From: Rhodosorus marinus CCMP1338 | Taxonomy: Eukaryota; Plantae; Rhodophyta | Direction of reading: 5' to 3' | DNA: 64,000 nucleotides | Assembly (NCBI GenBank): GCA_029953675.1 | Contig: JAMWBK010000004.1 | Coordinates: 186,001-250,000 of the forward strand | Shown here: one piece after another, positions 1-64,000 of the stretch | Position numbering within the stretch: the first letter of the stretch is position 1 | How the letters are laid out: each line of letters starts with the position of its first letter | The notes under the pieces: model-generated | Database searches by the model: none | The model's input: only the letters and a program-made list of their open reading frames with translations | What the model was told of the DNA's origin: nothing | Translations under genes and position numbers: made by a program

Positions 1-3000
1 CGTCTCTCGTAATCTCAGGAGAGGACCCACTCCTTCTACCTTTTAACATTGAGCCGTTACTTCTCAACGGAGGCAAAGAAGGTGCGACAACTCTCGGACC
101 ACCAGTGCCATGTGGTGGCAGTTGTGGCGGCATCATAGGAATTGAGCCTGGACCACTAGAGCGGTGGCTCATCAATTCGTGATTGGAGCTGCTAGTAGGC
201 AATGCTGACGGCGCAGATTGCAAGGTTGTGATCTGCTTTTTGTCGGCTCCGAACCCCCCTCCAGACAGCAGGTTTCCCAAACCGCTCGTCCGCTTTTTCA
301 AAGAACCATCAGTCCCAGCAGCTGACGGCGGTCTGTTCGGCTGCATCAGTTGAGGGTGTTGGCCAACTGGTTGTACATGCAACTGTGGATCCGAGTATAC
401 CCGTGGAACTTGATCCGGGTTCATCTGAGCACCCTGTCCTTTTCCCACAGAGTCACCCACAGGCTGTCCTCTGTCATCTCCAGCCTCCGCGGGGGCAATA
501 ACACCGATCGCACTCGCGACCAAAGAATCCCATACCTTCTTCTCCTTGAGGGACCCACGCTCCTTCAGAATGTGCCCATCTACGTCTGCGGCCTGATCTG
601 CCGAAGAGCTGCCGAACACTTTCGACAGGGCACTTCTCAGAATGCCTGCACCCCTTTCCTTAATGCCATGCTTCTTCCTAAGCCTCGTGTCGAACTCCTA
701 ATCAAATCGTGCAAGATTTGAGATATGACGCAAAGGTTGACGGACTCCGACCCAGAACGATCTCATAAGTTTGAGGGAAGCGCTAACCTGGAGCTGAAGA
801 AGGAACGCTCTTGAGTAGCCAAGGTTCATTCCCTTTTGAGCGGACTCGTACGCTTGCATTGTGGACAACGTCAGATCGCAGTAGGAGGAAGCCAGGTCCA
901 ATTCTCCGTTATCCACTAGAGACACGGCAAAACTGAACATGAACGGAAGCAGACTTGCAGACACGACCGGGTCCGTTTTCGCCTTGAAAGAACTATCGAA
1001 CATTAGAGTAATGAAGGCACACGCCGCAGAAGAAAATCCAGTTCTGCGGCCCTTGCTGCTTCTATGATCCGCTCCCAGAAGCACTATCTTTGACGCAGGA
1101 TCATCGTGCTCAAGCATTCTCCTAGCTCCAATGTAGCACACGTGTGCACCGGGGATATTACCTTCCGCGAGCAGGGTTTCCGCCAAAGACTCCAACGTCT
1201 CCTTGGTCCTAGCACTGTCACCACCACAACACACCAGGGTTGCAACAGTTGAGTTCCAGTGCTGGCGGGCCTCCTTTGCACCATGAGGTCCCCGGACTGT
1301 CCCTTTGAAGTCCTGAACTCTGTCAGCTAGCGACAAAAACAGCGTCTGAAGTGGACTCCCATCAACCAGAGATGAAAACGCGTACTGTTCCAGAGTTGAC
1401 CGATACGATTCCCTAGCACAGCGCAAACGGTAAGCGAACCGGGAGGCATTTAGTTCAGCAGCGACGGCGAAAGTACCCCATGTAACCCTCGAGAAGACAC
1501 TTACCGATCCAATGTTGAACTCAGCACAAGGGCCAGGTCCCATAGCCCTGCTTCCTTTGCGAGTTTGACCGCTTCTTGAGTACTACCATTAGCGAGAACC
1601 TCTTGCATCTAAATCACGCATATAAAAATACGTAAATAATGAAGAAACGAACGGGATGAGAAACCATCTACGAACTCTTGGAGGAGATCAGGTCGTTTTG
1701 GAGAGGTCGCACCTTCCTAGCAGACTCTGCCAATGTCTCCAGCTTATTGGAGTTCGCCCGGAGCGGCGATTTTAGTGCCGTCTGCTTAGTTAGCTGCTGC
1801 TGGACAGCGATCACGTTTCCGTTGATAGCTTGAGCAAGAGAAGCACAGTCCGCATTCTCATTCTGATACAAGGCCTTGAGGATTCTCCAAAGTGCCTTGA
1901 AACCCTCGGCTGCGGTAGTCACAAGTCGCCAGCAGACGAGTGTGGGGTTAGCTCTCGCATCAATCAAGTCAAAGAACAGAATTCTGCGCGCTTGACCGAA
2001 AGCTACGGTGTGTACGCGATCCTACCGTTCATCCTGTTGGGATGAGAGAAAGTTGACAATCGGTCACACATCTCCAACAGTCGTTGTCGATGTTTTGGTT
2101 CAGCCTTCGCGTCCCCCCTCATCTCAATACACTCGCGCAAAACCTTCGCATCATAATCGTTGCTTCTCTCAAACAGGACACTTCCAAGATCATACACCCG
2201 TAGCTTCCCCGGCTGACATCCCCCGTACGCCTGGTTCGCTGCCGACATGCATAGCAACGAACCACCAAACCCAAAGCTCACAATAGGACCGCCGCGCGGC
2301 AACATCGCGCTCTCTAGATTCGGAACAAAAGTCATTTGTTATTCGCTTATTTCACAGAGCAGCTTCAATAAATGACCATACAATGATCGATCGACGGTGA
2401 GACAGTCCAACTGGGTGCACGTACGTCTAAGCCCAGCTTGGGCACCGAATTGTCCTTCTGCCATCGTCGTCTGCGGTAGTGGCATCTGCGGCTGTCCCAG
2501 GGCTTGCATGCCTTGCAGGTCTGGCGGAGGGTTCCGGGGGGGCATCATCCCGGGACCAGGATCCAACCCACCAGGCATCGGAGGGACATACATTCCCGAT
2601 CCCATGCCCTGCATTGGCGGGGATTGGATTGAATTATATGGCTTGTTTTCCGGTGAATAGGAAGGCAACAGACCTCCGGAGTTTTGCTATCACGTGAGGA
2701 AAAACATGAGATCTCTAACTTTAAGTTGCGCATCGATACGTCAGTGGGATAGTGGGATGCGCAAAATTCACCTGCTGCCGTTGGGGAGTCCTTCCACTTT
2801 TGGGAATACCTTCGGCACCGACATCCAAAGAAACCTCGTCAGGCATGATGCTCGCCACAGGGTTTGTAATCGGCGGGGAGCCTTGGATATGCTGCGGGGA
2901 GAGGAACGGCGCTGTTACAGGCGCGGGTTGGACTGGTATTGTAGGCGAGACGTTGTTCCTCTTCGCTGGCTGCTCTACACGGCCGATGGTATTGTTGTTG

Positions 3001-4075
3001 ACTGGTTGCTGCGGTAGACTTCTCTGATCACTCATCAAACCTGCCATGAACACATTGTACGGCCGAGCTATTAGTGACCGAGGCCAACAATCGACTACAT
3101 TGAACACCATCGGCTCACACCGGACCCAAAACGCGATTCTCTCAACACCTTACCGACATTGGGGGCCTCCACACTGAGGCCCGGTCTAGGTCCCACCGGC
3201 TGATCGGCCGCGGTCCTGTGCGAATCATGCAGGGGTTGATCATCGCCAAAATCTGATTGGGCTGGCGCCACTGGCATTTTTTGCCGTATAGGCGGCTGCG
3301 GCTGCGACTGCGACTGCAATGGCACCGGGGGTCCCGATGCGCGACTCTGTTGCTGTGACGACTGCTGGTGACTGCTGCTTATTCCAGCGAAAAAGTCTTC
3401 TGCGGAGGTCTTCGGTCGCTGACTGTAGTCAGTGGCTGCGTAGGGAGCAGGCTGCCTACCAAAACCCCGGTTGTCGTAGCCCGGACCCGCGGTCTCCCCG
3501 AAGGGCGCGGTTGTCGGCCTCAAGGCCTGGTTGGAAGGGCTAACGTTTGGGTTTAAGCCATAGATCTGGCCCCCGGTATTCATCTGCCCGTACGCCTGCA
3601 CTGGCGGAGCCTGCGGCGATCTCTTGAACCCCGGATGTCCTCTTGGTTGCATTTGATCCTGCATCTGCTGCTGTTGAGCCTGTTGTGGCATTCTCGGCTG
3701 TAGAATCCTTTGCTGTCCAGGAAACGCGCCACCTGGAGCACTTTGGGGTGGGTACTGACCCTGTTGCTGGTACGGCGCGTGACCAGGCATTTGCTGTTGG
3801 TAAGCTCCAGCCTGTCCCATACCTTGGGCACCGCCTGGAGGCGCGTGCGTCTGCTGCTGCGACATCGCGTAGATCTGCTCCATGGATCTGAGCTGGTCCA
3901 CCCCAACTCGGTTTCTCTGTACATTCTGGTTGGGATCCTTATGGGATCATGAAGAGATAGACGAGTAAGCTTCAACAAATGCAAGAAACTCCGACAGCTA
4001 GACATTACGGGAACGAACCAAGCGTACCCCTTGCTGGTAGTAGTACGGCTGCTGGCCGCCTCCATAGTAGCTCAT
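1..4075 (-). CDS. SEC16: COPII scaffold protein Sec16 homologue, multi-exon, 3' end beyond the left edge
   Basis: ATG at 4075 (MSYYGGGQQPYYYQQG), then a phase-0 intron (GTACGC...ATAAG) into Q/P-rich exons. The central exons carry Sec16 motifs PIVSFGFGG (ORF 2003-2335) and GAHVCYIGA...IVLLGADH (ORF 698-1543). One minus-strand frame stays open from about 650 towards position 1. Confidence 0.85.
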
Positions 4076-6004
4076 TTTCCTATCCACCGGTGAACCACTC
4101 CCACAATTCGGGAATGAACCGCATTCGAATTGAGCCGACACACTCCGAGCTACGCCATTACAAAGACGAAAGCCTCCTCAACTCCCAGAAAACGACGCGT
4201 CACGAAATGGCAACAAAAAAGCTGGTACGCACAACAAAGGTTGGAAATCACACCCGAAAAAGTCGATGCTTCCTCAAACAAAACTCCACGAAGTCAGCAT
4301 ACGGCAATGGTTTTTCTCTCCAACATCCGAATAACGTACAAGAAACGGACTCAAACCTCACACAATCAAAACCCGTTCTCCTCCAACACCCACTCCCTGG
4401 TTCACCTAAGGGCGATCTCCTATACAATGACGGTTCCCACTCTAACAAAGACTTTTTCCCTTCAATTCGCTGTTTAAAACCCTAAACAAATCCATTCAAA
4501 GCTTCCCCTCCTCAGCAGCACCTCTACCAAAGCACTCAGCCTAACCAAAATCCTCCCTGTCCAAGCAGACAATCTTGACTCAGCCCAAGAAGTCTATTTC
4601 TAGTACAATAATTCTACATTAGAGACTACTCTCTTCAAATATGAAGAAACTGTTCGTAATTATTTCCATTACGTTCTTTTATTGATGGCAAGACATAATC
4701 TAAACTTCATATTTTGCAGATCGATCCTTCCCAGCGACAGTCTCCTCCAAACAGCCAGAGAGAGCCCCGCGAACGAAACCTGAAAAAAAAAAAAGCTAGA
4801 ACAGCACATAGTCTTTTTTGATCAGAATTTCCATATTTTAAAAATTGATATCATGACTGAGACCATCATAATTTGAAGCTTTTTGTGAAGATTAAGTGAG
4901 AATGTGCGAAAAATAGGTCATGAGGATATATCTCTCTCATAGTACCCCATCGACTGGGCGAACTGAAGCGAAATGACTTCGGAAAACTGAAAAACTGTTG
5001 CAAAATAACGCTTTTGCAATATGTTGACTACCAGAAGCAAGCCCTGAGGATTGTACGACAGTCCTCTGAGGGGGTTTAGATTCCTTTGCAGAATACTAAC
5101 TTGCTTTAGTCTGGTCTTGTCTTCATCATCCCTTCACCTAATTCATGCCCTTGCTACTCGTCGTCTAAGATATAACGTAGACGCTGGACTCCCGATTAAA
5201 CAATGCATGCAATAAATTCTATGATTATTTAGAATTGATCTGTGACCGTTCGATCCTTGATGTATGTCGCTATTGATCCCATCTGGACGTTGTACTCAGG
5301 GGTTCAAATTACCCGGATTTCGACAAAAAAATCACATGCCAGGGTTCGATTTTTGCAGCCCCACCCTTCAGAAATTGAGATATTTCGAAGAGGAATTGTA
5401 CAAGGGCTTTTGCGGAACTTTTGCACAGGTACAGCAAAAGCCCTTTTTTACCCAATTCTCAAGCTGAAGGATGTGTACCTCTGCCCTTATGGAAACTATT
5501 TCATGACACGCGTGATTGTTTGATTGGAGCTAGATTTATACTATTACGTACTAATAAGTACTGTCAAGGTAAGGTGGTAATAGGGCATGCCCCATAGGAG
5601 CATAGGGCGGGCCCTATCTGCCCTATGCATATTGTGGTACTAATTTCAACGGTTTTGCCCTAAAATATGCCCTATACAATGGTCAAATCGTCATTCCAAA
5701 AAAAAAAACAAAGTCCTAATTACTATGAAATTCGGGTCTGCTGCATTTTATAGCGGACGTATCTGGACCTTTTCTTATCGGGAGGATATGCGAACCCCAG
5801 TGAACCTGTCTCTACCCCTCCCGATTTCAAAAGCTCCAGCTCAGTTGTGCAGGGTCCCTGAGGATCGCTTGCACACACTGAATATGGTATCAATTCAGTC
5901 ATGTAAAAATACACTAATAAAAACATATAGAAGCAAGTATGGGGACTTGGCCTTGCGGGCTTTCTACGCAGCAGGCGAGCCTTTTTCTTGGGCTGATGTC
6001 GCCG

Positions 6005-8685
6005 CTACCACGTGGTTGGATACAAGCATAGTTCTTCTACGGGGTCGAACATCACGAAGCCATGCTTCTCAAAGCGTTCCTGCTTTGCTTCTGATCCCTT
6101 GATCCAGTTGTTGTGCAATATGAACAGATCGGGGTAGCGCTGTGGTATGGTCCCATAGGTAGCGTTCCATATACCGAGAGTGATCCCGTTTGGGTATAGC
6201 TTCCGGTCCAATAAGCGGACTACCATACCGTTGTAAGCACAGCGATCATCACCAATAGTATTCTCACCATTCTTACCGCACATTACATCCCAGAAGCAAG
6301 GCTGTTCGGTCATGGCGCTTTTAGTTGCGAAAGCCACGATATCCTCAAACGCCTGGAAGACGGCCAAAAACCAACTTGAGGCTACTGTGTCACACGCGGA
6401 AAGAGAATGTTCGCCCATGAACTCAGGACGAGGCCTTACCTTGATTGTTGGAGGATTGCTTTTCGCCAAGTAGAACCCGCTGTTGATTCTGCGATAGCCG
6501 TTTAATTTTTCGTCGTCCGGTGCGTTCGTTTGAATCACTAGATCCACTTGATGGCTGATAAGGTCTGGAAGGGGGTTCTTAAACCATATGATATCGCAGT
6601 CCGTCCAAACCACATTCACCCCCATCTTCAATAGCCGCACCACAACGCGAGATTTCATTTTCGTTAGCTGCTTGAACGCATCAGTGCCGTACGAAGCATG
6701 TGCTACAAGCGTGTTGTTCAGTTCCCCGAAAATCGTCCTCTCAAAGTATACAGGAAGCCCTGCCAAACGAGGAGACGTGGTGTCGGTTTCATATTTGTCA
6801 GCGAGCGTGCTTCCCGCTGACGTTCCCGGACTTCCCATCTTACCCCTGACAAAGGCCCACTTGTAGAGATCTTCATCGAGGGCTGCAATGATGAAGTTGG
6901 ATACTCCTAAATGCCTCATGTTACAAATCCAATTCATCATGATCGCTCGGTACCCAAAGTTTAGTGCCGTTAAAATTACAGTGTTCGAATCATCGGTCTG
7001 CTTCTGCACAAGATCTTCAAGGGTCAACGGCAGACCGAACTTTCGATCTTCAACTTTCTCCTCAGGGACAACCTAAGCGATGGGTGGATGGATGTATCAG
7101 CCTGAGAGCTCTCTCCTGGCTTCAGCTCCCTCTTCCGTATCCGTTGGTGTTCCACTTACTGGAATAATAAAATCTTCTGGGTTCTCGACGGACTTTGTGC
7201 CGCACTGAATGACCCTCGAACCGTCTTTTATGACGGGGTCAGTCTGCGTGGCTGATGAAAAGCTCGAAAACTCGCAAGGACAAACGCCGGGTCTTCGTCG
7301 CTGCAGGAGGCACATTCCGCCAACTTCATAACATAAAGCTAGCTTCCAAGGTGCGTAAAGTACGCTCCTGCGTTTTTGCAGAGTGAAGGCTGATCAGGAC
7401 AAGGCACCGGCTAATGAATAAAAGGCCTGGGCGAAAGACTTACCCCAGTTGGTTTTTATAAGTTCCAACTTGAAGAGACAAGTAGATGTTGACGAACAGC
7501 TCAAACTTCGTCCTCTTCCCTTCTGACCAGAACTGCGCGAGAAGTCGTCGTCGCTTACTATCCTCCGCAGAAACAAGGTGATAGTCGTGTCTTATGTGAA
7601 CGGTTAAACAGGTTTCGGAGACGTCCACCACCTGCCTATGCCCCGCAGCGATTGTCTCGTGAGTAAGCCAGTTGTCATATTTACCCCGACCGAACACGAA
7701 ATGAGGCATGATGGGGTCAAAGAGACGCGGTCCATCTGTATTCCAGGCCCAGATGTCCATTCCTCCGTAAGTATGTAGAGTACCATGTTCAAGCACATGT
7801 TTTCGTATCTAAAGAACAAACGTGAGCGTACGGAAAGACGAGGAGAAAGTTTCAGTCATCCTATCAAGCGACGAACGACTGGACCATCGCTATCCTTCAT
7901 CCAGCCCCAAGAAACGCAACCGAGCCTTGGAAAGATATCTCGTACCTGACTTGTATAGTCAGGGTCGGTCTCCTGGACATTTGGAAGTCCGTCAACGTCA
8001 TAACGAGCTCCTACAACGAGGAAATCTCGAAATGTGGAGACGACCTTGTTCATCGTAGTGTAAAAGTCCTCGAACAGAAGGATATCACCGTTGATAATGA
8101 CCGTGATCAGAGCAGAGGAATCGTTCGCCCTCTGTATCATACTATTAAATAACGGAACACCGAGGAAGTTCTTGTCAACTCTTCCTTCGATGTTGAGACC
8201 GTATTCCGCGGCGACTTCATCATAGCCTTGCTCCCACCCGAGCAGTGTGATCTTCGGTCGAAAAGTAAACAAGACATGTTTTCACTCAGGTTCAATTCAA
8301 AGCTAAAACTGGCCCCTGCTTAGACTGCGCAGCAGATGGACGCAGAACGACGTACCCTTGGCTTCGGTTCCAGACGCAACCAGGACTTGATAGCCCGCAG
8401 GTTATTTTCATTGTCTATACCAACGAAAGGCTTTGGCGCCGAAAAAATCTCCACCGACATCTGGTTGAGCCTTTCCGAATGGTCACCAAAAGGACTATTC
8501 TTCTCCACGCTCACTCTCCGAAAGTTCGACACCCCAGCATACCCACGGTCCCGATCCAGAAATATCTGAACCATAGACAGAACGAGCAGTAGCCCGCTCC
8601 AGAAAAATAACCACGTGGACACATTCGACGGCGGGTTTCTCGGCTTTTTCGGCTTCTCCCTCTTGAACGTCCCCCTTCGTATCAT
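6005..8685 (-). CDS. RAY1: Beta-arabinofuranosyltransferase RAY1-like protein (N-terminal GT-A-like domain plus GT77 nucleotide-diphospho-sugar transferase), type II membrane, multi-exon
   Basis: ATG 8685 and a TM helix (WLFFWSGLLLVLSMV). Motifs EIFSAPKPF...RAIKSWLRL, FLGVPLFNSM, INGDILL, YGGMDIWAWN, FGRGKYDNWL and CPCE. The C-terminal GT77 domain has NWICNM, WTDCDIIW (DxD), INSGFY, EQPCF and LHNNWIKG. Confidence 0.8.
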
Positions 8686-11082
8686 CACCCCTAGAAACTC
8701 AAAAACCTCAATTTAAACCCAACCAAACCCCAATCCAAAACCATAATCCCCCGAAAAAAGCTCTCAAGCTTCATAAACTCATCCCTTCCATCCCCATCAT
8801 GATACCCTACAATCCCCATCCCATCCCATCCCTTCCAAAGCTTTCCCTCGCCCTCCACAAATCCACTCGGAGGCACTCTTAAATGTTGAAAGACCTTCGC
8901 AGCTCGTCAAGAAATAACGAAGACTTTTCCACCCACAAGGCAAGAAACCATCAGAAAATAAAACAAAACAAATAAATGAAAATTTTGCTGCACGGCAATT
9001 AAATTTAAGTGTCACCTAAATATTCAGTCTAAATTATCAATCTATACATGATAATATTTATGAAATAAATTTTTATTCTCTATATATGATTGAATATGGG
9101 ATGACGCTTTGAGTAGATTTGTTGGAGGTTGCGGATGAATCAAAAGATATAAGTGAAATTTAGGTTTTTGCCTCGTGAGCGGTCGATGATGTTGAGAAAA
9201 ATTTGTTTTGGTCGGACTTCTGTTTGGTGAGGGTGGCGGAGGGTGGTGGAGGGGTTGAGGAACAAGAGTGAGGTGAAGACCATCTACTTTAGCTACGGAA
9301 TGTAGCGCTAGGGATAGGCAAGATAAGGAAAAAACCTAAGCCAGGGGCCAAAAGGTACTTAACCAAGCTTTCGGTAGGGAATTTTATGCTTTGCTCCGAC
9401 ACGGTTTGTGTGATTATGCCAGAAGGAAAATCTTGAGGAGAAACCACTTTCTCCATCAAGCGATTTCACGGTTGAGGTAAGGCAGACGACGTCAGGTTTA
9501 TGTCTCAGCTTGCACACTCTTTTGAATGAATGAATTGGAGCTGGGGAACGGAAAAAAGTAGATGGACAGAATACCGGGTGGGGAGTTTTCGTCTTCTCCA
9601 GCCGTTTTCAGTGCAAGATGTGTGCGTGATTTGGAGGGGTTAGTGAGCGAATATCCATCTTAAAAGATATCGAGTTTATGATACGAAAGGTCCTACCGTA
9701 AATGGTTCTTCTGGTTCATGTTCTGATTAACGGTCCTCGATGACTCAGTAGGGGGTACGAATTGAAAAAAGAGTAGATTGATTACTGGAATCTCAGATTT
9801 CCTTCTAGTGAGCGGTCGTCTGCACGGTGATTGCGTGATTTAGAACGTGCGGTAGTCAGTTACGAGCTGCGCTTCGGGAGATACTTTCTGAAGTCTTGGA
9901 ACCATGTCTCAAACTCTCCATCAGTCATCAGGAACCAAATGAAACACGTGAGAGAGCGGGTCAGTTCGTTTGTTAACCAGATCACTGACCGACGCCTTGA
10001 GCACTGTTTAAAGACGTCACCAAAGATTTAATGAAGTCAACGGGGCTACGTCGATGGTTCTTCAAAGGGATTAGGTTGATTGAACGGATTGTCCTGAAAG
10101 AGCGTGTTAGCGTAGCACTCACGTTGGTGAAGTGGCGTCGGCAAGGGTTTCTAATACTCATTACGACGGGTTGCGGCCACCCCTACTGAACATCAGTTTT
10201 GGATATGGCGAGTCCAGGTAGAGTCTAGTGCTGACCGGCTTCCTATGTTCTTGGACACAAACAGACGTTTTCGCGACTGAGCCAAGGGAGGTTGTCCTGC
10301 GTGACAAAACACGACTGGTAGAACGTTGACAATCGGCGACTGTTGCTATTGAGATCCCGCTGGTACAACTTCAGCAAGTTAACCGCCGCGTTAAATTCTC
10401 TCCGATCCTACGGCACTCGGATATTCAGCTTTCTGCTGAGCTTTCGTACCACCGAGAGTCGGTCTGTGCAAAGCTTGTTCGAAGTGTTGATGTTCTCCCT
10501 GATGGCTTGACCATTTCTAATCGTTGCCAACGTTCGGACTCGTTTCTTGTCACGAACGAACCGCATACAGGATTAGGCTATTTCCTTTAGACCTTGGGTA
10601 GCTGGAACTCCTTGGTTCACAGAGACCCCTTCCCGCAGATCGCCAAGAACAAATTTTGCTCATCCTAGGCGTTCAAGGAACTGTGCGTGGATATACCGAC
10701 GCAAAATTTCCCGAATCGGGGTGCTCAAACTGTCAGTTAACGGCAGTGAGGCGACAGTAACCGACCCGCAATTTTTTACCCCTCCATCCTCCGTAGGTAC
10801 GTAGACTAATAGGCAGCATACCCCGTACGCCCAGTAACCCCCCTTTCCTACCAAAGTGTGCTCGGATGCGTCTGTTGCTTCATGCTAAACACGTCCCATC
10901 GATCCATTCCCACATACTCAGTTTACCCTATTTGCTCCACACCTCATGAAACTCTTTCGATTATTACAATGCTGAATAATAGTAAATTAAAGTCCTTTTG
11001 TTTTGTTTTATAGGGATTGGTATAGGGGGGGCGAGGAATACGTTTGGAATTTGCTTCCAATCTCTGGAATGTGGGAAAGCTA

Positions 11083-16761
<5,679 letters not shown>

Positions 16762-19166
16762 GCGATTTCGCAACTAGCCCTTTCAGCAGCAAACACCTCC
16801 AAGAAGAGAGAGCAGCACAGGTCGAAAGTGCAGGATAAACAGAAATGTACAGACTGTGCATGGATTGTGCCCTATTAAAAGGAATTTGTTTCCGCTCGGA
16901 GTTTGGTACTGCGTGACTTCAAGCTCCCCAAATGGAAACACAGCCGAGGGGGGTCCTAAACGCGAGAACTAGTACTAAAACTACCTAAACTACTAGTAAG
17001 GTTTTTCTGACTTCCACAACATTCCGAGAGATCGACTTTAAATCTTCGCTCGGCCCTAAGCAGCTAGCGGAGGCGTCTTGTACAAGCTCTACTATACAGG
17101 ACTAGGAAGACTCATTTATACTAATCCTTCATGTAGTTCAATAAAAAACCTAGTGCAAGACTCAGTGCGGAATGGAGTCAGACTCTGAGCAGAGCTAGCT
17201 GCACCGGATCCAAGGAAGACTGCCCCATCCAAAGCGTACCCTCGTGCTCGATGATTCCAAGCATGCAGTGAACAATAGTCAACCACCATTCTACAACTAC
17301 CTCACTCAGAAGTTTTGCTTTCCTTAACAGTGGTACAAACATCACGCGTTTATTCAACAGACGAGACCCGCTCTAATTAGATGGCACACGATACATGACC
17401 GCTCGTGCTCTGGGTCATGGACCTGCTTGTCGTACAACTACTTCACAATGGAGGAAAGCAAATAGTTCTAAGCAATTCACTGAACTACATTACGAGTGGT
17501 GGGTTCTGGTCACATGAAAAGTAAAAGCTATCAATTTCACGAGTTCCCTTGAAAGTTCAATCCCCCGTCAATGAGCCCCGTACGTACAACAGAGTACATA
17601 CTATTTCGAGTGCAGGGTGTGGCCCAACAAGACTCCATGGATTACAGGACTGAATATTCATTAACGAGAATTTCAATCAAACTCGCTTGAATGAGGCCAA
17701 GCAGAAGCGCATGCCTTCCTCCGTTGCATTGAGAAGAACTACTAGAAGGAACTATCCACGAAAGATGTGACCGTGACGATGCAAGCCAATTAAACTCGCA
17801 AGTACCAATCGGTTTCACGCGCTCGTCCCGGTAAAGAAAAAACCCAATACCCTTCTAATCGATCAATGCACACCACCCAATTCCCCCCCCCCTGACACAG
17901 TCTGCGATCTCAGGTCAGGGCATGCTGCCCATTCCACACCCGCTCTACCCGTTAAGCGTTGTTTACATTGTCTCCATAATAAAGCTTGAAGAGTGAACCA
18001 AATATTATCAGATTCTGATAAAAAATCCATCTAAATGACCTTAGCTGTTTGTAGTATTTTCTCAAATAAAACAAGAACTCAATCATATTCCATCCTCAAA
18101 CTTGCAAAAAGTCCACCAATTCGGCCAATTTAATTATGTATTATAGTACATTTTAAGGTTACCAATCAACATTTATCGGAAAGTAATGTCTGGAGGATAA
18201 ATATCCATAGGAATCGGGTATTCCGGCGAGATTTTTCTGGGAGGCAAACTATAGCGTATTTCTAGGAGGATTAGTCGGACAGATTTTGTTCGGAAGGAAA
18301 CATATGAGCCTGCGAAACTGGTGGTTTCAGCCGTGACCAGGAACCCCGTCGTGTTCGCTGACCTACATCATGGTGCAAACGCCTTTGGAAAAAGAATGTG
18401 AATTATTTAGTTTCCGTTTCGGGTGGTAAGAGTACGCTCAGAAGTAGTACTAGTTATATCTAAATTCCTTCCGCTTTGCGTTACTTTGCTAGCCGACTTT
18501 CTGCTCTGTGATTCACTATGTAATTTTAACGGCTGACTGTATTTTTCTACCTACATTTAGAAAAAATTTGCAGAAACGTTCGGGGGTGCGAATAGCGGAA
18601 AGACCTATTAAGGGGTAAACAAAAGGAGCCGAAAATCCTAAAACGGTAAGCCCAATCCTTACCCCCCTGTCCACATGAACGTGAACCTCTTCAAGAATCA
18701 AATTAATAGAGGTTCTTGAACGATTGATTAGTAGCCAGGGGTGGTTTTGAATCTAAGTATCTGCCAGTTACAATGCTGTGATAGGGGTAGCGAAAAGGTC
18801 TAAAGACCATGGTTTCTACGTTTATGGGCCAGCTTTTATTTCCGTAGTTTTTGGATACTGTCGTAAAACGTTGTTGATGGAGCTTTTTGATGTCAATGCA
18901 GAGGGGGCAGGTCAACTGGCATTTGCGAGATGAAGTCGTTTGCGGGGTGACCGGTAGGGGTCGTCAGTTAGAAAAGGATATAGCAAGAGGATGGGGAGGT
19001 GGAGTGGAGAGTGGGGACAGTAGGAGAAAAATTCGTTTTGGACTGTTGGTGTGAGAGTCCGATTGAATAGAATTCAAGTCGATGTGGTTGGGGTTAGTGG
19101 TATTGAAAAGGTATTGAGGTGGGATCAGGGTTGGGTGTGGCCATTGGATTGGCGTTTATTGGAAGT

Positions 19167-22037
19167 ATGAATGGTGTGGAGAAGCTTCCTTCTCAGGAGG
19201 CGTCAGATGATGTGAAGACACTGAAGGGGGAAGTGAAGATGGAACTGATGACGAACAAGATTGAGCAGGGTATCAAGGAGTTGGACGTGAACGGACCACC
19301 TCGTCCTGGATTCCCGGCATCGACGACGATGTCAAATCAAGCGCCTCCAGCAGATGAGCTAGATGATTACAAGGTCTGTCCGCTGTCCAAGCACCATGCA
19401 CCTGAAGTGGATTGGAAGAGCATGTCCAACCGGGAGCTCGCAAACTCCAAGGATATGTACACGAAGGAGTTTTCAGAGCTCATGTTCAACCAACGCGTCC
19501 TCTTCGCTGCTTTGGACCCAAAGGTACCTCTGTTAGAGAGGTTTAAGTTCTGCTGCATCGTTTCTAGCAATATGGACGAGGTATACGCAAAGAGGCTCGG
19601 GAATATTCCGAAGTTTGATGAGGAGGATGAGGAGGATAGGAACAAGAACTACAAGAAGCTGATCCGGCCTAAGACGGGGTTCGAGGAGGAGCTGGCTTCC
19701 GCGGTCAGCGATACAGTGGATGCCCTCTACGACTGCCTTCTTACGCAGCTGCTTCCTCAGATGAAGGAGCTCGGTGTTGAAATTCTCACGCGGAAGAAGC
19801 TCAATGCGCAGCAGAGGAGGAACGTGACGGTATACTTCAAGAAGAAGATTTTACCGATCCTGACGCCGTTGTCTGTAGATCAGACCCACCCCTTTCCGTT
19901 GCTTCAAAGTCACGGAATCTACCTGGCGGTTGTGCTGTTGAACCCAGAAACGGACAAGACGCGACGGGTGTACCTTAGGGTGCCGCCGGTGAAACCGAGG
20001 GCCGTGAAGCTAGATGACGAGGGACTCAAGTACATCCCCATCGAAGAGATTGTACTGGACAATATGAACCTGGTCACGGAGGGTATGCAGGTGCTCAAGG
20101 CATATCCATTCCGCGTCACGAGGAACGTCAAGCTCGTGATTGACGATGCCCACTTTGGTGAGAGCGATAACCTGCTTGACTTTGTGTGGGAGGAAGTCCA
20201 CAGGCGGCGCAGCGCACCGGCCACGAGATTGGAAGTGACTAAGGACATGCCAGCAGAGTTCTTGGACCTCTTGGTGAAGGAGCTCATTCTGGACAGCACT
20301 GATGTGTTTGTGTTGCCGTGTAACCTGGTTGGTCTAGCGGACTTTATGTCCATTAGCTTCAGCGCACCCTTTGCGGAGCACCGCGACGCCCCGCATACAC
20401 CGAGGGTGCCGAAACGCTTCGAAGGGCTCGAGGAGAAGCTGCTCATGGAGCCCGGAAAGGTCTTCAACCAGATCCGAAAGCAGGACATCTTGGTCGAGTA
20501 CCCCAAGCACTCGTTCAAGCACAGCAGCGCATTGTTCTTGAGAGCTGCAGCTAGGGACACAAAGGTTAGGGTCATCAAGTGCTGCCTGTACCGCGGTGGA
20601 GATGATTCCCCCCTTGTGGCTTCGCTGATAAGGGCGGCCAAGTCTGGCAAGGAGGTGAGCGTTCTGGTTGAACTGAAGGCTTCGTTCGATGAAGTTCAGA
20701 ACTCCGAGTACGCACGGAAACTGAGAAGGGCTGGATGCAACGTGAGCTATGGCATGCTCGGCCTCAAGGCTCACTGCAAACTGATCCTAGTCGTGCGTGA
20801 GGAGGAGAGTGGCTTCCGGCCATACGCCAATATCGCAACAGGCAATTTCAATCCCGGAACTGCAAAGATCTACACGGACCAGTCCCTGTTCACATGTCGG
20901 GAGAACATCTGTTCGGACGTTATCGACCTGTACAACGCACTGTTCGGCTATTCACGAAAGCGGAACTACAACTCCTTGCTCGTTGCGCCGGTGAACATGT
21001 TGTCCAGTTTCATTTCGTTTATCCGCAAGGAGGCGGAGAACGCGAGGAAGGGCCAGAAGGCTCACATCATCGTCCAAGTCAATGGGCTCACTGAACCTTC
21101 CATAGTAGAAGAGCTCTACGCCGCCTCCCAAGCCGGCGTCAAGATTGATCTGATCGTGAGGGGCATCTGTTGTATCCGACCCGGGCTGCCGGGCAAGAGC
21201 GAGAACGTCAACGTCTACAGCTGGATTGGACGGTTCCTTCAGCATCAGCGGATCTATTACTTCTACGATGGTGGAAAGGAGCACATGTACATTGGATCCG
21301 CGGACTGGAGAAGCCGTAACCTGAAGAACCGTGTGGAAGTGTGTACGCCAGTCGAGGATTCAAAGCTCTTCAAGAAGCTCTACTCCAACCTGCAGTTCTT
21401 CCTCAAGGACACACGGAACACCTGGCGCATGGCATCCGATGGACGCTATTACATGCGGAAACCGGAGGCGTCTGTCAAGTCCATTGCCATCGAAAAGTCG
21501 AGCGAACTGGAGGATGAGTATGCCACGAGCGCGATTGTGATGGATGCGGAAGGAGATGGCTCCGATGACGAGGATGTTACGAGATACAGGGTCATGATCA
21601 ATGGTGCTCAGGTGGCGGTCACTTCGGCGCTGCACATGTGTATTCCGGTCCGGGCAATTGATGATAAGAACCTGAGCGTGCTTTTGGTTCAGAGCGGAAA
21701 GAGCACAGACGAGGAGAAGATGGTTTGGAGCTTTCCGCAGGTGAATGACGAGAGTGGAAACTCGCTCCTGGATGCTGTCCAGGGAGAATGCGAGAAGGAA
21801 GCTGGGGTCACGGGCGGAGTAGTGGACTACATTCCGTGGAAGAAGATTGGGACAGACACTGCCGCAGATTTCCACATCTTCCAGGTCGAGGCCGAAGAAG
21901 AGTGGGCAGGAGAGCTAACCCGCGGACGCCTTTGGATGACTTTGCCCGACGCTATCAACCAAGCCAATGAGATGAAGGATGAGCGGCAGGAGAAGACGCT
22001 TGAGGCGGTCCAGAAGTGGTTCGCCGACCTCCACTGA
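19167..22037 (+). CDS. PPK1: Polyphosphate kinase 1 (bacterial type) with C-terminal Nudix-like domain, intronless
   Basis: FNQRV..PLLERFKF..SSNMDE, LTPLSVDQTHPFP, FRVTRN, DILVEYPKHSF, GLKAHCKL, TGNFNPGTAKIYTD, IDLIVRGIC, RFLQH and GSADWRSRNL..RVEV. The first in-frame ATG is 19167 (the ORF track starts at GTG 19119). Confidence 0.95.
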   Translation: MNGVEKLPSQEASDDVKTLKGEVKMELMTNKIEQGIKELDVNGPPRPGFPASTTMSNQAPPADELDDYKVCPLSKHHAPEVDWKSMSNRELANSKDMYTKEFSELMFNQRVLFAALDPKVPLLERFKFCCIVSSNMDEVYAKRLGNIPKFDEEDEEDRNKNYKKLIRPKTGFEEELASAVSDTVDALYDCLLTQLLPQMKELGVEILTRKKLNAQQRRNVTVYFKKKILPILTPLSVDQTHPFPLLQSHGIYLAVVLLNPETDKTRRVYLRVPPVKPRAVKLDDEGLKYIPIEEIVLDNMNLVTEGMQVLKAYPFRVTRNVKLVIDDAHFGESDNLLDFVWEEVHRRRSAPATRLEVTKDMPAEFLDLLVKELILDSTDVFVLPCNLVGLADFMSISFSAPFAEHRDAPHTPRVPKRFEGLEEKLLMEPGKVFNQIRKQDILVEYPKHSFKHSSALFLRAAARDTKVRVIKCCLYRGGDDSPLVASLIRAAKSGKEVSVLVELKASFDEVQNSEYARKLRRAGCNVSYGMLGLKAHCKLILVVREEESGFRPYANIATGNFNPGTAKIYTDQSLFTCRENICSDVIDLYNALFGYSRKRNYNSLLVAPVNMLSSFISFIRKEAENARKGQKAHIIVQVNGLTEPSIVEELYAASQAGVKIDLIVRGICCIRPGLPGKSENVNVYSWIGRFLQHQRIYYFYDGGKEHMYIGSADWRSRNLKNRVEVCTPVEDSKLFKKLYSNLQFFLKDTRNTWRMASDGRYYMRKPEASVKSIAIEKSSELEDEYATSAIVMDAEGDGSDDEDVTRYRVMINGAQVAVTSALHMCIPVRAIDDKNLSVLLVQSGKSTDEEKMVWSFPQVNDESGNSLLDAVQGECEKEAGVTGGVVDYIPWKKIGTDTAADFHIFQVEAEEEWAGELTRGRLWMTLPDAINQANEMKDERQEKTLEAVQKWFADLH

Positions 22038-22352
22038 AGATTTTCGAAGACCTAACAAATACACAACTACGTTTGACTTATATTTCCAAGTATATAGCTG
22101 CAAGACTTTTTCCATAATCTTCAGCCGATATCTTTTTGTCCGCGTTTACAGACTATACTGTAGGGCTTGAAGCAGAACAAATACAAACTTAATTTCAAAA
22201 CAAGAGACTGTATAAAACAAAAGGTATCTATATTCAAACGTGCAAGTTGAGATGACAGTCAGCTACGCCGCGAAACCCGCCACGAAATTGAGAGCTTGAG
22301 CGCTAAGGTGAAATCCCAGGTTCAACTATTTTGTTGAAGGAATGCCATCTTT

Positions 22353-23300
22353 TTAGAGGAAATCGTTGGCTCTGAGGATCCGGAAAATGTCCACGTTGGT
22401 CTCCAGAAGGCAAGCGTGTCCGCAGCTCGGAAGCTCTTGTACAGATGAGTCAGGGATGAGATCTGCTAAACGACTGGCTTCTCTTGTTGAGTCGAAGATC
22501 ATATCTTTGCCGCTCGCGACGATGAGGGTAGGCATCGTGATCTTGTTCGTTATTTCCTGGGTCAACATCGAAAACAGTCTAATGAGTTCTCTGCCTCCAT
22601 GAGCACTGTGAACCTGGAACCTCACTCTATCTCGAAAAGGCGGCCTTCGAATGAGCCGCAGGCGATGTTCTGCGGCTTCCAAGGGGGCTGAAGAGACGTT
22701 GACGGACGGGAGCTGCATGACGGGTCCAGGAGTTATGTTCTCAGGATCGACCCGGTCCGGGCTTGTTAGGAATCGCCACAGAACTGTGGCCGCTAGAGGG
22801 TAAAGAAGCTTTCCTGAAGAGTCAATTCTCAAGACTGGGAGAAGTGCTGCCCCAGCTCCGACGAGAGAAGATGATCGAAATGCGGTGGCGGAATTTACGA
22901 GCACAAGACGATCCACCAAAAGCGGTTCCACAACCAACGCGGACAAGGCAAACACCGCGCCGAGAGATTCCGCGATGACAATCACCTGCGAAGGCTGGAG
23001 CTCATTCTTGAGGTTCCTCAGAGCGGCTCTAGCAGCAGATCTAAGAGTCGGCCAGCCTGACTTATCCCGTGGCCCGTGATAAATCGACGCAATGCTGACG
23101 CCCTCCCCAGCGCATCTAACCTGGTTCACAGGAAGCGCTCGGGCATCCATGCCGGCAAAAAAGACCACCAATGGACACCTGGAAGGCGCTTCAACCCGTT
23201 CGACTCTCACCACCAAAGCCCGGTAGTCCGGCAAGCCCATCCTCCTCACCACAGAACGATGGCGTGGAGCCTGCCAGTTCACAACAAATCCAAACTCCAT
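22353..23300 (-). CDS. Plastid-targeted alpha/beta hydrolase, related to the hydrolase domain of phytyl ester synthase/ELT proteins
   Basis: MEFGFVV transit-peptide-like start, nucleophile elbow AESLG, LVLVNSAT, PTLIVASGKD, LPSCGHACLLE. One probable in-frame intron near 22540-22625. Confidence 0.8.
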   Translation of the reverse strand: MEFGFVVNWQAPRHRSVVRRMGLPDYRALVVRVERVEAPSRCPLVVFFAGMDARALPVNQVRCAGEGVSIASIYHGPRDKSGWPTLRSAARAALRNLKNELQPSQVIVIAESLGAVFALSALVVEPLLVDRLVLVNSATAFRSSSLVGAGAALLPVLRIDSSGKLLYPLAATVLWRFLTSPDRVDPENITPGPVMQLPSVNVSSAPLEAAEHRLRLIRRPPFRDRVRFQVHSAHGGRELIRLFSMLTQEITNKITMPTLIVASGKDMIFDSTREASRLADLIPDSSVQELPSCGHACLLETNVDIFRILRANDFL

Positions 23301-24373
23301 CTCGGACCACGGTGGCACGATGTTCAATCGATGTTTTGATCAGTCATTACAGTTCCATTTCAGAAGATCAAACCTCCGCGTCTACTTCAAAGCTGCCATA
23401 CTTCCGATACCTCCTCCAGAGAGCTCTCCTGACCCTGAACTTGTCAGTTATCCACCCGCCATCTCCATTCAGTCAAAATATTAAAACCTAGATTGTTTTC
23501 AGTCAAAATTTGAATTAACGGAAAACGGATTTTTTAGGTTTGCCTGGATTAGTGAGTATTTTGTACATACTCTCATGAAGCTGATGATTATGTAAGGCCA
23601 GTGCTTGGCGCTATGGAAGTCCACATACCTCTAAGGCGATGAACAAATCTATCTAGGTGCTTGTTAGAGGCGTGTTGAGGTCAGATAGTAACCTCACAGA
23701 GTCTTTTGAAAGATAAAAAAAGTGTTCCAAAAGATTATACGCCCGGTCGCGAGGAAGAACGGAGAAGGGTCGCGTGTGTACGACCCGTTTCTGGATGCAT
23801 CCAGGTTCCGGAAGTTGAACACGAATTGGCTATGAACGCTCCAATCCGTTTCTATAAATCTTCTGAAGTGCTCACCACTGGATAAGCCGAGTCGCGTCGC
23901 AATCCATTTCCACCCCTGGACCTTTGCTCTGCGAAACCTACGCTTGCATGGTACAACGAGAGCAGCCTCTACTCCTCGCTGACCAGGCCGCTCGTCATCT
24001 AACCCCCCAGTGAAGGGCTAGAAACCTGAGCGGTGTCTCAGCGACGGAAACGAAGCTAAGCCTCAGAAACTCAGACAGTCCTGAAAAACTCGTCAGACCG
24101 AAATTAATGTTCCTCGTTCATTATGCCCTGGTTTCTCATAGTGACAAACCTTGGGCATTCAATCGGTTATTCGGCTTCGTCAACTTGGAGAAGCAACAAC
24201 GGTCCAGCGCTTCCCTGTTCTCAATACGTGCCATGCCTCATATTGACGCTTCCAAGTAATTTAATAAAGGACGCAGCACAGCCCGGTGCTTGGAACGCTT
24301 CCGTAAGAAGTTGAACGTGCTCTCGACTAAACTGAGCGCTGCTAGGCCGAGGATCTTAACAGGTATCAAAGAA

Positions 24374-24817
24374 ATGGTACATTTCAAAGTCTCTATTCTC
24401 TTCGTTTTGTTCATTGTCTGTATTGGAATAAGCTCTCTCGCGGACGCGAGGTCGACTTCGAAGACAAGCCCGATCGCGCGTTCGCTTAAAAGGCAGCAGA
24501 GGCGATGCGAAAAGTCGTCCGCATGTTATGGGCTACACGATGAGCATCTGCACAACTGCATCTTGAAATGTGCGTCTGAGCATTGCTATGAGCTTATTTA
24601 CGCAAAAGATCCGGTGAGTGACTCCTGTGGCTCCCTCGCAACGCAACCAGAAGCCTAAAGCAAAGAAGTCTAAATAACGCTTCCGCCGTATTGCATGTCA
24701 TTCGAACAGCTGGAAGATGGTGAAGTAGATAACTCTCGATCGAAAGCGTTTCTCAAATGCTTTGACAAAAGCTCAAGAGGAGAAAGCGTCTCGCCACAAG
24801 TCCTGGACGAGCTGTAA
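24374..24817 (+). CDS. Secretory-pathway DUF4787-like Cys-rich protein, two exons
   Basis: Signal peptide MVHFKVSILFVLFIVCIGISSLADA and C..C..NCILKC.SEHCY..IY..DP. Intron 24614-24709 (GTGAGT..AACAG). Exon 2 reads LEDGEVD..R...FLKC and ends VLDEL, with TAA at 24815-24817. Confidence 0.75.
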
Positions 24818-24920
24818 CACTGCTCCTAGAGGAGGTTGCCTGATCGCTAGAGTCATTTACATTGTACAGTGAGTTTTAAAATAGCAGAGACGAAGCGTCA
24901 AGAGATTCTCAATAGAAATT

Positions 24921-26065
24921 TCAAGCTGGGAGCTCGCTGCTTATCTCCGAGACTCCTGCTTGATCAACGACGAGCGCGAGTTTTGCTCCTGTAGGTTTGC
25001 TTGGCGAGCTGAGCACTTCGATGGACTTGGTTGATGTCGGTCCGTCTTTAGTAAGCAAATATCTGGCCGACATATAGCTGCTCCAGAAAATCCCAAGCGC
25101 TGGTGCCTGTGGGATAAGCGACCGACAACAAGAAAGAGGGGTTCGGGGCGGCTTGGTCAATTCGACTCTGTCTGAATGATCTATTCGCTTTCTGGTAAAC
25201 TTACGAAAGGTCGAAGCGACCCGCGTAACCTCATCGCCCCTGCTCTTTCCTGGTGAGCTTCGATGAACACGTCCGTGACTTGATTAGTGAGCAATACCAG
25301 AGCCTTGAACTTCCTTGCGACAGTTCTAAGGGCCTTTACGAGCTGGAACACTAGACTATCCCTCGCTGATCCCGATCTTGCTGATCGGTCGCTGTTGAAC
25401 CTCAGCGGTGCTGCGACAGAGTCTACAATGACCACGCGCGCACGTGACTGTTCGAGTAGCCAAGGAAGTCTGTAGCTGCACAGCGAAATCAGTGAATCTG
25501 CTGAACGACACATCTCGACGATAACCTTGTCGCTGAAGCTGGATCCTTGATAATCCAGTTGCAGATCAAGCTTTTCCCGAAGCCCAGCCTCGATCTCCAG
25601 CATCCTCGACACAGGAAAACTCCCTTCAGTGTTTATGTACACGCAGCCGTTCTCCAGTCCACCAAAATCCCGCGGCGCGCAGGACATCAGCGCGAGCTGC
25701 ATACACAGCTGGCTCTTTCCCGCGCCAGCACGCCCTGTGAACTCAATCAGCTGTCCATCCTCTCCAATACCAATCCCATCGCCTCCCAGAAGCAAATCCA
25801 AAGACCTGATCCCAGTCTTAAGTACCTCTCTGTCCCTATACAACTCCGCAGCGGACCTCAGCACTACCTGATCCTCAAAGAGCTCCTTTCTAAGAGCCAA
25901 CAACACATGTCCCCGGAACTGAGGACCAGTCGATAACCCAAGACATACTTTCTCAATCTCCTTCTTCACCAATCCATCGTCCTCAGTGATCAACAACTGA
26001 ATCGCGCCTTCACGTCCAAGCTCGCTCATCAACTCCTTGGCGACCTCGGTCAGTCGAGGATCCAT
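24921..26065 (-). CDS. XRCC3: RAD51 paralogue, XRCC3-like, at least one intron near 25160-25230
   Basis: KTGIRSLDLLLGG, Walker A GRAGAGKSQLC, GGLENGCVYINTEGSFP..R, Walker B VIVDSVAA, VLLTNQV, C-terminal PALGIFWS. Confidence 0.8.
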
Positions 26066-26721
26066 TCAGACGGCTTCCCTTACGGACTTAGCTTTCATCG
26101 ATGCACATCCACTTCGATCCAGTTCTCTAAAGTCCTCTTCATCGATCTTCAAGGCCTGAACGGGTTCTCCAACCGCGAGTTTGTGTGATGGATATCTTCC
26201 ACCATCTTCGTCAGATGAGCAAGCCAACTCGAATCCTAGCCTGCTTTCACAGTAGTAGACAAAAAACTCTTCCTTCACGAAACTGTCTCCATGCGCAAGC
26301 AACTTCTTCGCTAACTAAACCAAAAAGGTTGACAAGTCGTCACCTCCACGGATCCGTTGAGAAGCCAACAAGTCTGAGCAAGCCGTCTTCTTCTGGTCAA
26401 CGGAGAAAAACAAAAAAAAAGTGCTCCTTCAAGAAACTGTGTGATCCTCACGCGAGACAGTCTTTGCTAACCAAACTCAAACTTCTGACCGAGCAAGTCT
26501 CCGTCTTCTTCGCGAAATGCGGATCTCTCGATATCCACAAAATGTCTGGGCAAGTCTTCGTCTCCTTCACGACCAGGGATCTGTCGACTTTATGCGCCAA
26601 GTCGTCTTTTTCGAAGTTCTAAGAGTTCTTAGTCAATATGTTAGCTTAGTTCGTCTTCTCCAACGTCCTTTGAAAAGTTGCAGCAGTACATCTTCGTCAA
26701 TAACTTTTTCTGTTCTAAAAC

Positions 26722-27745
26722 AGTGAGTTTTCGAAAGCTGCAGTTGCAGCGAACTGAGAGGGAATTTCTGCCCTCTTCATTAAGTCATAGAGGTTCCAGC
26801 AATGCGTCAGCGTCTTCGTCGAGCAAAGAGTTGCAGTTTTATCGTCGATGGCCCTATTTTCTTGCTACCCTAAACATGTTGTCTTGGTGAAGGGTACTAA
26901 GAAAGTGAGTTTTCGAAAGCTGCAGTAGCAGAGAACTGAGAGGGAAATTCTGCCTTCTTCATTAAGTCAAAAAGGTTCCAGCAATACATCTTCGTCAAAC
27001 AAAGACGTGCAGTTTCTCGTCAATGGCCCTTCCTGCTTCTCTAAACAAGTTGTCTTGGTGAAGGGTACTAAACCAGTGAGTCTTCGAACTGAGAGGGAAA
27101 TTCTGCCTTCTTCATTAAGTCATAGAGGTTCTAGCAATGCGTCAGCGTCTTCGTCAAACAAAGAGATGCACTTTATCGTCAATGGCCCTTCTTGCTTCTC
27201 TAAACAGGTTGTCTTGGTGAAAGGTACTACAACAGTGAGTTTTCGAAAGCTGCAGCTGCAGCGACCTGAGAGGGAAACTCTGCCTTCTTCAATAAGTCAT
27301 AGAGGTTCCAGCAATACGCCTTCGTCAGGCAAAGAGTTCCAGTTCATCGTCGATGGCCCTTCTTGCTTCTCGAAACAAGTTGTCTTGGTGGAAGGGTACT
27401 AAAACAGTGAGTTTCCGCAAGCTGCAGTTGCAGCGAACTGAGAGGGAAATTCTGACTTCTTCATTAAGTCATAGAGGTTCCAGCAATGCGGCAGCGTCTT
27501 CGTCAAGCAAAGAGTTGCAGTTTTATCTTCAATGGCCCTCTTTGCTTCTCTAAACAAGTTGTCTTGGTGAAGGGATACTAAAAAACAGTGAGTTTTCGAA
27601 CGCTGCAGCTGCAGCGAACTGAGAGGGAAATTCTGCCTTCTTCATAAAGAGGTTCCAGCAATACGTCTTCGTCAAACACAGACTTGCAGTTTATCGTCGA
27701 TGGCCCTTCTTGCTTCTCTAAAAAGGTTGTCTTCGTGAAGGGTAC
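26722..27745. repeat. Degenerate tandem array of six units, 159-182 bp each
   Basis: The marker AGTGAG(T)TTTCG recurs at 26722, 26904, 27075, 27234, 27406 and 27587. The units share GAACTGAGAGGGAAA, GGTTCCAGCAAT, GATGGCCC and GTCTTGGTGAAGGGTAC. Confidence 0.95.
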
Positions 27746-28159
27746 AATTTCGTTCATCCCAGAGGAAGTTGTACAAAGTTCAGTCCATCCAGAGGCACGA
27801 CCTGTTGTTGATCAGCATCGACAGCAAATTTTTTTTTTGGAGCGTTTCTATGATCGTTTCAGACGAAGAGGAAATAGTCGGACAGTGATTGCCAGTGTGA
27901 CCTGATGTCTTAAAGAGCTTCCTTCTTCGGACTGCGCGGGAGAAGAGGGAAACTGGAAAGCGGGACTGAGGAAATAGGAGCTTAGTCTACTGGGTTTTGA
28001 TGACAGAGAGTTTTTGGTTTCTGTTTGCAACGATCTGCTTCTGAGGCAGAAAGAGACTCACAGAACGTGGATCTTTGAGACAGGGAAGAAAGTGTTGGCT
28101 GCTAGAGAGGATTGATCGATGATCGGAGTGATTATTGGTAAGGACAAACTGTCCTAGTG

Positions 28160-29730
28160 ATGTTGGCGGGGACGAGGAGGTTGGTGAGGAGTAGTGTTGG
28201 GTTGTTGAGGTCGTGGAGGGGATTGGAAGCTCACCGGAGTGGTTATGGTGATGGTCATCTTCTTCTCTTACGATGGAGGATGCCGGTGCGACGTCTGGCG
28301 GCCGGAGGGGGAGTGTCTTCTAAGACGGGAAAGAATGCGCGGAGTCTTAAGGACGAAGGATTCGGAAATCGAAGGCAGAGGATTGTAAATGACCTTTTGA
28401 ATCCTGTTTTCTTTTTGTTACATATAAATAAAATGTCGACGCTAACAAACCGTATTCTGTGGTTTAGGAGAGCAGCACACCGAAGAGTGAGGATTGGAGC
28501 AGTCAGTATCCTCGAAATCTCTACATAACCTATCATGATCTGGAGCTTGCTTTAGAACGCAGAGGATATTCTCTTTACAGACTACTAATCGGGACTCTGA
28601 TCGGTTTAGCCGCGACGACTGCACTGTTCTGGAACCGTATCAAACACTGGGGGGCTCAGGAAAGCGCCTCGGTAGCGACAAGGACGCTGGAGGACGAGGT
28701 GCTTCAGAAGAAAGCTGAGGAGCTTGCGAAGCAGCTGACCAACGCGCTTCTGAAAGACGAACGCACCTTTCGAGCTGTTCAGACGCTCTTGAAGCAGATT
28801 CTCAGTGATCCTACAGCTAGGCAGGACGCCGCAGCTTTCGTAAGCCAGCTTCTCATCGTCCTCATGCAACGTAAGCAGCAACACCGTCACCCACCATACA
28901 AAACCCCCCTTGGCTCTTGCTAAAGCCGAGAGAGGTGCCCCAAACACACACAATTCAGGTGAAGACACAAAGAACCTATTCGCTTCCTTTCTAGCCGACC
29001 TCCTCGGGTTTGAAGTCGTCAAGAACAGCGCTAAAGATCTAGCCGTATGGGTCGCTGGACATGACTATGTTGTGGAAAAAGTCAAGCAGAGCCTAGTCGG
29101 GATTCTCCAGGACGTCGATGCGAGACAGAGCGGAAAGGACTACGGTATGGATTCTCCGTTTTTATCCTCTGTGCACAAACCAGACCGCTTTTCCTCAATC
29201 AACGCTCTTACTGTGACTTCGCGTTCGCTTTTTGGTCTGTGATCAGCGATGGACGCTACACTGAGGACGTTGCAGGACAGCAACACGAAAAGATGGCTCC
29301 AAACTGTTGTGGAGGACGTTTTCGTCGATCCTCAGTTCCAGGAGAAAGCTGGTGAAGCGCTTTGGTGAGTACTTTCTCCCAGCCTCGAGTGAGGATCATG
29401 TGGCTAATCGGTCGTCTCGACATTCGTAGGAAGGCGACAAAGTCTGGAGTGCTAGGGATAAAGAGCAATAGCGGGCAGAATATTCAAAAGGAGCAGCTCA
29501 TGCAGAAGGATTCGGGAGACAAATCCGAGGAGGAAGCCCTTGAAGAGGCCGCTGAGTCCAAACTCGAAGGCCAGAGCGAGCAGGTCCGCAGCATGCCTGA
29601 CGAAGAACAAACACCGGATAGCAATGGACTCGATCTCGAGGTGGTGAAAGAGGATCTGTTGAGCGCTCTTGAGAACGGCGTCGCTGAAGATCTTCAGTAC
29701 AATGGTCGCTCTAATGATGTGCCGCCGTAA
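28160..29730 (+). CDS. Uncharacterised, probably mitochondrial, single-pass membrane protein, multi-exon
   Basis: Arg-rich, acid-free presequence (MLAGTRRLVRSSVGLLR). The spliced frame reads ...YRLLIGTLIGLAATTALFWNRIKHWGAQESASVATRTLEDE (one TM), followed by helical exons and an acidic tail ending at 29730. Confidence 0.65.
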
Positions 29731-30046
29731 CCTGACAGAGACTCCGGGACGTCGAGAGACTTTAGGCAACCTTGAAAAGGGCCGAGCTGGGTTCAACTGT
29801 GAATATGTTTGGGTTTATTAGATAATCAAGGGGGTCTTGTACAGTAACAAACGTTGTGGCAAAAGGTTAGTGGGGACTCGCGAGAGCACGGTCTGAGTTG
29901 TGAGGGGGATGCTTCAAGCGTGCTTGCGATGGTCACTAGGACATGTCCTGAGAGAGAAACGCTCTTGCCACAAAGGAAAGGTAAACTGAACTGAAAAAAA
30001 AAAGCGATAAGCGAATGTTCATAACTCAAATCCTATTGACATTTCT

Positions 30047-32303
30047 TCACTCCGGCCTTGAGACAGAGATGATCTGGATCGTTGGCTCATCTGTTTCCTG
30101 TTGTTCCTCAACGTCCTTGTCTTCCCCGTAGAACCTGAACTGCGGCTCTGAGTCTGGGCTTCGAATGTCAGTGGAATGGTCTTGAGCGCTGTCATCAGGA
30201 ACAGATCCTTTTGAACGGAGCCTCAAACGCTTTGATCTCGGATTGTCCAGCTTATCAAGATTTTCCTCCGCAGTCAGTCTGATCTCCTGCCACTCCGAGT
30301 CAACGGTGGTACCATCAACATCCGCAGATTTCAAGGCAGTCTCACAGCGTCCTACCCGTTCATCTCTTCCGGTTTCGTGACGTTCAAGCTCCTCCATCAA
30401 CAACCTCTCCGGCGTTGACAACTCCACGCCGGCTGCCTGACCTTTGGATATCCGCGGAACTGACACTCGCATCTGCTTCTCAAGCGGGTTCACCTGATCC
30501 TCGAGTTCCTCGTCCCGGCTCACGAACCTCCGCCGAACCGACACTCGAAAGCTGATCTTTCCACATGCTAACACGTCCCCGCTCCGCAACAGAACCAGCT
30601 GAGATTGCCTCTTCTCCTCAGACAACCTCCTCCCGTTCAACAGCGTACCGTTCAGCGACCCCAGATCCCTTACATAGAACTTTCCGCCCTTCCGGACTAT
30701 CTAAACAGAAAAAGTCAAACCAAAAAATTTTCAGTCACGATTGTTTGATGTCGTCCATCTACCCGCCTCGAGAAACGCTCAGAGTAGTTCACAAGCACGC
30801 TCTTGTTGGTCTTGAAGATATCTGGACATCTTCGTCAGACCTGATATCGCCAACCCCAAAGGCTTGCGGACTAGACCTCGGTCTTCAGATAAACTTATCA
30901 AGTTCGACCGTGTGAGATCTGCTTGGACTGTGATCCGGAGGTACCCTAATCCCGCCTCTCATCACAGGTGCACAATCCCGTCGTAAAGCTCTCTGGCTTC
31001 AAGACGGGGTCCGTCATCACAACCCGGTGGTCTACCTCTCAATAAGGAGCTCCCTTCCTAAAGATGGGCAGCAGCGTCGTCTCCACTTCGAAAAAGTGAG
31101 GCGTCAGTCTGGCTTGAGAGATTCCGAGCATTCTTCGAGGATTTTGGGGGAAGATGGCAGCGAGCCATATGTACCATGTCCAAGTCTGGGTGCTCAGTCC
31201 TAAAGTTGCAGACTTGCCCAGAAGATGAGGATCCGAGGCGAGCAAGGCTCTCTCGTCGTATCAGCTGTTCTTCGAAAGTCTCCGTTTGGATGACTAGGCC
31301 GCGATGGGTTCGAGCGCTGGGTGGGGGCTGCGAAAGGGGAATCGGTTTCTAAGAAGGAGTGATCTTGATCAATTCCTCACCTCAGCATGTTTTCTTGAGA
31401 CATTTTCATCAGGTAGAGCGAGCTCTCCGAGTCTCCTGAACTGGGTAATCTCGAGCGACGCCTCGTTCCTCGTGAGCGTGGTAGATCTCCAGTCAGCGAT
31501 CTCAAACGACCTTTTCCCCTCCGTTTCATCGTCCACTTCAAGCACACAAAACTCCGCGTCACGACCTCCCCTCCTTCGTCGAGAAGACTTTCGAGATGCT
31601 TGCTCCTTTTTCACCTCAAAACTACCACCGTCCTCAGAAAATCGAATCATCTCATCTCCTCCTTCGCCGTCATCCCCACTGACTTCAGCAGAGTCCAACC
31701 GACCTTATCAATACTCCAGAATCAATTCCCATCCGCTGAAAAAATACGTCCTCCCAAAGCGTCATGTTCGATGACTCACTCCCTACTTTCTCTTCCCCAT
31801 CAACGAACAAGGTCTTCATCAACGACTCCTTCGTCCAGTTACCATCCGCTTCTTCAGAGGCGATCAAAGTGAACAATAACACGCTCTCGTTGACTGCACT
31901 TCGTGACTGCTCGAACAAGACATGTGAGTGCTTAAGTAAATGCAGCAACCCCGCAAGGTCGTTTAGTTCTCTTCTCTCAAAGCAAACGTGCATACTTGGT
32001 AGTAGATTCGAATGTATAGCATCGAAATGCTCTTAGAAAAGCTTTTCCGAAAGAAGCATAAAGACCTAGTCTGGCACTCGAGCAGTCAAATTGGCAACTC
32101 TCTGCGAAGGACTAGTGTGAGTCAAAGCCTCACGTCGCGAAGCAGAAGCCTGCCGAGAGTTTGCGCGTCTCTTCCACAAGATGGGTGAAAACGACTTGTC
32201 TTGAGCTATGCACGGACGACAATGCCGTTCTTCTTTTTCGTCCGTATGGTCTAAACGATATCGAACGGCATTTGTAAATGCTAAGGCTGTGCAAGAACTG
32301 CTC
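30047..32303 (-). CDS. FHA domain-containing protein, multi-exon; true start not located (upstream of 32303)
   Basis: Joining 31381 to 30700 rebuilds a canonical FHA: LPDENVSRKHAE|IVRKGGKFYVRDLGSLNGTLLNGRRL..LRSGDVLACG. Upstream helical and acidic exons join by GT-AG introns in consistent phase. Confidence 0.75.
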
Positions 32304-32969
32304 CTACTTGGACGGACGGCCGTGCCAAACCTCTTGTAACAATTACTGGACGAGCCAATGGCTCAAGTAAAATATTTTAAAACGTCCCAACGGGCACTGG
32401 CATCTCTCGTTGACGAACCTAGTCTCTTGAGCGGATGTGGATCTGCGTAAACGATCACGAGTGTCATAATTTACTCTAATTGAGAAGCGTTTTGTCCGAC
32501 AAAAGCCAATGGGCCAATAACTTATTCTAAAATTCACGGATGGAAAATTCTCCACCGCCTGCGACATCGCCTCGAGCCAAGAAGAACTAGAATGGTTCCT
32601 ATAGTCATGATCTCCGCGAATCGTTGAGGACGTCGAGAAGAGGGACAACGGAAGATAGGTTTGTCGAACAGCGGCGAAACGTTCGTCGCAGGTTGCTGGT
32701 GAGTTTAGTATACCCGGTCGCGGGTGGACAGCGTTGAGGCGGCATTCGGGTCCTCCCAAACATCTCCAGGACAAGTCTTGTTCAAGTCGCCTCGGCCGGA
32801 GAACACGAATTCGAGCTTTTCAGTTGCTCATTCTTCAGTCGCCCTCGCGCAGTCAGAAACCTGGATACTCACAGTCCGTTTGGAAAGTCGCCCGTTTCCG
32901 TTCGGTGGATCAAGCTATGCAATAGTCGGACTTTCAAACCAGCGCGGTCCCACGCCCTGAGCACCTCGA

Positions 32970-34436
32970 CTACGGATCAACGTCCACTTTGAGAGGGTGC
33001 GCTTCCGTGTTGAGGACGCTTGAATCCAGCTCCAGGACATGGTCGTCGCTGAAGATGAGAAACAGATACTTCAGGGTCTCTGCAATGAAGAAGCTGTGCA
33101 TCACATCCCGCGGCTCGTACTTGTCCTTGACAAATGCCACCGCAGAGTAGCCAACGTCAAGTCGGCAGTGGGTGTCGATGCTTTGGAAGATCTGCCATGC
33201 CATGTCGCGATAGATAGGATCCTTTGTATGTCTCCACATGTAGAAGAGCGCTTCAACTGACTCTGGACGAAGCTCATAGCCAGGCGTAACCTGGACCTTG
33301 CCGTCGCGAGTGTACAACAGCTCACCAGCTAGTCCTCTGCTTCCGTGAGTGAAAAACGCGGCGCACGTTTTCGTGATGTTGGCGGCGAGGATTTCCCACT
33401 CTCGCCGCTCAGTTTCGGATTCAGCGGCATCTATACCAAGGATGAGCATACCTGGAATGTAGCACGTAAACTGCTCCATTCGGTCAAGAAACACACCGTG
33501 AATCTGGTCCCTGACCATGACGCCGACGTCGGGGGCTGCTATGAGAAAGTCAGCGAGGCCGCGTACCGATGCACGGAACATATCACGCAGAAAATCGTCC
33601 CGTTTCCTCATGAGAACCCACATTTTGGGTAAGTATTCGAAGAACGAATCTGAAGGAGCTCCAAAGGTCCTTCTATCACCGGTGAAAGACGCGTCGTCGA
33701 TCCTCACGACGGAAGGCGGTACTCCGTTGTGCTCCGGCTGCATGGATGAACCCAGTCGCCTGACGTAATCAAGCGTCTTCCGACCGAGTGTGCGGAGGTG
33801 TTTGTCTTTCGACAGACGGCTGAGCTTGTGAAACTCCATCTGCAGCGTCCCGACCTCAGCCAACAAGCTCTCATCGGTCTCCAAGTACTTTGGACAGGTC
33901 CTACTCGACAACGAACACCTCGGTTTCGGTATCGCCGAGTCTTCAAACGCAACCGAGAGTCTATTGCCGAGATCTTCCGCCTTCTCAAGAAATATCTCAT
34001 CCCCCGTCTGTTCGTATGCGCTCAGAAGACCACCCAACGCACGAATCGTCGTCTCAAACACACTGACTATTCCCACGGACTCGAAGCTCAGCTCAGTCGC
34101 CACCCATTCTCTCGCTTCCTCAAATCGGCTCTCCAAACCCATCATGTACAGCGTATCCAACGAATCCAAAATCGTGATTCCCATACCGGAGAACGTATTC
34201 ACTCCAGATCGTGACACCGGCTTCAGCTCATCCAATCCCCAAGCATACCGCTTGTACGAATCCCACGCGTGGATCGTCGCATTCACCACCGCACCTCTTC
34301 TAGACGACGTCAGTCCATCTTCCAACTCAGCTTCACAAACTTCCACAGTCTCATTGGCACAACTCAGCAGGCCGAGCAGCAACCAAGCTAATCCAAACAC
34401 AACACCTCTGGTTTTCATCGCTAGACTAAAATCCAT
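32970..34436 (-). CDS. Class I alpha-1,2-mannosidase (GH47), intronless
   Basis: N-terminal hydrophobic segment, AWDSYKRYAWGLDELKP, VFETTIRALGGLLS, GAPSDSFFEYL, ELRPESVE, SFFIAETLKYLFL, NTEAHP. Confidence 0.95.
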   Translation of the reverse strand: MDFSLAMKTRGVVFGLAWLLLGLLSCANETVEVCEAELEDGLTSSRRGAVVNATIHAWDSYKRYAWGLDELKPVSRSGVNTFSGMGITILDSLDTLYMMGLESRFEEAREWVATELSFESVGIVSVFETTIRALGGLLSAYEQTGDEIFLEKAEDLGNRLSVAFEDSAIPKPRCSLSSRTCPKYLETDESLLAEVGTLQMEFHKLSRLSKDKHLRTLGRKTLDYVRRLGSSMQPEHNGVPPSVVRIDDASFTGDRRTFGAPSDSFFEYLPKMWVLMRKRDDFLRDMFRASVRGLADFLIAAPDVGVMVRDQIHGVFLDRMEQFTCYIPGMLILGIDAAESETERREWEILAANITKTCAAFFTHGSRGLAGELLYTRDGKVQVTPGYELRPESVEALFYMWRHTKDPIYRDMAWQIFQSIDTHCRLDVGYSAVAFVKDKYEPRDVMHSFFIAETLKYLFLIFSDDHVLELDSSVLNTEAHPLKVDVDP

Positions 34437-35572
34437 CAACGCCGTAGGCGTTGCTAACCCTTAACCTTCCCTACTCAAAGCTCGCCCTACCCTTTCCACC
34501 ATCCAAACTCTTTGGTTGGGCTGGTGAGACCAGAGACCAAGGGACAACATCCGAGGAAAACTTTTTCGGTTTCCGCGTGAATGTGTCCTCTGGATCTTTC
34601 TGCGTGTTTGTGGTACTCATTATTGGCTTGGCTTGGCCGGTGGCCGATCTTCTTGCAAATGCATAGTCTCTTATCGGCGTCTCAACTTCCTTCATCAGTC
34701 GTCATCTACTTCGGGTGCCATCGTCCCCCCGGGAGGGTTTTCTACTATTTAGGTGGGATCCTGTTGCCGTTGGCTTAGTCTTTAGCTACCCGCCTTGCAA
34801 AGCTATTTAGCCATCTGGTGTTGATCCTCGTCTCGGTGTTTAGCAAGCTGAACCGATCTTCTTCTGAATCCATATCATGATAGTCATCACGGTTCTCCTG
34901 AAGCTTCTTCAGCTCGCAAGTGCGTTCGTGATGAACGATAGGAAAGCGATCCCGTTCAAGCCGGGAGGTAAGTAGTTAGTGCTTCTGTTTGTTTTTTTTC
35001 TGTTTCAGATATCAGTCCTGCTCAGCGTGTTCATCGAGCCGATCAAATCGGGGTTTCACTGTTTCCCCATCAGTCCAGTCGGGCATCTACCTCTGCCCCA
35101 CTTCGGGAGTAGTGGTCAGACCTGGGCGGGACGTTGTCGGCTATTTATCTTGCAGGTGGGAAACTTGTAGGAGCGATCTAGTTGAAGACGACCAGATGAG
35201 GTGTGAATTTTTTGGGTTGACAGGAACCAAGTAGGTTTTCGCTGAGGAGTCTGCGAGTCTGAACGTGAAGAGAAAGTTTGTTTCGTTGTCTAGAGGGACG
35301 CGCGGTTGTGAACGGGACGATTGCTGAGTGTTTTTGAGTTTGCTGGAGTGGACGAGATTCTTGTAGCGGCACCGAGCTTGCTCTTGGGGTTCAGGGTTAA
35401 GAGAATTTGAAACCTGGACGTGATTGCGGAAGTGAGAAGTCGTGAGCGAAGAGGTGGTTTCTTGGTCAATCGTTTGGGGTAAGATGATGTCCATGGGAGG
35501 TAAGGGAAGGCTTTGCCCAAGCATTGGGTTTGAAGACGGACTCGTTAAGTGACTATTTCGGTTTTAGGTCCG

Positions 35573-36040
35573 ATGCAAAGTATGCCGCCTATGGACGGTA
35601 TGCCACAGCACCAGCCAGGTCAGCCTGACCAGCAGGCGATGGCTCAGTCTGGTTCGACATTTCGGATCAACTCCGCGAATGTTATGAAGGTTATGTACGG
35701 GTGAGTGCCCACGTCTCCTTCGAGAAATTTCTGCGCGAAACGTTTTTGGTTACGAAATTTTTTTTGCTTCGTGGATTCCTATAGGCGAACGATTTCCTCG
35801 ATTTCGTCCGGGATTGCTGCAGGCGTGCTGGGCTTGACTGGAATTCAGGGAATTCTCTTCTACTTCCTATCGTGCTTGATGGTGACAGGAGCGCTTGTCG
35901 CTAAGACAAAAGCAAAGCCACAGCTCTACTTTACAAACTCGTGGAAAGCAACCATTCTCGATGGCGTCTTCGACAGAAGTATGATTCTCCCGTACTTGCT
36001 CTTCTGGACCTTTGCCTACGCACTCTGTCATATATATTAG
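35573..36040 (+). CDS. EMC6: ER membrane protein complex subunit 6, two exons
   Basis: ATG 35573 and an intron from 35701 (GTGAGT) to about 35783 (TAG). Exon 2 reads RTISSISSGIAAGVLGLTGIQGILFY...YLLFWTFAYALCHIY*. Confidence 0.9.
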
Positions 36041-36847
36041 AATACCTGCAGAGCCCAGTCGATCCCCCTCGGTTCACAGAGCCAGCTCTTCACAACCACT
36101 GGTGTTTTTGTACATACACAGATTTTGCCTCTCTTTTAACCGGATAAAGAAGCTTAACATATTAAGTAACAACCTCCGACCGTTGACAAACGGAGCGAAG
36201 GTAGAAAAATAAATTCATCGTCACGTGTGATAGTCCACCAGAACTATCGTTTTCGTAGACAACCGTAACGAGGAGGGCGCCAGGATAGAGGAGAGCGGTC
36301 TGAAATTTTACCTCCCTCGCTCTCTATCCAACTCGTCCGTCCTTCATGACACACAATGAGCCCGAACGGAGTAGCAGCTTGCGGGTGAGTAAGATCAAAT
36401 CTCTCGGCATTCACCGTCGAGACGTTGTCGAGTCGGATCAGTCTCTCCCTAGTCATCCAAAGCCGAGGACCGTGACGTCTCGATTGAGTTGAAACAAGCT
36501 TTATAGCCTTACCGTTCGCCCTCTCACCCTCTCTCTTCTTTCTTCATCCCCAACAAGTCAACGTGCATTGACAAAACGCCTTGATGGGGTGAAAGGTGGC
36601 TGACAAAGACTCAACCTACTCTCTCTGTCTCTAGTGCACTACTCAATAACATGTACACGTCTCTCGACCACCTCGCCTGAACCCTTCTATCCTCGTCACT
36701 CACCATCGCTATGCACACCGGTGTCGACCAAGACGCCCGGATGAAAGTGACGGCAAGGTCGTGGCCGAACACTTGCAACCCTCTCTTTCTCCATCGCCCC
36801 CAAAACATCCACCACGATCGACTACACAAGAACGGGAGAGTTGGAAG

Positions 36848-38377
36848 CTACTCACCTTTGTCGGTGTGTCTCTTCTTCTGTTCCTCCTCATCAGGTTGAG
36901 AAGAGGGCGCGGCATCAATCATCCCGGCGAGTGGTAAGACGGCGAGAGGGAGCATGTTACAGATGGCGAGGAGCAGTGGCAGGTTTGAGAAGTTCTCATC
37001 TCTGACGCCGAGAAAGGAGGTCATGAGAGCCCCGAGTTCGGTGGACACGGCTCCGGAGGCGTTGTAGATAGACATCAGCGCGGCGAAGAGTGTGCCTTCA
37101 ACTCCAGGGGGACAGAGCCTCGCTGCCAACACCAGTGTCGGCATGAACGCCACCTGCCCGAGCACTCCCAGCACCGCCGTGTCTCCTAGAGCAAAGGTCT
37201 GATCGGGAATACCAAGAGATCTGTTCATGTGGGTCACCAGGATGATGGGAGTGAGTCCCAGTGGTACGCTGATGAGCGTGGCGCCGACCAGCATCTTCTT
37301 CACGGGAACGTTTTTGAGAAAAGTCTGGAAGACACCGACTCCCAGGAGCGCAGCCGCTGAGGAGAGTAGTCTAACCCGTCCGAGAAACTCTGGGGGAAAC
37401 TGAAGCTCGGTGGTGTTGAAGTAGAACATTGCCGAGTCGGCGTTGGGGGTCGCCTGCCACAGGAAGACGAACAATGTCGGCATCCAAACTGCTTTCTGCT
37501 TCAGTGCCCCCCAAAGTCGTTGACCTTGAAGTTTGAAGCTGTCCATAGCGTTGGAGACCGTAAACTGGTCCTGCTTCTTCTCGGTCAGAGTCAGCGCCAC
37601 CGCCGCGCCGAGGAGAGGGATCACCGAGGTCAGCTTGAACACCGACGTTGGTGACATGGTCTCCAAAAGGGACCCTGAAAAGTACGATGATAGTAAACCT
37701 CCAACGGCTGAGGCACCCCAACATAAGGACTGGAACTTTCCTGCCTCAGATTGCGGATGCCCTCGTACCCTCTCGACGACAAGTGAATCGGCGACCACGT
37801 CGGAGATGGCAACGCCCATCGACGCGAGGAGAAACGCTGTCACTGCCTGGGCGGTAGTGTCAACGGCGGTACCAAGAACCAGCCAGGATGCCGCGCCGAG
37901 GAGGCCAGAGAGGACCAGGTACGATTTTCTTCTAAACCCGAAGAGCGGGAGGGAGTCGGAGAGGAAGCCATAGAACGGCTTGATCATCCAGGGTAGAGTA
38001 CCGAGCCCGGTGAAAGCGGCCATCTCCGCGGGAGAGAGCCCGAGGGAATCCTTGAAGAAGAAGGAAGCCGCCAACCGGGAGATCCCAAGCGCGCCTTGAG
38101 AGAAGTAACACAGAAGAATCAACGCGACCTCCGGCGAAGGATCGATACCGAAAATTCGACCCCTCTTCTCGTCCTTGCTCACCTCCTCCTCGGAGGTGTT
38201 CCCCTCTCCCAACTCCCTCTCAAGCTTCCCAGAAACATCCCCAGACACCACCTCGCGCATCCGCGAACGACCCATCGGCTCCTGTTCTTGCTTAACACGT
38301 ACCAAACCCCTCCTCACCTTCCCTCGACTTCTACCCACGCCTCCATTCACCATAAAAACAAACCCAACCCCCTCCAT
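36848..38377 (-). CDS. Plastid folate-biopterin transporter (BT1 family, MFS), intronless
   Basis: Transit-peptide-like N-terminus, CYFSQGALG, LPWMIKPFYGFLSDSLPLFGFRRKSY, DVVADSLVVE, QSLCWG, FLWQATP, LAARLCPPGVEGTLFAALMS. Confidence 0.93.
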   Translation of the reverse strand: MEGVGFVFMVNGGVGRSRGKVRRGLVRVKQEQEPMGRSRMREVVSGDVSGKLERELGEGNTSEEEVSKDEKRGRIFGIDPSPEVALILLCYFSQGALGISRLAASFFFKDSLGLSPAEMAAFTGLGTLPWMIKPFYGFLSDSLPLFGFRRKSYLVLSGLLGAASWLVLGTAVDTTAQAVTAFLLASMGVAISDVVADSLVVERVRGHPQSEAGKFQSLCWGASAVGGLLSSYFSGSLLETMSPTSVFKLTSVIPLLGAAVALTLTEKKQDQFTVSNAMDSFKLQGQRLWGALKQKAVWMPTLFVFLWQATPNADSAMFYFNTTELQFPPEFLGRVRLLSSAAALLGVGVFQTFLKNVPVKKMLVGATLISVPLGLTPIILVTHMNRSLGIPDQTFALGDTAVLGVLGQVAFMPTLVLAARLCPPGVEGTLFAALMSIYNASGAVSTELGALMTSFLGVRDENFSNLPLLLAICNMLPLAVLPLAGMIDAAPSSQPDEEEQKKRHTDKGE

Positions 38378-39273
38378 AGCTAACAAACCGAAAAGTCAGC
38401 CAACCCCACCCCCACCCCCCACAACTAAATGTCTCCTATTCGTACAATCCTCATTCATCCATCACTCTCCTCCGCTTCAAAGATGCTGCTGTCATCATCT
38501 TCCCCAGGATAGCATCAGCTGCAATCCATCACCCCCCCAATCAACCTTTCCCACGTGAGGTCCAACAACGCCCAACCCCCCCCCCCCTAAATGATTCCCC
38601 ATCCCCAGAAATTGCTTAATACCAGTAAAATATAAGATTAAGGAAAGGAATACATTATTCTGGAACCCGTCTTAAGAAAGAGAAAGAGGAGAATTGGTTC
38701 CTTTTTCCGTCTTTTTTTGGAGGGGGTTTTGGCGAATTTTTTTTTTGTGGTGTCTACGACTTGCTTCGTCGTCTTCGTCAGGAAAGTTTGAGACCATCGT
38801 CACCCACACGGGAACCACAGGGTAACCGCAGGTGAATGAACTATGTGGTCAGGAACTTTTTTTTTTTTTTTTTTGGTCTGTTCCGGATAGGGAGTGGTAG
38901 GGGATTTTGCCAATGTCTACGGCAGTTTGCGGATTGGGAGGTCGTTTGTAACTAGTAGGATCGTGGTAAGAAAACTGGCCGCCAAGATTTCTAATCAAAA
39001 ATCCTGGCCTGAACAATCGGACAAGTCCTATTTGACATTGGAGCATTTATGAATCCAGTTATCAAGTTATCTAAGCCAGGAAACATCTTGCTTACGATCA
39101 GACGTGTCCTTCCTCGTCATTAAATGGCTTCACCCAAAAAACGGCTCTCCCCCATTCTTTACGGAGAGGGACGACGCGGTTGTGGCGAGAAATCTTTCAT
39201 AATTTCGGAAGGGGGCAATCTTGAATGAAAGATCAAGTTCTTTCACTAGGGGAACTACATAGCTCCCATCTGA

Positions 39274-40290
39274 ATGGCGTCAATGAGTGAGGATCGTGTA
39301 ATCCCAACCGGAAAAGCTCGATCGGTGGTGAGGTCGTTTCTTAGTAAACTAGGAGGGGAAGAGGATGACGAGAGCTCAACTGAAAACGAGAGTCTGAGCG
39401 TGCGACCAGTCAGGTGAGTCTGTTGAATATCATCGCAGACGGTAAGTTTAGTTCGAAGCTAAAGAAATATATGTATCTCTCTCTCTCGCTCTGTGTTCTC
39501 TTTCTCTTTCAAAGGCTCGGTGTCGGCGCCAAAGCTGAACATAGAAACCTCCCTGGGACCGGAAGGATTGATCAGAGGTGAGTGTGTATTCCGACCCTCT
39601 CCTTGACGTTTACTAGATCGCACTACTCATTTTCTGGTGAATCCGGCGACCAAAAGGGCTTACAATGAACTTCGTGAGAAGAGTCACCGACGAGGTGAGC
39701 TGTCCCGTTCTTCTGCGCCGTGGTGAAACGGCTCTTGCATGGTCTGACAGTGATCTTTTGGAGTCATGTTTGAAGTCATCGAAGGTAGAACTGAGAAGAA
39801 AAGTCCCGAGAGCACGTTCGACAACCCCGAGGACAGCCGGACGGCATCGATCGGCGTGAAGTCTGTTGACCCCGAAGTCACGGTTGGAAAGCGGACGAGG
39901 AAGAAGAAGAACAAGAACAAGAAGAACAAGAACGAGGAACAGGACGAGGACAGTAGACCGTCCGAGACAGTTGTTGAACACCGACCTGAGGTTGGCAAAG
40001 GCGTGACACAACCCCCTGCGGAGGAACACGTTAGCAATCATCATGTCGAGCAAGAAAAAGAACCTGAAAAATTCTTTGGAAGTGGCAACGGGCGAGGCTG
40101 GGCGGCTCCCGAGCACCCGCCGTCGAAGAAGAAGAAGAAGATCAGATCTCGACAGAAAAATTTGAGAAAGGACACCCGTCCTCCGGATAAACGACCAGCA
40201 CATTTGACTGAGGAAACGCTTCAGGGAGGTCGGCTACCGGCGCATCGACCGCGATCTCGAGAGGAAGGAGGCCGCGATGGAGAGCACTAG
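39274..40290 (+). CDS. Lys-rich, probably nucleolar, DUF3245-like protein, multi-exon
   Basis: Exon 1 (39274-39413) spliced to 39515 gives RPVRLGVGAK. Later sequence has EDSRTASIG and poly-Lys tracts. Splice phases between exons 2-4 could not be fully reconciled by eye. Confidence 0.5.
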
Positions 40291-40343
40291 CTGAGCGACG
40301 CAAAGCCCCGGAGCGGGAGTTTTCGGTGGAAAATCTTTTTAAC

Positions 40344-43135
40344 TTAAACAGTAACAGACTTGGCCAGGTGCCTCGGTTGATCTACATTATGGCCCCTATA
40401 GACAGCGAGGTGGTAGCTGAGCAGCTGCATCGGCAGAATCGAGATGATCGACTGCAGGCAGTCCGCGGTTTTCGGAACTTCAACTAGTTCACACATGTTG
40501 CCGCGATACTTGAGCATGTCGGGGTCATCTTCTGTGCAGACGATCACGAAGACTCCGGAAGATCGTCGGGCGAGAACCTGCTGCAGAGCGCTCTGAATGT
40601 GGCCTTTGGTGTTGTCCGAGGCGGCGAAGAAGATCACCGGCATGTGGTCGTCGATTAGTGCCAACGGCCCGTGTTTCAACTCTCCGGAGTGGATGCCCTC
40701 TGTGTGTGTGTAGGAAACCTCCTTGATCTTCAGCGCGCCTTCCAGACAGGTGGCAAACTGAAACCTAAGAGAGACCGCAGCAAGTTGAACATAAACATTG
40801 GTCATGAAGTTCGTTCACTGTGCAAACGAGAGCCTCCCCTGATCTTTTGGTCACCGGCCTCACCCTCTTCCACTCAATAGAATTGACGCGGACTGCTCCA
40901 AGCTCTTGGCGAGCCGCAGAGTGACCTCATCAATTCTTTTGATCGACGATTCGATCTGGTACGGCATCTCATGTAGTGCCGCGAGGATCTCTTGTCGCCT
41001 GGCATCCTTGGAGTGTCTATCATGAGAAAGCTGGAGCGCGAACATCACCAGAGCGACGATCTGACTGGTGTAAGCCTTGGTACTGGCCACACCGATCTCG
41101 GAACCAGCATTCAGATGGATCCCACAGCTGGTTTGTCTTGAGATCTCGCTTCCAACGACATTGACAACCCCGACAGTCACCGCGTCCGCACCTTTCGCGT
41201 AGCTCAGCGACTCAAGAGTATCTTTCGTCTCCCCGCTCTGACTCACAAAGACGCATGTGTCACTTCGGAACAGAGGACACTTCCTGTCGTTGAAGTCGCT
41301 CGCCAGCTCCACGCTCACGGGTACGTCCGTAAGTTCCTCCACAACCTTCGCATAAAAAAAAAGCAAACGAAGAGAATTACGCCAGCGGTATCCTGCTGTG
41401 GGTCGCTTCCCTGATTACAACGAACGACATACCTGCCGTGCCGCAAGGCAAGCGTGGTAAGACGATCCGCACGCAACGAAAATGATTCGACTACTACTCA
41501 AAATATCGCGTAGCCGGCTCTTCACTCCTCCGAGATGAATCTCATACCGTCCAGTGCCTTCATCCTTTTTGATTCTACCCCTCATCGTTGAAGTCAAGGA
41601 CTCCGGCTGGGCAGACGAATAAATAGTCGAGCGGTAGATGTTCTTTTCAGGGGTCCAGTCAGCCTTCAGGATCTGCGGAAACGCTCACCTGCTCATAGAT
41701 CTCCTTCAGCATGTAGTGATCAAATGACCCCCTCATGATCGTCTCCAACTCAAACGGAAGCGTCGAGATGATCCGGTTATCGGAAAGCACGTGGTCATCG
41801 AGGGCTGCATGAAAATTGAATACTTCCAGGTTGCCATGTCTGACGTGAACGACATCATTGTCCTAACAGACAAAGCGAGGCGAGTCTTAGTGACTCTCGC
41901 TGCTTCCCCCAACAAAATGAGCATAGCAAAGTTTTTACCTCCATGTAAAAGACTTTGTCTGTTCGCTCTGCGATTGCTCCGGCATCCGAAGAGAACAGAT
42001 ACTCTCCTCTAAACCCACCGTCTGTCCATGTGCCTGGTTCTTCCTTATCAAGCACGATATTCTGTAAACGAGTTGAGGTCCACTGTTCAGAGGTGCTATT
42101 CATCAGGCGTGTTTGTTGTTACGAGCAAAAGGGAACTCACAAGTACTGGAGTGATGGGCGCAGGAGTTCCTCTATTCGATAACTTGTTGTACTGGGATAT
42201 TTTGTTGACCTTGAACACGTCCCTTTCAGTGCCTCGGTAGTCTTTCGTTCCGACAACCAGTGGAGAGCCGAGACGACAGGCGATGAGCTCGTTGGGGTAC
42301 ATTTTCGAACGGAAAACAAACGCATACGCTCCCTCCAGCTGCCGAAGCACCTCCATGACCAGTCTTGGGAACGACAAGTCGGGCATCGACTGGATCAGCT
42401 GATCATACAGGAACTGGATAAGTTTCACGACAGTTTCTGCGGTATAGAATGGTCAGTTGTTCAGTTTCGTGGCGTCTCTTAAAGACCATGTTTAGAGGCT
42501 TTTAACGACAGCCGGAGTTGTCTCTTACCGCTGTCAGTTTGAGATTCGAATTTGACCCCGTGGCCAGTTAACATATCTCGAAGAACTGCGTTGTTGGTAA
42601 TGATTCCGTTGTGCACAACGAGGAAGTTGTCTTCGGGCCCAGATGAATGTGGATGGCTGTTCTCCCTCGATGGAGGACCGTGCGTAGCCCAGCGAGTATG
42701 AGCGATCCCGACGGAGTCCTTGAAGCGTACATCCTCTTTCATCCTGCAGGTGACAGCGCCTTGGCTCCGCTCAGCTTTCCCTCGCGGCAGAGAAACAAGC
42801 AGAGTTGAGGATGCTAGTTACATACCTATTGTCGGAACTCTCAACCTCTTTCACTCGATTTTCCAACTTGGCAATGGATCCCACCTCTTTAATAACAATT
42901 GGCTCCTCAGGACCCTGTCTCGAGACACAAAAATCCATCTTCAGAGCAGAACAACAAGATTGAAACCAACCGACCGCAGTGTCCCTCTGACTAAACTTAC
43001 AGCTCCGTCAACGGCAATACCAGCACTGTCATATCCACGATATTCCAACCTATGCAGACCAGTCAGAAGGACATCGATCATTTCCTTCCTGGATGCGTCC
43101 GTACTACAGAACACACAGGCAAATATACCACACAT
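40344..43135 (-). CDS. GFAT: Glutamine--fructose-6-phosphate aminotransferase (isomerising), multi-exon
   Basis: MCGIF N-terminal nucleophile, [98 protein letters not shown]. Confidence 0.97.
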
Positions 43136-44250
43136 CCTTCCTTACAGAATCCAAAAAAAAACAAAACACGGGCTACAAAGCTACAGAAACCCTTGCTCTC
43201 TGAATAGCTCGATTTAGAAAATTCTCTAATACATTCCAGAGATTCTCATTACCAAGAAAGCTTATCAAAAACTCCTCAAAATCCGTCAATAACTCCTCTC
43301 CCTTCCTCTCACCATCTTCACCGCCCCAGTTCGCAACTTGTAATTTTCCAACTCATATTGTCAGCAACCCAAAACGATTCAACGACATATAAATACTTTC
43401 TATGTCGACCCCAATCCCCGTTTTTAACAATAAATATACTTAAATTCTCATATTTATAACTTATAGATTTAAGGCAAATATTGTTATAACTGTCACCCTC
43501 GTCATCAACGTTTCAATCATTATTAGAATACGAAATCAATATTAGTGTATGTTGATTGATGGTGTGCTGGGCGGGGTTTTTGGAGCAATCAGCATGAACT
43601 GATGCGGAGGACGGATAATAGAATCGGGGATTCGAAATGTGCCTAAAATATCCTTTTATCTTATTGCACACGCATGATCTGGGTGATCTCCCTCTCCCGG
43701 ACCAGTTTCACCACCAATCCTCCTCTGCTGAAGGCAAGTTCGCCAGGAGAATAGAGCGTCTAGTACATGTATCAGAGTTTTTCGTTCTCAACGTTAGAGC
43801 CCCGTTCTAATCGTTGCGGAGGCCCATCATAACAGTCAGCAGCGGAACGTTGCGGGCTGCACTTTACGCCCACCAGCGCCAGATCAGCATGGCAAAAGCA
43901 GAGTTCCGGTTCACACGCCACGCCCGTGTATCTACTACCGCTCTTTTGCTACACCGCTAAAGAACAACTGTCAACCGAACAACTCTTCAGTATTAACTCT
44001 CAATCCCTTCATCGGTAGTATGACGGAATTTGATCAGTCTGTCGCTCTCAGGCCTGGACGCTACACCAGCATCATGCCCGACAAGTCTCATCAAGCAGCT
44101 TGGCTCCATGAGCCTTTCTGATCAAAAAATCTAAGCTGGCGGAGACGAAAGCTTTGGGGAGGGGATGAGTTAATTCTATCGGACGACATCCCTTCGGTTT
44201 GAGCTCTTCACTGTGTTCTTTTCGAAAAGGGCTTGAAAAAACTCTAGAAT

Positions 44251-45464
44251 ATGCCTTGGGAGAAAGCCCAACTTATTGAGCTTCAGGCGGATGCGACACC
44301 GGGGCTTTGGTACGGGAACCTGACGGGCGATGGTCGGGGAGGGCTTGCCTTTGGAAGCGGGAGATATGTCCATCTGTCTCCGAAGAAGAGAAATGTGTTC
44401 TCAAAACTTGAGCAGATGAGCGTGAAAGCAAGGTAGGCGAGCTAGCCGCCAATTCCATCGCTGCCGTATAAGAACTGATCGATCAGGGTTCCTTGTCGAT
44501 AGAGCGCACGTTTCCTTTGCTCATTTTTGGTCAGTTTTTTTGACTACGGAGCCGATTCTGTTCGTTGCAGTCGAGACTGTGCCTCCATCTATTGAGATCT
44601 TCCGAGAAGACCAGGTCACGGGCTCGTATCAACGGGTACAGACGACGGATCTTGGAAGGGCTCACAAAAACAGTGCGGTAACTGCAATGGGAACGATCAG
44701 TTCCGCGAAAGGTGCTCAGTTGGCCGTAGCGCTTTCTTCCGGATCTATGGTCGTGTTCTCGAAAGAGGGCGATTCCTTGAAAACCGTTTGCACGCTCACC
44801 GATCTCGAGTCACCGGTTTGTAGCGTTACCGGCGATGCGACCATGCACAGAGGGCTAGTTGCCGCATCAGATGAATCGGGAAAGATTGCCGTATGGGAAG
44901 AAAAATCTCCAAGTCAGTTCGGACTCGTCTTCCTGACCTCCCTGGACAGGTATTTCAGCACAAACCGTATCCGAAAATCGTTACGAATGGGCCCTTAACT
45001 CCGCTTCCACATCTCAGCAACTACGCTTCGGCATTGGGGCTCTGCGGGGCGCTCCTCTTTGCAGGTTCTTTCTCCGGTAAGCTGTTCTTGTACGAAGTAG
45101 ACGATCGAAGACTCGACCAGGAGGTGATCACAAACACTCGATGTATAACGGCGATCGATGCGCATACAACAGGTGATATGGTGAGAGTTGTTCTCCCACA
45201 AATTTTTACCACCTTGTCATCGGGTTCCGTCTATAGACTCACCTTGCTGAAACTATACAGGTCTTGGTGGCTGGGGAAGACTGCAGAGCATCGATTTTTA
45301 ACGTCCCAATGCAGAGCAGACAACAGATGAAACTGGTCTTCTCCGTCTGTGTGAACGGGATAATTACGGGAGCAGCGTTCACGTGCGAAGAACCGGAATC
45401 TCTTGATATCTCGCTCTCGGTGGTTGAGAGGCACTACATCGTTCAGTATGCCCTAAGCAGCTGA
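44251..45464 (+). CDS. WD40-repeat protein, WDR54-like, multi-exon
   Basis: Blades such as VAASDESGKIAVW, LFAGSFSGKLFLYE..CITAIDA and VAGEDCRASIF..CVNGIITGAAF resemble the WDR54 C-terminal half. Introns with GT donors lie near 44433, 44950 and 45182. Confidence 0.65.
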
Positions 45465-46240
45465 ATTGAGCATGGAGACCATACTCTCCCTTCTCTCACC
45501 CATGTTGTGAGGATTGGAGACGGTCGTTCGAGCACCTGGACGTCGTTCAAGTTACCGCGATCGTGGGCGTCGAGGGGTATCGTCGTTCGTCTTGAAAGGG
45601 CTGCTCTCTTGTTCAAGCCCAACCGGCGATCAGCAGAAACGCAGTCGGCACTATCCTGACTCGCTGCAGAGGAGTTTAAAGAGAGAAATGTCTACTGCTA
45701 CGGGCTCCATTCCACAAGTTCGCAGTCCCCGAAAGGTAGCCCTTGTGTGTTCCCAGACAGCGGCGTCGGGAGAGGAGCCTGGATCGTGGATCTTTCTTTC
45801 TCCTTTATGACGAGCTGTGCGCGTTGCCCCGCTGGCAAGACAACCTGACTTATTGAGCTTGCTCTGGCTTAGTAAAGCGGTTCTACCGCGAGATGAGTCA
45901 ACCCGGTTAGAAGTACGGTCACTGTTTGATTTGATTATTGGAGACTTGTATTCTCGCAGCTGGGAGTATGTCGCTTGGAGGGCTTGATTCAGAATCTACT
46001 TTTGACCGCCGTCTGTGGGATAACAAATAACTCGGCGTCCTGGGCTGTGCAGCTACAGACTCGAGATCTGTGTCAAAAGTGGGCGAGGATGGGGGAATCG
46101 CGTGAACAAGGTCAAGTTTTATTGCAAAAGGCCCTTTAGATACATTATTAAACGAAAACCATATGGACTCCCCTAGTCCATGCAGTCCGTCCAGAAATCC
46201 CCGTTGCTCGAGCATCCGCTGGCGGGCTAGTCAACCCCCA

Positions 46241-46648
46241 CTAGTCCATAAAGTCCTCCGGGGACAGTCTGTCCAGAAATCTCGGTTGAATACCACTTCC
46301 GATGCAGTTGGTGCACTCGCTCACCCCTTTGCCGTTGCAGTACTGACAATTCTCGTCGGCGTTCTTGAACACCGGATCGATGCCGTTTCCTCCACAGATA
46401 TTACACGTCACTGATCCATCTCCTAGACACTCAACGCAAGGCTGGGTATTCGGACGCACTTCATTCCTCTTACCCTGTTCCTCCGTGAACACCAGAAGCC
46501 CAATACCTCCCATAGTACCAAACAACGCCGTCCCAGCCGCCAGCAGCGTGGACTGATCCACCGCAACCACCACCCCTCGACGATGGCGTTCAACCTTGGC
46601 AACCCCGCTACGCCTACCAAGACCTAGTCCACCACTAACAAAAGCCAT
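46241..46648 (-). CDS. LQY1: Thylakoid DnaJ-type zinc-finger protein disulfide isomerase LQY1, intronless
   Basis: MAFVSGG transit peptide, one TM (LLAAGTALFGTMGGIGLLVF), NTQPC, four CxxCxGxG repeats and the ending GSGIQPRFLDR, matching the Arabidopsis LQY1 layout (NTQPC...GSGVQPRYLDR). Confidence 0.85.
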   Translation of the reverse strand: MAFVSGGLGLGRRSGVAKVERHRRGVVVAVDQSTLLAAGTALFGTMGGIGLLVFTEEQGKRNEVRPNTQPCVECLGDGSVTCNICGGNGIDPVFKNADENCQYCNGKGVSECTNCIGSGIQPRFLDRLSPEDFMD

Positions 46649-49390
46649 CGTTCCTGAAAAAAAATAACAAAAAGAAGGCAAGCCGTACACAGATGGTCAA
46701 TACAAAACAGAGCAACTCTTCCTTTTCAAAACCTAAACACGGACATACACACTCCCATCCACCCAGCCCTCAATGCCACCCTCCCGCAACGCCCACACCC
46801 CTTTCATAAACCCTCGTCTACTCCTTGTGACCCGATCAAAATGTCCATCCCCACTCCAAAAAATATCTTTTTCTACATTTTGCGATGAAAAAATCTTTCC
46901 AGCCACACACATTCAATCCAAATATATTTTCCAAAATAAAACACAGAGAACCACTAAAATAAATTCCATTATGGAATTTTATTGCAATAAAAACACACCG
47001 CGTGTCCATATAGATTACTAATTCCAATCATTCTGGTTTATTATTCTTATAGCATAATTAATATAATAATTCATAGACTATCATGCGATGATAATTGACC
47101 AAGTGTCTTTATTCTTAATGCTTTCGTTTTTATTTTTCTGACGATTGATTGTCGAGTTTGAGGTTCGGCGTCTACAATCAGTTTGTTTTGGATTTTGGAG
47201 TAGTTCGGATTTTGTCCAATAGAAAATCGTTTGCCGATTGGTTGGGGACGTTTGGTGAAGATGTATTTGTCAATTGTATATTGAAGGGATTAAAATAATG
47301 ACTCTTCGTGTCAGGAAAGGGTCACTGGTGGCTGAGGAGGGTTGGAGTCAATAGTTTGGATACTATGATTGGTTTATATGAAATACTTGTACTAAAGTAA
47401 TTGGATATACTTGATGAATCCGATTGTCGTTCTGTTCTCTGGGGGATATTACTGGTTAAGTGGTAGCTGAATTACTTAATAAAGAGCTTAAGTAAAACTT
47501 CAGCGGGAGATTGACAAGATGAGATGGGGGGTGGTGAATCTTGGGAGGGAGGACACTATGTTGCGTGCGGGGCATGCCTCTTTGTGTACATGGGGTCGAA
47601 AAGCTCCTAGAATTCGCCTTCATGGCCACGGCCATGGACAAGTTAGACCTGCGATCAAAAATAAACTTGGCTGGCAAAGGGGTGGGCGCCCACGACAACA
47701 TTGTACAAAGCAGTTGCTAAACTTCCCTCGTGGTGGTGGTTTAGCTGGTGCTCTTCCGTGCTCGCGCATTTATACAATAACGCTCTCCTCGCGGCTTTCT
47801 GGTTCTCAGAGCCTCGTGAGATTTACTCTTTGAAGCAAAGAAGGCTGAGGAGGGATCAAGAGCAGTTGCCCGGAGCGTGCTTATCCCAATAGCCCAGGTG
47901 CTGCACAGAAACAAGCTCTAGCTGACATGTTATTCCATCACATCACACAAGCCAATGTCAGGAGGTTGGCTCTCTGATACCAGACCAATCTAGCTCTCCT
48001 TCTCGACGGTTCCTTGATCTTCATATTGGCGAACGATTTGACACCTGGCTAACCCCGGTCCTATCAAAACGTCAAACTTTTTTTTCCAAAACAATTCAAT
48101 ATTAGTGGCCTTGAGAAAAAACTACGCAAGCGAAGAATTTCAGAACACAATTCTTTTAGTGGAGGAAAAGGACCCCTCTCCTGGGTGGCCAGCTTTAACT
48201 TGGCGGGCGCGATGGAGCATGCAAGGACTTACCTTACTTCGTTTTGTTGTGAAACAACTAGCTGCTAGTAGCCCGCTCGCCACCGTGGACACCTGCGGTG
48301 TGCTGAGAGGGAAGTCCATTCGGCCTTTCCTTCAATCCGCAAGAATTTCCAAGCCCGATCATATTCGTCTCATTCGATATCGCGCTCAGTCTGATGGCAC
48401 GTTCACGCGAGTTCACGCTCTCAAAGCCTGCGCACGGAAGTGAGTGAGAGACAAACAGGCCCTAGGTCCACCTTCCTTGAGTGCGACCGAAACAACATGT
48501 ACAGCGCTCGTCAAGAGTAGATAAGGGCTAGGAAAACTATTTTTCTGAGTCTCATAGATCTTCTGGACGCCTAGGGTGCGACAAGTTCTATAGACGTACG
48601 GCTCCAGGACTATTGGGCTTCGATCCGCAACAGGGACAGGAACCACATCGCTTAAGGCTCCAAACGCCTCAGTGTCAGGCTTTCGCCAGGATCTCTAGGT
48701 AAGCCCAACCTAGAAACGCTCGACTACCTCTACAATTCATCTTTGCAAGTATCATTCTCACGCTGTGGCCCACATGGCCAGCCCCGAGAAGTCTCTCGGT
48801 GCGCCACCCGACCGGAAATGGCTATCCAACTCAATCCACAAATCCACACCAAACGAAAACGCCGCGACAAAGTTCAACTTCTCAATACAAATCTAGAAAC
48901 AACCCCTGAAAATGACTAACTTTATCTATAGAAATTCCATTTGTTGTCCATACAAAACAATCATTGGATATAAAACTTCATAAAACAAAACTAAATTGTA
49001 CATACGAAATAGGTCGCCTTTTTTACGTGCTATTTGTAAAGTATTAAATATATTTAGAACCCGAAGAGTATTAAATATAGTATAATACAGAATATTAGCT
49101 TCCCATGATTGGATAATATTTCACTTATCCCTAAAGTTTTAATAAGAAATCGCCAATCTGCAAGATTTACTAAAATACAATTTTAGAAGATATCTTCCAG
49201 AATTGATTTCATAATGGAAGTACTAGGGGGTAGAGTGGAAACCTGATTCGGAATATCTTTATTTGAATCTTATCAGGTCGGGTTTCTGGGTCTGTTGTTG
49301 TTGAGTACATACGGGGTTAAGCTTTTTGCCTTGTTGTTAAGAACATCAATATGTTCGGCTGTGGTAGTTTTTAGATTTTTTGTGTGTAAG

Positions 49391-50252
49391 TGGTGTTGTC
49401 ATGGGCCGGTCCGATAACGTTTTATATTGAAAATCAGTATAAACGGGAGGGGGTGTCTGATTGAAATTCTTGTAAAGAACAAGGTCCGATTGCTCGTCCG
49501 ATAAACGCGTCCGATATATCGTCCAATATTCAATCAACGTTAATCTAATAATCAATCAATCAATCATCTCCAGTCCCAGGCATTGAATCATGATTACTTC
49601 TTGGAATGACAAGGCACACGCTCGCATATCATGAATCATGATTACTTCTGAACTCGACAGACTGTCATAGCATTGGTTGAGCAAGCAAAAAGTACCTTTC
49701 TGATGGCATTGAAACGAATGAATTTGTTTTACTCAGAGACTGAAGAAAAAACGGGGGAAAAAAACAAACAAGACTAAAAAGCTGCAGCGAAGATCGTGCG
49801 CTCCCAACATCAAAGCAGCGTTCATATGAGCACAGCAAGAAACATAAACGGGGTAAACAACGCGGGGGCAGGGCAGAGACGGTCAGGGCGTTCGCGGAAC
49901 ACTTTCCGAAGCCATTGAAAAAGGAGGCAATCCCAACCTCGCGTATTGATGAAAAATCAAACCCTGCTCGAGTTCGGCAAAAAACGACGTGAACCGTATA
50001 ACGAAAAAAGATGAAAAGCAAAAAAAAAACATTGAAAAATATCGGACACAATCGGTCATTATCGGACCGTTTTTGGGACGAAATCTATTTTTTATTTTGT
50101 ATTCAGGTCTTATAAATTCATATCGGACCGGAGTTCACCGAATATACGATTTATGATTGCTTAATAATCGTCTGATAAAACGTCGATTGGACCGTCCGAA
50201 ATTTATCGGACGTAATCGGACGTTTATTTATCTGACGTAGATGACAACGCTA
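49391..50252. mobile_element. Non-autonomous terminal-inverted-repeat DNA transposon (MITE-like, possibly hAT), 862 bp
   Basis: Termini are TGGTGTTGTCAT (49391-49402) and the reverse complement TAGCGTTGTCAT (50241-50252). TGTGTAAG flanks both ends (49383-49390 and 50254-50261). Subterminal GTCCGAT occurs 4 times on the left and ATCGGAC 5 times on the right. No transposase ORF. Confidence 0.85.
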
Positions 50253-50636
50253 ATGTGTAAGCAACTAAGTATTTGAGGAAAATTTTGAAACCATTGGACA
50301 GTCAAGTGTCGATGGCCAAAGGGCGAACCGATTAAGGGGAGCGGATGGGATTTTGAGGGTTAGGTCGTCACATAAGCGATCATAGCGATAGACTTTTTGT
50401 TTCAACGTGGATAGCCAGAGCGATTGCTTTGTGACTGGTCTTTTTCTGAGCTAGGAGAATTTGTGAGAGGATGACTGAGTGTGGAAGCTGATCTGAAAAC
50501 TGGAGGGTATAAATACGGGAGCGGCAGGGGGGGGTGTTGTGTGTGTGTGAGTTGGGGAGGTCGGGGATAGATGTCTGGGCAGTAAGGGGTTGGAGTGGAG
50601 TTGTTGGCTTTTTTTGTTTTGGCTGAAAATATCATC

Positions 50637-51635
50637 ATGGGGAATACTATGAAAGGTTGTGCGAAGGCGTACAATGCCGAAGAAGGCTCGAAGGAGCAGG
50701 CGAACGCGAAGGACACTGTGATCAATGGAGCGATGCGCGACATTGGCGTGAAGGGCGGAGCAAAGAACGACTACGTGAAGGCGGCGAGGAAATTTGGAAG
50801 CACGCAAACTCAAAAGTGGCAGAACTCAAACATTGGAGAGGTTGGCGGGGATCGTGATAAGGAACTGCGGAAGACGGCTGCGGAGACTGAGGAGGAGTTC
50901 CGGGGAGCTGGAGAGAAGCTCGGACTTGAGATCTGGCGCGTTGAGAAGTTTCAACCGAAGAGACAGGCCTTGGAGGGATTCCCCGGATTCTACGACGGCG
51001 ATTCTTACATCGTTCTTCATACTTATCAGTTGGAGGGAGAGGCCAAGTACAGATGGGACCTGTTCTTCTGGCTCGGATCTGAGTCAACCCAGGACGAGAA
51101 GGGTGCCGCTGCATACTTCACCGTGAACATCGACGATATGCTGGATACCTTCCCAGTCCAGTATCGCGAGACTCAGGGCAATGAAACTGATGCATTCAAA
51201 GCTCTGTTTAACGGCCACGTCAAGGTGCTCAAGGGAGGTATTGACTCCGGTTTCACTGAAGGAGGAGTTGCGTTTACCGCGGACCCGTCCAAGACCACTT
51301 TCTCAGCCAACTCGAACGATGTGATTGGCAAGAATCTAACGAAGAAACTATTCAAGATCTCCGATGAGGACACCGGAAACATCGTCGTGACCCAAGTGGA
51401 TGAAGGAACGACCGTCTCCAAGAGTGAGATTACGGAGGACGATCCATACATGATGGTTGTTGGCTCAGAGGCTGCCTACATTTATAGTGGAACAGGATGC
51501 TCGGTTCAGGAGCGACTGTACGTGATGGATGCTGCCGCTGAGCTCCTCAAAATTGCCGGCGTCGATGAGAACACTCAGCTTTCGTTTGTGAATTCCGGAA
51601 ACGAGCCTCCGCAGTGGCAGGCATACGTTGTGTAA
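50637..51635 (+). CDS. Gelsolin/severin-family actin-binding protein with two gelsolin domains, intronless
   Basis: G1: GLEIWRVEKF..FYDGDSYIVLHT..FFWLGSESTQDEKGAAAY..DD..QYRETQGNET, then linker GGIDSGF. The second domain is G3-type (KLFKISD..G...VTQV..G..VSKS...DD). First in-frame ATG is 50637. Confidence 0.9.
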   Translation: MGNTMKGCAKAYNAEEGSKEQANAKDTVINGAMRDIGVKGGAKNDYVKAARKFGSTQTQKWQNSNIGEVGGDRDKELRKTAAETEEEFRGAGEKLGLEIWRVEKFQPKRQALEGFPGFYDGDSYIVLHTYQLEGEAKYRWDLFFWLGSESTQDEKGAAAYFTVNIDDMLDTFPVQYRETQGNETDAFKALFNGHVKVLKGGIDSGFTEGGVAFTADPSKTTFSANSNDVIGKNLTKKLFKISDEDTGNIVVTQVDEGTTVSKSEITEDDPYMMVVGSEAAYIYSGTGCSVQERLYVMDAAAELLKIAGVDENTQLSFVNSGNEPPQWQAYVV

Positions 51636-52903
51636 GAAAGTAGAAGAACTAGCCTTGCAGAGATTTTTGTCATATTAAGCTCAGGAGACGCCGATTCTCT
51701 GGGGCGCCACCGTTCTTGTCATCTGGAAGAGCACTACCATTTTGTTTCGTTGTCATTAAAATAGCCTTTTCTCGAACAAGTCTTGCCCAACTTTCTCGGA
51801 ACCGCGTGCGTTGGTACGCGAACTGCTTGGAAGTCAGGCACGTAAGAGGGCACATCCGAAAATTTGTTTCAAAACATAACATCGGGGAGCCAGTCTCTAT
51901 CCTGACCATTCGAGACCTGGAAACCCGAGAAGGGACATGGATAAAAGAGCCAGTGCTCACCTGTTCGGGGTCAAGGATTGTCCTCACGAGGCTACATAAG
52001 ATTCGACCGGGACGTACTAGCTGATTGGCACGCGGGTTGTCAACTCGTGCTTGGGGTTGTATTCCACCCTGGTGTAGAGGTCCTCCCAGCGAAGCCTTGC
52101 TCTTCCTCTCAATACACGATGATTTGATTGTAGTCAAGTCTATGGTATTCACCTCTTACGTCGTACACCGCTGAATACTCTGAAGGGGTTTTGCACTTAC
52201 TTGCTCTTTCCCTTTGTGGGGTTTCAAAAGAGTTGTTGACACAAAGTGAATAGAAAATGAAGGTATCAATCCCTATGGTATGAAAAAGACTGATTAACGG
52301 CATATCGGTTTTGCGAATTCAATCATTTCTTCACCACTTGTCCCTATAAACTCAAAAACGGGCTTGTTCAAAGACAAGACCGTGCTGACCTGTATGAACA
52401 CAAGCACTCCGCTACCAGACTATTCTTCGCGAGTGCTCATACGCTGCCCTGGCGGACAGACGTCCAAACGCCTTGTGGGTATCTGCAAGTTCATTGTTTC
52501 AGTCCTCAGGCTCCACCCAGACTCGAAGCATTCCGGCTCCCTCACGTTGAAAAGGCCAATCCCCTCTTCGATTATCACTTCCAAATATTTATTTCCTCAA
52601 CAGAACTTTCCTCGCCTCCGTCAGACTCTGTTGTCACCTTCCTCGAACATAGGCAGTTCATTCCGCCGTCTTCAACAGATTGATCTCGAACTCTCGATGA
52701 TTCAGATCTGGCGGCCGATGAGCTCCAATACCTGGGAGCCTGTATCCAACGCAGCTATGCAGCTGTCACTGCGGACGCTAGCTTGAATTTCCGCACGTGT
52801 TCCTCAAGCTTCTTGAATTCTACCCGAAACCGAGGGGCCCGCTCCACTCGAAATCAGCTACTTCACAGCCGAACCATGCTGACAAAAGATGGACATAGCT
52901 TAT

Positions 52904-52946
52904 GCTCCAAAGCTCCAAAGCTCCAAAGCTCCAAAGCTCCAAAGCT
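52904..52946. repeat. Octamer microsatellite (GCTCCAAA)x5
   Basis: Five perfect GCTCCAAA units plus a partial sixth, read directly. Confidence 0.95.
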
Positions 52947-53748
52947 ACATCGCCGCCTTCATCGCTCCACCCGCCTACACAAGGGAAGTCATCAAAAAGA
53001 TCAATCCCAGCCGCCCAGATTTCACGTCACGAGAAAGCAGGTGTCAGCAACGAGCTCGCAATCCCTGAAAAATTTAAAAACAAATATTACCGGATGCCTT
53101 TTTCGTGGTGCTAGGTGCACTTACTTCGGGTAAATTTTGGAAGGCGGATATGGGGCATGCCCCATTCGCCCTTGGCAAGCCAAATCGGCGATTCCAACCT
53201 ACACATTCGGGTTCTGAGGTCGGCATGCTTGCCCCAATGCTTGCATCAATGCTTGCCCAAATCCTTAGGATTGTTCTCGTGGTTTGGTTGCACCGGCGAG
53301 CTCGTCTAGGAGGGCCTTGTGCAAAAGGTTTTCCTCTGTGTGTGTGTGTTTGTGTTTGTTTGTTTCTGGAAGGATTTGAACTGGTGGCTGTGCTGCTGCT
53401 GACGCGCGAACCTCATCGGAGATACTCCTTCTCAAAGTGGTGGCTTCTCGAGGTGTCGACAAATTGATTCGATAGGGGTTGAGCTTGTAAATCGCTTCGT
53501 AGGATGATGGTAAGGAGGGTCCGGACCCTGAACACTGTACAGCGACACTGTCTGAAAGACCAAAGCACTCGATGATCGGTTGTACAATCCGATGAGCAGC
53601 GCCGAGTCCCGGGCTTGCGATACCAGCTGATAGCAAAGGTTCGTAGAGAACAACTTCCACTCCTACTCTTTCATCTGTTTAGTCAGATCCTAACTACACT
53701 GGACTTTACTAGCATAGCCTGAAGCGCTACGCAAGGCGTGAAGATGAA

Positions 53749-54060
53749 CTAATAACTAGGGAGGGAAGTATGCAACCCCAGGCGCCGATGGCGCGCCTCG
53801 GAAAGCATGTCGCTGGAATATCGCCAAAGGGAGACACTTAAACGCCTCAAGAGCGCCAAATATTCAGTAGGATGCTCAGCAAAACATTTCCGCAACCACT
53901 CTAAACCCGACTTATCGACGTGACCAAAGCTTTCCACAATGAATGGCTGGAACCGGTGAGAGCGACCCTCAGCGCAAGGCAGACTGGCCATGCTCTCAGC
54001 ATACACTCAAAAAGCTGGAAACAAGGCTGATGAAGCGGCGTTGGTTGCGTGAGGGCTTTG
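53749..54060 (-). mobile_element. Decayed 3' fragment of a non-LTR retrotransposon with restriction-like endonuclease (CRE/R2-type C-terminus)
   Basis: RFQPFIVESFGHVDKSGLEWL...LLRRLSVSLWRYSS resembles the FxPxxxETxGxW...QRxSxxLQRxN tail of REL-encoding elements. Upstream frames contain stops and no RT motif is visible. Confidence 0.55.
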
Positions 54061-54877
54061 GGGATCAATTTGATGGTTGGACGCTTCCAACCCCTTAGTC
54101 TAGCAAGGCAAGTGCATGTATCAAAGACTAACCCTGTGGCCTAGTTCCGCCGCGCTTATCCTTGAAGCTGGCTCCTTGCGTCGAGGGTAGTTCTCGACTC
54201 TTCGAGTTGCGTTAGCCCCCGAACGGAGGACAAGGTCGCGCGCTCCTTATATTTCCATGCGCGTGTTAGGTCTACACAAACCCGTTAGGGTTTTTTTAAC
54301 CCATAGATAGATTCCCTATTCCCTGTTGGCGGGCTCCAGCACGGAGTCTTTTAGTAAAGCGTTCACGGTTACCGATTTCAATTGTGCTCTTCATTGTGGA
54401 GCTGCTTCTTAGGAACACGTCCATGTTCGTGATGAGTTCCAGTAGAATAATTCATTTAAAATGGGATATTCAATTTAGGATCATTATACAAACTATCCTC
54501 AATAAATTGTATTTTTAGTTATATTAATCCATATAAGAATCTTTCAAGTTTTTCATAAAATGTACAAACTAAGTTTATATTGAGGCAATCCGGAATTTGC
54601 ACTAAAGCCATAGAAGAGCCCAATTTCACCCTCTAAAGTTTTATCAATATAGAATTGGGCAAGCTCTTTGGATGGGGGCTTGGCTCATTGCCTTAGTGAC
54701 CTTCCACCTTAAAAATTGGATATTCTTTTCAAACCATCACCCTTACAAAGTACAGATACCCCCCCCCCAAAAGAAAAAAAATTGAGGCGGAAGAAAGGAG
54801 AGAATGTACTAGAACTGGGAAAGCGCGAATAGTATTATATTTATTCAACTATTTAGGGCTACTTACCTATCAATCAA

Positions 54878-55170
54878 TTTTCAGAAACTCCGAACAACCC
54901 TGAAGCAAACTGGAGGGTATCTCATCCTCGGGGATTGCCAAAAAAGGAATGAGAAGAGCAAGCTTTCTTGCATTCATCGACGATTTAAGAAAGGAAGCAA
55001 AAAGCACAACAATCAATATTGTTGTAATTAATTTTTCAGAAACTCAGGACGACCCTGAAGCAACCTGAAGCAATCTCATCTTCGGGCAATGCACAAAAAA
55101 AAGAAAAAGAAAAGGAAGCCGAATCGACGGCACTAGAAGGAAAAAACCGCAACAATAAATCTCTCTAGCT
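54878..55170. repeat. Diverged tandem duplication, ~155-bp period
   Basis: TTTTCAGAAACTC..ACCCTGAAGCAA..ATCTCATC.TCGGG occurs near 54880 and again near 55035, with weaker colinear similarity downstream. Confidence 0.75.
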
Positions 55171-56025
55171 TTGCCTGCTGGGAAAGCAATTGAATTGGTG
55201 CTTTTCTTCTCATGTCTTGGAAAGTAGAAAAGGCAATGGTTTAATATTGGCGCAAAACAAAATTTTACGATACGTTGAACCATTGGCTGTTTGATTTAGA
55301 AACATTACGATGATTGGATGGGGTTACGAATTCATTTTATTTTAACAAGGAAATATCAAAATCTTGATGTTTTGCTACATGACGAAACCTCCCCAAAATT
55401 TCAGATGTTCAACCAATGAAAATGAAGATTAAGAGTTGCCTAACTTACGCAAAACTGACAAGTTAAGAAGGTACTTTTTGGGGTTATCTATTTTGTATTA
55501 TAATTCAAGAACTATAGGTTCGGTCTCCTTGTGTTCATCATCTGTTTATTCAGAGCCAAACTACCGTTTTACCCTGAGAAGAGAGAAATCGAGAGGCTGA
55601 TGACGCGTGCCCAGCGGGGACAGAACACAACTTCAGACAGGAGCGCCCAAAGGAACATGGTTTTCGCTCATTTTGCCCAGCACGGGGTGATGAGTCCCAA
55701 ATAATTTTGCAATTGAAAACTGCATTTTCGCCATTGACAATGAATACTTTTTACCTCTCAACTTTTTTTCGCGAAAACAGTTTCGGACAAGAAAGAGCAG
55801 CCCAATGGGGAGTTTTGTTTTTGATTGAATTCTTTCTTTCTTCTTCTTCCAATGTAAGCGCCCGTTGCACTGTTACTGTTGAGTTGCCTTGGCAAAACGA
55901 TATTGCAAGTAGCCAATGTTCGCTTGACTTGATCATCAACAGCATGCACGAAAGCTGCATTCGTTTCTACCTAACAGAGAGGAAATCGTGGCGTTCTCGG
56001 ACAGCGGGTATATATAGGTGGATTG

Positions 56026-56205
56026 AGCGTCCCCTGTCTGACGCATAACCCAATGGTATGCCCTCATCGCACATTGTTGTGGGTAAGGATAAAGCGTCCC
56101 CTGTCATATGTCATATCCCAATGCGATGCACTCGTCTCACATTGTTGTGGGTAGGGATTAAGCGTCCCGTGCCATATGCATATCCCAATGCGATGCACTC
56201 ATCAT
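56026..56205. repeat. Minisatellite, ~68-bp unit, ~2.7 copies
   Basis: AGCGTCCC at 56026, 56093 and 56161. The units share CCCAATG, ATGC(A/C)CTC and CACATTGTTGTGGGTA. Confidence 0.9.
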
Positions 56206-57703
56206 CGTCGATTCAGAGACACCACTCCTCATCTACTGGGGAATCCAAGGGAAGCATAGGAACCAAGAGACAGCGATTGGACTCAGACTAACAAACCATC
56301 GCGGCGTGTTTGGCATTCGCCGCTGGTGCTCCCTACGAACTACTGCCATAGCTTCCCCCAACGGAAGCGGATAACCACATGCCATGAACCGCCAAAGCTC
56401 TCCCGACAATAGAAATCATCAAGTGACGGTTATCCGATAACTTTCGCACGGCCGGTACGGCCCGTGTTCGTTCCTCCAAGAATCATCCTAACTTGTTACA
56501 ATGATTGCCCAAGCCCGTTCAGCCCCTCCAGACCGCCCTAAAAAGATCCTAATTTTCCTAGACGAGACGTCTAGAACAATTTTCAATACAAAATTTCACT
56601 CCGCAGCATCAGAACTGTCCACTTGACAAAAACAAGGCTGGAAGTTCAAACGCACCCAGCATCACCATCTAATCGTCCTCCCCCTTCTCACTGGGGGGTG
56701 AGGAGTGCGATATGCTCGTTAGAAAATACGATAATTCTTTTGAACTTCAAACAATAGATCGAGCTCGGTAAATAAATCGGGTCCCCTTGAAAATTGAGCA
56801 TCAATCCCCGCCCGCTGTTGCCCTCCCGCTCCTTACCCAAAAATACACGTTTTTATCATATATTCGAAGAAAACATAATCTAGCAGAGTTTTCTATCACA
56901 GCCAGACACAGCCATCCTACGTATGATTGACTGTCAGGTTTCGCCACGCAAAACTAGGAAAAGCTCCCCCACCTCTCTCGCAAGCAGTCAGTGGCAAAAC
57001 TGCTTTCACCCCTCCCCTCTAATTTTTCAGCAAGAGCCTTCAAATTACCAAAACTCATTCACAAAACTTAATTTTTCTTTCAACGCACGCCTATCCCTAT
57101 CCCCCCACCCCCACCCCTTTCCAACCTACTGATCAGTTTAAGGGGTTTCGGTGCATTCCTTAAAAACTATTCCCCATTAAAAATATTATTGGTCGCACCT
57201 CCACCCTCCCCGCACAACCGGAAAACAGCAATGCCGATTTTGGTGAAACAAGGAGGTTTCAGATAGTTCCGTGATTTCGATTTCACAAAGGGGGGGATAA
57301 ACTAAATCCCCTTGTACGCCAATAACTATCTATTTACTAACAATTATCACAGATTATTGTTTCTTTAGGATCTACAAAAGGGGGTAAAAAGGGTTTCTGC
57401 TGGGTTTCGGGGTTAATTTTGAGGGCTGTCACTAGTGCGGAATGTATGTGGGGAAGCTGATCGGAAAAGGGGGGGGGGGGAGTTGAGCGTATATAAGAGT
57501 TCTGTCTGGATGTCCTGAATTGGATCTCTTGGAATCTTTTGGTAAGTGAGCGATTCGAACTTGGGAGGACCTAAGTAATGAGTCAGTTTGGTTGTGGTGA
57601 TTGGAAGTCTGCTTTTTGTGGAATTCAAGTTTCGAGGGTATTTTTGGTGAGGTGTTAGTTGGAGAGGCTGGGATTTACTGTATATGTTTTGAAGCATTGA
57701 GAG

Positions 57704-58309
57704 ATGGAGAGTATGTCAAAGCTTCCTGTGCTCGATGAGTTGTTGGAGGTCTCCCGGGTGAGCAAGCTCTTCGGCAGGTTGAGTGGAGGTGATTTGGATG
57801 CGAGCAGGAGGGATTTTGCGAGCTCGAGAAAGAGCAAGTCCGCGGATTTGAAGAGCGGTTCGAAGTATAGCGCTGTCGAATCCTGGAGAAGGTCTGGCAA
57901 GATGAAAAGTTCGGACTTCAAGACGAACTACGAAATCTGGGTTAAAAGCGATATCTCAGATGAGTCGAGTGTGGAGAGCGATGGGTTTCGATCGACTTCC
58001 AGGGGTTGGTCCCATGACCTATGGAAGAAGGACCGGGTCCTCAGCGCCCTGAAAGTCAGCGAGGATTTGGCCTCTGATGATGAAGACCTGCCAATGAGCC
58101 CACTATCTTCTTCCTCCATTGTAAAGTCTATTGAATTTGAGGAAGTTGCCAAGGCGCAGATCTCGCCGACGCCGCTTCTGATGGTGCTCTCCCTGTTGAT
58201 GCTGGTTCTGCTGGTCTTCTTCTCCGTTGAAGCTTGGGAATCGACAGAATTTGCCGAATTTGAGCGAAGTCTGCTTGAGTCAGCTGCCATTAAGGCTTCA
58301 AGTGTCTGA
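57704..58309 (+). CDS. Hypothetical Ser-rich protein with one C-terminal transmembrane helix
   Basis: 201-codon ATG-initiated ORF behind a G/T-rich leader like those of the other plus-strand genes. Hydrophobic run LLMVLSLLMLVLLVFFSV. No family recognised. Confidence 0.6.
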   Translation: MESMSKLPVLDELLEVSRVSKLFGRLSGGDLDASRRDFASSRKSKSADLKSGSKYSAVESWRRSGKMKSSDFKTNYEIWVKSDISDESSVESDGFRSTSRGWSHDLWKKDRVLSALKVSEDLASDDEDLPMSPLSSSSIVKSIEFEEVAKAQISPTPLLMVLSLLMLVLLVFFSVEAWESTEFAEFERSLLESAAIKASSV

Positions 58310-59617
58310 TCAGAAGGAGTTCTACAGGAGGCTGAATTTAGTCGGCCGGGGTCTGCTTAAAATATTATTTGTACTGTTGATAACATCTGTAAATACCTGT
58401 TCTAAAATGCTACTATAAATGCTCAGCCTCAGATATGAATTCTATATTGAGAAGAGATTTAAAACCATACTACTTCACGAGTCACACAAGGTGCGAGGCG
58501 CACATAGATTCCTCCGAACGCTGCACATACATACCCACACACCGTCCAATTCCACCCAGTAACAACTAACCTGACGAATAGGGACAGCAAGAGGGAGGCA
58601 GAAGCAGTCAGAGACAGGCCACTTCCAAACCCCTCCGCCAATGTCCAGAACCCAGCCCTCCTGTTCAACCGGTAAATAGCGTAGTACGACTCGCACTTTG
58701 CCAATCCGATCGAATTCAGTCAATATTATCAATCTATTTACAAATTTTTGGATTGAGATATCTTTGTTGATTGAGGTTTTTTCGTTCTGTTTTTTTGCTG
58801 GAAGTTGAGTTGGCATTGATGACTAGGATTGAGGAGAGGTTTGACCGGCAGAGGCGTGTCGATGTTTCTCTGAGTGTGATCTATCTGGTCGGAAGCGATG
58901 AGGTGGAAGTGTAGCAACAAGTCTTGGCATGGGCATTTAGAGAAGTTGGAATTTTGTGGATTGTTCGAAATATGGGTTATCTGTGGAAGGCGCGCACGCT
59001 TTGTTTTTCGGACTCGCGACGTATTGGAGAAAGGAAAAGGATGCGCTTTTTCTCTGTACGGCTTGGTTGCTTCTAGAGATATGCTTGGGGTTGTAGTTTG
59101 AACAGATCATCCGAATGAGCTTTCCGGCTCTGAAGACGGACAGATGCCCTCCTCAATGCACTAGCCCTAGGCCAGTCAGATAGTGACTGCGTGCTCGTGG
59201 AACTATCTACAGAACTCGCATCGGTATCAAATTCTTATTGATCAGCGCTCATACTGAGTCCGGTTGATGTCGAGAGCGAAGGAAAAGTCTCTAAACCAGC
59301 CGCCAACCCGAAACCCAGTTTCATGAAATTCTTGCGGGTTAGTGTTCGTTTCGTCCAAGCAAGTTTATGCTATTTAAGAAGAAAAAATGGCGATATTCAA
59401 ATCCAGAGAATTCGAAAAGGGGGTGTTGCAGAATACCCACATTGTTGTAAGAAGGTATCCATTTCAGTGCAATTGGGAACGTCAGGGATCAGAACGGGTT
59501 CCTCACACCTGTCAAGGAGGTGTCGTTGAGTAACGAGCAACTAGTTCTGGATGGACGGGGAAAGATCTCGGATTCGGTTTTAAACTGGTCACGATGGGGT
59601 CTAGAATCTGCACATAG

Positions 59618-61982
59618 ATGAGCGCTGAGGCGTCCCATTCCCGAAATGGGTGGGAGGGGACGCTGACGAAGGAACAGGAAGCCGTTGTCTATGCGGATGC
59701 TGGTGAGGCTCTGAGCGTCATCGCAGGAGCAGGATCGGGCAAAACGCGAGTGATCGCGGCACGGGCAAGCAGGCTGATTGATCAGGGCATCTATCCTGTC
59801 CTGTTACTTTCGTTCTCACGGGCGGCAGCTGAAGAACTTCGTCATCGACTTGGAAAGTCTGTAAACCAACGAAAGGCGTTGCCCAGACAGAGCAAGTTCG
59901 AGGTGTCAACGTTTCACGCGCTCGGACTCAGGATACTGCGCTCTTGTAGCACAGAAGTACTTTTGCAGAGGACTGGAAGGTCAAAAGGCTTTTCAATCTT
60001 TTCGTTCACCGAACAGAGGAACATTGCGCAGGAGGTCTTGAGAGAGCTCGGCAAAGAAGGATCTCCAGCGTCGATCTTGAAATCCATTCTGAGCTCCCGG
60101 CTTCACCCTCAAAGCAAGCCGAGTGCAGAAGTACAAGCCGCGAGTGACCTGTACGAGAAGAAGCTGATTGAGAGTAACGCTTTCGACATCGAACAACTGG
60201 TTTTAGCAGCCGAGCTGATCCTCGAACGCGAGACCAGCGTTCGGAAGCAATGGCAGAACCAGTTCAAGGGAGTCCTCGTCGATGAGTTTCAGGACGTTTC
60301 ACAGCACAACTTCAACCTACTTGTACAGCTCTGTGGAGCGACAACGAGCGTGACGGTTGTGGGGGATGATGACCAATCTATTTATTCTTTTCGCGGATCC
60401 ATTCCGGAGGTTTTCAAGCTGTTTGAGGCAAAGTTTCATGGAGCAAAGAACCAGCTCCAGCTTGTGGAGAACTTCAGAAGCCAGCAGCATCTCGTTGAGG
60501 CGGCTTCAGTCGTAATTTCTGATGCTCCGAATCGTCTACCGAAGAGGCTCAAAACGTCGAATCCTCCCGGCGCGAAGGTGAAGATCGTGAGTTGCATCAA
60601 CGCAGGTAAAAAGCAACTCAATGAAGAAGTACATCCGTGCACCGCTATCCCTCCTCACAGACTTTTTTCACTTTTTGCGGATCTCTAGACCATGAGGGGC
60701 AGTACCTAGCACAGCAGATCAAGCATTTGCACACCGATATGTCCATTCCATACTCTCAGATCGCTGTTCTAAGCCGTACCAGAGCGAGATCTCTGGAGAT
60801 CAGGTCGAGACTCGAGGACATAGGTGGGACGCATTAGCTATGACGATACCACCTTAACGGTTTGTCTGACACAAGAGTTTTGTTTTTTTTTCACCTCCAC
60901 CCCTAACTTGTCCAGCAATTCCTACGACCATGATGCCAAGAAAAGGTCGCGGGATGTCGTTCTGGTCTGTATTCCAGGACCCCGGCTCTTCCGAGTCCAG
61001 CCGAGTGCCAACAGCATCGTCAGCGGCGTTGGCTATGGTTCGTTTGGTTTGCAACGAGTCCGATAAGAGCTCGTTTGCGCTTCTGGCCAAATTGTTTGAG
61101 GTTCCCGACGATGTGGTGCAAACTCTAATGGGAGAGGCCCGCTGCACCTTATCCGCGGCGATCCGGATGAAGAATACTGCCTCCAAGGAAAATCGAAAGC
61201 AGCTGTTTCAATTTCTCGTCGTGGTGGATAAGCTGAAGCAGTACTTGACGAGGACGGCTGGCAGCGCTTCGTTGAGGCAATTCATTTATCAGGCTCTATC
61301 GCTACTTCCACTGGATGACAAGTACTCTGGATCGGTTGAGAAGGTTCTTGCAGCGGCTCAAGAAGCCGACTCGATTGGCGGCGAGGACTCGGGTTCGGTA
61401 ACCTTCGGAGCGGAGAAAGCGGGTTCTTACGATGCAGAGGATGATATGGCACTTCTCTTGAAGGGATCCAAGAAGCCCTCAAATCATCGAGCCGCTCCAA
61501 TTTCCAATGGCAACGATCCTCGGTGGAGCGGAGTGGATCGTCTGCGCCGAACGCTCGACATCTTCGTTCAATTGGAAGCCGACAACGACATAAGCGCGGC
61601 CTCTGTTCCCAAGGAGAGTGTATTGTGCACCACGATTCATCAGTCGAAAGGCCTGGAGTGGCGCGTCGTTCTGCTCCCGGGGATGAACGACGGCACCCTC
61701 CCGCTTAGGAACCACTACTCCGAGTCGCGGGAGAACATCGACGAAGAGCGTAGGCTATGTTACGTCGCCTTCACCAGGGCGAGGGAGAAGCTGCTCATCT
61801 CGTACATCGTCCAAGACATGAACATGTCCCAGTTCCAGAGCTGTTTCCTTCAAAAGCTCCCACAAAGTTGTACCGAGAGAGAAGCCCTTGGCGAAATGAA
61901 ACCTTTGGATCATCCACCCTCAATTGGGCCGTCCAAACCCCCCCGGAAGCGGCCAAAAAAGAAACCAAAGGCCGAGGGTTAG
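59618..61982 (+). CDS. SRS2: UvrD/Rep/SRS2-like 3'-5' DNA helicase, probably three exons
   Basis: LTKEQ, AGAGSGKT, TFHALG, LVDEFQD, GDDDQSIYSFRG, ENFRS, VLSRT, TIHQSKGLEW, EERRLCYVAFTRA. Introns at about 60606-60688 and about 60826-60915. Confidence 0.9.
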
Positions 61983-62262
61983 AGAGACAATCGGCTGCTA
62001 GGACGTCCTTCTGCTTTGCCATCGTAAATGCTCTCCAGAGGAAAAAAGCGTTTCTAGATGTCTATATATACAGGGCGCCGGTGGTTGCCTGCGTCCGGTT
62101 TCATTTTGAAGCTCAATGTGTTAGTGAAAACGGCACTCTTGTAAAATAGAGAGCAGGTTTCCAGTTCCTCCTCATCCGCTCATTCAGATACCACTGACGT
62201 TCGTGGCTGCTTTGCAAACTAGTTTGGAGAGCTCGCGGGTGAGAAGGCTGGGCCGCATTACC

Positions 62263-63088
62263 CTATCGAATGTAACCCTTCTCCAGCAGTTTTGACTCGA
62301 GATCGGTGAGCGCCTTATTGCTGACGGAGTCCAATTCCGCTTTCTCCTCGCTCGTTACCTCGCGGACCTCTCTCACCTCCGGGACATAGTGTTTGAGCAT
62401 GTTCTCAACCCCCATCTTGAGCGTTACGCTGGAAGAACTGCATGAGGAGCATGCTCCCTGCAATTCTAGGTCTACAACCCCACTGATGTCATCAAATCCT
62501 CTAAAAATAATGTTCCCGCCGTCGTCCGCCACAGCGGGCTTCACCCTGGTCTCCAGGAGTTCCTTGATCATGGCAACGACATCAGAGTCCTCCGGGTAGA
62601 TTGTGCAATCATGATCTGGGAGGGCCCCTTCTGAGAGTACTGGCTCCCCAGAACTGTAGTGGTCCATGATTGCCTCGAAAAGATCCGGTCTCAGAACAGC
62701 CCATTCGATGTTGGAATCCTTGGTAACAGTGATAAAGTCCTTGGCTAAGAAAACTGAATTAACGCCGTCGATGACCAGCAGCTTCCTCGCCAAAGGTGAC
62801 GTCTGCGCGTCCCGAATGGAATTGAACTCAGCCGTTGCGACCTTGCCCAAAACTGGCTCGCCAGGCAGGAGCTTTACTGAATTCGCATTCGGAGTCGACT
62901 GAGTTTGAATAAACATGCTCCTCCAGAATCCTCTCCTCATATCAGGGCGGAAAGCCGACGAACCTACAAAACAAAAACCAAAAACTTTAGACAACCAGAA
63001 AACAACTAAAGCCACCGCGGGAGAGATAAAAACCCAAACAAACACACCCACCTCCAACCCGTCGAAACACAGATCTTACACAATACAT
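62263..63088 (-). CDS. NFU1: Mitochondrial NifU-like Fe-S carrier (NFU1/NFU4), two exons
   Basis: Exon 1 (63088-63052, MYCVRSVFRRVGG) joins in phase via GTGGGT..TTGTAG. MFIQTQSTPN, SPLARKL, FITVTK, IKELLETRVKPAVADDGG, LQGACSSCSSSSVTLKMGVENMLKHY (CxxC). Confidence 0.95.
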
Positions 63089-64000
63089 CTTGATCACAAA
63101 CTCGCCTCAAAAACTCAGCAGAATATCCTCACGTTTCCACTCCTCCGTCGCCACCAAACCTCAACCAAACCCCCCCCCCAAAAAAAATAAAATTTCCCCT
63201 CCAGTCCAAAACACGATGTTGATCCTGAACTCGACGTCGTCTTTACCAAAACAAAAACAAAACACTTCAGACAAGGTTTTAAGAAATATCAAACCAAACC
63301 AAAATCGCACTCCTCAAAACTAGATCGAAAACAGAAAGCTCCTCCTCCTCCTCAAACTTAGGAACACCTCTCCTCAGAGCTTCCCCTACTCAACAACGAA
63401 GACTTCACTTTGATATCCTCTGCGCGAGACGACCATTTCCAACTTTTCTTCTCCAAACTTTTTCTTTCTTCGAAAATTCTGGATTCTCATACCAATGAAA
63501 CTCCACCACCCGTCCTTAACCAATTCACTATCCAATAAAAAGTTTCCACATGTCCAACATCTCCGTAGTCAAAATTATAGTACTTTACGTATGTTTATGA
63601 ATTTTAATATCCAATTATATTATACCACATGTCTAATTTTGCGTTTATACAAATTATATACTGCCACGCGTTGTTGAGGTTGAAATTTAAGACTATAAAT
63701 TCGTAGTTAAGGATGAATACCTGCATAAAAATGATATTTTGTTTATTGGTGGATCATAGGCGGTCGCTGTGGCTATGGTGATTTCATTGCGCTGGTAGAG
63801 TTGGAGATTGGGTGAGAATGGGGGAGGAAGCGGATGTGTCAGTCACCAATTGCTATGTTTCGGGAAGAGCATTGCATTTGGTACGTTTTCCTGCAGCCCC
63901 AAGCCTATGATCTTTGGCAATTTTCTTCAAGGTTCTGAAGGCAGGGGCTTTGGGGGCAGCTGATGTGCCCTTGCCGGGGCTGAGAACCGCCCTTGCTGGC

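Follow-up and report, generated by a model that had tools for sequence, protein, structure and literature searches.

The DNA under study comes from Rhodosorus marinus, a red alga of the Stylonematophyceae; the window is the whole 64-kb stretch that was analysed. One intron-free open reading frame (ORF) runs uninterrupted from 19119 to 22037 on the forward strand. Its first ATG at 19167 gives a protein of 956 aa, and the stop codon, TGA at 22035-22037, was read directly. The public annotation of GCA_029953675.1 holds the same single-exon gene model of 956 aa. The ORF list, the stop codon and this annotation thus define a complete single-exon coding sequence at 19167..22037 (+) for a fusion of polyphosphate kinase 1 (PPK1) to a Nudix domain. 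An earlier note on this DNA had claimed such a fusion, in frame and without an intron, and this was confirmed by the one continuous ORF with both sets of Pfam domains. Among the other large ORFs of the window, none was a polyphosphate (polyP) or inositol pyrophosphate (PP-InsP) gene; ordinary housekeeping genes are found there.

The PPK1 core spans aa 99-768 (19461..21470, +) and comprises the N, middle (head), C1 and C2 domains, as delimited by Pfam, TIGR03705, dN/dS and alignment to the solved PPK1s 2o8r and 1xdo. The four Pfam families PF13089, PF02503, PF17941 and PF13090 all scored above their gathering thresholds, with E-values of 1e-19 to 3e-62, and the NCBIfam model for PPK1, TIGR03705, gave 656.6 bits against a cut-off of 465.85. 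The L-K-x-H-x-K motif of C1 contains the autophosphorylated His, H435 in E. coli. The motif is present as LKAHCKL, with GLKAHCKLILV aligning to glkiHAKlfli and glkvHAKtali of the two solved enzymes, and its His (H536) is invariant across the PPK1 alignment. A second conserved His, H454 of E. coli, lies in YxHxGTGN[FY]N. It is absent from the R. marinus protein, which reads YANIATGNFN; the position holds N, Q or S in all red-algal orthologs versus H in the bacterial relatives examined. This second His is not universally required, because L occupies its place in the solved P. gingivalis PPK1 (2o8r). The intact bacterial-type core is most likely the polyP synthase of the cell, as family membership and the reported absence of VTC4 from red algae suggest, and it would convert ATP to polyP through a phospho-histidine intermediate. 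Since the VTC polyP polymerase is reportedly absent, the horizontally acquired PPK1 is probably the main route to polyP in red algae.

The core is flanked by two variable segments. The N-terminal extension, aa 1-98 (19167..19460, +), was delimited by the pLDDT of a full-length AlphaFold2 (AF2) model and by dN/dS against a relative with 94% identity; its residues 1-55 are predicted to be disordered (pLDDT <50). The linker that follows the core, aa 769-805 (21471..21581, +), was recognized from its translation, pLDDT and ortholog comparison. Its sequence, SVKSIAIEKSSELEDEYATSAIVMDAEGDGSDDEDVT, is indeed acidic, as the earlier note had it, and it is poorly conserved, differing in both length and sequence in the ortholog alignment. 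With a pLDDT of 60-69 in the full-length model, the linker is predicted to be a flexible tether between the PPK1 core and the C-terminal domain.

The C-terminal module covers aa 806-956 (21582..22034, +) and consists of a beta-hairpin extension (RYRVMINGAQVAVTS), a DIPP-type Nudix fold and a C-terminal helix, as delineated by AF2, Foldseek, profile comparison to the PDB, Pfam and dN/dS. The Pfam family NUDIX (PF00293) matched aa 832-939; it scored 22.2 bits when the whole protein was searched and 26.0 bits for the tail by itself, a narrow pass at a gathering score of 21.1. This marginal score is upheld by the stronger evidence of profile comparison, AF2 and Foldseek. When a profile made from 14 red-algal tails was compared with the PDB, the top 15 matches were all human DIPP1/2/3 (E 8e-22 to 9e-20), the human matches including DIPP3-alpha, and yeast Ddp1 was matched with an E-value of 2e-14. 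Structure prediction, proposed earlier as a check on the Nudix fold, yielded a confident model of the 151-aa tail (pLDDT 87.9, pTM 0.81). Foldseek with this model returned 270 PDB matches at E<=0.001; the best 50 of the 270 were all Nudix proteins, with DIPPs among the top. Nudix structures including DIPP1/2/3 and Ddp1 were matched at a probability of 1.0 and a target-normalised TM of up to 0.76. MAFFT reproduced the gapless 30-residue alignment to DIPP1 described in the earlier note, as well as the downstream W...R.R.W...DA likeness to the DIPP tail. Together with Pfam, the profile and Foldseek, this mapping bore out the assignment of the domain to the DIPP/Ddp1 type. The nearest stand-alone relatives of the tail are eukaryotic, for example 'nudix hydrolase 21' of Thecamonas, a Physarum protein and a plant protein annotated as NUDT13-like. 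By these comparisons the C-terminal domain is a descendant of a eukaryotic DIPP/Ddp1-type Nudix hydrolase.

We considered the possibility that the fusion is an artefact: two neighbouring genes might have been read as one, the assembly or the reading frame might be wrong, or the tail might be a functionless remnant in decay. The barely sufficient Pfam score for NUDIX, the degenerate Nudix box and the lack of the domain in Bangiales could be taken this way. However, the ORF is continuous with no stop, and genome and transcriptome data, with an exhaustive search of representatives among the sources, gave the same PPK1-Nudix architecture in more than 25 red-algal proteins. One of these, an MMETSP transcript from a relative with 70% identity, has a complete ORF that covers both the PPK1 and the Nudix parts. 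The closest matches are PPK1s of red algae that are 930-1300 aa long and carry PF00293 (Porphyridium, Gracilaria, Agarophyton, Galdieria, Cyanidium and Cyanidiococcus); the bacterial PPK1 homologs measure 700-850 aa and have no PF00293. A word-indexed search with the Nudix profile gave 30 matches, of which the sole PPK1 tail was a 192-aa fragment (P0121). In the one close pair compared, R. marinus and its 94% relative, dN/dS was 0.124 for the Nudix part, 0.048 for the PPK1 core and 0.37 for the N-terminal extension, the fastest-evolving part of the protein; a second comparison was saturated at synonymous sites. The Nudix domain is under purifying selection, its dN/dS being far below neutrality. 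With the fold confidently modelled and an identical box in the 94% relative, the artefact explanation is effectively refuted.

The earlier note also suggested that the fusion could be undescribed, which did not stand. A PPK1-Nudix fusion has been published for Cyanidioschyzon merolae as CmPPK1 (Yagisawa et al., Plant Mol Biol 115:9, 2024; doi 10.1007/s11103-024-01539-5), and according to a review (PMC12526157) most PPK homologs of eukaryotes carry a fused Nudix hydrolase of the DIPP family. As judged by the alignments, the R. marinus gene is an ortholog of the red-algal fusion of the CmPPK1 type, and the PPK1-Nudix(DIPP) fusion is orthologous and conserved across red algae and was lost in Bangiales, whose PPK1 had no Nudix domain in the ortholog survey. 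We separately considered descent of the fusion from a bacterial ppk1-nudix operon and rejected it, as three of the closest bacterial PPK1 loci, when examined, had no Nudix neighbour.

The Nudix boxes were tabulated from HMM-delimited domains aligned to human DIPP1, with seven scored residues in the signature GX5EX7REUXEEXGU. The R. marinus box, VNDESGNSLLDAVQGECEKEAGV (aa 859-881; 21741..21809, +), was located in the translation and by column mapping to human DIPP1. It departs from the canonical form: it reads V-x5-N-x7-G-E-C-x-K-E-x-G-V (GECEKEAGV) and retains three of the seven signature residues, namely the first and third catalytic Glu and the Gly. The catalytic R-E-x-x-E-E has become G-E-C-E-K-E, so that the R-E-E triad is G-E-K, broken at the Arg and the second Glu. 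The Gx5E element has lost both its Gly (V) and its Glu (N). The changes listed in the earlier note (GGG to QVN, R to G, first E of EE to K) were correct in the alignment to DIPP1; the replacement of the Gx5E Glu by N had been overlooked. Its statement that two metal-ligand glutamates are kept held up, as the equivalents of DIPP1 E66 and E70 (Ddp1 E80 and E84), which are direct Mg ligands, are present along with those of G72, R115, R117, K133 and K41. Because the 94% relative (P0001) has the identical box, the degeneracy is not a sequencing error.

Across the red algae, the box follows lineage. It is canonical (7/7) in six of six cyanidiophyte orthologs, where it reads REALEEAGV or RETLEEAGV and the domain is basic (pI 8.8-9.6). 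All 23 other red-algal orthologs have a degenerate box (<=5/7), and none of the 23 has all three catalytic Glu. The florideophyte orthologs share a conserved degenerate R[IV]A[RK]EK box, an equivalent of K18 and a basic pI of 9.2-9.6. The boxes of the closest relatives differ, with RQVEED in P0002 and RVAEEE in P0188. As these boxes are mutually incompatible, the catalytic positions drift freely in this clade.

The domain could still work as a hydrolase of the DIPP kind despite its non-canonical box, trimming polyP or degrading inositol pyrophosphates or ApnA beside the synthase, as is presumed for cyanidiophytes. Both direct Mg-ligand Glu, G72, R115 and R117 are kept and the domain is under purifying selection, and the sequence is compatible with hydrolysis that is residual or altered, such as that of a substrate with less negative charge. 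The loss of the box Arg alone is tolerated in the TRPM2 of Nematostella, in which the AEFGEE box is active; in NUDT9, changing the box to RILGEE or REFGKK abolishes activity (NUDT9/TRPM2 paper). In yeast Ddp1, however, R79, E80 and E83 make up a triad, mutants of E80 or E83 are inactive or very weakly active, and R32A, which corresponds to K18 of HsDIPP1, has strongly reduced activity (Ddp1 paper). In R. marinus the E83 equivalent is K, the R79 equivalent is G and the R32 position is S. With two of the three triad residues broken, the polyanion-clamp residues gone, the domain acidic and the boxes of its nearest relatives drifting, product trimming by the Nudix domain, which the earlier note had entertained, fits poorly here, and we regard a still-active hydrolase as unlikely.

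The other role suggested in the earlier note was that of a sensor. Here the domain would bind inositol pyrophosphates, polyP or nucleotides without catalysis and tune PPK1 allosterically, an SPX-independent input of phosphate status resembling the inactive, ADPR-binding NUDT9-H of vertebrate TRPM2. That precedent, a vestigial box in later lineages with ligand binding preserved, speaks for it, as does conservation of the domain despite the lost catalysis; the florideophyte box, K18 equivalent and basic pI would also suit binding without cleavage. The phosphate clamp of HsDIPP1 was defined from PMC8064635 and from what is known of DIPP1 structures. Its positions K18, R20, R41, R89, H91, R115 and K133 are S, L, K, T, A, R and K in R. 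marinus, so that three of the seven are basic and the basic clamp is missing. The four non-basic positions (S, L, T, A), the net charge of -11 and the pI of 4.65 are unfavourable for highly anionic ligands, and Bangiales dispensed with the domain altogether. Sensing of inositol pyrophosphates is thus a poor fit to this protein, and we consider a ligand sensor here quite improbable. Taken together, the R. marinus tail is probably neither a hydrolase trimming polyP or inositol pyrophosphate nor an obvious polyanion sensor. A hydrolase in Cyanidiophyceae and a binding-only role for the basic florideophyte version are plausible from their sequences.

Since the domain is folded and under purifying selection despite the decay of its box, we propose that PPK1 is the polyP synthase and that the tail is a retained pseudo-Nudix module, probably non-catalytic; this is the account that we favour, with reasonable though not strong confidence. 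The flexible acidic linker would tether this DIPP-derived domain to PPK1. With its catalytic box in canonical form, the domain of Cyanidiophyceae presumably hydrolyses its substrates; the box has decayed in Rhodosorus and in all the other red algae examined outside that class. We infer that catalysis was lost and that the module was kept for a non-hydrolytic role, which may be structural or regulatory control of PPK1 or a protein-protein contact.

A more specific scenario can be offered tentatively, as one that may well turn out otherwise. After the split from Cyanidiophyceae, the DIPP domain may have ceased to act as an enzyme, been kept as a regulatory pseudo-Nudix and then taken two forms. 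The basic form of Florideophyceae, with its R[IV]A[RK]EK box, could bind polyP or PP-InsPs and leave them uncleaved. The acidic form of Rhodosorus and Porphyridium might, with the acidic linker, imitate polyP within the molecule or serve as a docking surface, and in this way gate PPK1. If true, polyP synthesis in a eukaryote would be under a control that does not depend on SPX, and the TRPM2-like change from enzyme to regulator would have a second example.

As the fusion is already in print, finding it in R. marinus adds little; how it varies from lineage to lineage may be of greater importance. Among the red algae examined, the box is intact only in the extremophilic Cyanidiophyceae, degenerate but selectively maintained elsewhere, and gone with the domain in Bangiales. 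In C. merolae, knocking the gene out reportedly abolishes polyP, and mutation of the Nudix domain reportedly raises it. The distribution of boxes implies that results from C. merolae may not transfer to mesophilic red algae, including the seaweeds Gracilaria and Pyropia. The red algae also form a natural series that bears on the role of a catalytically dead Nudix domain tethered to a polymerase. The degeneration outside Cyanidiophyceae may be what the present analysis adds.

Several known systems resemble parts of this protein. Bacterial PPK1 (E. coli 1xdo/1xdp, P. gingivalis 2o8r) has the same four domains and phospho-His motif, and the R. marinus core is 40-45% identical to bacterial PPK1s; the bacterial enzymes, however, lack the Nudix tail. 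Both by sequence profile and by structure, the tail is matched best by the DIPP/Ddp1/Aps1 hydrolases (human NUDT3/4/10/11, yeast Ddp1). It has their fold, their W..P..G loop, an alpha-1 helix that closes with AGV.G and their R.R.W motif (R115 and R117). Whereas those enzymes stand alone, and their catalytic box is complete and their basic phosphate clamp holds PP-InsPs, polyP and ApnA, the R. marinus domain is fused, acidic and devoid of four of the seven box residues and four clamp residues. The mycobacterial ppk1-mutT1 pair is a gene neighbourhood, and its Nudix protein is of a different type. MutT1 has been argued to be unable to bind inositides or long polyP (PMC8064635).

The closest counterpart is CmPPK1 of C. 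merolae, which has the same N-terminal extension, four PPK1 domains, linker and C-terminal DIPP-type Nudix domain, and its orthology is clear. Cyanidiophyte orthologs, including that of Cyanidiococcus (P0050), align with about 90% of the R. marinus protein at 37-39% identity, and both CmPPK1 and the R. marinus protein belong to a lineage reported to lack VTC4. They differ in the tail: the cyanidiophyte domains combine a 7/7 box with a pI of 8.8-9.6, whereas that of R. marinus has a 3/7 box, has lost most clamp residues, is acidic and is preceded by an extra beta-hairpin missing in cyanidiophytes. The NUDT9-H domain of TRPM2 offers a parallel for this course of events. It too is a Nudix domain fused at a C-terminus. 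Early-branching lineages have it with a canonical, active box, and a later clade has kept it with a box that is vestigial and inactive (RILRQE in human); the florideophyte R-I-A-R-E-K box shows the same E-to-I change after the Arg. NUDT9-H differs in its subfamily (ADP-ribose pyrophosphatase), its partner (an ion channel) and its ligand (ADPR), and the likeness is best read as an analogy of evolutionary pattern, not as homology of function.

The gene is an uninterrupted ORF at window positions 19119-22037 on the forward strand, with the first ATG at 19167 and a TGA stop at 22035-22037, giving a protein of 956 residues that is identical to the one encoded on JAMWBK010000004.1 of the public assembly GCA_029953675.1, which PMC10250338 lists in its data-availability statement as Rhodosorus marinus. 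Pfam placed all four PPK1 domains at residues 99-768 (E values 1e-19 to 3e-62) and a NUDIX match at residues 832-939, which scored 22.2 bits in the whole protein and 26.0 bits in the tail (residues 806-956) alone, the gathering score being 21.1. The NCBIfam PPK1 equivalog TIGR03705 cleared its cut-off of 466 with 657 bits. The earlier note had read 19167-22037 as PPK1 joined in-frame to a C-terminal Nudix domain by an acidic linker; the coordinates were right, the ORF is single and its translation gives the linker as SVKSIAIEKSSELEDEYATSAIVMDAEGDGSDDEDVT, which is indeed acidic. All PPK1 domains and the phospho-histidine motif are present, and the core is the probable polyP synthase.

The phospho-histidine is invariant across the red-algal PPK1s examined. 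At the second histidine conserved in bacterial PPK1 (YxHxGTGN[FY]N), all of these red-algal enzymes carry N, Q or S (YANIATGNFN at about 20820-20850 in the window), and P. gingivalis PPK1, whose structure is solved (2o8r), carries L. The 2.9-kb gene is intronless. Upstream, a SNF2/chromodomain helicase (11496-16761, +) consists of three ORFs with two apparent introns. Elsewhere in the window, a UvrD/REP-type helicase extends over two adjoining forward-strand ORFs (N-terminal domain, 59618-60688; C-terminal domains, 60930-61982) that are probably a single gene with an intron. A convergent alpha/beta-hydrolase gene (22353-23327, -) lies directly downstream of the PPK1 gene. The closest homolog, P0001 (94% relative), has the same convergent neighbour (L002 3195-3875, -), both genes being together on a single 4.3-kb assembled contig.

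Three independent lines, namely profile search, AlphaFold2 modelling and Foldseek, showed the tail to have a Nudix fold of DIPP descent, as the earlier note had proposed. With a profile of 14 red-algal tails, the 15 best PDB matches were all human DIPP3-alpha, DIPP2 and DIPP1 (E values 8e-22 to 9e-20), followed by an oomycete Nudix effector, Ap4A hydrolase and yeast Ddp1 (2e-14). The AlphaFold2 model of the 151-residue tail (pLDDT 87.9, pTM 0.81) matched Nudix structures including DIPP1/2/3 and Ddp1 in Foldseek with probability 1.0 and target-normalised TM up to 0.76. MAFFT also reproduced the gapless alignment to the DIPP1 Nudix box and the downstream R.R.W...DA match. The closest stand-alone relatives of the tail in a library of 1.84 billion proteins were small Nudix proteins of eukaryotes, among them 'nudix hydrolase 21' of Thecamonas and a protein from Physarum; a word-indexed search added a plant protein annotated NUDT13-like. 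N-terminal to the fold is a beta-hairpin extension (RY.V.I.G....V..; 21582-21626, residues 806-820; pLDDT >90) that is present in all non-cyanidiophyte orthologs, unconserved in Cyanidiophyceae and absent from human DIPP1. Recurrent among the best non-red-algal matches of the tail profile was a family with a CAP12/Pycsar-type TIR domain and two tandem Nudix domains (P0185, P0189 and P0226; about 430-540 residues), which looks like a candidate defence-system architecture with no relation to polyP.

Rhodosorus marinus is a stylonematophycean red alga, and the best homologs of its protein are all red-algal PPK1s of 930-1300 residues, most with precomputed PF00293: the 94% relative, a 70% MMETSP transcript (P0002), Porphyridium purpureum, Gracilaria, Agarophyton, Galdieria, Cyanidium and Cyanidiococcus. 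None of the bacterial PPK1s (700-850 residues) ranking after them has a Nudix domain. The complete MMETSP ORF of the 70% relative covers both PPK1 and Nudix, so in a relative the two parts are carried by a single transcript. The earlier note took the fusion to be undescribed, but as a kind it is already published, for Cyanidioschyzon merolae CmPPK1 (Yagisawa et al., 2024, Plant Mol Biol 115:9). A review (PMC12526157) states that eukaryotic PPK homologs mostly carry fused DIPP-family Nudix hydrolases and that VTC-type polymerase genes are absent from red algae. The R. marinus protein is a further member, with a degenerate and acidic Nudix module. In Bangiales, no Nudix domain was found in orthologs P0005 and P0152-P0155 (Pyropia yezoensis, P. 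vietnamensis and Porphyra umbilicalis), which end in an acidic low-complexity tail of 117-160 residues; they include the 913-residue P. yezoensis sequence, mRNA-derived according to Whitehead et al. The module appears to have been lost in this class, so at least one lineage can do without it.

Among the closest bacterial PPK1 loci, three (two of them annotated Chloroflexota or Caldilineaceae) have no Nudix neighbour, and the nearest free-standing relatives of the tail are eukaryotic. The fusion therefore most probably dates from the red-algal stem, where a horizontally acquired PPK1 would have been joined to a host DIPP gene. Such an origin agrees with the review's account of the published analysis. 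An earlier paper proposed a cyanobacterial PPK1 donor. The closest bacterial PPK1s include P0030 and P0049, annotated Chloroflexota or Caldilineaceae, and these, P0018, P0020, P0025 and the red algae have in common the motif Y.PEVD...LS..EL..S..V directly before PPK_N (residues ~85-110 in the window protein). It may be worth revisiting the donor with a dedicated phylogeny.

The tails of 29 red-algal orthologs were aligned to human DIPP1 and scored for the seven signature residues of GX5EX7REUXEEXGU. All six cyanidiophytes (two Galdieria, Cyanidium, Cyanidiococcus and two hot-spring metagenome relatives) scored 7/7 with RETLEEAGV or REALEEAGV, whereas 23 of 23 non-cyanidiophyte orthologs had at most 5/7 and none of these 23 had all three catalytic glutamates together. 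Porphyridium purpureum has RCAAQR (3/7), the 70% relative RQVEED (4/7), and the window protein and the 94% relative GECEKE (3/7), in line with the degeneracy first noticed. The window box has V in place of the glycine and N in place of the Gx5E glutamate; as the 94% relative carries an identical box, sequencing error is ruled out. Since lineages differ in which catalytic glutamates survive, the full set was probably still present in the non-cyanidiophyte common ancestor, with parallel losses afterwards. Florideophytes (Gracilaria, Agarophyton, Hildenbrandia and others; P0006-P0017, P0121, P0182-P0184, P0187, P0205) mostly score 5/7 (range 3-5) with a strikingly conserved R[IV]A[RK]EK that nearly all of them share (the corresponding residues being D in P0184 and QS in P0205), the first catalytic glutamate being I or V and the third K. 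Their tails retain the K18 equivalent and a basic pI of 9.2-9.6. Conservation of this degenerate box suggests a new constrained function. The canonical box in Cyanidiophyceae versus the degenerate one elsewhere is the most useful result here, although it may already be in the 2024 paper.

In yeast Ddp1, which belongs to this subfamily, the Mg ions are held by E80 and E84, and the triad consists of E83, R79 and E80; E80 and E83 mutants have no or almost no activity and R32A (HsDIPP1 K18) is strongly impaired. The alignment to DIPP1 places G-E-x-x-K-E of the window protein at R79-E80-x-x-E83-E84 and S at R32/K18. With K at E83 and S at R32/K18, the protein carries two changes that are each crippling in Ddp1. 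The NUDT9 boxes RILGEE and REFGKK are inactive and the Nematostella TRPM2 AEFGEE box is active, so arginine loss alone is not decisive. We infer, on good grounds, that the tail probably retains little or no catalytic activity; it may still act residually on some substrate, as both direct Mg ligands (the E80 and E84 equivalents) survive, as first noticed. The suggestion that the Nudix domain trims the polyP product fits the Cyanidiophyceae better than the window protein. At the DIPP1 phosphate contacts K18, R20, R41, R89, H91, R115 and K133 the protein has S, L, K, T, A, R and K, and the domain is acidic (net charge -11, pI 4.65), as are Porphyridium-type tails; florideophyte and cyanidiophyte tails are basic (pI 8.8-9.6). 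These features make polyP or inositol pyrophosphate an unlikely ligand for the Rhodosorus domain in particular. SPX-independent ligand sensing, the other proposed role, would, as binding without catalysis, suit the basic florideophyte form better than this one.

The Nudix domain is not decaying. Against the 94% relative, dN/dS is 0.124 for residues 806-956, 0.048 for the PPK1 core and 0.37 for the N-terminal extension; comparison with the 70% relative, in which synonymous sites are saturated, gives about 0.2. The fold was modelled confidently both alone and within the full-length model, where pLDDT is 60-69 in the linker and under 50 at residues 1-55, in keeping with a module on a flexible tether. 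We favor the reading that the tail would be retained for a structural or regulatory role that does not involve hydrolysis. Its evolutionary pattern is most closely paralleled by the C-terminal NUDT9-H domain of TRPM2, which is enzymatically active in invertebrates and, in vertebrates, a ligand-binding module with a vestigial box; the E-to-I change of the florideophyte box matches the inactivating RIL change found in vertebrate TRPM2.
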